A stretch of DNA of 63,570 bases, taken from positions 12,668,368 through 12,731,937 of the forward strand of contig NC_068990.1 in NCBI RefSeq assembly GCF_001194135.2, read 5' to 3'. Under the pieces are notes generated by a model. It saw nothing but the letters and a program-made list of their open reading frames with translations, searched no databases and was not told the origin of the DNA. Made by a program: the position numbers and the translations under genes. The stretch is from Octopus bimaculoides (lineage: Eukaryota). Position 1 is the first letter of the stretch; every line of letters starts with the position of its first letter. Shown in pieces: positions 1-63,570 of the stretch.

Positions 1-204
1 CTTTTAATTTTGACTCTATATCTTCAGGAGGAGTTACCTCAATCCTTTCTATATTAACCAAAATGAAGTAGATTGACAAATTTATTTTTTGAACCAGTGG
101 AAGACACGCGAGATGTCGAAATATTGTTCACAAGATAGCAAATGGCACTCTTCTTTTAATTTTGACTCTATATCTTCAGGAGGAGTTACCTCAATCCTTT
201 CTAT

Positions 205-209
<5 letters not shown>
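1..209 (+). mobile_element. Penelope-like pseudo-LTR end: partial tandem duplication (period 152) ending in an (AAT)n microsatellite
   Basis: Bases 1-57 are repeated exactly at 153-209. A hammerhead-like motif lies between the copies (90-130), and (AAT)n follows directly. Tandem pLTRs carrying minimal hammerheads are typical of Penelope-like elements. The upstream part is outside the window. Confidence 0.55.
90..130 (+). ncRNA. Minimal type I hammerhead-like motif, family H3 (variant core)
   Basis: Stem I TGAAC(90-94)/GTTCA(126-130); core CAGTGGA(95-101) plus extra A; stem II GACA(103-106)/TGTC(114-117); GAAA(118-121); ATAT palindrome; predicted AUU cut after 125. The core differs from CUGANGA at positions 4 and 6. 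Confidence 0.5.

Positions 210-283
<74 letters not shown>
208..283. repeat. (AAT)n joined to (ATT)n, forming an inverted microsatellite
   Basis: Read directly from the sequence. Confidence 0.95.
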
Positions 284-285
<2 letters not shown>

Positions 286-286
<1 letters not shown>

Positions 287-460
287 GTGGTGAGCTGGCA
301 GAATCATTAGCACTAGCAGAATTTGAGTTCAAATTCCACCAAAGTCAGCTTTGCCTTTCATCCTTCCGGGGTCGATAAAATAGGTGCCAGTTGAACACTC
401 GGGTCGATGTAATTGACTCATCCTCTCCTCCCCCAAGCTGCCCTTGTGGAAAAAATTTGA
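286..460 (+). mobile_element. tRNA-derived SINE family B, internally deleted
   Basis: A-box-like TGGCAGAATC, B-box GAGTTCAAATTCC and body gtcagctttgcctttcatccttccggggtcgataaaa, all shared with many copies in the window. Confidence 0.8.
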
Positions 461-1254
461 AATAATAATAATAATATTATTATTATCATTATTATTATCA
501 TTATTTCTCATATACTTAATCTTATCTTTAAAATGACTCCATAATAAACATTGATTTACCTGTCAAGCATATTATGAGATGCTAGATAGTAATGCTTTGA
601 GGTAATTTTTAAAAAACAGCCTGTCATTGGTTCAAATTCCTGTTTATATATTGTATGACTACATTAGATTTTTATTGTTATTTCCATGTATTAATGTATA
701 AAGTGCTGTCAAAAATATAGGTTATGTTACAATTAACTGTATTTCTTAAGTTCAAATATTTGCATAGACTTGCATAGATTAATGATATATTGTTCCCGAA
801 TTTGCAAATTCCTCTTTATAAGTCACACTTATTCTACACGGAATTCTTTTTTTGTTTTTCTGAATGGTGGGCTTTACGGCTATGATGGCTTTTTAATCCA
901 GTGTAACCTGCACAACCAATACACTCATATATTTAAAGAAAGTTTAATTAATTCTTTCAGACAGATAGAACACTCATGAATAAAATTATAAATGCACTAA
1001 TTGCTGAGATTTTTCAATGTAAAGTACTATTAGATATTATCAGATCTGATTTGAGAGAGGAAAGAGAAACACAACTTGTATTTGACAACAGAGAAAGAAA
1101 ATATATATTTGTAAATCTTGTGATGCTGGTTATTCTTCTTTTAAAGTGTTTTCTAGAATTTTCTTTTAATTCTTAGCTTTTATTTATTTATCAAATGATT
1201 AACAATCAATTGCTGTTTCTTAAATGGTAGCTTTTGGGTAGCAAAAATTTTATC

Positions 1255-1500
1255 AGAGCAGCAGGCCAAAGAAGGAGCCCATGCATAATCACTACATGCT
1301 AAAAAATATCAGCCAATTGTCCCTCATATTAATTGATCATAAAACACTAGTAGCAGGCTCAAGAAGGATTATATAATTGCCCATTTACTAGAAATAGTAG
1401 CCAATAGTCCCTGAAATCAACTGATTATAGAACACTTGTAGCAGACCAAAACAGGACCCTTTACACGACTGCCCACATGCTAGAAATATAACCAATAGTT
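1255..1500 (+). repeat. Three degenerate ~90-bp tandem units containing the ctagaaatagcagccaa motif
   Basis: agcagg..aagaagg starts recur near 1258, 1352 and 1440. The same motif recurs dispersed near 2720, 9520, 14950 and 28320. Confidence 0.6.
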
Positions 1501-1654
1501 GACAAAAGACTAAGATATCTGGCACTTTGCTGTATTCTAGAGGATCTGCCCACCACAGCGGAAGTGTTATATTGAACCACTTTGGTTAATGCTCCCCTCC
1601 TAACTGAAGGGTTTTTTCTGTTTTTGCTTGCACACTACTTGGTGGCCCTGTTGG

Positions 1655-1880
1655 TGCTGGTACCACATAAAAAGCACCTATGCTGGTTCCACATAAAAGT
1701 AAATTTGCTGTTTCCATATAAGATGCACCTGTTTTGGTGCCTCGTAAAATGTATCTGCATCAGTATCACATAAAATGCACCTGTGCCAGATCCACATAAA
1801 ATGCACCTGTACCAGATCCACATAAAATGCACCTGTGCCAGAGCCACGTAAAAAGCACTTGTGCTGGTGCCATGTAAAAT
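1655..1880 (+). repeat. 26-bp minisatellite (cacataaaatgcacctgtgccagatc) inside a family E SINE body
   Basis: Units start at 1767, 1793, 1819 and 1845, with more degenerate units upstream. The array runs straight into the family E 3' region. Confidence 0.85.
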
Positions 1881-2050
1881 GTGCCCAATACACTCTGTAA
1901 AATGGTTGGCATTTGGCAGGGCATCCAGTCATAGAAAACCAAGCCGAAAGACATGAATGGAACTAGGTGCAGCTCTCCAGCTTGTCAACTCTAGCCAAAC
2001 CATCCAACCAATGCCAGCATGGAAAGCAGACGTTAAATGATGTTGATGTT
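1880..2050 (+). mobile_element. SINE family E 3' region with RTE-type (GAT)n tail
   Basis: ggttggca..gggcatccag..ccaaccaatgccagcatggaaagcagacgttaaatgatg, matching more than 10 copies in the window. The RTE origin of the tail is an inference. Confidence 0.75.
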
Positions 2051-3324
2051 GATGTCCCTCAAATCACACTTCACTGCCTTAATATGGAAACACACATTAG
2101 ATACTGCAGTTCTAGATTAACCCCTAAAATGACAGCATTTCCTTTAACTGCAGTGTCTTTAATCCTGGTTGTACTTGACATAGCGCAAAACAACGATAAG
2201 TGCATTACAATATGTTAGTCTATGTTAGAGTTCTGACAATTTGTCAGTATTACCATGTGTTTTTTTTTGTTATTTTTTTCTTTATAGTTTTGCCTTGTGT
2301 AAATGTTTTAAAAAATCCGGAAAGTTTATGTCAAGTTTTTCTAATAAAAATAAACATGAAACTCTTGGATGCTGCCTTTTTACTCTCTTAAATGCAGAAG
2401 TCTCTGATATCCAAGTGGTTAAAGAGTATCAGTTGAAGGGCACCCGGGAATCATGACCTTGCTGTGGCCCGGCCCCTTTGAGTGTGAAAAGTTAAGGACT
2501 GAAACACTTGCCTAAGAGGAGTTTCTTTTTTAACGAGTTTCTGCAGCTCAGCTCACTTGAGAGATTCTTACCAATAAATTAAAATAGAAACTAAAATATG
2601 CGCACATATTCATTTGAGTAGCACATACTATTGAAGGTATGTCATATATTTTTCAATCCAGGCAAAGACCGAGTAAAAATACATTCATATATGAAAGAGC
2701 TTCAACAAGGCAGCTCTCAGCTGCTAGAAATAGCAGCCAACTCACTCTCTGTTATCTTCAAATAGGTAGAGGACATTGGATAATTTAGTCTTCGATACAT
2801 CATACTTGAACAATAAGAAGGGATAGTCACAGCTGGACTGCCTATTAATACAAGTGTTTCCATTCATCCATTTCTTTGTACAAAAAACTGCTACCTTTCA
2901 AAATGTCTTTCCTTCCTATATAGTACACAAACTAAATTAAATTTCATAATACTTGTACCAGTTTAACTCACTAATATACTCAACTACTTCCTGTCAGTTT
3001 ACAAGTGATTTTTTGGACAATACCTCTTCTACTCAGATGCAATCGTGTAAAAAGAAAAGTGTTCTTTTCCATGAATTAATGCAAATATCTGAATTTGCAA
3101 AAATACCTAATTCACTTTAGTAGTCTTTCAAGTGGATTTATTCTTGGCTTTTTAAGCTACAGAACTTCTTATTATTTTGCTACCATTTCTTCTTTTCCTC
3201 TTTTCTGTCTCTCTTTTCTAATGGCATTGTGCCTGGTGAATGCATACAGTTCTTTTATAACATACAAACATAAATTTATTGGTTAACACACTGATTGGCT
3301 GGCAGTATAAGAGATATAACTTGA

Positions 3325-3510
3325 GCTGGTAGAATCATTAGCACAATGGATAAAGTGCTTAGCTGTATTCCTTTTGGCTCTTAATGTTCTCTGTTCAAAA
3401 TCCAGCAAGTCAACTTCACTTTCATTCCTTCAGGGTCAATAACATAAAGTGCCAGGTAAGAATTGGGGATGATGTAATCGACTTCTCCCGTCCCCTAAAA
3501 AGTAGCTGGC
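3325..3510 (+). mobile_element. SINE family B, diverged
   Basis: gagctggtagaatcattagc ... gttcaaaatcc ... ttcattccttcagggtcaataa. Confidence 0.7.
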
Positions 3511-3552
3511 TTTGAACCCATCCTGTAATGGATCAGCATCTGATTCAGGGAT

Positions 3553-3891
3553 GGCTCCAGGTTCAGTCTCACTGCATGGCACCTTGGGCAAGTGCCGTCT
3601 ACTATAGCCTCAGGCCAATCAAAGCCTAGTGAATGAATTTGGTTGACAGAAACTGAAAAAAGCCTGTTGTATGTATGTGTGTGCCTGTGTGTCTTTGTGT
3701 TTGTCCCCCACCACCGTTTGGCAACTAGTGTTGGTTTGTTTATGCCCCTGTAACTTGGCAGTTTGGCAAAAGGTATTGATAAAATAAGTAACAGGCTTTA
3801 AAAAGAAAAAAGTTCTAGGGTTGATTTATTCAACTAAATATTTTTCAAGGCAGTGCTCTAGCATGGCCACAGTCTAAAGACTGAAACAAAT
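3553..3891 (+). mobile_element. SINE family A (CORE-like, internal microsatellite), head truncated
   Basis: B-box ggttcagtctc, CORE-like accttgggcaagtg, internal (TG)n and 3' end gcagtgctctagcatggccacagtc..gactgaaacaa. Confidence 0.8.
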
Positions 3892-5009
3892 NNNNNNNNN
3901 NNNNNNNNNNNNNNNNNNNNNNNNNNNNNNNNNNNNNNNNNNNNNNNNNNNNNNNNNNNNNNNNNNNNNNNNNNNNNNNNNNNNNNNNNNNNNNNNNNNN
4001 NNNNNNNNNNNNNNNNNNNNNNNNNNNNNNNNNNNNNNNNNNNNNNNNNNNNNNNNNNNNNNNNNNNNNNNNNNNNNNNNNNNNNNNNNNNNNNNNNNNN
4101 NNNNNNNNNNNNNNNNNNNNNNNNNNNNNNNNNNNNNNNNNNNNNNNNNNNNNNNNNNNNNNNNNNNNNNNNNNNNNNNNNNNNNNNNNNNNNNNNNNNN
4201 NNNNNNNNNNNNNNNNNNNNNNNNNNNNNNNNNNNNNNNNNNNNNNNNNNNNNNNNNNNNNNNNNNNNNNNNNNNNNNNNNNNNNNNNNNNNNNNNNNNN
4301 NNNNNNNNNNNNNNNNNNNNNNNNNNNNNNNNNNNNNNNNNNNNNNNNNNNNNNNNNNNNNNNNNNNNNNNNNNNNNNNNNNNNNNNNNNNNNNNNNNNN
4401 NNNNNNNNNNNNNNNNNNNNNNNNNNNNNNNNNNNNNNNNNNNNNNNNNNNNNNNNNNNNNNNNNNNNNNNNNNNNNNNNNNNNNNNNNNNNNNNNNNNG
4501 CTTAGTGTGGGAGTTATACATTGTGGAAAGCAGTAAAAGAAGGGGGAAAGAAGGGGGTATGATTGGGATCCTTGATATTAATTCTTCAAGTGGATTTGTT
4601 CTTGGTTTTTTAAAACCTAAACAACTACTCGTTATTTTCTAGTCTCCGTTCTTCTTTTCTCTCTTTCTCTTTGTGTAAGTGTGTGTGTGTGTGTGTGTGT
4701 GTATGCATGTGTGTGTGTGTGTGGGTGTGTGTGTGTGTGTTTATGCATGTATATAGATGCACTTTCAGTTCTCATACATAGTGCACCTGTTCATTGATTT
4801 GTTACTCTACCTCCTACCCTCTGCTTCTTCCCTCCTTCTCTTTATAAACTGCCTCAATTCTCTGCCTTAATTCTCATGGTTCCTCACATCACAGTTCCTT
4901 ACAGCCTTTCAAATTGTTTTAATTTATTTCTCTCCTATGAACTTTTATTAATCTGTTGTTCTCACTGCTCTTTCCAGCTTATTCTCATTCTGCCCTTTTC
5001 CTCCTTTGC

Positions 5010-5260
5010 TGTGTTTATGTATGTGGTTAAGATCAGCTATCAGCCAGGTGCCCTTCTTATGCCCAGGAGTTGTATTGTGCGGCAGGCATACACTCAACTT
5101 TGCTCTTGTTTCAAGTTCATTCTTTGATGTATTCCATCCACAAACGTCTCTGGCATCCTCTTGATCACCCTTCCACACGTCAGGATGATCTTGGACACTG
5201 ACCTGTGTTGGCCACACTGTATGTGTAGTCATACTAATGCATATACATCCCTTTGTCCCT
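5010..5260 (-). pseudogene. Decayed RTE-clade LINE ORF2 C-terminus
   Basis: The minus strand reads ..VEG*SRGCQRRLWMEYIKE*T*NKSKVECMPAAQYNSW.., resembling the RTE end motif VEGKRxRGRxRxxWxDxIKEWT. It contains stops and frameshifts. Confidence 0.6.
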
Positions 5261-5708
5261 TGACTCTTTGGTCAGCCTTCTGCCTTATCTCCTATCTCAC
5301 CCACCTGGCCATCACCATTTCAATTGACATGTGTGGCCATGTTTCCCCTCATCGTTCCACTGTCTTCCTCATTGCTCAACTTCTACACAACTCATACCAC
5401 ACCCCATACTATTCACACCCCTTCATACACTGGCTTTCCCCTCAACCTCCCACACATCACTTGAAATCTCTTCTCTACATGCCATTTTTTATTTTATCCA
5501 GCTTCCATTTCTTTCTGCTTTCTCTGCAGAAGAAAGTAATTCAACAACGCGGGTTGATGAACCGTAAGACGTGTGGCCAGAACCTCCTGGAAAATAACCA
5601 TAGCGAGGGACATTCCACAGTTGAATTAGAACAGTCACAAACAGTGAAAAAAGACATGCACCCAACACCAGAGCTGAAGACACCTCCGAAAGGAGGGGCC
5701 CCGCCACG

Positions 5709-5824
5709 TCAAAACAGTAGAGGAGTAGGTGCCGAAACCGGACGTGGTTCCTCCTGATGATGTCTTGAGCTAACTGGATCCTATAAAGGATCTGTTGTGG
5801 TAGCAGACCACGAAACATGGTTGA
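5709..5824 (+). ncRNA. Candidate full-size type III hammerhead ribozyme, family H4
   Basis: GTA cut triplet 5717-5719; stem I 5720-5726/5747-5753; canonical CTGATGA 5754-5760 plus extra T; long imperfect stem II 5762-5811; GAAAC 5812-5816 pairing back to GT 5717-5718; bulged stem III out to 5709/5824. Folded by eye only. Confidence 0.45.
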
Positions 5825-5904
5825 AATTCCTCCCTCCAGCATCCAAAATGTTAGATCTTATCATCTTCCTCATGATATAAAGTACCAAGTACACTCTATA
5901 AATT

Positions 5905-6046
5905 GATTGGCATTAGGAAGGGCATCCAACTGTAGAAACCAAGCCATAACAGACTATGGAACCTGCTGTGGTCCTTGGCTTTGCCAGTTCTTGTCAAACC
6001 GTCCAACCCATGCCAGCATGGAAAGCAGACGTTAAATGATGATGAT
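5905..6046 (+). mobile_element. SINE family E 3' region
   Basis: ggcattaggaagggcatccaactgtagaaacc ... ccaacccatgccagcatggaaagcagacgttaaatgatgatgat. Confidence 0.8.
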
Positions 6047-6824
6047 CAGTTATTACTTTTTGCCAATACAGAACATCACTAGTTTCCTCAGTTCTTCTGT
6101 TTTAATATAAACACTGTAGCTTCTCTTGAGAGGGCATTTAAATTCATTAATTTATAAATATAGTTATTTATTTACTGACAGTAGTAATGTTTTGATCAGA
6201 TGAAAATATAGATTAGGCTATATCACTTCTTCAATCACTAATTTCTTTTGAAATAGTAATATCCCTTGTGTGTCTTATTGCATTTACTTCTCTATGAAAA
6301 CTCTAAAGAGTTGATAGAAAATCATTAATCATAATTCTTAAACATAACAACTATTAGAGTTAAGTTAATAAAATTAACATTGTTAATAAAAGAGCCATTA
6401 AAGAACTAATTAAAAAATAACTGCAGTAACAAAAAATTTTAAATTATAAACAAAAAATTAGTCAATGACTAATACTAAAAATTAGTTAATGACTAATACT
6501 ATTTTCATTTTTTCAGCAAGTACAGGAGATGTCATAGGACATGTTTCAATCGTATTGTGACCTCACCAGCATAACGTATATTATATTTACAACTGCCAAA
6601 TGGCTGTTACAACTCCATCACTTTACAGCATCATGTTTCTGCTAAAACAAAATACCAATTTAGTCAATGGTTTTACTTTAGCTATATTGTTCTTTTTCTG
6701 TGTTAATTTTAACAGCAAATATTCATCTTGATGTAGTAATGTGTTACATTTTCCAGAAATTTGTCTGTAAATGATTTTTTTTTATTGAATTTAATGACTA
6801 ATTTTTTGTTCTTTTATTTTTCAG

Positions 6825-7032
6825 CTGTTTATGATATCGGTGCTGTTGCACCAGATACGTACTGTGGCTATACAATACGAGGTGAAAACAAACCTACTGG
6901 ATACATAGTATCACCGACATACCCTGGCATTTATCCAGACAACTTATTTTGCTACTATAAGCTACAAGGGAAACCAAAACAACGGATTAGATTAAAATTT
7001 GAAGATTTCTCACTATTTCATGGTGGAGAGTA
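6825..7032 (+). CDS. Sol1: Internal coding exon: N-terminal half of a CUB domain of a SOL-1-like (suppressor of lurcher 1) protein
   Basis: Polypyrimidine tract with tttcAG acceptor at 6823-6824 and GTGAGT donor at 7033. Encodes VYDIGAVAPDTYCGYTIRGENKPTGYIVSPTYPGIYPDNLFCYYKLQGKPKQRIRLKFEDFSLFHGGE plus TA (CUB hallmarks C..G.I.SP.YP..YP.N..C). The Sol1 call rests on recalled similarity to insect Sol1 and needs BLAST; the CUB exon itself is more certain than the gene name. Confidence 0.85.
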
Positions 7033-7754
7033 GTGAGTATATAAAACTTTTTAATCCGTTACCTGAATATGATGTAGAAACCTGAGTGTTTAATTCGTGA
7101 AATCTTATTGTTTTTTTTTTCTTTTATTAACCATAAATTATAAAAATATCAAAGGTGAAATACAGATTTTATGCATCTTCTCTACAGCAAGAAAACTGTT
7201 CTGCTCTGGCTCCCTTCTCTTATATGTTTACTGATTTTTTTCCCCCTCATTGTCTATTATAAAGTTGACCCTTCCTCCTTAAGAAGTTCATGGTTTTGAA
7301 AAACTGCATAACAGCCTCACTAGTGCTGATGGCCAAAAAGATATCACTCAGTAATACTTCAAACTGGTTGGCATCAGGAAGGTCATCTTGCCATAGAAAC
7401 CAAGTCAAAGGATGCAGGGGAGCATAAAGTAATCCTTGGATCCATCAGACCTTCTCAAGCCATAGAATTTATACCAGTATGGAACATGGGCTTTAAATGA
7501 TGGTGATGGTAGTGGTGATGAGAATTTAAACCAAACAAATCAAAGATGTTTTGTGTCTGGATATAAATCTGTGGCAAAATCTTTTGGTACTTTATAGAGT
7601 GGAATTACAGTCACAGATTAAGACAAAGGTCAATGAAATAATACATTCAAATCCAAAGGATTATCAGGACTCTCGCATGATGTAATTATTTTACCCATAC
7701 ATATGGGCACATACACACATACTTAGGAAAGGTAAACTATCTCTGGTAGAGGTA

Positions 7755-8005
7755 CGTGGCTTAGTGTTTAGGGTGTCAGCATCATCATTGTAAGATTGTG
7801 GTTTCGATTCCAGGACTGGGTGACACATTGTGTTCTTGAGTAAAACACATCATTTCACGTTGCTCCAGTCCACTCAGCTGGCAAAAATGAGTAGCGCTGT
7901 GATGGACTGGCGTCCTGTTCAGCTGGGGAACACATACACCATTGAAACCGGGAAACCGGGCCCATGAGCCTGGCTAGGCTTTAAAAGGGCGCATTTATTT
8001 TTATT
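7755..8005 (+). mobile_element. tRNA-derived SINE family D with a V-domain-like motif
   Basis: A-box ggcttagtgttt, B-box ggtttcgattcc, tgtgttcttgagtaaaacac and gatggactggcgtcctgt, which resembles the V-SINE central domain. Confidence 0.65.
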
Positions 8006-8101
8006 ATTAAACTATCTCTAATTTGACTAAATTTCAAAATTTGAATTGATATATGAAACTTAGCATAATGTTAGTGAAATTTCATTTTCCATTAAATTAT
8101 A

Positions 8102-8337
8102 CAGGGTGGTCCAAAAGTAGGTTTACATTTATTCAACTATCTCTTTCACATTCATATATTAACAGTTTAGATCTTAATTATAAGAAAATATGAAACCATT
8201 ATTCTATGCTAATTTAGTTAATTTTGTTAAGCTCCCTTTTCAGTTTGTAAGATAGAAATTTAAAAGTAATAAATTGTTTTAAAAGAAATCTAAAGTGCCT
8301 ATGTGATAACTGTAAACCTACTTTTGGGGCCACCAAG
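8102..8337. mobile_element. Tc1/mariner-type MITE
   Basis: Left TIR CAGGGTGGTCCAAAAGTAGGTTTACA and right TIR TGTAAACCTACTTTTGGGGCCACCAAG, with TA on both flanks (8100-8101 and 8338-8339). Confidence 0.85.
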
Positions 8338-8399
8338 TACATCATTACTCTGTGTTTCATAATTTGTTCTTTGTTTATTTTCATATGCTTGGTAAAGGT

Positions 8400-8720
8400 C
8401 TATGGCTTAGTGGTTAGGATATTTGGCTGATGATAATAAGGTCAGGGGTTTGAATCCCAGCCGTATGTTGTGTCCTTGGCAGGACACGTTATTTCACATT
8501 GGTCCAGTCAACTTAGCTGGCAAAAATGGGTTGAATCTGTAGTTCAAAAGGCCAGCCTTGTCACATTTTCTATCATGCTGAATCTCTCTGACAACTACAT
8601 GAAGATTACACATGTCTGTGGAGTGCTCAGCAGCTTACACATTCATTTCACAAGCAGACTGTTCCATTGATCAGATCAACTGGAACCCCTTTCCATTGTA
8701 ACCAACAAAGTGCCAGTTTA
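8400..8720 (+). mobile_element. tRNA-derived SINE sharing head and centre with family D but with a different 3' half
   Basis: tggcttagtggttagg, ggtttgaatccc and atttcacattggtccagtcaacttagctggcaaaaatg, followed by a tail unrelated to the 7755 copy. Confidence 0.65.
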
Positions 8721-9062
8721 TTACTATTTTTTTATATGCTTGAAAATACTAACACACTTTTGCTCCTTTATTATATACACATACATGTATGTGTACACAT
8801 ACACACACACACATGCATATATACACGATAGGTAAGATGGATAATGTTGGGAGTATACTTTTGTAACTGTGGGTAATGTTAGTCAATGTTACATTGAGAC
8901 ATACAGTACAATGTCTGAAATAGAAAGTGTCTTTGTACATAATGTGTGTGCGTGTGTTTGAGAGAGTGAGAGAGAGAGAGCATGTGTTTGTATATGCATG
9001 CATATGTATCTGTGTGTATGTTTGAGAGTGTGTTTGTACATGCATGTGTGAGTGTGCATATG

Positions 9063-9119
<57 letters not shown>

Positions 9120-9764
9120 GATGCTTATGTCAACAGATTTGCATTTTCCTGATTCTGAAATTGAAGCCAATCTCTGCAATGTAATCCTTCAGATTGAATT
9201 ATTGTAAAGTAGATTTAGTTCTTGATCCAGCTGGGATTTTATATGTAAACTCATCTTCACGCACATGCACAACACGTTCTCATATGTGCACATGCAAACA
9301 TACCTTCACACACTATACCTTCACACACTACAACTACATACATGTAATATGCATGCATATTACACAAAGACATGCACACAAATAAGGAAATACTTTCCAA
9401 ACTTTGTAAATGTGACTCTGCTGATAAATGAACCTGTAATGCTCAGATCCAGAGGTTGATGTTGATACTGTATTCACTTACAGAAACTACAAGTCTATCT
9501 CTTTAGTGTAGCACAACTTGCTAGAAATAGCAGTTAAAATCTTTCAAATCATACCCAATTACTTAATACAAGAAAGGCACATTTAAAGTAACAGCAGATG
9601 TGTGAAATATTAAAAAAAAATAATGGAATTTCTTTGATAGTATGCCTGTTTGAATATTAATATAACAATATTAATGTAACATGATAATGTTTGTGTTCTA
9701 GACTTCTCAAGTATATTCTGTGCTTAAATCCAGTTTCATAGTGTTAACGTTTTTGTTACCATCA

Positions 9765-9915
9765 TCATCATCATCATCATCATCGTTTAACGTCCGCTTT
9801 CCATGCTAGCATGGGTTGGACTGGTGAAACCGGATGGCAACACCAGGCTCCAATCTAATTTGGCAGCGTTTCTACAGCTGGATGCCCTTCCTAACGCCAA
9901 CCACTCAGAGAGTGT
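9765..9915 (-). mobile_element. SINE family E 3' region
   Basis: (CAT)n followed by cgtttaacgtccgctttccatgctagcatgggttgga ... ggatgcccttcctaacgccaaccac. Confidence 0.85.
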
Positions 9916-10018
9916 AGCCACTCAAATGCACTAACTGTGATTCAATCAATTTTTTAAATAATGAAAAATTGAATAAAATAACATTGTCATCATTAATCTG
10001 GTGTCTGGAACAAATTAA

Positions 10019-10646
10019 CCCTTTGCGTGGTCTAACCAGTCAGATCACACTTTTCCTGTAATGTAGTTCTAAAGCTTACTATCACCTCATCAAAATTTTG
10101 AAGCTACAAAACTATCCATGTTTTAATTAAAAACAATTTGAATGAAAAGACATTACATGTTTCAGAATAATCTGAATGCTCAAGGGTCAATCTATTGCTC
10201 TCACCATCCCTTCTAGCTCATTCCCACTTTGTCCTCTTACTCTCCTGCCATGTTATGTATGTAGTCATCATAAGTCATTAATCAGGTGCCTTCTTTGTGT
10301 CCAGGGATTGGCTTGTCATAGACAAGCCTTTCCTATATCATTGTATATTAATCACCAAACAATAAAATTGATGTTTTCTGCTTCAGCAATATTTTTCCTT
10401 TACTTCCTCTAGGTACAGTTTTCATATCCACCATTAAATTATTTCATTCTTGCTCCTTAGATGAAATATGTGAAAACATTAAAAGAATCTAGAAAATTAT
10501 CTTTTGCAAAAAATGACGCTGCAAATATCTCAGCTTCTCTCTGCATAAGAAGAGAGATTTTTTTTAAATCTTTGAATAAAACATCTTTCTGCAGTTAATG
10601 ATAATAAAATTTTCATAACATATATCTGCTTTCTACGTTCAAAGGG
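10019..10646. mobile_element. Possible piggyBac-type non-autonomous element or nested fragments
   Basis: TTAA|CCCTTTG at 10015-10025 and CAAAGGG|TTAA at 10640-10650. Similar ends near 10186 and 10746 make the pairing ambiguous. Confidence 0.4.
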
Positions 10647-11209
10647 TTAACATAAAATTTTGAGGGAAGATTTTAGCTTAGATCACTTTAAAACAGGATT
10701 TGTATCACATAACTAGAATGGTCTCAGGTTGATTGGTATCAAAAGGGTTAAACAAGTGAAATATTACCAATCCACCTGTGGATGTTTCCAGAAGCGTTTA
10801 TGCTTACATTGGGTATATGTAGTTGAACTGAAGCATAGCAAATTAAAACTGTTGTCCAAATACCCAATAAAACATCTTCGATTGTTGTGAGCTGATATTC
10901 CATTAACACATCTGCTTGGCCAACAGTAATCTGTGCATACATACAAACATAGCTTCACAGAGACCCCTGCATAAACACATTATTACACAAAGACATATAC
11001 ACTCATGTGCATACAACATACATGTGCATGAAACAGACGTTTAATTACACAAGCCAGTGAAAGGGTCACCGCATTGTTCCTCAATGTACAACAAACAACA
11101 GTCACAACCCCCTCGAATCATATACTACTATCTTTAAAAAAATGGAGTATACACTGTTTATTGTAGTCCTCGATAAAATGTCTGAAAATAATATCCTTTT
11201 TACTTTGTT

Positions 11210-11575
11210 TCTACTTGTTTCAGTCATTGGACCGTGGCCATGCTGGGGCACCACTTTGAAAAAATCTTTTTTAAGTGTGGTACTTTTTCTTTCAGTTTCT
11301 TTTTATTTTTTTGCAAACCACTAAGTTACAGGGACATAAGCAAACCAACACTGGTTGTCAAGCTGTGGTTGCTGACGAACACACCTAGAGACATACATAT
11401 TTGTTTGTGCATGTGTGTATACGATGTGCATCTTTCAGTTTCTGTCCACCAAATCCGCTTACAAGGCTTTGATCAGCCTGGGGCTATAGTTAAAGACACT
11501 TGCCAAAGATGCTGTGCTGTAGGACTGAACTCAGAACCATGCGACTGGAAAGCAAACTTTTTACTGTTCAGCATG
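11210..11575 (-). mobile_element. SINE family A
   Basis: Reverse complement of the full head, CORE-like region, microsatellite and 3' half. Confidence 0.8.
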
Positions 11576-12332
11576 TAATTTGAGGGAGATTCAGCTTCTA
11601 TTTCTAGCATGCTGAAAAATTTGTAAAGACTTTTTGATGGCACAATATTCAATATTAAGTTGTTTGGTTGTAAAAGCATATACTTTTTGTTTATAACATC
11701 ATATAACATTGGTTACATATTCTGAGAGGAACAAATTATTCCAGGAACTAAGTTTTTACCCTACAAGGCATATAACTGCAGTTAAATGCCAACGTGAGCA
11801 GAATTAACAGATATATATTTACAGGCGCATGATGACATACTCAAATCTAAAAACCATTTCTTTGGTGACACTGCAATAGTCTTAATAATAATAATAACCA
11901 ATATAAATTGCCTGACAGTTTCATATTACACCATTTAGCTATAACATACCATAATTCAAATTCTTATCAGTTAGATTATGGATATGCCAAGAATTCTAAA
12001 TTTTCAGATTTCTTCTTGATTTGCTGTATATTCACTATCCAATAAGAATATCTATTATATTTATCTACCATTGAGAATTGTAAATATGGCCGCCAGAGAA
12101 TAGAAACACGCACACACAAAAAAAGAAAATGCACTCATAAAAAAATGAAAATTCCATTAGTATAGATCATTTTTTTTTTGGACCATTAATTTTTTTATTT
12201 TTTATTTTTTTTGTTATTTGCTAACATTGAACATGACATTTTGAATAATTATCTTCAGGTGACCTAGAATATACTACAGTTGGGTTTGAATTCAGAACTC
12301 TGTTTTTAATGTAAAGTTTCAAGTAGGATACA

Positions 12333-12715
12333 GGCATGGCTGTGTGTTTATGAAGCTCGCTTTACAATCATATGGTTTTGGGTTCAGTCCTACTGTATGG
12401 TACTTCAGGCAAGTGTCTTCCACTATAGCTCTGATGAACTGACCAATATCCTGTGAGTCTTGTGTGTGAATTTAGTAGACAGAAACTACGTGAAGCCTGT
12501 TATGTCTATATATATGTGTTAGTGTATGCATGTGTAGGTGTGTCTATTCCTCCATTGTTTGAGAACCGGTGTTGGTTTGTTTCCATCTCCATAACTTAGT
12601 GGTTCAGCAAAAGATAGAGACAGAATAAGTACTAGACTGAAGAATAAATACTGGTGCCAATTTTCTCAACTAAACCCTTGAAGGTGGTACTCCAGCATGG
12701 CCACACTCCAATGAT
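12333..12715 (+). mobile_element. SINE family A
   Basis: ggcatggctgtgtg, ggttcagtcctactg, ggcaagtgtcttccactatagc ... ggtggtactccagcatggccacac. Confidence 0.8.
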
Positions 12716-14144
12716 TAATATGGTGATAAAAATATAACAGATAGAGCTAGTAGTTTAGAAGACCTGGGAAAGCAGAGCAATCGAATTCATTGTGTCTGAA
12801 TTGCAAGGATACACACACCGTAGATACTCACCTCTACATTGAGCTGTGCTGAATAGATAAAACACACACCTTTCCTTTGACAAGATATAACTCTGCTGCA
12901 TGTAGCTTTGCCAGTTCCACAGTGTTGCTGTTGTTCTGGTTGATGGTGGTGTCTTCGTGGCAAAACATCCTTTACTAAGCAGATCTAGGACCAGTACCAT
13001 TCTAGTTAGAGTATGTCTTTTACGTCATATTTTCAAGATGATAGGAAGTGATTTGTGAGGATTTGGTTGGTATTTCTAGCAGAATTAGTGAGCCCATATT
13101 TTTTGTTGACTTGCTATGAAGCCATTAGGATTTCGCTGAGATTTCATTATAGATAACTAATTAATCACCAAACTGTAAGAACCAAATATTCTTTTTCTAA
13201 AAAGGAAAAAAAAAAAAAAAATCATGAAAATGCCAGCTATATTTCCTGTTTCACATAACAGTAAACAGTTGCCAAGGAACTAAATCTTTATCTATAAACT
13301 AACCTTAAGATTATTGTTTTTGTTCTGTTCAACAGCATCTATATTCTTTATATATTCTGTAGATCTTTGATTTATAAAAGATAAGAAAGCTAGACACTTT
13401 TTATCAATACTCACTTTGTATAGTGCTTGAAGCTTAAGTTTTCTTAAGAAAATCATTCTGTTTAGAATTAAACTTAATACAAGATCTTCTGTGATGTTGA
13501 ATTCCTTTATAGAAATGAAGGTGCAAAATAACATGTTATGGCATTTGCGGCTGTTTTGTGGTTATCTGTGGGTGTAGATTTACTGAAATCGATAGCTGGG
13601 AATTAATACTTAACCATGGAGTTGACTTGTGTAGGTGTAATCGCTGCCCTCGTGGTTACTTACTAAGCTAAGCTCTTCACTCTCTATGGAGCATAGGTCA
13701 TCAACAACTTTCCTTTTCTGTTCTCGACTCTGAACTGTCATTTTCTCTCCCAGGTCTTCTTGGTTTTGAGTTATCATCAATAGTTCTGTAACTTTCTGTT
13801 TTTATTATCAGATTAATCCTCCCTAAGTACAGCAATATATCTTTCAACACACGATTTCGCATGAAGAATCTTGTGAAACAAATACAAATATGAAATATTG
13901 TATGCTTCAGCCAAGTTAGCAATAAACTGAGAAATACTATCACATTGTCTCTTCATAAAGAACTGCACCTTCTTCAATCTATACACAAATTCTATCAATT
14001 CAACAGGACAGCTCAACCTCTCAAATTATCAAGTTAAGAATATACAGTGTTATCTGTCAAGTCCAAGTGAGACTGTAGTCATGGCCAATGCCAGTGTCTT
14101 GCAACTGGTACCCATGCTGTTACATGTAAGAAGCAACCACTCAT

Positions 14145-14325
14145 GGAGTGGTTGGTGTTAGGAAGGGCATCCAGCTGTAGAAAACATGACAAAAATCAGA
14201 TTGAAACCTGATGCAGCTTCCCAGCTTACCAGGTCTCAGTCAAACTGCCCAACCCATGCTAGCATGGAAAACAGTTGTTTGATGACGACGATGATGATAA
14301 CAATGATGATGATGATGATGATTTC
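14145..14325 (+). mobile_element. SINE family E 3' region with (GAT)n tail
   Basis: gagtggttggtgttaggaagggcatccagctgtag ... aacccatgctagcatggaaaac. Confidence 0.8.
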
Positions 14326-15004
14326 ACTTGCTATTACACACATCTACTTTAGCCTTTCAGTAATCATGGAGTCTCAGCCATCATTGATTTCTCTCCACTC
14401 TTCTTAACTCTTGATAGTCTTTAGATCTTCCTCTCCTAACTCTTGGTGGTTTTAGTTGTCATAAATGCTTCTGTAACTTCGCCTTTACTTGTTAGGGATG
14501 TTGGCCCTTTGCAAACCCAGTTTTACCTCTGGGAAAAGGGGTCAGTATTAGTTTGGCCTCTGTCCTTTGACTTATCCATGGGAGGCCCTCCAAGGAGCCT
14601 GCACTCTGCTGCCATAGCTCTATTTTATTAAAGCACACAAAGTTACAACATTGCAACAAGGGCTAGACCTCGTGGTAGAGTGCTCTGTTGGTGCTACTCC
14701 ATATTTAGAATATGATGGTGGCCAATACTATCAGTATTTCTGCTTCTCTCTTTGATAAAGATTTTGGTGTTTCTAAGTTCAAAACCAGCAAATATCAAGG
14801 AAGTCTCATTCATTCATACTGATTCAGTCAGTAAAGTAAGAATCAGTAATATTTTCTATGCAAAATATGAGGCAGAAACAATACTTGATACTGCCACAAT
14901 TACATTGCAAACTGAGTCAATAGGGAAGCCTTTATGTAGTTGACATGATAGAAATAGCAGCCAAATATCTCTCAAAACCAATTGTATTAACTTAAAACAG
15001 ATGG

Positions 15005-15200
15005 TAAGGTGGTGAGCTGGCAGTATCATTTGCATGCCAGGCAAAATGCTTAATGACATTTCATCCATCTTTATGTTCTGAATTCAAATTCTGTCAAGGT
15101 CAACTTTGCCTTTCGTCATTTCGGGGTCAATGAGATAGGTACTATTAATAGACATATCCCCTTTCCTGAAATTGCAGGCCTTCTGCCAAAATTTGAAACC
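15005..15200 (+). mobile_element. SINE family B
   Basis: ggtggtgagctggcag ... tctgaattcaaattct ... caactttgcctttcgtc. Confidence 0.75.
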
Positions 15201-16454
15201 AATATCTTGAAACAGGCCAGATAGGTTGAATAAACTACTCTTCCATACACAATATCTAGAAATAATATAAAATGAAAAACAAAAGTAAAGAAATAGGGGA
15301 TGATCATGACTTTAACAATAAGATCTGCTGTTTAGATCTGACTTGGAGGCTAAACAACAACAAAAAAAGCATTTCTATAATTCCTATTATGTATTCTTAT
15401 TGTTTTAAAGTAATTTAAACTTTATAACAAAGCCTAATGACCTAATATATATCTCTTAATGTAATTAAATATAACAAAATGTACAACATCATCACAACTA
15501 TGACCATAGCAAGGATGTTGCAGATTTAAACAAATATATTTGTCAATATATATATATATATGAGTATGTGAATGTATGTATAATATACATGTGCCAGTGT
15601 GTGCAACATATGTATATGTATGTATGAGCGCATGCAATGTATGTATAGATGTGTATGCATCAGTGTGTGTTATGTATGTGTATGTGTGTATAATGTTTAT
15701 TTTACTGCAAAATCTGGTTTACTGAGAAACTGTTTGAATAACCAATGAAGTTAATCTATGATCTGTTTCACTTTATTTTCATATATCTATTTAGCATTAT
15801 TATTATTTTTTTATAATCTTATTCTATATTTCTCTAAAAGTAACACATTTTTATCTAAAATTTGTGCAAACCCAATCAGCAAAATGGCTAGTTTTTATCA
15901 ATATTTGGCTACATACCAAATGTGATAAGAGATTCCACTAAGAATTGTATTGTTTTGGCAGGTGCTGTATAAAAGACATACATAGGCATTACTGGCCCTT
16001 TAATTAGTCTCAGGAGATTATTTGCCATATATTTTCAGAAATGGGTAGCCTAGTTTTCAAAAATAAGTAGCCTAATTTGTTTGTTTCCATGGCTTAAAAT
16101 AGAAGCTCATAATCGATCCGCTCATCTTTGTCTTACCATTTCCCTTTTGGCTTTTATTAGAAATAATGAGTAAAAAATTATATCATGTTTTTGATTTTGA
16201 TATAAATTAGTCAGAGGAGAAAGAAGAAATATCGTGACCTTTTTTACAGGGCCTCCAAGATTAGTGAGAGGAAAGAGAGGGCAAGTAACAAGTGGTCATT
16301 AGTTGTAGTAAAAAACAGAACACTAAGATATCCAATTAATCTTTGACTGTAAACATGGTCATGATGTTTGCTACACGATGGATACTGCTATAAGCTCTTA
16401 TCCTTCAGGTGGTAGTATTAACCTCTTTAAATTCTATCTTTCATCTTTTATATC

Positions 16455-16778
16455 GTTTGCTAGTTTCAGTCATTAGCTTGTGGCCATGCTGGGGTACTAT
16501 CTTCAAGAAGTTGTAGTCAAATTGATCGACCCCAGTACTTATTTTTTCGTCAAGCCTGGAATTTATTTTGTTGGGGTCTCCCTTGCTGGACTGCTAAGTT
16601 ACAGGCATGTAATCACACTTACACCGGTTGTCAAGCAGTGGTGGTGGTGGAACAAACACAGTCAGACAAACAGACAGACAGACACACACTCACACACACA
16701 CATATACATGTATATATATATATATATGTATATATGTATATATATGTATGTGCATATATATGTATATATATGTATGTG

Positions 16779-16811
<33 letters not shown>

Positions 16812-16830
16812 GTATATGTGTATATATATG

Positions 16831-16861
<31 letters not shown>

Positions 16862-16874
16862 GTATATGTGTATA

Positions 16875-16969
<95 letters not shown>

Positions 16970-17135
16970 ATATATACAAAGGGCTTCTTTCAGTTTCCAT
17001 CAGCCAAATCTATTCTCAAAGCTTTGGTTGGCTCGAAATTATAATAGAAGACACTTCCCCAAGGTGCCACACAGTGAGATTGAATCCAGATTCATGTGGC
17101 TGGGAAGCAAGCTTCTTACCACACAGCCATATCTG
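16455..17135 (-). mobile_element. SINE family A with an expanded ~300-bp internal (TA)n/(TG)n tract
   Basis: Both SINE halves flank the microsatellite at about 16670-16975. Confidence 0.8.
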
Positions 17136-19481
17136 CAAAACTAAATTTCATGTTTATTCCAGAATACAAAACTGCTAATTTCTGCAAATCATGATGCCTC
17201 AAGAAACTTGACATATCTCAACAAAAAAGTAGTTTCATAATGTCACACATTAATAAAAGACAGGTATATGAAATTGTTTTCCACATTTAAGGGTAATTAA
17301 ATTTAGAGCAGATATTTCTGATTTCTGCATAAAAAGTGTTACAGAAAAGGACAAATTAAATCTACCTCAGCTAATTTATATTTAAAGGATCCCATTTTAT
17401 TATAATAGAAGCTTTTATGTGAATTGATTCTTGCTTCATATTGATTCATTATTTTGCTGTAGATGGTTGAGATAAAAAGGATGGAGCAGTATTTAATTTT
17501 GTCCATCTAAGTTGTGAGATCAAATCTTAACTTTTGCTTGTTGAATTTTCCTCCTTGTCATTCACAAATTTTATACTTACCTGTTTGCCCATAAATAAAA
17601 CAAGATTTAACCAGCTATCCATATAACACACACACACATACATACTTGTAGTGAAGTGACTAGATCAAATAGTAGACCTGTCTGCTAAGGAATTGTAAAT
17701 TTAAACAAGTTGCAGGCATTTTATTGTACTTCTCTGCATGCTGTCTCTGTTTACATAATAGTGAGAAATAGGCACCAATATTTTTCTGGAAGTAGACATT
17801 AGTTTTGAGACAGCTATGGTAAATCAATCTCCTATGCTGGACAATTTACAATCCAATAAGTTTAGGTGTTGGTCTGCAGCAGTGAAAGCAATCCATACTT
17901 ACTCAATAACGCATATAACATTCTTTTCTCTAACGTTTTTATTTTCCCCATTTCTCTATCTTCACAAAGAGCTTCTTGCTTGAAATATTGATAACTCTTC
18001 CTGTTTCTCACAGAGTAATTCACTGACTTTGTTTATGTTTCTTTTTTTTTTTTTTAGATTCTTTTATCACAAATTTGCCTAATATATCAATATATCTTCT
18101 GGAAGATTATTATAAAGATGCTTTATACATATCACAGCTAGGTGTTGCTTTTGACTTGCTGGCTTCAAAACTTGCCTATACATATAGCAATACCTGAAAC
18201 AGCACATGACAGACAAAAGCACCTGAATCTGTATCTGTCTATATGTTACTAACATTTCTGGTGCTTTCTTTTTGTTTTTGTTGTAATACGACTGTTGGCA
18301 AAAATAAGCATTATATTGATGTTGTTGTCATTGATCTTCAGTCTTGATTCAATCCTGATTAATTAGACTTACTGTCAAGATATTACAAGTGTAAACATCA
18401 TGTATTTTATACTAAGGACCACATCATCTGAAATTTCTAAATTTTTATAGGAGAGTAATCCATTATATGAGGGGAATTTGACTGCCATTTCTGGTAACTT
18501 TATCACTACAAATTGGTTCAGTTCATAGCTTGTTTTTTAATAATATTTTTAACTAATAAAAACTGATCTGCCATTGCTCTGTTATTTTTCTTCTAGTTGA
18601 TCTAACATAGTGCTAACATCTTATATCAAGGATGCTTACTGATAACCTAAAAAACCTGTAGAAAGCCTGACTATAAATATTAAAAAAAAAAAGTCAGATG
18701 TAATTACTTTTCAATAGCCCCCCCCCCCCCTCCATCTCTAACAGTTGCCAAAGAACACGAAGTATAGATTAAAAGATGCTAAATTTAGCTATAATTACTC
18801 ATTCTTCTTTTTCTTGAATGAGAACGGAGAGAGTTTCTTTTGTCGCAGGCTTATAATATAATATGATCAGTCGTATTATGTAAATAACAAACAAAGAAAA
18901 TAACTAAATAAAAAGAGAGAAAAATGATATTTATATGTTATTTGTTGCTAGCTGTTTAGCATAGACCTTCATTCGCTGGATTTCCTGTTCAAAAGCTATA
19001 ACAATAGAACATTGCATAAAATATTTTATGCACTCATAAATGCATTTATGCTTTTTACCCATTTGTTTTTAGAAACCAATGAAAAAATGGGAATGCAAAT
19101 GGCATTGTCTTCTAGGCAAATACAGTCACATAAAGAATGCATGAATTTTTCAGCTTGTCGCAAAAATTATTATGATTATTATCATCATCATCATCATCAT
19201 CATCATTATTATCATTATTATTTGTTGTTGTTGTTATTATAATGAAGGCAAGAAAATGCTTCGCGGTGGTATTTAGTTACAAATGTTTGCATTCTGAGTT
19301 CAAATCCCATTGGGTTTGTCTTTGTTTCTCATTCCTCAGGAGGTTGATGAAACAATTTAGCAGTCAAATAGTTATGTTGAATCAATTGTTTTTGCTCCTC
19401 CCTTTAAATTTGTAATTTTGTGCCAAATTAATGTTGGCACAAACCTGGAAATTTAAGAGGAGGAGTAGAATCCATTATTCA

Positions 19482-19533
<52 letters not shown>

Positions 19534-19569
19534 TATTATTACAGTTGTTAATGTCATTGCCGTTATTTA

Positions 19570-20065
19570 CACTGGTGAACAGGCAAAATCATTAGAACAT
19601 TAGATGAAATATTTTTGCAGTATTCTTTCTGGCTCTTAACATTCTGAGTTCAAATCTTGCCAAGGTCAACTTTGCTTTCCTTCCCTACAGAGTTGATAAA
19701 ATAAAATACTAACCAAGCAATGGAATCGATGGTATCGACAAAACCCCATCCCTCAAAATTCCTAGTTTTTTCCCTAAATTATCAGCAGTTATTTTTGTCG
19801 TTGTTGTTAGTAGTAGTAGTAGTAGTAGAAGTAGTAGTAGTAAAATCAGGGTGGTGGAGGATTAACAGAATTAGTTGAACATGGGAAAATAATGTCATAT
19901 GGTCTTTAGTTTGCCCCTTTATATTTTAAGTTTAAAAAAAAAAACTGCTGAACTTTGCCCTTTCATTTTTTGGGGATTGATAAAATAAGTACCAGTCAAG
20001 TACTGGGGTTGAAATAATCAAATAGCTCCCCACAACCCCACCAAATTTCAGGCCTTCTACTTACA
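19570..20065 (+). mobile_element. Two successive diverged family B SINE copies between (ATT)n/(AGT)n tracts
   Basis: B-box tctgagttcaaatc near 19643 and the body gataaaataagtaccagt near 19980. Confidence 0.65.
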
Positions 20066-20451
20066 GTAGAAAGGATTATTATTACTATTTATTATTATTA
20101 TTATTATTCAACATTTTGTAGTTTCAGGCAAATTTTTACTGCATCACCTGCTAGACCTCGTTGTTGCTAGCATGTGTGCAGTATTGAGTTTTTTTTTTTT
20201 TTTTTGGAAGCAACCAAACTCTTTCTGGTATTGTATTGCATCAGTTTGTTGTTTTTCTGGGGAATGGTGCGGTCTTTTGTTGTATTAATGATTGTATTGT
20301 GTGTTGTGTGTAATGCGTTGAGTATGAGGCCTGCTGGTAGTTGTTTATTTTATTGGACATTTGCTATATAGAGTATGTCTTGCATTTGTAGATTGTTTTT
20401 TTTTGTGGGGGGGGAGGTTGTATTATTGAATTGATAGTGACTTGTGTAGGA

Positions 20452-20605
20452 TGTGGTTGGCGTTAGGAAGGGCATCCAGCTGTAGGAACTCTGCCAGATC
20501 AGATTGGAGCCTGGTGCAGCCATCTGGCTTGCCAGTCCTCAGTCAAATCGTCCAACCCATGCTAGCATGGAAAGCGGACGTTAAACAATGATGATGATGA
20601 TGATG
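20452..20605 (+). mobile_element. SINE family E 3' region, young copy
   Basis: CpG-retaining tggttggcgttaggaagggcatccagctg ... gcatggaaagcggacgttaaac followed by (GAT)n. Confidence 0.85.
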
Positions 20606-20701
20606 TTACATGTATATATATTTATATATATATATTACATTTATGTAATATGTATATAATATTATATATACATATATATATTAGATATGAAGTGTGTGTG
20701 T

Positions 20702-20736
<35 letters not shown>

Positions 20737-20945
20737 TCTATGTGTACATTCTTTTGCTAATGCATGTTAGCAGAAGATAATAAAAGCCGCAAACAGGTAA
20801 AGAAGAAGAGAAATTAACAGCGGCACTCCCTTATTATAATCGTTGTCAGAAATGTTGTGAATCAGGGATTGTCCTACTAGGAACCTGTATCCAAATCATT
20901 ATATATATATACACACATGTATATACACATATATATATATATATT

Positions 20946-20985
<40 letters not shown>

Positions 20986-22129
20986 CAGTCAGATAGATAG
21001 ATAGATAATACATATGTGTCTGTATATANNNNNNNNNNNNNNNNNNNNNNNNNNNNNNNNNNNNNNNNNNNNNNNNNNNNNNNNNNNNNNNNNNNNNNNN
21101 NNNNNNNNNNNNNNNNNNNNNNNNNNNNNNNNNNNNNNNNNNNNNNNNTAAGACACGCATACATATACACACACAAAAGAGAGAGAGAAAGATAGATATA
21201 GATACATACAGATATACATACATATATACATAGATAGATAGACACACACACTCACACACATTATAAAATAGATTACACTTTTTCTTGCTTAGAAATATTA
21301 ACTTTATGTTAATATTCTGCCAACAGTAATCTTCCTCATATTCTCACAGATATTATTATTAATTTTGTTAATAACAGCTTACATATCCTAAAAGAAAATT
21401 TATTGCTTCATTCTTTACCATTATTTAATGTGAAAACAAAATTGTCCTGTTGACACAAATTGCTATCTTGTTTAAATTTGAATTGTAACTAATATTCCCT
21501 AATTATCACACTAGGTAGTCGCCACAGCTGATGTTTGTTTTTTTTTTTCATTTTTCATTTTTTAATTATATAAAGTATGCTTCATAAAAGAATAATTCCA
21601 ATTATGAATATATATTCGTTTTCTTCTAGCTATTTTAGTGATATCTTTTGATGAAATCATTGCATCAGCAAATTATGTTAAGTGAGTTTTTTTGAAAATA
21701 AAGAATATTTGATATCAAGCAGTTCTAAAAACATCTAATATTCATATTTTATGAACGCAAACTCATCAAGAGTAAATAAGTATAGACATAATGCATATTT
21801 CTGTTTTGGCAAACAACAAATATGAAATTTTTATGTCAGGTGAAATGTATTTCCAAAAGTCTTTGAACTATTTTGGAAGCTAAGTTTAACGATTTCATCT
21901 TATTATCACGAAATTAATAGTGATGCAATAAACATAAATGAAAGTTAAACTAATGATTCTGTGTTGCAAATGGTTTTATTTCTCCTTTGGGTAACAGGTT
22001 TAATATTTATAGAAGTTTGTAAATAAGTGGTTAAATTGATGCTTTTCTTGAAGTTAATAGTGATTTAAATGAAGCTAAGCAGCACTTCCACTGAGATTCA
22101 AACACCAGGCTTTGGAAATAAATTTGAAA

Positions 22130-22330
22130 TCATCATCATGATCACCATCAGTTAACGTCTGTTGTGCATGCTGGTATGGGTTGGATGGTTTGACTGTAGA
22201 CTGGCAAGCCAGGAGGCTGCACCAGGCACCAATCTGATCTGGCAAGGTTTCTACAGCTGGATGGATGCCTTTCCTAAGCCAACCACTCTGAGACTGTAAT
22301 GGGTGCTTTTACGTGGCACTGCACAAGTAC
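22130..22330 (-). mobile_element. SINE family E
   Basis: (CAT)n..gttaacgtctgttgtgcatgctggtatgggttgga ... gggtgcttttacgtggcac. Confidence 0.75.
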
Positions 22331-22524
22331 TTTATGTGGCACTGACAGACGTGCTTTTTATACGGCACTGGGACAAGAGTCTTGCTGGCCAATCCTCTTC
22401 ACCAGGGAGAGCAACCTTAACACTTCTGCTGTGGAGTACAGGTCTCCTTGAGTACAGCAAAGCACCAGGTATCTCAATCCTTTGATAGAATAACAAAATC
22501 AGTAGAGTGCTCACCAATGTGCCT

Positions 22525-22716
22525 TGTGGCATATTCATCTGCCGTTACATTCTGAGTTCAAATTCTGCCAAGGTCGACTTTGCCTTTCATCCTTTCAGGG
22601 TCAATTAAATAAGTACCAGTTATGCACTGGAGTTGATTAAATCGACTTAATCCCTTTGTCCTTGTTTGTCCCCTCTATGTTTATCCCCTCCTCCTATGGG
22701 CAATAAAGAAATAAAT
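22525..22716 (+). mobile_element. SINE family B, 5'-truncated
   Basis: ctgccgttacattctgagttcaaattctgcc ... cttgtttgtcccctctatg ... gggcaataaagaaata. Confidence 0.8.
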
Positions 22717-23195
22717 ATACCTTGTGGTATTTAGTTCCATCCTTTTACATTCTGATTTCACTGTCTTGTTGAGGTCAAGTTTACCTTTCATAAAATAGAG
22801 TACCGGTCGAGTACTGGGTTGAGTTAGTCAGCAACACCTCTCAAAATTCCGGGGCTTTGTGACTATCATAGAAATCAATATCGATCTGTGTGTATCTGTT
22901 TATCCATCTATCCACTCATTCTTCTGTCCATCCATTTGCCCGTTTGTCTGTCTGTCTGTCCGTCAATTGTCAGCTGAAAACAACAACAGTGATACTGATG
23001 ATGATGATGATGATGATGATGATTACACAAGAGCAGGAATGAAATAATTTACTAAGTGGGTGCAAACCCAGTTTTACAGGAGAATTTTCAAGGCATTTTC
23101 ATTGCCCCACCCAAAGCAACTTTAGGGGATGCACTTGTGCATTCTGCACACTCTGTCCCTTGTGTCGGTGGATGGTTCTGATTGCTATGACAATA

Positions 23196-23231
<36 letters not shown>

Positions 23232-23574
23232 GTGGTGATGATTGCTTACAATAATGAAAATGCTTTCATTGCTTTTGTAAGGCTGCTTAGCAGATACATT
23301 TATTACTTGAAATGAAAGAAAATGTTGCCATGAAAAAAATCTTGCTTAATCTGTGTATCGAACCAAACCTCTCTCTCTCTCCCTAGATGACAATACTGCA
23401 TCAATATTGACCTTTTCGTTAAGAATAATGTTACATGCATAGTGAGGGTCATTCCTTTTCTATCATTTTCTTTCCATTTTTAAATTACATAATTTAAAGG
23501 TTATCCCCTTATCTCTATCATCGTCTTTACTATCATCTTAAAAATGTATAGCACTTAACCACTGACACTGCGAC

Positions 23575-23825
23575 CATTACCACCACCACCACCACCACAC
23601 CACCACCACCACCACCACAACTATCACCATCACAATCTCCAATATCAAAGCCATCAATACCACCACCACCATCACCATTACAATCTCCAGTGTCACAGTC
23701 ACCATCACCACCACCACCACCATCACCGACATCACCGACATCACCACTACTACCACCAATATCGCCAACATCACCACCATCATCACAACAACCACCACTG
23801 TAACCACTACCAGCTGCACCACATC
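23575..23825. repeat. Degenerate (CAC/CAT)n trinucleotide tract followed by (ATT)n
   Basis: Read directly from the sequence. Confidence 0.9.
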
Positions 23826-23853
23826 ATGACATTATTATTATTATTATTATTAC

Positions 23854-23890
<37 letters not shown>

Positions 23891-24173
23891 ATTATTGCCG
23901 TTATTTTTTTGTTATTATATCAAGGTTGATAAATATCTTGTGCATTCTCATGCATCTTCATGACTACCAGCATTTGCTGAACTTGTCAAAAAGATGCATG
24001 TGCACATATTGCAACTTTGTTGCATACTAATTTGGAATGCAATATCTCTCTTAGGATGTAAAAAAATAAAAAACAAAACAAAACTGTTTCTCATGTCTGT
24101 ACCTGTTGTAGCAATCTCATTCATTTAATGATGACATAACAGTTTAGTTTATACATATATGTGTGTGTATTCA

Positions 24174-24223
<50 letters not shown>

Positions 24224-24592
24224 NNNNNNNNNNNNNNNNNNNNNNNNNNNNNNNNNNNNNNNNNNNNNNNNNNNNNNNNNNNNNNNNNNNNNNNNNNNNN
24301 NNNNNNNNNNNNNNNNNNNNNNNNNNNNNNNNNNNNNNNNNNNNNNNNNNNNNNNNNNNNNNNNNNNNNNNNNNNNNNNNNNNNNNNNNNNNNNNNNNNN
24401 NNNNNNNNNNNNNNNNNNNNNNNNNNNNNNNNNNNNNNNNNNNNNNNNNNNNNNNNNNNNNNNNNNNNNNNNNNNNNNNNNNNNNNNNNNNNNNNNNNNN
24501 NNNNNNNNNNNNNNNNNNNNNNNNNNNNNNNNNNNNNNNNNNNNNNNNNNNNNNNNNNNNNNNNNNNNNNNNNNNNNNNNNNNNNNNNNNNN

Positions 24593-24647
<55 letters not shown>

Positions 24648-26984
24648 TGTAATATAAAGAGGGGGAGAGAGAGGGGGATACCTATATTCAATGCTATTAA
24701 GTAGTATTAATAGTTATGTGAAAAAGTTTCAATGTCTGTTACTAGTAAATATCATCAGAAGATACAAAGCAAAAAAAAAAACCCATAATTACTCTAGCCG
24801 TTGTCTGCCAATGTAAATTTACAGATAACATTCTCAATGTTCATTCATTAAATATTTGTTACTCCAGAACAGTCAGTAGATCTGCAGAATCAGAAAACCA
24901 ATGAATGAAATTCCTTGTGTTGTTTCACGAAAATTCCTTTACTTTCTCACTCCAAATTCCTCCATAGTAAACTTTACATTTCATGCTTGTAAAGTGATAA
25001 AATATTTAAATACTGGGTTGATCTAATTGACTATGTCCTCCCCTCCAAATTTGTGGCTGTTTCACTACACCAGGAAAGAAAAAGAAAAAAAAATGCTGTG
25101 AATTATTTGCTGCTTTTCTCCTTTCTTTCTTTCTTTCTTTCATTCATTTGATTTCTTCCTTTATTCCTTTCCTTTTTGTCTTCATTTCATTTTTGTCCTT
25201 TTATTTGTTTTTCTTTGTCTTCTTGCTTTCTTCTTCCTCCGCCTCATACTCTGAAGTTTTGTAATTATTTAGTAGTCATAATAATAATAATACTCACAGA
25301 TATTCAGATTAATATAGACTAATTAATACTAATTATTACACTACACTACATCTTCCCCTCCCCCAACGGCACTGATTTCCCTAATGACAACTAACTACTG
25401 AACTTTGCTTTATTGCATGTTTGTTCTAAACACTTCTCTAAAATGCCAGCATATATTTTTTTTTTTACGTTCATTATCATTCCAAGATATAATACTGTAA
25501 GCCATAATATTTCATTATTAGAAAAACAACAACAACAAAAAAACAAAAAAAAACAGCAATTTATTCTTCTTTACCATATATCTTAGTACAGAAGATACTT
25601 GCATACTACACCACTATTCTATAGGAAAGGAGTATATATATAAATTTTTAAGGATGTATTGATCAGATTCAGTAAGAATAAAGATGCTAGTTTCCTCTTC
25701 CTGTTTTCCTTCTTGTCTCTATACTTTCTCGGTTCCTTTTTTTTTCCTGTTAGGTTTCATGCCAGGACAAGAAAATAGAGACAAATACCAGAGAAGCTGA
25801 AGTATTTGTCTATTTACCAAACAAACATGAGTTGAAATTCTGCTCATCTGAATTTCATTATACTTTTAAATTAAAGGCACCTCGCTATTTACAAAAACGA
25901 AGCAAATATCTATATTTTCAGAACCTTCCAAATCTCACTAGATGAGAAAAGAAAAGAAAAAAAACAAAATTAAAGGTCATTTTTATCAGTGTTAATAAAC
26001 TGCTTTTACTCAGATATTTTATTGATCCTTCTTAGAAATTGTTTATTAATTTTTGGTGATAACTTTATTGCAGTTTATCATGTTGGCAGTTTATTTGATG
26101 TCAACTCCAAATTTCTTTCTTTTTTTTAATTTTTACTTCATTCTTTTCCAAATAATGTAAAATCGTCTCTTTCTCTTTCTCTCTCTTTTACTACATGAGT
26201 ATTGCCTTCTTATTGAAATCTTGTTATTTTCAAGTAATCAATTGGTTATATCTCTTTTTCATCTTTTTTATATATATTTTCTTCATATCTTTACCTTTGG
26301 AGAAGTCTCATTACTAGTCTTGCTCTTATAATTAAAGAAAGAAATGCAATATCTGTAGGAATCCTTTTAGTTTCACCCTTTTGATACTAACCTCTTGTTC
26401 TTTGATAGAAAATTGCCAGTTTTAATGTATCCATATTTAAATTAAAATCTTCTATCAAATTTTATGTAAAAAAAATCAAAACAAAAAACTTTTGTTTAGC
26501 TATCTTCAAAAACTAACTTCATACAGAAATAAGCATTAATGTTAAGTATTTTACTAGATACAACCAATTCTTGATTAATAGAGAAACACACAGATATTTT
26601 TCAGTAGAAATACAGTCATGAAATGGTTAACTCCAAGTACTATACTACCAACGTAGCAATAAAGATGAAGTAAACCACATTCAGCCAACCATCACACACA
26701 AGTGAATAAGGGTTAGTAACCTTATGTGCCATGTTTTAGGTAATTGTTTTAGATGTATTTGTAGTTGCAAGCAGACATAAACACCCTATCAGGCCTGTCA
26801 CCCATGACCGGAACTGCCATAAAGACATAGTACATCATGTACACTCAGTCATCATGCTGAAGTCAGTATGGGTTGGTGTCATGCACCCTGATTTCACTAA
26901 TTGTTTTAACTGCCTATGGAGTTACAAGCTAAAACAGACACTCCTATCAGCCACCTCAGGATGGCACACAGTCAGAATCATTAA

Positions 26985-27113
26985 TTGGTTGGATAAAATG
27001 CTTAGCAGTATTATCTTCTGGCTCTTTACATTCTGATTTCAAATCCCACCAAGGTTAACTGAGCTCTTCATCCCTTCAGGCTTGGTAGAATATAGCACCA
27101 GTTGAGTACTAGG
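26985..27113 (+). mobile_element. SINE family B, cut at its 3' side by an antisense H2 element
   Basis: aaaatgcttagcag ... ctgatttcaaatccc ... accagttgagtactagg, after which similarity to family B stops. Confidence 0.7.
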
Positions 27114-27215
27114 TTTGACATTTCGAGCTACGCTCTTCAACTGAAAGGAACACAGAAAGAAATAAGGAGAAAAACAAGAAGAAAAAAAATATAAATGTAG
27201 TGGTCTGCGATCTAT
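27112..27215 (-). mobile_element. Penelope-pLTR-like fragment with a degenerate H2 hammerhead
   Basis: The minus strand reads CCTTT-CAGTTGA-A-GAGC-GTA-GCTC-GAAA-TGTC-AAA (27148-27114), and its upstream U-rich tract matches the 57196 copy. Confidence 0.7.
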
Positions 27216-27259
27216 CATATATATATTTATATATATATATATATGTATGTATAAGTGTG

Positions 27260-27470
27260 TGTGTGTGCGTGTGTGTGTGTGCGTCCCTCCATCACTGCTG
27301 GACAACCAGTGTTGGTGTGTTTACATCCCCGTAACTTAGCAATTCAACAAAAGAGACCAATAGGATACACTTAAAAGAAAAACAAGTCCTGAGATCAATC
27401 TGTTTGACTAAAATACTTCAAGGCAGTGCTCCAGCATGGTCTCAGTCAAATGACTGAAACAAGTAATAGA
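27260..27470 (+). mobile_element. SINE family A 3' half
   Basis: gacaaccagtgttggtgtgtttacatccccgtaacttagc ... gcagtgctccagcatgg ... gactgaaacaagt. Confidence 0.8.
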
Positions 27471-27963
27471 ATATATATATATATATATATATATAATAAT
27501 AATCAACCCTCTCAGTCATGTCATATAAGGGGCGACAGCTGGAAGGAGGACTGAACCTTGTTGGTACGCATTACTGCTGAATAGACTGGTGCAATATGGA
27601 ATGTCTTGCATACAGACACAATGTGCTGTCCAGTTCATGAATTGAACCTGCAACCCTATGATAACAAACCAAGCTATCTAACCACTAGGCCATGTATCTT
27701 CACTACTGTAAAGCCAAAAAAAAAAAAAGACCCAGATTTGGAGGTTTCTCAAAAATGTTAATTCTTGCTATTTGCATTTTGACTCTTTAACATATCTGTC
27801 ATAATAATAAATGGTCCTCTCTTATCCATTCTCCCCTCTTTTTTGACCTTTTCTACATTTCTATTTCACTAGTTCTCTCATTCTATCCCTTTCTCTCTCT
27901 CTCTCTCTCTTTAAAACAAAATTTTTTTTTACCTTTTTTGTGTGTGTAAATCTTCTTTTCTTC

Positions 27964-28002
<39 letters not shown>

Positions 28003-28012
28003 NNNNNNNNNN

Positions 28013-28048
<36 letters not shown>

Positions 28049-29534
28049 TCTCGAAATTAATCATTCTGAAGTTTGTATGTCACAGTTGCAATACTCTTTT
28101 TATGCATTAGAACGTGCAAACTTATAATGTGCATCTTACACAGTGCACATCCATCTTATTAAGGATTCTCTCTGATGTTGCCATATCAATGTTGTTGACT
28201 GAATGTTATTTATCATATTCTTTGCCCTGATCTAATTAGTTATTCCGTAGACACACAGACACACACTATACAAATATAAGCCCTAAGTCACAGAAGGATC
28301 CTTTACATGGTTACTCATTCAACTAGAAATAGCAGCAAAGTTGCCATCAAATCAGATCTTCCTTTCTTGGAAAGAGAAATGCAAAATTAAAATTGATAAT
28401 GCTGTCTGAAATACATTGTCTGAATAAAAGGTGACTGTCATGGTTGGAATACCTTTCATCCCAGTCTGTTTGACCAGGACTGATTTAGTTCTAATCTGCA
28501 ATACTACAATACCCAAACAAATGTTCATCCACACACATATCTACACAATGACTTTTATGGTAACCTCTTTCAATTACTGCCCCTTCCCAGTAAAGATTAC
28601 ATCTTCCTACCTCTGTAGCTTCACACCCTTTATTTACTTAGTTCTTTAATTTTCCACTTACAATAGCTGACTTAATGCACCACCTTGCTGGACACCATCA
28701 TTGAGTGACTTTAACAGTTGCAAGCATTCAAGCCAGGTCTCTAGTCTTAGAGTAACTTCCTTCCTTCTTTCCTTCTCCCTTCTTTCTTTTTTCTTTCCTT
28801 CCTTTCTTCCTCCCTCCCTTCTCATAGGGATAATCTTCCTCTGATATATTAACTGTCTTGAGCTTATATACCCAATTTTGGTTTCCATGGATTTTAAGCT
28901 ATTACGGTACAAGACTGCATCCTCAACCTGAGAATGAAATACCAGTTAAGCCCTCCCCACTCAAACCACAGCTATCAGTTATGTCACAAATCCTGGGATT
29001 CATAAGGCCTGAGGTTAACCTGGTTTTCATGATGTATAAGTGACTAATATTACAACACTCTCAACTTCCTACCTATTGTTGGAACTTATTTTAAAGTTGA
29101 GTGAAATAACATGTTTTGTTCGAGACCGTGATCATCTGCCCTGTTCAGTGGAGTGGATAGAAGCAACAGGAAATGAAGTGCTTTGTTCAAGGACCCAACA
29201 TACCACCCAGTCCAAGAATTGATCTTGCAACCTAATGGTTGTGACCTCAACACCTGAACTTCTACACCACATACTCTCACTCTTCTCAACCATGAGAAAA
29301 AATATGGCTTCAACCTGCTTTAGTAATTGGCTGTCCAGTAAAAAACAAATTCATTTATGTTACTCTTCAATTGTTTCTCTTACTATGATGAGAAATTATT
29401 ATCTATACTCAGAATATTTTCAATTAATTAAATTGATATCTCTCGCCAGTCCAATATGATATAAGAAAAGGAATGGAAGATTATATTTTTCATTACACTT
29501 TGCTGTTGACATAATCTTTTATTCTTTGTTGATC

Positions 29535-29850
29535 TTTAAAATAAGTACCAGTCATATAGCAAAGTGTGTTTACCCAGCTGTCTCTCCTAAATTTAGTGAC
29601 CTTATACTTGTATTTTTCCAGGGCTAATAAAGTAAATATCTGTCACATACAACAGTCTCCCCTAAATTTTGTAACCTAAAGCTTATATCCTTCCAGAATT
29701 AATAAAATAAATATCAGTCACATAACAAGATGTGTTTAATCAACTGTCTCCCATAAGTTTTGTGACCTGATGTTTGTATCCTTCCAGGGTTAATAAAGAA
29801 TAAATATAACCAACAAAACTCGTTCCCTCCTCAAAATTTGTAGCCATTAA
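29535..29850 (+). repeat. About four degenerate tandem units (75-95 bp) derived from the family B SINE 3' region
   Basis: Recurrent ccttccagggttaataaa ... tgtctccc(c)taaattttgtgacct units. Confidence 0.65.
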
Positions 29851-32019
29851 ACCAATGTTCATTATCACTACCGTTTTAAATTTGCTTTCCATGGGTTGAA
29901 CTGGTTGTCATGGTTTGAGCTAATTATTATTTGAAGTTACTCCTCCTGGATGGATCAGAGGAACAGGTCATTTTATTTTTTGATGTGGTTTCTACAGCTG
30001 GATCACTTTTCATAACACCATGTATGAAAGGAATTCAATTGTGACACCCATACTGTTATTCCACAGTAGGGGAAAAGCTTTCCTTGGGCATGCATTGCAT
30101 TATCTATCACTTTCTGTAATGGGTGCATTTCATTGTAGCAGCAGCAGCACAAGTGAGGTTTTATATCTTGAAATCATTATTATTTTGAAATAATTCAACT
30201 TGTCTTAATACATTGTGTAACATCTCTAACTCGCATCTCATTTTTTTTATATATGACATTATTATACACCAGCATATATATTTTTGTATCTCATTTCTAG
30301 TAAGTCTATTGTATGTATGAAAGAACTTTAAAAGCAGCCCCCAACCTAATTACTATCATGATTATTCTGTTGTTGTTGCTACATCTTTTATGGTTGAGTT
30401 GTGCCTCAGCTCCAGCCAAAACGCTGGAGGCATCACACCCTCCTCAGCATGTGAGTCATTCCAATCACCACAGCCATTTGTAAACTTCCTAATTTATCTG
30501 CTATGCCTAAAATTTCAGATTTTTTAAAATTGTTCAGTGTACTGATAACAAAAGGGAGAATTTTGACTATTGCTTGATGTATTTCTCATACTTGGCTCAT
30601 CAGATTCTGATATTTTTGTCTACCTCTTGGAGATTTTGAATTTTGGTCAGCAGGAACAGCAATGTATGTCACGACCTAGTTATGTGTTTCTTTTTGCACA
30701 ATTGTGATATCAAGGTGATTATGCTCTACACACCTCTCTATAAAGATGGTCATTCCTTACATGAGCTTCATTACTTTTTATAGTTACCTTATAAATACAT
30801 TTGTGTGTGTGTGTGTATGTCATTGCTCAGTTTTATTTCAAGTTTTCTTGCCAATAGAGGAAGAGTCGGTTTCTAATCTCGAGCCAAGGCTCCTTCATTG
30901 GAATTTCAACATCAGCAACAGGGTACTTTAGTTTGTATGTATGTATGTATGTATGTATATATGCAGATTTGTATGTTTGGCTTTAGGTATGTATTCTCAT
31001 GCCTATAGTTGCATATGTATGTATGAATGTATATACATGTATGTGAATATATATATATGTGTGTGTATGTGTATGTTGTGTACTGATATATATATATATG
31101 TATGTATGTATTTTTACTTGAATGTTAATTTCATGAAGAAGTAGATATTTTGTGTTATTCAGCTTAATACCTCACTCATCTGCTTTTATCTTCTAGCAAA
31201 ATCTGATTCATCTTTCATCATTCAAGTGTTGATAAAATAAACTATAGTCAGATACTTAGAGATAATAAATTAAGTACTAATTGCACAAATTAGTCTTGTA
31301 TCTTCTCAAAAGAAATGATTCGTGTTTACAAGTTCTTTACAATTTGTTTTCCTGACTGAATGACAGAGGAAGAAAGACAGTATTTAAAGAGTCTTAAACA
31401 GTCTCAAAGACATGGGAAAGCTAGAGGGATTGAGTTGTCTCACAGATGGTAGATTCAGTGGCCAGATGGTAATATTAATCCAGGTTGCTTCAAAAAAATC
31501 AGTTACATACAATTCACCTGACTGTCTTCCCTACAGTTTCTTTTAACCTAATTACTCTCACAAGGCTTTGGTTGATGTAAGTTGATAACAATAGATACTT
31601 TTACACCACTCCACACAGTTTGTACGATTGATTCCAAACCAATGTTCTTAGCTTCATGGCCTTCTCTGAATACATAATGTCTATATGCACAGATTTTCTG
31701 CAGACTTGGATAGTTGTATGAGTCGATAGCTGAAGTATTTTATACATAATCATTAACATCGCAGCCTTAATAGAGTTAACCTTTGACAGGCCATGCCTGT
31801 CCCATCTGTTTTTTTCTGTTTTGTAATTGTATAACTAGAACTACATTGCCCATTGTGTCTTTTACCTTGCATCTGAGCTCCCAAGCAAAAGAAGTAAATA
31901 GTTACCGAAACAGCTCAAGAGTAATGATTGCAGGCAAATTAACGGACAGAATGAGCTGCATCTTTCTTTCCTAGTTGTGTTGTTCATTGCTGCTTTACTG
32001 GGAATTCAGCAGAGATGAC

Positions 32020-32379
32020 ATTTAAGCTGCTGCCCAGTGTCGCCTTTCTGGCACTTGTGCCCGTGACATGTGTAAGGATTTCGAGCGAGATCGTTGCCAG
32101 TGCCCCTGGACTGGCTCTTGTGCGGGTGGCACATAAAATACACCATTTGAGTGTGGCCATTGCCAGTACCGCCTGACTAGCCTTCGTGCGGGTGACATGT
32201 AAAAGCATCCACAACACTCTCTGAGTGGTTGGTNNNNNNNNNNTGGTGTTAGGAAGGGCATCCAGCTGTAGAAACTCTGCCAAATCAGATTGGAGGCTGG
32301 TGTTGCCATCCGGTTTCACCAGTCCTCAGTCAAATCATCCAACTCATGCTAGCATGGAAAGCGGACGTTAAACGATGAC

Positions 32380-32438
<59 letters not shown>
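32020..32438 (+). mobile_element. Long family E element with an internal duplicated unit and long (GAT)n tail
   Basis: Duplicated gtgcgggtg(g/a)ca(c/t)(a/g)taaaa units, the standard E 3' region and (GAT)n to 32438. Contains a 10-N gap. Confidence 0.8.
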
Positions 32439-32440
<2 letters not shown>

Positions 32441-33361
32441 GTGTAACATGGTTAAGGAAAAAATTGCTGCTAATTCTCGCAGGTCTGTTGACTTTGTAGA
32501 GGATTTTTCATTTGTTCAAGGCTAATAGCAGTTTGCACTGGCAAGAGTAATTGCAGGAGTGAGTGCAATATATTAAAGTATTACTACAATCTAGTTGAAC
32601 TCGCTAGTATTTTAGGTTGTGATCTCAACATTGTCAATGAAAAGTTCTCTGTCTGAAATAAATTTTAATGGTTTGCCACCTTTTCTCACACTGAGCAATC
32701 AATTTATCTGTGTTAGATTAATTTACTATGCTGCATAATAATAATTTTTGTGTCAGAACATCAATACACATTCCATGTTTAGAGCTTTCATTCATAAAGC
32801 ATACGCCTCTGCAAATTTCTTCTTATTTTAACATTTTAAACAAAAGCCATTTTAACATAAATACACAATTTGTTGGTTTCAATTGTTTTGCAATTTGTCA
32901 TATTTATATAACTTTGAGTATAAAATATAGCAACAACAAACATTAAAATGAAACATTTTCTTTTGTTTCAATTAAGTGTATACCTAAGGGTAGAAATGGT
33001 ATTTATGTTTATATTGTATTTTTGTACATTAATTTATGTAGAGTTCCAAACAAACAAGGGGAAAAAAAATGATGAAAAAATTTCATGCTATGTTTTTAGT
33101 TGATACTTTAAACAAGAGTGCTCAAGGTGAGCTGCATTATATCAGTGTTATTAAATAAGCTTTAATAATTTATGTGTCCATTTTAGTGTTTCTTGCTTTA
33201 TTTTTTCTTTTTTGATTTGATCTTAATGTTTAAAATGTGTTCACACTCAAAATATAAAAAAGAATAGATAATAGAATGTTAAATAAAATCATAAAATTAC
33301 AAGTTGCTTCCTTTGTGTTATCCAAGACAATCAAGACAATATTCTTTTATTCTTTTATTCT

Positions 33362-33575
33362 TTTACTTGTTTCAGTCATTTGACTGTGACCATGCTGGAG
33401 CACCACCTTAAGGGGTTTTTAGTTGAACAAATCGACCCCAGGACTTATTCTTTGTAAGCCTAGTACTCATTCTATCAGTCTCTTTTGCTAAACCACTAAG
33501 TTACTGAGACATAAACACACCAACACCAGTTGTCAAATGATTTTGGGTGGGTGAGGAGACAAACACACAAATATA
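33362..33575 (-). mobile_element. SINE family A 3' half
   Basis: ttttacttgtttcagtcatttgactgtgaccatgctggagcacc ... Confidence 0.8.
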
Positions 33576-34955
33576 TACATACTTTGTATATATTTTGTAT
33601 ATAAATAAATAAATAAATAAATAAATAAATAGAATCTTTTTAATCAATCGGACGCATTTGTATAATTTTACCTAAATCCTCTAATAGGTAAGAAGACAGA
33701 CAAAGTCCATGCTGTATTCACTTCAGCTTAGAAGCTACTAAGACTTCAAGAAAAAACTTGTTAGAGATCTAGCTGGTCACTGATATTTGGGTCAGTTTTA
33801 ATTTATAGTCTTGTTTATCAAATCTTTGTATATCAAAATCTGAGACCAAAGAGCAATGTCTGTTAGGAAAGGGCCTGAGGTAGTTGACAGAATCATAGTC
33901 ATAAAGCTTATCAAAATTAGTTTGAAGTAGTAATAACGTAACTGTCTATAATGAGGTATGGTAAAGGAAGAACTTAAATCAGGATATTAGTTATCAGGTA
34001 AAGGGGCAAAACTCTAATAAAACCAATGATGATAATAAAGGGGAAATTTTATCATGGGGTACTATAGTTGAGTGATTGAAACAATATTGTTATATTGTAT
34101 AAAGATAAAATTTAGGGTTATCAAGAAAAATATTAAGAATATCATAAACAAAAGGATAAATCTTTGAATACATTTGGGTATATACCCAAATTTACACTTG
34201 TTTAAAGTATATATANNNNNNNNNNNNNNNNNNNNNNNNNNTATATATATATATATATATATATTTCTATCTATTTATCTACTTGTGTGTAGGTGTGTGC
34301 CTTTGTGTCTGTGTTTGTCTCCAACCACTACTTGACAACCAGTGTTGGTGTGTTTACATCCCCATAAGCTATCAGTTTGGCAAAACAGGCTGATAGAATA
34401 AATTCCAGCTTAGAAAAGAAAGTGCTGGTGTTTGTTCATTCATCTAAATTTTTTTCAAGGCAGTGCCCCAGCATGGCCTCAGTTTAGTGACTGAGTCAAA
34501 TAAAAAAGTATATGAATTCCAGAAGGTGACAAGTTCAAAGGAGATATGTTTGGCCACTTTGAAGAAAGGTCTCAAAGATAAGTCTAAGAGTAAATAAACA
34601 TTTCATCAGTAACCATTAGTCCAACAAAATATATTTTGCTTCATCTATGGCTCATTGGCAACTACAGAACAATAGATAGAGAAGCTAATTTATTAGTTAG
34701 ATTTAGCAAAAAGGAACACACACACATACACATGTGTGTGATTTCATACTCACACACACACACACTTGAATGCACACACACATGCACTTGGACACAAAGA
34801 CACATGTACATACACATGCATATATATAATTTCCTTTTTCTGTTCTTGCCGTATCTAACTTATAGGTTAGCTTCTGTATATATTTTTCTGTAGTTCCCAA
34901 AAGGCAAAAATGTTTTTAAAAATTATATATTGTTGAAGTAACAATTATAGATTAA

Positions 34956-35008
<53 letters not shown>

Positions 35009-36559
35009 CAGGGATGAGGTGCCTATGATGTAAACAAACACAAGGTATATATAGTCACTGAAGATACTACATATATAACCAAGGAAAAGGTGTTTGTATA
35101 TATATATATGTGTGTGTGTGTGTTGAAGAGAATTTACCCTCAGTATATTGGTATTACACATCTTAGTAAAATATTTGCCAAAGTCAATTTTGGTGGCATT
35201 GGAATTTTAGAAGTGGCACCAAACTATAAGCAAGTCATCTAGACTGGTCACCTCCACTATTCGCTTTTCATGTAATATTAAATATATAATTAAGTGCGCT
35301 GCTCTCAAAAATTACAATTTTCTCAATAGTTTTTAGCCTCAAGCTATTTTACAGACGCTTATTTTCATGTTTCATATACTTGTTTAATTCAGTGTAATAT
35401 TGATTTACTTCAATACAAACCAGTGTTTTTCATTTTGGATAGTATAACATATAACATAATATGATTGATATAACATCAACAAAGCTAATGATAGAAATTT
35501 GTTGCAATTACGTGTTTAATATTTTCATATATCATATATCTACCTTTAGGCTTATTTAAGTAACAATAAACTTAGGAAACTTTATAACAATAACTTTTTA
35601 TATGTTTACAGGCAGAAGTCAACTACATATAATTTACTTTTCCAAAGGAAATTCCAATATATTTTTGCAATATTCTATGTGTATTTCTTCAGCAGTCTTA
35701 TAACCATCGTGGCATTTGGTCTATTTTGGGAGGATCAGTCTTATGTGTATTTAGTCTTGTCTTTTATAAAACTAACATAGAATGCTTTTCCAAAAACAGA
35801 ATCTAATAAGGAAAAAAATTAATAAAAAAAATATATCACATTCTTGAAGGGAGAATTTTGTTTCTAGTTAGAATTTACTGGAAAATAAACCAACCTTCCA
35901 GAAGATTCCAGTGCATTATCAATGTCAAAATAATGTAAGTCAATAAGATTTTCCTAAATCTTTATGATTTTTACACTTCAGTTCAAATTCTGTTCCAAAT
36001 GCTAAAAAAGCCATTCCATTTCTGTTCATGGCATGCTATGAAATTATCTAAGTGTAAGGAATGAATTCCTGTTGCCTTCTCCAATTAGATTTGCATTCTA
36101 GGATTTCTAGGGAAGAGATGTAAATGGACATTAGAAATATAATGGAAATCAAAATTGTTTCTTCAAACAGAACTCAAAACCGGGTAAACTCAGTTTTTCC
36201 AGGCACAGAATAAGATTTCAGCTTAAAATGAATCCTAACATATATGGTTTGAATGTGTATGAATCTATTTGCCTGAAAATTCTATATTAGATTTTCATAT
36301 TCACATCTTGGTTTTTGTTGAGTTCCAGTCCCATCTATAAACTCAAACTTGTTCAACCATTCAGAATTCAATATTACCAAACAAAAAATAGATATTGTAA
36401 ATAAACAACTGCATCCATTCTGTTCATTGTTCACTACAATAATATAGAATTAATCCCTATGGCAATATACTAAATAGTGTTGAAAGGGTTCCATTGAAGC
36501 AGTTTTTTTTCATGTAGGTCCACATTCTGAATGAAATGCAAATTGCTCGACCAAACTCC

Positions 36560-37190
36560 ATTCACAGCTGCAAACCCAAGTATCACCAGTCATGATGCAG
36601 AGGAATAGAAGATAAACCAATACAGGAGCCTGGCTGGCCACTATCAATTTTTACGGGTCACTGTTGAGACCTCAGGTATTCTCAAACCCTGCAATGCTGA
36701 TTTCTTATATTACTTGCTTCAGTCATTTGACCGCGGCCATGCTGGGTCACCACCTTGTAGGGTTTTATTCAAAGAAATCAACTCCACGACTTATTTCTTA
36801 AGCTGAGTACTCTTATCCTATTGGTCTCTTTTGCCGTACTGCTAAGTTATAGGGATGTAAACACACCAACACCGGTTGTCACATGGTGATGGGTTGAGGA
36901 CAAATACAGACACGAAGACATACACATAGATATATGCATATATANNNNNNNNNNATATATAGATAGATAGATAGATAGTTAGATAGATAGATAGATAGAT
37001 AGATGTACGATAAGCTTCTTTCAGTTTCCATCGCCCAAATCCACTCACAAGGCTTTGGTCCTCCACAAAGTCAGAACAACTGCAGCCTGTCTGAGAAATC
37101 AACCTAGTGATGTTGCAGTGAGTGACACTGGCTGTTCTTCATGGCAATGCCTTTGCAATCATGTCTGCGAGATGCAGCTGAACACACCTT
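36560..37190 (+). pseudogene. Decayed CRE-like non-LTR retrotransposon restriction-like endonuclease C-terminus, split by a SINE
   Basis: 36560-36708 reads AEE*KINQYRSLAGHYQFLRVTVETSGILKP. After the SINE, 37062-37190 reads LQ*VTLAVLHGNAFAIMSA. Both match the K..KY / P.AVETxG / LAVxRGNA motifs of RLE-clade elements. The clade is recalled, not searched. Confidence 0.65.
36712..37060 (-). mobile_element. SINE family A, 5'-truncated, nested in the CRE-like fossil
   Basis: The family A 3' half, microsatellite and part of the 5' half interrupt the RLE reading frame. Confidence 0.8.
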
Positions 37191-38904
37191 TTGTTCTGGG
37201 GTGTAGAACCCCTTACCGCCTTCCATCATCTACTGCTTAATTCCCTCCTTTTCTTTCTTTTTCTTTGTTTCCTTGGTGAGGGAGTTATGGGGTTTTCCCT
37301 CAATCGTTTGATCTTTTATACTTATAATGTTTTTTTTCTTTTGTTTTTCCTGTAAAATTGTGTTATATAAATTAAAAGTTTTGTGCGGTTGAAATAATAT
37401 CAAATAAAGTTGTTGCTCTCTACATTCTATTAAAAGAAAAGAATTAATCCAATGATGTTTACTTCTGGGAGGTTGCTATGTCACTGTGAACTTTCATCCA
37501 CTTGTCAGAAGTGTTGTCTTACCTTTCAAGTTTCAAGCTGAATATTATCCTCCAGTCCTTGCCCTCCCCACTGAACTCAGTGTCTTTGAAACTCGTTATG
37601 TATGAGCTCTCTTCAACAAGTAAAACTATGGAAATTTATATTAAATATCAATCAACAGCTGTAGCTCCATACAGTCATACTGATATCCATGTTCAAGAGG
37701 GTTTATTTGCAAAAAGGTCACTGATGCTTCACCTCCTCTTCAGATTAACAAATGAAGTGAATGAGTGAGAGTTAGAGAAAGTGTGTGAGAGATACAGAGA
37801 GGGGGAGAATCGATATGTGCGTATATGACAGTGTGAGCTTGACACACATGCACACAAGACTACTTATTCATACTTCTTAATGAAAGAGGATGCAAGCACT
37901 TCAGTTTCTCCCAGTTAATGTTTAAGATGAATTCAGTTTCAAAGAATTTATGGTAAGATATATAATAAACACTCATTTTTTTTTCCTGCTTCTATGAAAA
38001 AAAAAAAAAATTCAATTGCCTTTCTTTTCAATTATATTGTTGAAAATTTTACTTGGGCATTTCTTGGAAGTTTATACTGGTTTATTTTTCAGTAAAATAA
38101 TTAGTAAATGAAGAGGAGGTAAAAAAAGTAAATTTGAAACATTATTTTCAAAGCTTGCGCTGTTAAGTTAGCAGATCTTTTGAAGCCGGAGCATATCAAT
38201 TAATTTTAAAGTATTTTCCCATAAAAAAAAAGACTTTGGCATGATTTATAGAACTGCCAAGTTGTCAAGTCATTTATTGTTTTGCAGCAAGATTTATTGT
38301 TACATGAAATTTCATGTTGGTAATAAACATACGAAGAATGAATTGTGTCATGGTTAACCAGTGATGAGAAGAAACAAAAATAGAAAAATAGCAATAATAA
38401 TAATAATAAAAACAATGGTATTCATTCTCTTTCTTCTAAATGGGCACATATTTTTCTGCAACATTGTATGATATGGTGAACTGCTACATCAAGTGAGTGT
38501 TGTGATCTAGATGAAACTGTTGTTATTATTTGTTCCACTTTGTGAATGCAGTGATTATATCTGTTTATGTTTTGAGTTCAGATCTTATCATGATTGAATT
38601 TACCTTTCCTTCTTCTGAGCTCGTTAAAATAACTATCATATTATTTAAGTACTTGGTCACTTTAGTGGATTGTACTCTTTCCCACAACTTTTAGTCTTGT
38701 ACCAAGTTAGACTTTATCATTGTTATTGATATTATTGACACTAATAATTTATGTTATGTATACATAGGTATAATATACACACATAGATCGTCAGTAAATC
38801 ATAAGTCCAAAAGAGAAGTACAATCTAAGATATAGAGAGTCCATAACTATCATTATTTACACACACACACACACATATTATTGTATTCTTTTCTTTTTCT
38901 CTTA

Positions 38905-39095
38905 TTTGTTTCAACAATTTGACTGTAGCCATGCTGGAGTACTACCTTTAATCGAATAAATCAACCCCAGGACTTATTCTTTGTAAGCCTAGTACTTATT
39001 CTGTCGGTCTATTTTGCTGAACTGCTAAGTTACGGAGATGTAAACACACCAGCATTGGTTGTCCAGTGATGGTGGTGGGGAGACAAACACAGACT

Positions 39096-39135
<40 letters not shown>

Positions 39136-39290
39136 ACGGGCTTCTTTCAATTTCCGTCTACCAAGTTCACTCACAAGGCTTTGGTCGGCCCAAGGCTATA
39201 ATAAAAGACACTTACCCAAGGTGTCATGCAGAGAGACTGAACCCAGAACCATGTGGTTGGTAAGCAAGCTACTTAACCACTCCTGTATAT
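38905..39290 (-). mobile_element. SINE family A, full length
   Basis: Both halves and the head (gcaagctacttaaccactcct) are present. Confidence 0.85.
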
Positions 39291-39341
39291 TACATATTAA
39301 TATTATTAATATTATATATTATTGTTATATGCTATAGGCAT

Positions 39342-39545
39342 AGGCAAGGTTGTGCGGTTGAGGAGTTTGCTTCACAACCACATGGTTTCAGGTTCAGTCC
39401 CACTGTGTGACATAACAGGCAACTGCCTTCTATTATAGTCCCAGGTTGACCGTCAAAGTCTTGTGAGTAGATTTGATTGACAGAAACTGAAAAAAGCCTG
39501 AGTGTGAGAGAGAGTGTGTGTGTTTTTGTGTCTCCTTGTCTTAAC
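39342..39545 (+). mobile_element. SINE family A 5' half, head-to-head with the 38905 copy
   Basis: ggttgtgcggttg..caaccacatggtttcaggttcagtcccactg ... gacagaaactgaaa. Confidence 0.75.
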
Positions 39546-39717
39546 ATCATCTTTGTTGTGAATGAATGTCATTTATTTTCAATATTCTGTGCAATCATAT
39601 ATTCTGAGTATAAGGAAATATTACCTTGCTTGGAAATAGGTACAGGTAAGTGACATGCAAAGCATCTAGCTGTAGAAAATCTGGCTTCCATGCGAACTTA
39701 GAAAAGTGGTTGTTAAA

Positions 39718-39750
<33 letters not shown>

Positions 39751-39836
39751 GGAGTCTGGTGTAGCCATCTGGTTTCACCAGTCCTCAGTCAAATTGTCCA
39801 ACCCATGCTAGCATGGAAAGTGGACATTAAACGATG

Positions 39837-39838
<2 letters not shown>
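39751..39838 (+). mobile_element. 5'-truncated family E tail inserted inside an (ATT)n tract
   Basis: (ATT)n lies on both sides of ggagtctggtgtagcc ... gacattaaacgatg. Confidence 0.8.
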
Positions 39839-39876
<38 letters not shown>

Positions 39877-41461
39877 GTATCATTGTTATATTTTAAAAAC
39901 GATTAACGTAACTCTTCACAAAGGTAAACAGTCAAGACGAAGAGCGCGATTCGATTGTAAGATCTTTTATTAGTTGAACGATATTTCAACAGTACGTCTG
40001 TCTTTGTCAAGTTCAAAATAAGAAGTGATAAAAATTCAAAATTATAGAATTTTAAACGTATAGTATGAACAAGAGCAAGCAGTGTCCACACGTTGATGGA
40101 ATGACGTCATCAGTTTTTAAGTTACAATTTTATAACAGGCGAAAAGAAAAAGACAGAAAAAAATAGAAAAATGAAGACGACAGAATAAAAAGGAAAGAAA
40201 AAGAGGGAAAGAAGAATATTTGATTAAATATTCTTCTTTCTACATGTTCACTAAGTATATTAGGTGAAGAAGTGGCATAATCATTAGAGCATTAGAAAAA
40301 CCTACTATGTCATATTTGTTCTCAGTTTTTATGTTCTGAGTTCAAATCCTGCCTAGATCAGCTTTCCCTTCTATTCTTTCAAGAACTGATAAAATAATGT
40401 ACTAAAGTTCCCGTCAAATGCTGGGATCAATGGTAATTTCCTTGAAATTACTGGTCTTGTGCCTAAATTAGAAACCCTTATTTTTTTCTAAAAAAAACCA
40501 AAAAAACAACAAAAAGCATGGCTTGTTAGACATTTTGACCAGCCACTTGTCATAAAATATGAAAGCTTCAGAAAACACTGACAGCAGAACATGTGCCAAC
40601 TGGGCTGCCCACACATCAAAGTGCCCCGTGAATAAATAATAAGTTAATATTAATCAGTAGAGTGTCAGAGAAGACATCTTATCGTTTTTAAACACATTGT
40701 TATAGGGTCAAAAAAGTAAGTGCCACTCAAGAAATGGAGGCCAATTTTAAATCAACTATATATGTGCTGCTGCAATTTGTGCTTATGCTAGAAGACAATT
40801 TTGTGATCATTTTTGTCATTGTATTGTGAAAAGCAATATATCTCTTGATTCATTCATGAACGCCACTTAACATTTCCTCCAAACTATAAATTAGTCTACT
40901 TTTGAAATGATCAAGAATAAAATATTGCAGTAGAAGAAAACAGGAAAAAAAAAAAAAAAAAAGACAGAAACTTACTGTTTCCAGTATTCTTTATGTTATA
41001 TATTTCTCTATCTCACTCTCACTATCTCTATCTCTCTCATTCCCCTCTCTCCCCCTCTCTCCTGCAATAAAAAATATGATAATCAGTATCTTCTAAGACT
41101 AAAGTATGCATTAACCTTACTGCCATCATTATCATCATCTTCATCATCATCACCAACATCGTCATTATTCTTGCTGTTAGAGCACCGGTTCGTCAGAGTT
41201 GTTAGAGTGTTGGACAAAAAGGCTTATAGTAGGTCTTTACTTATGGTACTTTCTGAGTTCAAATCCCAGAGACCTGATAAGGTACTCAAAACCCACAGTT
41301 GCTATGAATTTTTTGCAGTGTTCTTCAATATATGATATCTATAAAAATACACCTTCATATTGAGTGCAGCAAAGTCTCCACTGATTGGCTGGGGTCAATT
41401 TGCTCGACTAAAGGTGGTGCTCCAGCATGGCCACAGTCAAATGACTGAAACAACAAAAAGA

Positions 41462-41505
<44 letters not shown>

Positions 41506-41841
41506 CTTGATTCTTTTCCCTAAAACTATATATATATATATATTGTTGTATTTGGGGATGGTCATATTGCCAGTTTAGCCAATAAATATATATATATATA
41601 TATATACATGTATATATATNNNNNNNNNNNNNNNNNNNNNNNNNNNNNNNNNNNNNNNNNNNNNNNNNNNNNNNNNNNNNNNNNNNNNNNNNNNNNNNNN
41701 NNNNNNNNNNNNNNNNNNNNNNNNNNNNNNNNNNNNNNNNNNNNNNNNNNNNNNNNNNNNNNNNNNNNNNNNNNNNNNNNNNNNNNNNNNNNNNNNNNNN
41801 NNNNNNNNNNNNNNNNNNNNNNNNNNNNNNNNNNNNNNNNN

Positions 41842-41878
<37 letters not shown>

Positions 41879-42271
41879 TGAGAGAGAGAGAGAGAGAGCC
41901 ATGCACTGGCTTGGCTAAATCGTTGAGAAGTTTACTTCACAATCACTGTTTAACACCTTGGGTGAATATTTTCAATTTAGCTTCAGGTCAACTAATGCAT
42001 TGTGAGTAAAATTTGATAGTTGCAAATTGTTTCAAGTCTCTTGTATATGTGTGTGAGTGAGATAGAGAGAGAGAGAAAGTGAGTTACTGTGTGAATGAGA
42101 GCAAAAAAGGAGACAGTGTTTACATCTCAAATAATCAAAAAAGCCCATAGCTCACCATGGAAAAAGTGGATATAAAATAACTATGGCTTATGATAGAGTG
42201 TGCATACATACACATACACACATGCATCATCATTATCATTACATATATATGTGTGCATATGTATGAATGTA

Positions 42272-42320
<49 letters not shown>

Positions 42321-42929
42321 GCACCCACACATATGTATATGTATATGTATATGTATATATATATATANNNNNNNNNNNNNNNNNNNNNNNNNNNNNNNNN
42401 NNNNNNNNNNNNNNNNNNNNNNNNNNNNNNNNNNNNNNNNNNNNNNNNNNNNNNNNNNNNNNNNNNNNNNNNNNNNNNNNNNNNNNNNNNNNNNNNNNNN
42501 NNNNNNNNNNNNNNNNNNNNNNNNNNNNNNNNNNNNNNNNNNNNNNNNNNNNNNNNNNNNNNNNNNNNNNNNNNNNNNNNNNNNNNNNNNNNNNNNNNNN
42601 NNNNNNNNNNNNNNNNNNNNNNNNNNNNNNNNNNNNNNNNNNNNNNNNNNNNNNNNNNNNNNNNNNNNNNNNNNNNNNNNNNNNNNNNNNNNNNNNNNNN
42701 NNNNNNNNNNNNNNNNNNNNNNNNNNNNNNNNNNNNNNNNNNNNNNNNNNNNNNNNNNNNNNNNNNNNNNNNNNNNNNNNNNNNNNNNNNNNNNNNNNNN
42801 NNNNNNNNNNNNNNNNNNNNNNNNNNNNNNNNNNNNNNNNNNNNNNNNNNNNNNNNNNNNNNNNNNNNNNNNNNNNNNNNNNNNNNNNNNNNNNNNNNNN
42901 NNNNNNNNNNNNNNNNNNNNNNNNNNNNN

Positions 42930-42983
<54 letters not shown>

Positions 42984-44285
42984 CATACACACACATATGT
43001 TTATATGTGTGCGTGTATATATATATGTATATGCATATATATTAATATGTGTGTTCATGTGTATGTATTATGCATGTTTATATGAATATATATATATGTA
43101 TGTATATATATATATATACATACATACACACACATATGTTTATATATGTGTGTATATCTATATATGTATGTTTATATGAATATATATTTATGTGTGTATG
43201 TATAAATATATATATATGTATATGTACATATATATCTAATATATATATTCATATATGTATGTATGTATATATGTATATATAATATATACATATATATAGA
43301 TTTATTGATTTATGTATGTATGTATTTATGTATGTATATGCCTGCATGTATATATTCACGGAGAAATGATAACAAGTGCACCTAGTTTATTACTATTATT
43401 TTTTTTCCAGAAACATGGCTCCATTGGCCATGATTGTTACACATTAACTGTCATATTATTCAAATTCATTGTCTTTGAACTAGAACTGCTGATAGGGACT
43501 CTGTCGATCAGGCTGCACAGCTGATGATTCCTATCCTGTAACTGGCTGCATCTAATACTAAATTTGCTGCAACTAATACTAAAGTCTCACTGGCACCAGT
43601 TATGCAATTGCATATAGATATGGGTAGATGCAAGTCACTTGAATATGTAGCTGGTATTCAAGTCTGCTTAGCAATTATTTTGTTGTTTTTCATTGGTTTA
43701 GGCGAAATCCCTCTATATAACTGTTCCCTTTTTTTCAATCACTTACACTGTGATGTCGACTATCATTCAAATGTTTGTATCGCTATCATGGTGAAATTTG
43801 CAGCATAATTCATATCAATGAATTATAGTAAAAGCTGTCAAATGTACCCCAATATAACAGCTCGTCTTTTATAGGTGTTTTCTTGCTAACATTTCTGCAT
43901 AATTACATGCAGTTATTACATCTCTTTCACACACATACACGCACACACACACACACACACACACGTACATAGTAAATGTAATGAACAATGAAAAAAAGAA
44001 GACAACACATTAGGGATAAGATTTTACATATACTGTTTTAACTTATGGCTTAAAAAGAGAATCTGAACATTCCGGACATTTGTTCTTTATCAGAAGGAAG
44101 ACCAAAGTGTAAGAGGAGAAAGGGAAAAAAGATGGTGGGGAAAAATGGGTGTGGTGTTAGAAGCCAGATGGACATGCTGTTCTACAGGAAGAGGAGCTAA
44201 GAGGGGAGGCGGTTCATGTCAGTATATGTATCATCATCCTTTTAGCATCCACTTTTCTATACTTCCAAGTGTCAGCCAGAATTCA

Positions 44286-44316
44286 TCGAGTTCGATTCCA
44301 GGCAGTGACTTGAATC

Positions 44317-44395
<79 letters not shown>

Positions 44396-44570
44396 CATTG
44401 AAAAATACCTTAGGAATGAGAACCCAGGTTCGAAATTTCCCCCAAGACACCTGATGAAGACTGGAGGGTATATCAGCCGAAACGTTGTGTTAACAACAAA
44501 CAAGATGAGGACAAATATCCGTCAAATGTAAATAATGTACATAATACCTCGTCTCTTAAATATAGAACTA
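44286..44570 (+). mobile_element. Hammerhead-bearing SINE family H1, copy 1 (B-box, (AAT)n, hammerhead, tail)
   Basis: B-box AGTTCGATTCC 44289-44299, (AAT)n at about 44318-44390, spacer, hammerhead 44446-44491 and tail with tgtaaataatgtacataat. Colinear with 47925-48163. Confidence 0.8.
44446..44491 (+). ncRNA. Minimal type I hammerhead ribozyme motif (H1)
   Basis: GACAC(44446-50)/GTGTT(44487-91) stem I; canonical CTGATGA 44451-57 plus A; stem II GACTG/CAGCC with one A.C mismatch; GAAA 44479-82; ACGT palindrome; predicted GUU cut after 44486. Confidence 0.75.
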
Positions 44571-44911
44571 GATTTTTCTACTACCTGATACCTTTCCTGT
44601 TGCCAACCTTCACCTGTTTCCAAACAAGGTAATAATCTCCAGGCATAATGAATAACAAAGAGCCCAAACATAGCTACATGAAGGACTGGAACCAAACAAT
44701 ATTGTCTAAAGAAGTTTTTTGATCATGAAGATCATGTAGCATTCAAGAAGCTTGGACATGCTCCTGTGGATGCTTGCAAGCAAAGGTGATACAAAAAAAG
44801 GGACAACAAAACATTCAGGCAGAAGATACAAATAAAATAAGGACGGGTCATTTGGAGTTTTCTTTCCTCAGTCGAGTTCTATATTATCTTTGTAATTTCG
44901 GCTGTTTATAC

Positions 44912-44947
<36 letters not shown>

Positions 44948-45782
44948 GTTGACGATTTGACCTAGGACTGGTGGCTTTTTCCCACTTTCATTTACCAACT
45001 TTATTCATCAGATATTGACCAACTCACAAACTCATAGTTATAGGATAGAATGCCAGCCAACAGCATTCATAAATTGGAACTGAACCCTCCATCATGTTTT
45101 TCAGAAGCAGACTTCCTACACAGTCACACATATGCATGTGTATATGCATTTATGTATGGTATTATAGTTAAGTGCTTTGAATTTCTATATTAGAAATTGA
45201 AATGATGGGTTTGTATATAGGAATAGCGCAGCTGAAGACAATCATTGACCAAACCAATAAAAACATTAGGCAGAACTTCAAAACAGCAGACATTAATAAA
45301 TCACCTTATGGCTGCATATAGGAACTGAACACTGTCTTATGTTTAATTCAACATTTATCTTCAGTTTCCACTCTCTAACATCCTAAAACCTATTTAAATT
45401 TTATTGAATTTATGAGCTTCTGTAAATCTTCGTGTATAAAGTATGTATGAAATAAATTGTGACATTGTATTTGCATATCTGTTTATAATACTGTTTGTGG
45501 TAGTATTTAGCAAATGTTTGTATATGTGAATCACTTTTTTGTCTTTCATAGAGATTATAACAAATTATTTTAGTGTTCTGTTTTAAGTATATTTCTGAAG
45601 ATTAGAATTATTTTAAAACTTGCTATTTCATCTCCTAGAGGATAGCATTCAAAAGCATGTAGATGCACATCTTGATCACTTGATCAGAATAAACAGAAAC
45701 TGTTTATAACATCTGAAAATCCATGAAGATAAATCTGCATTTGGTTACAGTTGGTAAAAATAAAAACATAGGACTTAAGAAA

Positions 45783-46145
45783 TGCCTGTGTGATAAGAAG
45801 CTTGCTTTATAATGGTATGAATTCAGGTTCAGTCCCACTGCATGACACCTTGGGCAAGTGACTTCTACTATAGCTCTGGACAGACCAAAGCCTTGTGAAT
45901 AGATTTGGTAGATGGAAACTGAAAGAATCCCATCATACATATATATATATGTGTATATTTATATGTGTGTGTCCCTACTTGACAACAGTTGTTGATTTCT
46001 TTACATCTCTGTAACTTAACAGTTTGGCAAAGAGAGACCAATAGAATAAGTATCAGGCTTGAAAAATAAGTACTGAGTCGATTTGTTTCAGTAAACCCTT
46101 CAAGGCGATGCTCCAGCTTAGCCACAGTCCAATGATAGAAACGAA
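45783..46145 (+). mobile_element. SINE family A
   Basis: ggttcagtcccactgcatgacaccttgggcaagtgacttc (CORE-like) through the 3' end. Confidence 0.8.
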
Positions 46146-47924
46146 AGACAAAGTTAGTTATTGTGATGCTGATTGTTATTGACTAAGTACAAAGCTACAT
46201 TTGTGAGGCAGAAACAGTAAAAGCTAATGAAATTAGTTGTATTGTATTACTGGTATCTGTTTGTCAAACTAAAAAAATGTAAGGGAAAAATGTTGGAAGG
46301 TTACAAATAACTATGCCTTGCGTTTTGAAAAGGAAGCCATCAGTACTCTGTTACAAATTAGCAACCAGCGTAGATAAAGCAGTAACTGTTTTCTTCTTTA
46401 ACATTTTTCCTCTCCATCAAGATATTCACAGTTTTCATTCACGATAATTACTTTAAAAAACATAATCTCATCAACTGATATCCAGCATCCCAACTAATGT
46501 TATTAGTAATTTATTATTATTATTTTTTAATTTACTTATTTGAATAAAGTTTTGAAACAATAAGACTAATTAACTCACTCGTTATTCCATAGTTTTAAGC
46601 TGAGGTATTGAAATAAATCGATATTCTGCTTTTCAATTTGCTAATCTTGTCTTCGTAAATTTTGTTTTTCTCTTCTGTTCTGTTCAGTATCCTTTGAATA
46701 GAAAATTGGCCTTATATAAATAAACAGAAAAATGAAATGTGTTTTCAGAATTAGTGGCAAAGGTGTTTTTATTTAGATCCACCACCCCTTCGTTTTATAT
46801 TACATGCATAATAACAATCTACACTTTTTTAGATGTGGATGCTAGTTTCATTTTAGTGCTCTGAGCTTTAATCCTATAACTAACTCATTAAGTTAATTTT
46901 AAAGCTAGACTTTATGGAATCTAACTATTTCTCTTGCCAATTGCATTTGATTGCAGATTCTGTGCTTCAGAATTGAGCATCTTTGAAGCTGGTCTTTATT
47001 GACAACATAAAGATAGCTCTTTGGAGATTTAAATATTGATTGGCCTACTCTATGTTGTATGTTCATAAACAATTAGCAATGATTAGTAGCATATAAGTTT
47101 GTGTGGCATTGTTTTAAATAGACCTTCTTTAAAAAGATTTATTGAATTACACCATTGAAGAATTTCCTAGTGATAGAGTTCAGATAACCATTTTTGAAAC
47201 ATGTTTAGCATTATATTCACTTCTGTTTTACTCTCTGATAGTGTTATATATGATAAGGTGTCACAAAATGTTCGGCTGCATTTATTAAATTGTTGTAGCT
47301 GACTATGATAAAGAGACGTTTTAGCTGATCCATTTAACGATGTTTTCCTGTTATTAAAATAAACAGAAGAATGATGAGGCTTTGCAAGTACTCTTTTAAA
47401 CAACATTTATTAAATTGTTGTAAAACAAATGCGCTAAGTAGAAGTTTTAGGTAATCTATTTAGATTTATATCAAATTGCATATATGTTGTTAAAATGAGT
47501 TAAAATGGATGAGATCCTTAAGACAAGCACATAGAAAAAGCTAAAATAATTTATATAAATTTTGTTGAATGTTTCAAATTTATGTATGTTTACATTTGTA
47601 CAAGGCAGATAGAAATGAACCTACAGCTGTTATTGTGTTAAGTTAACGAAAGAGATAAACAAATGATGTTTAAACTTCAATTAAACTTGTAACAACTTGA
47701 GAATGAATATGTATACTTCACAGCATGTAGGGTTGTCTTTAATATCTGTGTGTGTGTGTATGCGTGTGAGAGAGAGAGAGAGAGAAAAAAGTTAGTGTAT
47801 GTGCTTGTAGTCGCTATATGATTGGAACTACATGGATATATTTAATGTCTTTATGTTCTTTAATTATATACATTTTTATGTCCACATATATACATATACA
47901 TATATTACATATGAGTTGGAGAGG

Positions 47925-48163
47925 GACATATGGTGTAGTGGTTAAGAGTGCAGGCTACTAACCCCAAGATTCCAAGTTCAATTCCAGGCAGTGACCTGAG
48001 TAGTAGTAATAATAATAATAATAATATCGAAAAATACCTTAGGAATGAGAACCCAGGCTCGAAATTTCCCCAAGACACTTGATGAAGGCTGGAAGGTATA
48101 TCAACTGAAACATTGTGTTAACAACAAACAAGATGAGGACAAATATCCGTCAAATATAAATAA
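47925..48163 (+). mobile_element. Hammerhead-bearing SINE family H1, copy 2, with complete tRNA-like head
   Basis: A-box TGGTGTAGTGG 47931-47941 and B-box AGTTCAATTCC 47975-47985 at tRNA-like spacing, short (AAT)n, degenerate hammerhead 48074-48119 (TTGATGA core, ACAT instead of ACGT) and the same tail. Confidence 0.8.
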
Positions 48164-48768
48164 TGGACTTATAGGTTTGATATTGTAATATATGCCACCT
48201 TAAAATCTGGGCATTTAAAATGCTCAGGTTGTGTAGAATCTTGGGCATCTTAAATCTGTTGGAAGTAATCCCTCCTTCGGTATGAAGGATAGATTAGATC
48301 TTCAGAGAGAGACGAAGTGAGAGAGGCAGGGAGAGAGACAGAGACAGAAAAAGAAGAATCACTTTCAGGACTTTTATATTCATCGTATTGATCTCAAAAC
48401 GATGGAAAGCAAAGCTGACCTTGAAGGAATTGGTACTTGAATGGTAGGGAGCCCGAACGACTACCACAACATTTTTTATCCAACACCCTAATGAATCTGT
48501 GAATCAAGCTGCACAAACACCTCTCACATACACACATATACACACATGCACATATACACACACAAATACATGCATGCACACATACACACACGCACACACT
48601 GAGGCATTGACATAGGTGTAGATATGTAGCGGAAAAGCTTACTTTCCAACCATGTGATTTTATGTCCAGTTCCTCTACACAGCACCTTGAGCAAGTGATT
48701 TCTACTATAGCCCAGGGTTGATCAATCCTTGTGACTGGATGTAATATACTGAAAATGAAAGAAGTCCG

Positions 48769-48805
<37 letters not shown>

Positions 48806-49898
48806 GACACTTTTTTTACAATCATCATATAAGTGATATTGTATGGTGAAAAGCATGTTTGGATTTAGCAAAATATTACATTATTTATAATCAGGCCAGG
48901 CTGGCAACAAAAAAAAAAGGGCTTCCTACCATAAAAAATCTACCCAATGAATTCTGCTTGACCTATGGAAGTTTGGAAAAGTGGATGCTAAAGGGCTGAT
49001 GATGATATATGATACAGACAGATAACAGAGTAATAGATGTGTATGTATACATCTGCATATGTGTGTGTGTGTGTATTTCAACCATTTACACAGCAGCCAG
49101 CATTCCTTTTAATTTCTCCTATCTCTAATATGCTTCCTTCTTTCTCCAACATGTCTGTACTTCTCCCTCATCTGCCATTTCCTCTCCTTCTTCTCCTCTC
49201 ATTAATCCCACTTTATATATCCATCAACACTAGTTGACATTTCTTCTCTCTCTCCAAGGAAGTGGTTTGTCCTAATCATTAGACATTTCTTCTTCCTTGA
49301 GGTGTAAAACTTATTCCAGTGTTTGAATTATTCAAATCAGTTGTTGCATTTAGGAAAATTACACATGCATAGAGAAGACTTTTAGCATTTAGGCTCATTA
49401 ATATTTGTAAATTCTTTGTATCCTGGCCATGTAAAATGCATGATCAATTTTACAAAAACAGAAGGCATTCTTAATGACACAATCATTGAAAGTTTTAGAC
49501 TTTATTTATAGCAAAACAGTACCTGGCTGAATGAAACTGCTGACTTGAATTGTTTGGTGTTACAATTGCATTTGCATCTAGAATGCATTTTAAAAATACT
49601 ATTCAAGCATAATACTTGACTGGTATTTTATTTTACTGACCCCCAGGAATACAAAATGCAAAGTTCATTTTGGTGGAATTTGAAGTCAAAACATGACAGT
49701 TTATCTTAATTGTGATCTCCAAAATATAATCCGGTTTTATTCTTAGTTTTTTATGCGTGTTATACCTAACTCAAAAACAACTTATGTCTTGTACTTAGCA
49801 TTTTGCCAAACAGAGAGTGCTAAAATAAATGCCAGATTTAAAAAATAAGTAGTACTAAACTCTTTAAGACAATGTTATAGTCCAGTGACTGAACCCAA

Positions 49899-50388
49899 TA
49901 ATAACAAGAGCACTCAGAGAGTGCAAACCTCCACCAAGGCAACACTGTCATCTCAACGATTAGCCAAAGATGATTTTTAAAATGAGAATATCTGACATTA
50001 TTTACATTATTTACAATTGATGGATATTTGTCCTCATCTTGTTTGTTGTTAGCACAACGTTTCGGCTGATATACCCTCCAGCCTTCATCAATATCTTGGG
50101 GAAATCTGAAATAAACTTGACTGCTCCCACAAACGAGAATACTAAAAGTGAACCTGACCACTCTCAAAAATTAAGTCAAAAAAAAACAGGAAAAATAATC
50201 GAGAATCCTTGTCCAGGACTGGATCAATCCCAAAATATAATCAGTTTGTGCCAGTCATGACGCCAGACATCTCTGAAAGTTTCAGCTGAATCCATCCAGC
50301 AGTTCTTGAGATATCTTGTCCATGAACAAACAAGCAAAAAACGTGACTGTAAACAATAACTTCACCTTCGCTAAGGTGGAGATAATAA
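49899..50388 (-). mobile_element. Non-autonomous Helentron-type (HINE/DINE-like) element
   Basis: Terminal hairpin GCACTC-AGA-GAGTGC 49910-49924 beside the subterminal repeat CCTCCACC 49928-49935. The opposite end has the stem-loop CTTCACCTT-CGCT-AAGGTGGAG 50360-50381 carrying the complementary subTIR. A/T-rich flanks and no TSD. Confidence 0.7.
49996..50103 (-). mobile_element. Family H1 copy 3: 5'-truncated hammerhead plus tail, with a 6-bp TSD
   Basis: ATCTGA at 49990-49995 and 50104-50109 flanks 108 bp that match H1 from just upstream of the hammerhead to the (TGTAAATAA)n tail. Stem II GGCTG/CAGCC and GAAACGTT are intact; C3 and stem I are degraded. Confidence 0.85.
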
Positions 50389-50489
50389 ACGACTATATTT
50401 AAAACCAGGTTTTGAATTTTTTGAGGTCCCCATTTTTTGAATATTGGGAAAATTACTGGGACAGCATTAACTGCTATATTGATTTCGAA

Positions 50490-50690
50490 TTTTAGCTGAA
50501 GACCAGAAAATTTGCTGGGTTGGGTAAGTCAAGTACATCATCCCCAATGTTCAACTCGTACTTATTTCATGAACTCCAGAAGGATGAAAGACGAAGCTGG
50601 CTGACCTTGGTAGAATTTGAACTCAGCACATAAAGATGGATGCAATTTCTCTGAGCGTATCTGATCAGCATGGTAACAATTCTTTATATA
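50490..50690 (-). mobile_element. SINE family B, diverged
   Basis: ttcaactcgtacttatttcatgaactccagaaggatgaaag ... gaatttgaactcag. Confidence 0.7.
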
Positions 50691-51309
50691 GGGAAACTCC
50701 ATTACAGGCTCAGCAACAAATTATTTTGATTCAATACAAAGGAGACTTGGTGTTGTTATCAAGTTTGTGTGAAGCCTCCAGAGAGTAAATGTAATTTCCA
50801 CTCAGAATTGATTTGATTTAATTAACAAAAACATTAACAAAACAACATTTAATTTTCTTTTTCAAATTTAAAACTTTCTCTAACAGTATCAAAGTATTTC
50901 ATAGCAAGAAAAAAAAAAAAAAAACAGAACCCAAACTTGTTGCAGAAAATATTTTTTTTCTTGCAGTGTTTCAACATATCTAGTCTGATTAAAAGACTTT
51001 ATGATATTAACTTGTGCTGATTAAATTTTTGTGTACCAATGTGTCTACATCAAAGACAGATCAGTTCTCACAACCTATTTCTATTGGCTAGAAAAAATAA
51101 AATCTATGTACTATGTCATATGAAATCTGGGGAATTCTGGAAAGTACTCCACTGTCAAAAATTCATCAACTTGATTCCCATGTCTCAAATGCACATACAC
51201 AGAATTGGGCATATGTGATATACAATAAGGATTAATATAAAGATTCTTCACCTTCAATAATTAAGTTTGTAATAAATCAAGTGAGTGTATGCAGAAAATA
51301 TATTGTAAT

Positions 51310-51540
51310 ATTGGTTTCAAATTTTTTACACATGGCCAGCAGTTTTCGGGGAGGGGCTAAGTTGATTAAAGTGACCCCCGTGCTCAACTTCTACTTATTT
51401 TATTGACCTCCCCCCAAAAAAGCATGGAAGGCTAAGATGACCTTCGTAGGATTTGAACTGCAAATGTAAAGGCAGACCAAATGCAGCTAAGCATTTTACC
51501 CAGTCTGCTAATGATTCTGCCAGCATACCAGCTTAGAATA
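51310..51540 (-). mobile_element. SINE family B, diverged
   Basis: ctacttattttattgacc ... ggatttgaactgc ... ctaagcatttt ... aatgattctgccagc. Confidence 0.7.
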
Positions 51541-52927
51541 TATAGTAATATTAAGAATATTTCCTTATATGTCCCTGATCTACTTTTAAAGAGAGAGTCA
51601 TGTGAGCACAATTTTTTCTATGTATTAAGAATGTCAAAATGAGTATTTGCTAATACAGCCAAATAGTTTTATAAAAGCTAATTTACATTCAAGCTTAGAG
51701 ATATTCTGAATAAATTTAACTGTTTCTGAACACTTTGTTTGCTTGTTAACTATATCCGAAATAACAAAAAACAAACAAACAAGCATGATCCTTTATTTCT
51801 TCACTACATCTTTATATATATATATATTATACACACACACACACACACACACACATTGTGTCCCCAAATCAGAAAATTATGTATTAAATAGCTTTGTGAT
51901 TGTTTTCCTTTTTTCCTTTCTGTCTATTGTTTATTCTTTTGTGTTTTTCAAATTCTATGTTTTATCTCTGGTTGACATTAAATTCTCTTGATTTCTTTAT
52001 TTAATCAGCTCAACTCTGATTCAACCTCTTTGTAGAATGTCAGTTATTGAGAATATATTATCAAGGAAGAAAATAGGCTTGAGCAAAGAGATTCCTATTA
52101 ATTTTCAGGTTATTGCTTTTCAGATATAAAATGGAATAAAGCTGAAATCTAGAGTTTCTAAGAGAATCTGTTCACAGCAATAGCTTTTCATAATGTATGA
52201 ACATTGCTTCCTCAGATTTATTATATAGCTATTTCATTTTTATTATAGTGAGGCATATCTTTTCTACTATTTTTCTATACTCCAAATGAGATCGAGATAT
52301 TATTGCTCAAATATCATTTAAGTAATGCTAACTTAAATGCTATTTTTTTATTTTTAAATTTTCTCTTCTAAAGCAAAGTAATAAACTAGATAAATAAAAT
52401 TGATGTGAAACCTAAATTCTATTGTGCCATATTCTGCAATAAGAGAAAACAGTCATTATCTCAGTTTAATTCTGTCTTTGGGGTTTTGTTCAGTGGTGAT
52501 AATGAGGTGCAATGATAAAATTTTTCTAAGCAACGATGACATTAAGTATTTTGAAGTCTGCTTAATAAAAACTGATTTTGGCTACCACCTTTAGATATTA
52601 TCGCTTTTATTGTGAGCTGTTATTGTTAACTAATGCCATTTTTGTATTACTACTCTGCGCATTTGGTCATCTTGTTCTAAGGTGCTTGGGTTGTAGTTTG
52701 ACAAACATGGTGGGTTTTATCATATTCTATATTAATTTCTGTTTTCAGACAGAGTTTGTTGTTATTGCTTATTTAGCCCCAGGTTAGTCCTTATCAAGCA
52801 AAATTATAGTCAAAAGCTTTACAGTACTGAATGGGTGATCTTTTTCAGGACACTTGAATCACTATTTTGAGCATGTATCTAAGCCAAAATTAACACTACC
52901 ATTTAAGTACTGGGGTCAATTTAATTG

Positions 52928-53450
52928 ACCATACATCAGTAACTGAAGGCTCAGAAGATCTGAAGTTGCTGTTAGTTTTGTTCTTCAATAGCCCATGGAA
53001 AGTAGACATTAAAAACACTTTCTTCACAAAAGACAGAAAATATAGTGAGTTGGCTGAACTTTCTGAAAACAATGAATGGGTGGCAATATGCCTTCTGTAG
53101 AGATAGGTGTTAGAGGATTTGGTTGGACCATGGTTCACTCAATACTCAGGTGTCTTGGACTTGCTGCAATGGAGACAAAAGATGTTTCCAGAAAATTGTC
53201 AGAAGCCACTGAGAGAACAAGCCTTTTCATCTGGCTCAAGAGAGAGGATGAGTGGTGCAGCAGGAGTATTGAGGATGGTGCAGAAAAACGATGTAGCTAA
53301 GACTTGCAACATCTGACTCAACCAATTTCCTGCTGTTGCGTGGAAGCTTTGTTACCTAAATTTGTGAGTAGTCCGAGGCATCTCTGGTGTTGTCATGGAA
53401 AGGCCCAAAACACCTTCAGAACTGCTTCACCACCTTATGAGACATCAATT
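52928..53450 (+). pseudogene. Decayed HERO-like (RLE-clade) non-LTR retrotransposon 3' end
   Basis: PWKVDIKNTFFTKDRKYSELAELSENNEW, then a frameshift, then VEIGVRGF..LSEATERTSLFIWLKRE. This matches the VPWE / K..KY / PVEVGCRGF / AERAS..LWLKR motifs. The clade is recalled, not searched. Confidence 0.7.
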
Positions 53451-55389
53451 CCTACATTTAGAGATGGAACACAGTAGTAGCACCTCCAGCGCCCTAGTGT
53501 TTACCTTAAAGGGCAATTCCTGTAATGACAATGGTGCTAAGTGGGATATACACTTGTCCTTTCTGTGATAACATCTGTAGCATAGAGGTCAGACTTACTG
53601 GATAGATTATTACTGATCTTCCAAATAGCCCTTTTATAATGGTACCTTATATCATTAATAAAAAACACAATACTACCTTAAGACAGAATTCAAACCTGAA
53701 ATGATTGCTTTATCTTAATAGGAATTTAGTGAGAAGTATCACAAACTTTCCTTCATCTAACAAGGGATTCCACCATTCTCATCGTCTTACATACTTATGA
53801 AATATTCTAAACTGTATAACTTGTCTAAATAGGAGGTTGAATATATATTCAATGATAAGCCACTGATGTAAATTACTCAATGAAGGTCTTGTTATGTCAT
53901 CACAAGACCTTTAAAAATTCTCTCCCTAAAGTGTACCCCACTGTCTTTATAAAAAGGAAAAAAGAAAGGATGCATTGAATAATGTAGTTGCTGATATACA
54001 AAAAGTCTGGATAGTCATGACTGGAATGCCTTTTGATCATAGTTTTTTGGGTCACAGCTTACCAGAAGCTAAACAACAACTCAAAGATGCTATTGATATG
54101 AAAAATAATAGTTAAGTTAATGTTTGCATATTTAAAGCATTCATCCATCATAATCATCAGTTTTTACATCCGCCTTTTCATGCTTGCATGGGTCAGATGG
54201 AATTTGTCATGGCAGATTTTCTGTAGCTGGATGCCCTTCCTGTCACCAACTCTCATTTGTTTCCAAATAAAGAAATATCTTCCCCATAACCTGACTCTTT
54301 TCATTAGAGAACATTGAAAATGAGCAACACTACACATGGTGGTGATAATCATTTTAAATTGTTGCAAAATATCAAGATAAGAAGGCACATGTACACACAC
54401 ACGCACACACATACACACGTACACACACACACATACACATGCACATTTGCATGTATATGTACATATATGATGGGATTCTGTTCACAAGGCTTTGGTCAGC
54501 TCAGGGCTATAGAAAAAGGCACTTACCCAAAATGCAATACAGTGAGATTGAACCTAAGTCCATGTGGGTGGAAAGGACACTTCTTATCCACACAGCCATG
54601 CCTATGCCTATATAGTGATAAGCATCAAAAATATAAGTAAAAGTAGTTATGAATTAATGCTAAGTTTATTATTCTTCATGTTGATAGTACTCCTGAGTAA
54701 ATTACCATGTTTTTTATTTTCTTTTACGCTAATTTTTCATTTAGAGATTTTCATTTCATGATTCTCACATGCAGAGCAAAGATTATATATCATAGAAGAG
54801 GTCAACTAAGACTAAACATGTTCAGAGTTATCTCCCATACTTGCTGAAATGATTAAAAAATAATCATCATGCTAATTTCTTTTCTTTTTTTTTTTCATTG
54901 CATAATCATTTCTAATTAGATTTTGAGGCCAAACCCCAATTCTTGACAAATGCATTTAAGAAACAAGGTAAATACATGATGGAGTTGGGGTGTGGTTATG
55001 GGTTACTGTATATTACAGTTAGAGTTTAGGTTTGGGGAGCTGTGCATCAGTTGGTTGCTTGACTCTATCATTGCAGTATATATATAACAAATCTTGCCAT
55101 AATGCTCACAAGAGAATCTTGTAAATTCAGGACAATGACCTCTGATGATCATGAGAGGAGATGGATGAAAGAAAGATGTAACAAAGCAAAGTAGCTATAT
55201 CAGATAAAAATCAAAGAATCTAGAGTTTTGTTCCACTTCTGTTGTACATTTATGTTCAATAATTCTTAAAAGCCTGCATTGTTAAATGTAAATAATGTTA
55301 CAGATCAAAATTACAGTGTAGGAAAATGGGGCAAAGCAAAACCATTCAATTCATGATGAACAATGCATTGGGTTTTTTTCAGATTACTC

Positions 55390-55608
55390 TTTACTCTTTT
55401 ACTCTTTTACTTGTTTCAGTCATTTGACTGCGGCTATGCTGGAGCACTGCCTTTAGTCGAGCAAATCGACCCCGGGACTTATTCTTTGTTAGCCTAGTAC
55501 TTATTCTATCGGTCTCTTTTTGCCGAACCGCTAAGTTACGGGGACGCAAACACACCAGCATCGGTTGTCAAGCGATGGTGGGGGGGACAAACACAGACAC
55601 ACAAATAC

Positions 55609-55673
<65 letters not shown>

Positions 55674-55832
55674 CATACGATGGGCTTCTTTCAGTTTCCG
55701 CCTACCATATCCACTCACAAGGCTTTGGTCAGCCCGAGGCTATAGTAGAAGACACTTGCCCAAGGTGCCACGCAGTAGGACTGAACCCGGAACCATGTGG
55801 TTCGTAAGCAAGCTACTTACCACACAGCCACA
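55390..55832 (-). mobile_element. SINE family A, full length and CpG-rich (young)
   Basis: Head, CORE-like region, internal (TA)n, 3' half and (AAAAGAGT)n-type tail are all present. Confidence 0.9.
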
Positions 55833-56652
55833 ATTTTTAAATTTGCATCTAGTTGTTGTTATAGTCGTTGTTGTTATTTAGTGCCACGTCAGTCCTGTTT
55901 GAGCAGTTTTTATGATCAAAGACATCTCACCTGCATTCCTGTTTCTTTTCCAATTGACAGAGGACCTAGAACCAGATTAGCAATTGTGTTCTTTTTAAAA
56001 AAACAATTTGTTATGAGCTGAGGTAAATTAAGCTGCTATTTCTTGTATGTTGAGTTACCACATAAAGCACTCCCATTTACTTTCTTGTTTTTCGTTTTTA
56101 AATGGCTAACATGAGTTTTCTATCATGTAGATGTTTTAGTTTTAACCTATTCACTTAAGTCAAGTCACTTAATAATGATGTACAACTCTGAAACAAATAT
56201 ATACCTTATTTATTCCTGAGAATTGATATCCTAAGATGAATTAATTCCTCATAAACCTTCTATGAAAACCCATCTTCAGGAATTTTGTGAAAACTTTCAT
56301 CCCTTCTCTCCCTGTCTCTTCATATATTCATGTGTATTTATGTGTAGGTATCACAACATGGTGAGTTCAATTCCTAGACTGAGCAGTGCATTGAGTTGTT
56401 GTGCAAAACATTTCGTCTTATGTTGATCTGTGATTCCTTTGACACCTGACATGTTGTGCACCAAGCACCTGTTCAGGTAACATCGATTTTATAAAGGGTG
56501 TGAAATAATGTGCAGCACAAACTATTTGATCACTATAAACAGATCATTTGTGCAGGTTGTTCACTAGAAATTGCAGAACTGTCTTTCTTGGATTCAAGAG
56601 ACTAACATTATTTTCATCATTTAATATAGGTCTGTACACACACACAAACAAA

Positions 56653-56691
<39 letters not shown>

Positions 56692-56721
56692 AAATACATG
56701 CATACACACACATTTATGTTA

Positions 56722-56992
56722 TTTCTTTACTACCCACAAGGGGCTACACACAGAGGGGACAAACAAGGACAGACAAACGGATTAAGTCGATTACATCGAC
56801 CCCAGTGCGTAACTGGTACTTATTTAATTGACCCCGAAAGGATGAAAGGCAAAGTCGACCTAGGCGGAATTTGAACTCAGAACGTAGCGGCACAACGAAA
56901 TACCTATTTCTTTACTGCCCACAAGGGGCTACACACAGAGGGGACAAACAAGGACAGACAAACGGATTAAGTCGATTACATCGACCCCAGTG
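56722..56992 (-). mobile_element. Two head-to-tail young family B SINE copies (period 185), the second running into a gap
   Basis: tttctttact(a/g)cccacaaggggctacacacagaggggacaaac.. occurs at 56722 and 56907 and is near-identical. Confidence 0.85.
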
Positions 56993-57195
56993 NNNNNNNN
57001 NNNNNNNNNNNNNNNNNNNNNNNNNNNNNNNNNNNNNNNNNNNNNNNNNNNNNNNNNNNNNNNNNNNNNNNNNNNNNNNNNNNNNNNNNNNNNNNNNNNN
57101 NNNNNNNNNNNNNNNNNNNNNNNNNNNNNNNNNNNNNNNNNNNNNNNNNNNNNNNNNNNNNNNNNNNNNNNNNNNNNNNNNNNNNNNNNNNNNNN

Positions 57196-57387
57196 ATGAT
57201 TGACCGTTGACCGAACACTATTCAATTTTTTTTCTCCGTGTTTTTCTCCTTGTCTCTGTATTCTTTCTGTTGAAGAGCGTAGCTCGAAACGTCAAAGACT
57301 TTCCGTATTCCCAAGCGTCATACTAATACATCCTTTTGTTGTTTACACCACCTGTCCTCGTCTGTTGTTGTTTTTTCGTACATTCTC

Positions 57388-57390
<3 letters not shown>
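57196..57390 (+). mobile_element. Penelope-pLTR-like repeat carrying the H2 hammerhead
   Basis: CpG-rich, U-rich leader homologous to 27112-27215. The 5' end is lost in an N gap. Confidence 0.65.
57262..57298 (+). ncRNA. Minimal type I hammerhead-like motif (H2, A6U core variant)
   Basis: TCTTT(57262-66)/AAAGA(57294-98) stem I; CTGTTGA 57267-73 plus A; GAGC-GTA-GCTC stem II; GAAA 57286-89; ACGT palindrome; predicted GUC cut after 57293. Confidence 0.65.
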
Positions 57391-57434
<44 letters not shown>

Positions 57435-57439
57435 GTGAT

Positions 57440-57665
57440 GCATTTATATGTGTGTGTCTGTGTTTGTCCCCCCCACCCGCTAGCATTTGACAACCGTTGT
57501 GGGTGTGTTTATGTCCCCATATCTTAGTGGTTTGGCGAAAGAAACTGATAAAATAAGTACTAAACTTACAAAGAATAAGTCCTGACTTCTTTGACTAAAA
57601 CCCTTTAAAGTGGAGCTTCTGCATGGCCACAGTCGAATGACTGAAACAAGTAAAAGACTGAAAGA
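57440..57665 (+). mobile_element. SINE family A 3' half
   Basis: gtgtctgtgtttgtcccccc ... gcatggccacagtcgaatgactgaaacaagtaaaag. Confidence 0.8.
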
Positions 57666-57678
57666 ATACCTATATCTG

Positions 57679-57712
<34 letters not shown>

Positions 57713-57714
57713 TA

Positions 57715-57840
57715 CCAATCTGATTTGGTAGAAACTCTGCCAAATCAGATTGGAGCCTGGTGTAGCCATCTGGTTTCACCAGTCCTCAGTCAAATCGTCC
57801 AACCCATACTAGCATGGAAAGAGGACATTAAACGACGATA
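57715..57840 (+). mobile_element. 5'-truncated family E tail with a fold-back 5' end, inside (TA)n
   Basis: A perfect 14-bp inverted repeat at 57715-57728/57740-57753 precedes the standard E tail. Confidence 0.8.
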
Positions 57841-58201
57841 TATATATATATATATATAGTTTTAGGGAAAATAACCAACTTTCAAGAACTTTACTTTATA
57901 TTATACTCATTTATTGTGCTTTTAATTGTTAATTTTTCTATATGTGATAGTGAATTTTCATCGATGAGTTCTTGAAACTTGGTTATTTTCCCTANNNNNN
58001 NNNNNNNNNNNNNNNNNNNNNNNNNNNNNNNNNNNNNNNNNNNNNNNNNNNNNNNNNNNNNNNNNNNNNNNNNNNNNNNNNNNNNNNNNNNNNNNNNNNN
58101 NNNNNNNNNNNNNNNNNNNNNNNNNNNNNNNNNNNNNNNNNNNNNNNNNNNNNNNNNNNNNNNNNNNNNNNNNNNNNNNNNNNNNNNNNNNNNNNNNNNN
58201 N

Positions 58202-58234
<33 letters not shown>

Positions 58235-58374
58235 AAGAGTAGTCTTTTGAATATACTTCAAAAAGTTCTAGTTTGCTCATTTCTGAAGTTTGAAAATAAA
58301 AAATTTAAAGATTACTTCTTAAAATTAGCTTAATTAAATCCATGTACTCATTTTGTCTAAATTTTCTCTTTCAG

Positions 58375-58622
58375 TTGTCCGTTTGACTACGTCAAAATAT
58401 ATGACGGGTATAGTAAAGAGGATCCTGTCATTGGAGTATTCTGTGGACATTACAAGAACTTGACATTATTCTCTTCAAAGGAAGCACTTTATATTGAATT
58501 TAAAACTAGAAGTGGACGAGTCAGTTTTGACCACCATGCATTTGATGCAAATGCTGATTTTAAGTTTGAACGAAGAGGTTTCAATATCACTTATGAATTT
58601 AGTAAACGTTTCGTTAATCTAA
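58375..58622 (+). CDS. Sol1: Internal coding exon: C-terminal half of the same CUB domain, SOL-1-like
   Basis: Polypyrimidine tract with ttcAG acceptor at 58373-58374 and GTAAGT donor at 58623. An open frame of 82 codons encodes CPFDYVKIYDGYSKEDPVIGVFCGHYKNLTLFSSKEALYIEFKTRSGRVSFDHHAFDANADFKFERRGFNITYEFSKRFVNL (CUB motifs C..DY..IYDG, G.FCG, RGF...Y). It is absent from the ORF track because it lacks a start codon. Confidence 0.88.
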
Positions 58623-59871
58623 GTAAGTAAACTTTATATTTTCAATTGATTTGCTTGTATTTCTTTCAGTTCTTCTTTGCTTATCTCTTTCATCATTTTT
58701 CTTTAATGTATTTTGTAAACGACAATTTTATTCATAATATTGCATCAGATGTACAGTAACTTTGAGTTGACCAATGCCTTGTGAGCGACATTTGGTGAAG
58801 ATGGCTGTGCAGAACCCACCTTCATTCTTACTTGCTAAAACTTTTGTCGTACCTAAGTTTCTTTTAGATATCTTGATTCAAGTTTTTACTTCTAAATTAA
58901 GAATCACTTCACAAATAATTCTGAGACAGATTCAGCTAAGCAAACTATATCATTGGCATACTGAAGTCCCTATGGACAACCAGTCTTAAACTCTATTGTC
59001 ATAGTCTTAAGAATTATAATCTATGGGATGATACTGAGAACTGAGTCCTAATAGAAATCTCCCTGCTTGCTGGTTGATAACTCTCAACTTACCAACAACT
59101 ACTTTGTTAGAGAGAAATATCAAGGAAGAATTGGAAGAAGTATTGAGATTTGATCTGATGAGACTAAACCTGATAAAGGGGTAACAAGGGACTGTAACAT
59201 TTAGTTGGATGAACTGCTTTTAAAATCCATTCATCTATATTTAATTTCCATACAACCATCAAACTACAAAATATGATACCTTATTGTTGAAGTCAATGAA
59301 TGCTAGCTAGAGTGGTTTACTTTTTACTAGGGACTACTCTTATAATTCTTGCTACACTTTTGTATTTGGCTTGCAAGATTCTTGACATGAATTCATGTGT
59401 TGAAACAAATTTTGTTGTGTCTTGGGAAAGTTGCGATGAAAGAATTATGACTACAAACAAACAGGTGATCAATTGCTTAACCATCATATTAATCAAACAA
59501 TCAGTTAATTAATTAGTTAGATATTTAACCAATTTACTAACAATAATGAAGTAAACCCGAACCTGTGCATGTGTTAGTCCTGTATTTGTCTCACTGAAAG
59601 ATGACATCAGTATTACTCCATTCAAGGACACACTTTCGTTATCATTTTGGTTAATTTTCCTCCTAATTAACAATATTATAGCATTTCCTGTTACATTCAG
59701 TAGTTGCTAATTATTTTCATTTTTCACTATTTACTCATATGCTGGAGTTTCATTGACTTGCACGTTCCAAGGTCTTTTCATTTTCTGATTTAACTATTTT
59801 CTTATATCCATAATTTACAATTTGTTCATAAATTTTATTAACATGCAGCACTGTCTCTCTTTAAGACATAA

Positions 59872-60246
59872 CGAATTCTATTGTGGCATGGAACTATTTA
59901 TCTTTAGTATCATTTTGTGGTACATTTTCCAAATTTTATCCAATTAATGCTGACCAGTCCATGCTTGATCTGTTGTCTATATCTGTTATGTATAGAATGT
60001 TGTTAGTTTCCTCTAATGGAAGATTTTGCTGTCATAGTCTCCGTCAGTATCTGAACGATGAATACATTACAGATAACATTCATCTTTAGACGGTAATGGT
60101 TTTGTCTCATGTCACACATCATTGTCTTTAGGCCATGTAAGTATCACATATCCTCGGTTTTACTAAATCGAAGATCGTCTTTATTTCATGGAAATATCTG
60201 ACAACAAATCAATCATATTTCTTTTGTGTGTAATGGAAATATATAT
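59872..60246 (+). repeat. Copy 1 of a recent direct duplication (partner 63196-63570)
   Basis: Constant offset of 3324 with no indels. About five substitutions counted by eye over the ~360-bp core. Confidence 0.9.
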
Positions 60247-61177
60247 ATATAATATGTCAGACATTATAATTTTACAAAATGACGGTGTAGAGTATCACTG
60301 ACTTTTTCATCTATAGACATCGAGTACAAAAAAAGCAATTGCTAACTTTGCATTGTTCAGTTGATATTCTGTATATGTAGAGTACAAGACTTCTAATGGT
60401 CATACCATGTAAAATTCTATTTTTCAAAACATAATGCTCTTTTCAACTACTTCCAAACAATCCAAACCCTAGATGTTATAACATTATCCTTAGTTCCACC
60501 TCAAAGTATTCTTCAGCATTAAATCATTATTTTGTGTCAATAACATTAAATTACCTTTACAAAAATGGAAATGTGGATGTCCTTTTATTTATCATGAAAT
60601 TCATCCTATTTATATTCTTCCTTTATAATAAATAAAATTAGTTTCTTTGTCAGTATGCATGTTTATGTCTGTGTGCATATCGTATATGTATGTATGTATG
60701 TATGTACGTACAAATGTATGTAAGAAGAATGTATGAATGTATGTAAGCATGTATGTATGCATGAACATAGTGTGTGTATGTATATATGTATGTATGTATG
60801 CATTTGCCAGAAGATTACAAATGCCAGATTTATGAGAATTTCTTAGAATCCGTATTACAAAATATGTTTTCTTAAAACAGTCTCACCAGTTCTTTTATCA
60901 GTTGTTCCTTGTGAGTAAATCTGCACTTAATATTTCCTGGAATTTTAAAATTCTTAAAATGCATGTTCGTTGATTTATGAACCAAATATTTGTATGCATA
61001 ATTCAAATGAAATAAAGATCTGAGGCATAACTCAAAGTGGCTAATGGTATGTATTTGAATGCCATACACAAATACAGATCTATCATATAGCACACTACGT
61101 TGATTCTTGATTAATTAAAATTGTCCCTGTTTGGAGAGGATGCATCATAATTACCAAATGGCAGTTAACCCTTAAAC

Positions 61178-61591
61178 CAATATTCCTCAACCTGTTTACC
61201 CTTGTGTAAACCTTAAAATAAATTACATATCTCAAGAAACCCCTGCACAAAAAAAAAATTATATACTAAATCTTTCTCATACATTTTTCATTGTAGTTCA
61301 CATGGTAAATATCATATATACGCACACACACACACACATATACATATATATGTATGGTGTCCATAAATTACAAACATCACTAAATTTATCCCCAATGGTT
61401 GTTATATTTCTTTGATAACATAATAGGTTAGATAGAATGATGTCTATATTACAATATTACAATATCCAATAATATGTTGTGCATGTATAGTAATATTACG
61501 ATCATGAAATTATCTCACTCTTTCTCATAGAACCCCAAAGAACCTTTTGTAAAACCCTGGGGTTTCGGGGAACCCCAGTTGAGAAACGCTA
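61178..61591. mobile_element. hAT-type MITE with an 8-bp TSD
   Basis: CCTTAAAC at 61170-61177 and 61592-61599, with degenerate TIRs CAATATTCCTCAAC and GTTGAGAAACGCTA. Confidence 0.8.
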
Positions 61592-61609
61592 CCTTAAACC
61601 TTCAGCTTT

Positions 61610-61750
61610 TAAATTGGCCATATCCACTCACAACACATTGATTAGCCCAGAGCTGTATAGAAGACACTTGCCCAGGGTGTCAAACAGTGGGATTGAACTC
61701 CAGACCACATGGTTCCGAAGCAAGCTTCTTAACCAGACAGTCACACCTGC
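61610..61750 (-). mobile_element. SINE family A 5' half
   Basis: gaagacacttgcccagggtg..cagtgggattgaactccagaccacatggttccgaagcaagcttcttaacc. Confidence 0.75.
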
Positions 61751-62399
61751 ATTTCACACAAGCATAAATGTAGACATCAGTTAAACTGCTGAAAATAATA
61801 ACAGAGATGAATCTATGATTTTGTTTCCTAACCTCTCGACAATCACTGGAAAAGACAAAGTTTGTATAAAGGAAGTACAAAATTAATAATTTAGTCAAGC
61901 GCATAGAAAAATAGGTTATTGAATCAAGCAATAGTTTGTAGCACTGACTCCCACAGTTTCACTGCAAGCCTCCTCTTCTTCCCTACTCCTCATCTACCTT
62001 TCACCTTTAATTTATTCATTGAAACCATCGTTGAATGAACCTTTAGTATATTTGTGGTGCTAATACATCAGACCAAAAGGAAATGAAACCTATTTAAAAG
62101 TTTACAAAGATTTAAGATAGTCAGAGCATATCAAAACAAATTTAATTCATAAGAAGGTAGAAACTGAAGGAGAGAAAAAAAGAGAGGAGGAAGTTTTAAA
62201 CTGGAACACCCTAAATATACTGAATCATGAAAGAAGCATTGCACACATACTAAATAGAAACTGGTTTATTAACAGACTGCCATAGCATTGATTGAAGAGT
62301 GCTAATTAAGAAGCCGTTCTTACTTTCCTAATGATAAAAGGTCATTTCCTGAAACATGTTTGATGTCACATGGTGTCATGTGATGACGGAGTGTTTTGA

Positions 62400-62890
62400 A
62401 TCCAAAAAGATGAATCCAGTATCTCACGTGACCACTGCCAGGCATCTCTGTACATTGAATGCACCAAACGATTGATGAAGCCCACACTGTTAAAACTTGC
62501 TGTGAGTTGTGTTGCAGTTGTCGGCCTTGAACAGATGTCATTTAGCCTTCTTTGGATTTTGTCTGACTGATGCTCTGTGAGGTCCAAGTCCTGACTGAAG
62601 GCACGCCATGGCAGTGTCTGAATGTTGTGCTGTTGGAAGAAGTCTGTTGTCAATCTGGCAGTATGGGCATGGGCGTTGTCATGTTGGAACACGTGATTCC
62701 AATGACGGGCAAAGTATGAATTTTGTGTATGTGCATTGTTTGTTTTTAATTTTGTCAACTACACAGTATAGTAGGGTCAGTTGGGCACTGTCTGTGAGAA
62801 AAAGAGCATAATGACACAATTCACTCTGCCAGAAATTTGGAAACCACATGCTGTTTTGCTTGGCATTCATGCCAGAGGCTCCAGTATAAA
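62400..62890 (-). pseudogene. Tc1-family DDE transposase pseudogene (C-terminal catalytic region)
   Basis: VFQHDNAHAHTARLTTDFFQQHNIQTLPWRAFSQDLDLTEH matches Tc1 FQQDNAxxH..WPxxSPDLNPIE, with a frameshifted GHVRY terminus. Confidence 0.9.
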
Positions 62891-62899
62891 CATTTATAC

Positions 62900-63110
62900 T
62901 GTGTGTCTGTGTTTGTCCCCTCAACATCGCTTGACAACCAATGCTGGTGTGTTTACGTCCCCGTAATTTAGCGGTTCAGGAAAAGAGACCGATAGAATAA
63001 ATACTAGGCTTACAAAGAATAAGTCCTGGGGTCGATTTGCTCGACTAAAGGCGGTGCTCCAGCATGGCCACAGTCAAATGACTGAAACAAGTAAAAGAGT
63101 AAAGAGTAAT
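62900..63110 (+). mobile_element. SINE family A 3' half, young
   Basis: CpG-rich and near-identical in reverse complement to 55390-55600, with an aaaagagtaaagagta tail. Confidence 0.88.
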
Positions 63111-63195
63111 GTAAAAAAAAATTAATATAAAATATACTATTTCTGAGATATTTCAGTTACTCACAAAAATCCCTAGAGTTTTAGTATTATCAAGA

Positions 63196-63570
63196 TGAGT
63201 TCTGCTGCAGCATGGAATTATTTATCTTTAGTATCATTTTGTGGTACATTTTCCAAATTTTATCCAATTAATGCTGACCAGTCCATGCTTGATCTGTTGT
63301 CTATATCTCTTATGTATAGAATGTTGTTAGTTTCCTCTAATGGAAGATTTTGCTGTCATAGTCTCCGTTAGTATCTGAATGATGAATACATTACAGATAA
63401 CATTCATCTTTAGACGGTAATGGTTGTGTCTCATGTCACACATCATTGTCTTTAGGCCATGTAAGTATCACATATCCTCGGTTTTACTAAATCGAAGATC
63501 GTCTTTATTTCATGGAAATATCTGACAACAAATCAATCATATTTCTTTTGTGTGTAATGGAAATATATAT
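63196..63570 (+). repeat. Copy 2 of the recent direct duplication, running off the window end
   Basis: Matches 59872-60246 at offset 3324. Confidence 0.9.

What the first reader, a model, noticed from the sequence alone, without database searches (positions are those of the whole stretch)
44286..48163. A tRNA-headed SINE that carries a hammerhead ribozyme (family H1)
Seen: two colinear copies read Pol III A/B-box head, (AAT)n, about 50-nt spacer, type I hammerhead (GACAC/GTGTT, CTGATGA+A, GGCTG/CAGCC consensus, GAAA, ACGT palindrome, GUU) and a ~70-nt tail ending in TGTAAATAA-like repeats. A third copy is at 49996. Established: minimal dimer-dependent hammerheads mark Penelope pLTRs, and the schistosome SM-alpha repeat combines a tRNA-like promoter with a hammerhead. 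Inference: this is a SINE that captured a Penelope pLTR as its 3' module and is mobilised by a Penelope-like RT rather than a LINE. I am not aware of it being described in cephalopods but cannot check. Integrated copies keep sequence downstream of the cut site, so the monomeric RNA must escape cleavage, which fits a ribozyme that works only as a dimer.
Basis: partly seen in the sequence, partly recalled or inferred. Interest (0 to 1): 0.9.

Follow-up and report, generated by a model that had tools for sequence, protein, structure and literature searches.

The report
Octopus SINE carrying a minimal hammerhead motif
Three decayed copies of an octopus short retroposon join a tRNA-like promoter head to a module whose consensus is a minimal hammerhead ribozyme, and the same module sits behind tRNA-like heads in tandem arrays in another genome, so this is a real but not unprecedented kind of ribozyme-bearing SINE.

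Summary
The repeat family is real. There are three copies: c2 at 47924-48165 (+), full length; c1 at about 44287-44568 (+), 5'-truncated; c3 at 49996-50103 (-), hammerhead and tail only. Only c2 has both Pol III boxes. c1 keeps only the B box.

The consensus is a complete Penelope-type minimal type I hammerhead, a pattern that never occurred in 20 Mb of matched random sequence. Every window copy carries at least one lesion. Rfam and ARAGORN call neither the ribozyme nor the tRNA.

c1 lies inside another repeat that resumes on both sides, so head fragment, (AAT)n, body, hammerhead and tail moved as one unit. c3 has a 6-bp target-site duplication.

Translated searches found about 27 related clusters, from octopod-like contigs or O. 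bimaculoides records. They also found thousands of copies of a sister family ('MANG') in an unidentified genome. There a tRNA-like head is followed by two or three tandem 129-nt units with intact cores, often beside inverted copies.

No covariation signal was found. No partner Penelope element could be retrieved, so mobilisation by a Penelope reverse transcriptase is plausible but unproven. The closest precedent is schistosome SM-alpha. I rate it a new variant of a known kind, of moderate interest.

The parts
47924..48165 (+). H1 copy c2, full length (242 nt): tRNA-like head, microsatellite linker, body, hammerhead motif, short tail
   Evidence: blastn reference copy. The 5' end GGACATATG is shared with the independent full copy L010 while the flanks differ. 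The start lies 7 nt before the A box, which is tRNA position +1.
47931..47941 (+). A box TGGTGTAGTGG of c2
   Evidence: Matches TRGYNNANNNG. The A-to-B span is 54 nt, the same as in two other tRNA-type SINE heads in the window. The combined pattern gave 6 hits against 0.58 expected.
47976..47985 (+). B box GTTCAATTCC of c2
   Evidence: GTTCRANNCC occurs 12 times in the window against 1.66 expected. The head aligns with SINE heads at 29269(-) and 27692(-) at 71% mean column identity.
48000..48026 (+). Linker (AGT)2(AAT)6 of c2
   Evidence: Sequence read. TRF reports TAA x6.7 at 48007-48026.
48074..48119 (+). Hammerhead motif of c2, decayed (C3>U, stem II G.U plus C/A mismatch, ACAU). The nominal cut site follows 48114.
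   Evidence: Relaxed descriptor hit and alignment A5. The changes in CAACTGAAACA are CpG>TpG/CpA.
44287..44568 (+). H1 copy c1, 5'-truncated within the head (no A box), inserted into another repeat (family X)
   Evidence: Family X homology ends at GAATTCAT (44279-44286) and resumes at TAGATTTTT (44569). blastn to c2.
44290..44299 (+). B box GTTCGATTCC of c1
44313..44392 (+). Linker (AAT)26.7 of c1
   Evidence: TRF
44446..44491 (+). Hammerhead motif of c1. All core nucleotides are present, with one A/C mismatch in stem II. The nominal cut site follows 44486 (GUU|G).
   Evidence: 1 mismatch to the consensus 41-mer. Relaxed descriptor hit.
44525..44545 (+). 9-nt tail repeats (AATGTAAAT x2.3) of c1
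   Evidence: TRF
44546..44568 (+). 3' extension ACCTCGTCTCTTAAATATAGAAC, absent from c2 and c3
   Evidence: Unique in the window. Shared with P0001, L001 (both arms), L005 and L012. Homologous to the inter-unit linker of the MANG tandem repeat (shuffle fraction 0.014).
49996..50103 (-). H1 copy c3, 5'-truncated: hammerhead motif (50051-50096, C3>U) plus tail with 2.3 nine-mer repeats
49990..49995 (.). Target-site duplication ATCTGA of c3, 3' side of the element
   Evidence: The same hexamer lies at 50104-50109, directly abutting both ends (read).
50104..50109 (.). Target-site duplication ATCTGA of c3, 5' side of the element
   Evidence: As above. The first bases could also be residual element homology, so the duplication is 6 bp at most.
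44225..44286 (-). Left part of the family X repeat interrupted by c1 (not part of H1; it defines the insertion)
   Evidence: Alignment with the X copy at 48880-49020
44569..44640 (-). Right part of the family X repeat interrupted by c1
   Evidence: and comparison by eye with the X copy: TAGATTTTT...GTTGCCA...CCTG

Best explanation
H1 is a composite, non-autonomous retroposon (a SINE) of octopods.

Structure:
- The 5' module is a degenerate tRNA-derived Pol III promoter with A and B boxes. It starts at tRNA position +1 and is related to the heads of other octopus SINE families.
- A variable (AAT)n or A-rich linker follows.
- The 3' module is about 140-170 nt. It corresponds to one unit of a hammerhead-bearing repeat: a short leader, a Penelope-type minimal type I hammerhead with no helix III (ACGU palindrome), a conserved 30-nt A-rich stretch, 9-nt tail repeats, and an optional 22-25 nt extension.

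Inferred mechanism:
- Pol III starts at the head and reads through, because the sense strand has no T4 terminator.
- A reverse transcriptase recognises the 3' module and copies it by target-primed reverse transcription. This gives 5' truncations and short target-site duplications.
- The partner is most likely a Penelope-like element, but this is not shown.
- A monomer RNA has one half-ribozyme and cannot form helix III on its own, so it survives. In H1 the ribozyme is probably attenuated or vestigial, or serves as a structural handle rather than a required cleavage step.

The three window copies are dead, roughly 10%-diverged insertions in a 51-kb intron.

Shown: the anatomy, unit mobility, family membership, the consensus motif and the relatives. 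Inferred: Pol III transcription, the identity of the partner reverse transcriptase, and dimer-only cleavage.
For: Unit mobility:
- c1 is nested in repeat X, which resumes on both sides.
- c3 is 5'-truncated and flanked by ATCTGA on both sides.
- c2 and the independent copy L010 share the 5' end GGACATATG, 7 nt before the A box, with unrelated flanks.

Head-body linkage:
- In 7 of the 10 copies whose body 5' end is present, a tRNA-like head lies upstream behind an AT- or A-rich linker. These are c1, c2, L005, L007, L008 plus strand, L008 minus strand and L010.
- L011 has no head. L001 and L012 instead carry an inverted copy of the module.

Motif:
- The consensus of 16 copies keeps every core nucleotide, helices I and II, the unpaired A and the ACGU palindrome.
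- The descriptor gave 0 hits in 20 Mb of random sequence scanned on both strands.
- These features match the minimal hammerheads of Penelope elements (PMC4209133).
- The minimum-free-energy fold of the consensus monomer contains helices I and II.

Relatives:
- A profile search found 96 clusters and 2428 proteins.
- MANG copies have a tRNA-like head followed by the same module at 81% identity over 80 nt. They carry 2-3 tandem 129-nt units with intact cores, next to inverted copies.
- This tandem and inverted architecture, the 5' truncation and the short 3' extensions are described for Penelope-like elements (PMC8557442; PMC8969392).
- c1 aligns colinearly with one MANG unit plus the start of the next.

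Octopus genomes hold active Penelope families and about 900 unclassified SINE families (PMC13282606).
Against: - No Penelope ORF or pLTR was found in the window or in 53 kb of MANG loci. The partner is therefore untested.
- The 9-nt tandem repeats at the 3' end, the target-site duplication and the 5' truncation also fit CR1/L2-type LINE mobilisation.
- There is no covariation: 75.5% of cells are paired against 75.1% in shuffles. The single double change (U-A to C-G) is one event, and within MANG the two sides vary independently, as CpG decay predicts.
- Only c1 among 13 octopod copies keeps all core nucleotides. C3>U recurs in c2, c3, L005 and L008 plus strand, and L001 lost the CUGAUGA box.
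- No Rfam hammerhead or tRNA model scores.
- Nearest-neighbour energies do not favour the double hammerhead: -22.7 kcal/mol against -27.2 for two monomers.
- No tandem H1 copies occur in the window.
Confidence: 0.6

Rival explanations
1. H1 is an ordinary LINE-mobilised tRNA-SINE. Its 3' tail, with 9-nt tandem repeats and a GUUGU-GUUA-ACAAC hairpin, would mimic a stringent-type LINE such as CR1/L2. The hammerhead-like stretch would be a conserved central domain carried along, of whatever origin.
For: - 3'-terminal short tandem repeats vary in number: 1.3 to 2.3 nine-mers.
- c3 has a 6-bp target-site duplication and a 5' truncation.
- CR1, RTE, Dong-R4 and L1-Tx1 are the active LINEs in octopus (PMC13282606).
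- A stable hairpin lies just 3' of the nominal cut site.
- SINE superfamilies with conserved central domains of unknown function are well known (PMC4824008).
- Lineages with C3>U still spread.
Against: - The conserved domain is a complete minimal hammerhead with Penelope-type hallmarks.
- Relatives form head-to-head inverted and head-to-tail tandem insertions, which is typical of Penelope-like elements and not of LINE-driven SINEs (PMC8557442).
- No LINE tail was available for comparison.
Confidence: 0.22
2. The hammerhead resemblance is fortuitous or a dead relic. The module is conserved for another reason, such as reverse transcriptase binding or RNA stability, and never cleaves.
For: - No covariation.
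- No Rfam hit.
- Almost all octopod copies, and some apparent subfamilies, carry core mutations.
- Penelope minimal hammerheads show very low activity in vitro even as dimers (PMC4209133).
Against: - The descriptor gave 0 hits in 40 Mb of random strand sequence.
- The core boxes, G10.1-C11.1, the unpaired nucleotide and the ACGU palindrome are kept in the consensus of both H1 and MANG, although the leader, tail and head differ.
- Young MANG units (92-98% identity) have intact cores and lie in tandem, the arrangement a dimeric ribozyme needs.
Confidence: 0.13
3. The window copies are two separate elements that happen to be adjacent: a short tRNA-SINE ending in (AAT)n, and an independent hammerhead element that targets microsatellites.
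For: - Penelope-like elements show insertion bias for microsatellites (PMC8557442).
- The body start GAAAAATACC is a genuine module boundary. In L001 and L012 the body begins there without head or (AAT)n.
- Linker length varies from 6 to 27 AAT units.
Against: - c1 carries a head fragment, (AAT)n and body between the two halves of one interrupted repeat, so it is a single insertion.
- The same head-linker-body order recurs in c2, L010 and both L008 copies.
- The H1 head occurs in the window only with the body.
- Fusion probably did happen once, in the ancestor.
Confidence: 0.05

Closest known systems
SM-alpha / Sj-alpha SINE-like retroposons of Schistosoma (Ferbeyre et al. 1998; Laha et al. 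2000; as summarised in PMC6765202 and PMC8490949)
   Same: Both are short non-autonomous repeats that combine a Pol III tRNA-like promoter with a type I hammerhead. Both occur dispersed and, in relatives, in tandem. In both, the ribozyme is thought to process multimeric transcripts.
   Different: - The phylum differs, and sequence homology was not tested.
- The SM-alpha hammerhead is a canonical, highly active type I motif with loop-loop contacts and a short helix III. H1 has the minimal Penelope-type form with no helix III or loop 3.
- H1 copies in octopus are dispersed monomers with an internal (AAT)n linker.
Minimal hammerheads in pLTRs of Penelope-like elements (Cervera and de la Pena 2014, PMC4209133; Lunse et al. 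2017)
   Same: The architecture matches: CUGANGA, an unpaired nucleotide before stem II, G10.1-C11.1, GAAA, palindromic 15.2-16.2 without loop 3, and a 4-5 bp helix I. Both have many dispersed 5'-truncated copies. Relatives show tandem and inverted arrangements.
   Different: - No reverse transcriptase/GIY-YIG ORF and no pLTR context were found.
- H1 has a tRNA-type Pol III head instead.
- Helix II is 5-6 bp, against 7-8 bp in the schistosome families.
Metazoan non-LTR retrozymes (Cervera and de la Pena 2020, PMC7229834; Li, Clavereau and Pollet 2026, bioRxiv 10.64898/2026.07.22.740005)
   Same: Both are non-autonomous hammerhead repeats thought to depend on Penelope-like elements. The sister family MANG forms head-to-tail arrays of hammerhead units.
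   Different: - H1 in the window is not tandem.
- The MANG period of 129 nt is shorter than my recollection of the usual retrozyme unit size (about 170-400 nt).
- Retrozymes are not described with tRNA-type Pol III heads.
- Circular RNA was not tested.
SINE superfamilies defined by a conserved central domain (CORE, V, Deu, Ceph, Meta; PMC4824008)
   Same: Different tRNA-like heads (the H1 head, the L007 head, the MANG head) and different tails are joined to one conserved domain, here the hammerhead plus about 30 nt. This is the 'jigsaw' pattern of a SINE superfamily.
   Different: The conserved domain here has a recognisable candidate function, a ribozyme fold. I found no published superfamily with this domain, but Repbase, Dfam and SINEBase could not be searched.

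Membership tests
Hammerhead ribozyme, type I, minimal (Penelope-type) | Core boxes C3-U4-G5-A6-N7-G8-A9 and G12-A13-A14, with A15.1-U16.1 and H17 | tested here: met
   The consensus of 16 copies and c1 have all of them. c2 and c3 have C3>U.
Hammerhead ribozyme, type I, minimal (Penelope-type) | Helix II closed by G10.1-C11.1; helix I flanking the core with open ends (type I) | tested here: met
   The consensus has GGCUG/CAGCC (plus a G.U pair) and GACAC/GUGUU. The strict descriptor gave 0 hits in 20 Mb of random sequence. The minimum-free-energy fold contains both helices.
Hammerhead ribozyme, type I, minimal (Penelope-type) | [quoted passage not shown] | tested here: met
   There is an A after CUGAUGA, and GAA-ACGU-U follows. 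The same features are present in MANG. Criteria taken from PMC4209133.
Hammerhead ribozyme, type I, minimal (Penelope-type) | Match to a curated covariance model (Rfam Hammerhead families) | tested here: not met
   No hit at gathering score or at E<=10, even on 91 nt. This may be because the motif lacks the helix III hairpin, but I did not inspect the Rfam models.
Hammerhead ribozyme, type I, minimal (Penelope-type) | Compensatory base changes in the stems | tested here: inconclusive
   75.5% paired against 75.1% in shuffles. One U-A/C-G double change is a single event. Within MANG the two sides vary independently. The copies are neutrally decaying, so the test has low power.
Hammerhead ribozyme, type I, minimal (Penelope-type) | Site-specific self-cleavage, as a dimer | not testable with these tools
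   The energy model does not favour the double hammerhead, but it ignores tertiary contacts.
tRNA-derived SINE | Internal Pol III promoter: A and B boxes at tRNA spacing, with the 5' end at tRNA position +1 | tested here: met
   Met in c2 and also in L010 and L008 minus strand. c1 has only the B box.
tRNA-derived SINE | Recognisable tRNA cloverleaf or similarity to a tRNA model | tested here: not met
   ARAGORN found none. The Rfam tRNA model gave no hit at E<=10 on 91 nt. The acceptor and anticodon stems do not pair when checked by eye. The head is 71% alike to other octopus SINE heads.
tRNA-derived SINE | Short, non-coding, dispersed multi-copy element inserted by retroposition (target-site duplication, nested insertions) | tested here: met
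   The element is 242 nt. There are 3 copies in 63.5 kb plus about 27 clusters elsewhere. c1 is nested and c3 has a target-site duplication. No clear duplication was seen for c2 or L010.
tRNA-derived SINE | 3' end shared with a partner autonomous element | not testable with these tools
   No octopus LINE or Penelope consensus sequences were accessible.
Non-autonomous derivative of a Penelope-like element | Sequence similarity of the 3' end or pLTR to an autonomous Penelope-like element of the same genome | not testable with these tools
   No Penelope ORF was found in the window or in the MANG loci.
Non-autonomous derivative of a Penelope-like element | Partial tandem (pLTR-like) and adjacent inverted 5'-truncated copies; optional 30-40 bp terminal extension | tested here: inconclusive
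   Not seen in the window copies. It is present in relatives: L001 and L012 (inverted plus direct) and L003, L004 and L015 (inverted plus direct plus tandem). c1 has a 22-25 nt extension that is absent from c2 and c3.
Metazoan non-LTR retrozyme | Head-to-tail tandem copies, each with a hammerhead, giving unit-length circular RNA | tested here: not met
   The H1 copies in the window are single and 1.8-3.6 kb apart. MANG meets the tandem criterion with a 129-nt period. Circular RNA cannot be tested here.
SM-alpha family | Sequence homology to SM-alpha | not tested
The resemblance is architectural only.

The most novel reading that the evidence does not exclude
H1 and MANG may be members of an undescribed SINE superfamily whose conserved central domain is a Penelope-type minimal hammerhead. 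In this reading they are Pol III-driven 'retrozymes'. Interchangeable tRNA heads would drive transcription of one or several hammerhead units, which a Penelope-like reverse transcriptase then copies. This would link SINEs, retrozymes and Penelope pLTRs in one continuum. The family would be old and decaying in octopods, and young, tandem and ribozyme-intact in at least one other animal genome.
Probability: 0.35. Interest if true: 0.75.

Novelty: new variant of a known kind. Interest (0 to 1): 0.55.

Why it matters
Three questions are open in this field: what minimal hammerheads do for Penelope-like elements, where animal retrozymes come from, and why SINE superfamilies keep conserved central domains.

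A family in which a Pol III tRNA-type head is fused to a single hammerhead unit (octopus), or to tandem units (the sister genome), would be a natural experiment on these questions.
- It separates the promoter from the module that the reverse transcriptase recognises.
- It gives monomer and tandem versions of one ribozyme for cleavage tests.
- It offers a concrete candidate function for a SINE core domain.

It also matters for annotation. Octopus genomes hold about 900 unclassified SINE families. At least one O. bimaculoides RefSeq protein model (XP_052825882.1) contains a peptide read from this repeat.

If the partner turns out to be a LINE, the result is still useful: it would show that hammerhead modules travel outside the Penelope system.

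Tried and rejected
1. Rfam at gathering score and at permissive thresholds, on the window, on 6 kb, on two 91-nt pieces and on L003: no hammerhead or tRNA hit. ARAGORN found none.
2. A word-indexed protein search with the frame +1 peptide gave only one hit, P0001. Its contig is not on record. The reverse-frame peptide spanning hammerhead to head gave no hit.
3. An exact 22-mer scan of JGI metagenome contigs gave 0 hits.
4. I looked for a Penelope ORF by ORF listing and motif scan in the window and in L003, L014 and L015. I found none, only mariner-like and LINE-like fragments.
5. Covariation tests were uninformative: the count of structure pairs on 16 copies, and W/R against Q/R codon pairs in 174 MANG peptide units. 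Both are consistent with independent CpG decay.
6. The cofold energy of the double hammerhead is not favourable.
7. Terminal redundancy within H1 (3' extension against the leader) is not significant when compared directly. It appears only through colinearity with MANG.
8. I could not identify the organism behind ERZ21867824, GCA_052426985.1 or the SRR118693xx runs. Cluster look-ups gave no names and no paper mentions the accessions.
9. A target-site duplication for c2: the repeat finder found nothing convincing.
10. A Pfam scan of the called genes in L003 failed because the given coordinates contain stop codons.
11. Lunse 2017 and Ferbeyre 1998 are not held in the library.


Full report
**Setting.**
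- The window is AT-rich (about 33% GC), rich in microsatellites and interrupted by runs of N.
- A translated piece of the repeat is 86% identical to an Octopus bimaculoides UniRef entry. A further relative is part of an O. bimaculoides RefSeq protein model. The window is therefore from an octopus, probably that species or a close relative.
- Two ORFs at 6740-7030 and 58361-58627 encode the first and second halves of one CUB domain. The three repeat copies therefore lie in an intron of about 51 kb.

**The observation.**
- blastn with the longest copy finds exactly three members. c2 is at 47924-48165 (+). c1 is at about 44287-44568 (+) and is 91% identical to c2 over the body. c3 is at 49996-50103 (-) and is 90% identical.
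- A 26-mer just 3' of the motif is identical in all three, with 0 expected by chance.
- The (AAT)n linker and the 9-nt tail repeats are as described.
- The consensus reads GACAC CUGAUGA A GGCUG-(GAGGGUAUAU)-CAGCC GAAA CG U U GUGUU.
- This is a type I hammerhead with no helix III hairpin. A15.1-C-G-U16.1 is a palindrome that could pair only with a second molecule.
- A descriptor with 5-bp helices I and II and both core boxes matched the consensus. It gave 0 hits in 20 Mb of composition-matched random sequence scanned on both strands.

**Corrections to the observation.**
- No window copy passes the strict descriptor. c1 has one stem II mismatch. c2 has C3>U and three further changes, most of them CpG decay. 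c3 has C3>U and a weaker helix I.
- Rfam has no hit for any hammerhead family even at E<=10 on 91 nt. This may be because the motif lacks helix III, but I did not inspect the models.
- Only c2 has both Pol III boxes: the A box TGGTGTAGTGG at 47931 and the B box GTTCAATTCC at 47976, 54 nt from A-box start to B-box end.
- Neither the tRNA covariance model nor ARAGORN calls the head. The head does align with two other tRNA-type SINE heads in the window. The element begins exactly 7 nt before the A box, which is tRNA position +1.

**It moves as one unit.**
- The sequence left of c1 is not a head. It is the minus-strand copy of another repeat, family X, which has a second copy at 48880-49020.
- X homology stops at 44286 and resumes at 44569. 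So a 5'-truncated H1 landed in X as a single insertion, made up of the B-box part of the head, (AAT)27, the body, the hammerhead, the tail and a 23-nt extension.
- c3 is truncated further, just 5' of helix I. It is flanked by ATCTGA at 49990-49995 and at 50104-50109.
- The sense strand has no T4 run until the flank, as expected for a Pol III-transcribed SINE.

**Relatives.**
- Word-indexed searches were nearly empty. A profile of the frame +1 translations, run against 1.84 billion representatives, gave 96 hits in two groups.
- Group A has about 27 clusters and is H1-like. Its members come from 1-2.5 kb Logan contigs of runs SRR118693xx and from O. bimaculoides database entries. One of the Logan contigs, L001, shares other repeats with the window.
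- I retrieved DNA for ten further octopod copies.
- L010 and L008 minus strand have the full H1 head. L008 plus strand and L005 have partial heads. L007 has a different tRNA-like head. L011 has none.
- In L001 and L012 the body starts exactly at its 5' boundary (GAAAAATACC). It abuts an inverted copy truncated inside the CUGAUGA box, with the same junction at two different loci.
- So the body is a module of its own, and different 5' modules have been joined to it.
- The 3' extension of c1 recurs in P0001, L001 (both arms), L005 and L012, so it is family sequence that only some copies carry.

**The sister family, MANG.**
- Group B comprises most of the 2428 ORFs with E<=0.01 returned by a search whose query profile mixed H1-like and MANG peptides. 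I named it MANG after the first residues of its peptide.
- The copies come from ENA assembly ERZ21867824 and NCBI GCA_052426985.1. I could not identify the organism.
- Its DNA shows a tRNA-like head (A box TAGCGTAACGG, B box GGTTCAATCCT) and about 130 nt of linker. Then comes the same hammerhead: ACAC CUGAAGA A GGCCG-(GAGGACAUAU)-CGGCC GAAA CG UU GUGG.
- It is 81% identical to H1 over 80 nt.
- The hammerhead unit is repeated two to three times head to tail with a 129-nt period. The units are 92-98% alike and several have intact cores. An inverted copy often lies next to the array.
- c1 aligns colinearly with one MANG unit plus the start of the next, from 12 nt 5' of helix I to the end of its extension.

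**What this says about mechanism.**
- Tandem and inverted complex insertions, 5' truncation and optional short terminal extensions are the published signature of insertion by Penelope-like elements (PMC8557442; PMC8969392).
- Minimal dimer-dependent hammerheads are their published hallmark (PMC4209133; PMC6765202).
- Animal retrozymes have been proposed to be non-autonomous Penelope derivatives (bioRxiv 10.64898/2026.07.22.740005).
- Octopus genomes contain recently active Penelope families (PMC13282606).
- This makes a Penelope-type reverse transcriptase the most likely partner. I could not test it, because no Penelope ORF or pLTR was available.
- The 9-nt tail repeats and the target-site duplication would equally fit a CR1/L2-type LINE.

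**Is the ribozyme used?**
- There is no covariation signal. Cells are 75.5% paired against 75.1% in shuffles.
- The one compensatory difference (U-A in H1, C-G in MANG) is a single event. Within MANG the two sides change independently, as CpG decay predicts.
- Dead copies decay neutrally, so this test has little power. It is still a negative result.
- C3>U recurs in four octopod copies from two sources, and L001 lost the box altogether. Cleavage is probably not required for H1 to spread.
- The nearest-neighbour model does not favour the double hammerhead.
- My reading is that in MANG the tandem units supply the partner a dimeric ribozyme needs. In octopus H1 the single unit is an inherited module, kept mainly as the 3' recognition part and catalytically attenuated.

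**Comparison and novelty.**
- The closest precedent is SM-alpha/Sj-alpha of schistosomes, which combine a Pol III promoter with a hammerhead in a SINE-like repeat (PMC6765202, PMC8490949).
- H1 differs in several ways. It carries the minimal Penelope-type ribozyme. Its modular structure is head, then microsatellite linker, then hammerhead unit. It also belongs to a wider set of families that share one hammerhead domain behind different heads.
- Papers on octopus, squid and mollusc repeats that I searched do not mention it. Repbase, Dfam and SINEBase could not be searched.
- I therefore rate it a new variant of a known kind, of moderate interest.

Noticed in passing
window 6740-7030 (+) and 58361-58627 (+): Two ORFs encode CUB-domain profile positions 1-48 and 53-100. 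They look like exons of one CUB domain split by an intron of about 51 kb. That intron contains all three H1 copies, two in sense orientation and one antisense.
   Followed up: partly
window 44180-44286 plus 44569-44640 (-), and 48880-49020 (+): A different repeat, family X (...GGAAAAGTGGATGCTAAAGG(GAT)n tail), is interrupted by H1 copy c1. A related abundant repeat (CATGCTAGCATGGAAAGTGGAC...(GAT/TAT)n) lies at 39760-39880.
   Followed up: partly
window 45790-45925 (+), 48620-48745 (+), 39290-39130 (-), about 61735-61600 (-): Several copies of another tRNA-type SINE (...GGTTCAGTCCCACTGCATGACACCTTGGGCAAGTG...) are present, usually followed by a (TG)n or (TA)n microsatellite. It has no hammerhead motif.
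   Followed up: no
window 29285-29000 (-) and 27705-27500 (-): Two further SINE families have heads homologous to the H1 head, with the same 54-nt A-to-B span, but unrelated bodies. This shows that heads are shuffled among octopus SINE families.
   Followed up: partly
P0007 = XP_052825882.1 (O. bimaculoides 'dystrobrevin beta isoform X1', 94 aa): Residues GEGWRVYQPKCCVNNKQDEDKYPS of this RefSeq model are the frame +1 reading of the H1 hammerhead module. This is either an exonised H1 fragment or an annotation artefact.
   Followed up: no
L003 5700-6390; L004; L014 9389-10381; L015 9617-10470 (ENA ERZ21867824, NCBI GCA_052426985.1): The MANG family lies in an unidentified genome, with thousands of copies. 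Each has a tRNA-like head plus 2-3 tandem 129-nt hammerhead units with intact cores, and adjacent inverted copies. It looks young and possibly active.
   Followed up: partly
L001 715-1007 and L012 600-872 (Logan SRR11869385 / SRR11869391): An inverted hammerhead module truncated inside the CUGAUGA box abuts a direct module starting at its 5' boundary. The same junction occurs at two different loci, so this hairpin-like composite may itself be an amplified subfamily.
   Followed up: partly
window 62369-62758 (-): An ORF with ...HDNAHAHTARLTTDFFQQHNIQTLPWRAFSQDLDLTEH... looks by eye like the C-terminal part of a Tc1/mariner transposase. Pfam gave no hit at E<=0.01.
   Followed up: partly
window 46474 (-): A single site matches the relaxed hammerhead descriptor (TTGATGA...GAAA, 10-nt 'helix III'). 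It is not repeated and is within chance expectation (0.8 per window), so I regard it as noise.
   Followed up: yes
window 44487-44500, 48115-48128 and equivalent positions in c3: GUUGU-GUUA-ACAAC forms a 5-bp hairpin immediately 3' of the nominal cut site. It competes with helix I in the minimum-free-energy folds of c1 and c3. It could be a reverse transcriptase recognition hairpin or a switch that keeps the monomer inactive.
   Followed up: no
L014 11949-12278 (-), 13525-14184 (-), 5682-6248 (+); L015 3223-3588 (-): The MANG host loci contain fragments that look like mariner/Tc1 transposases and the C-terminal part of a LINE ORF (...KYLDLARELKKIWNMKVTIVPIVIGALGT...). There is no Penelope-like reverse transcriptase.
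   Followed up: no
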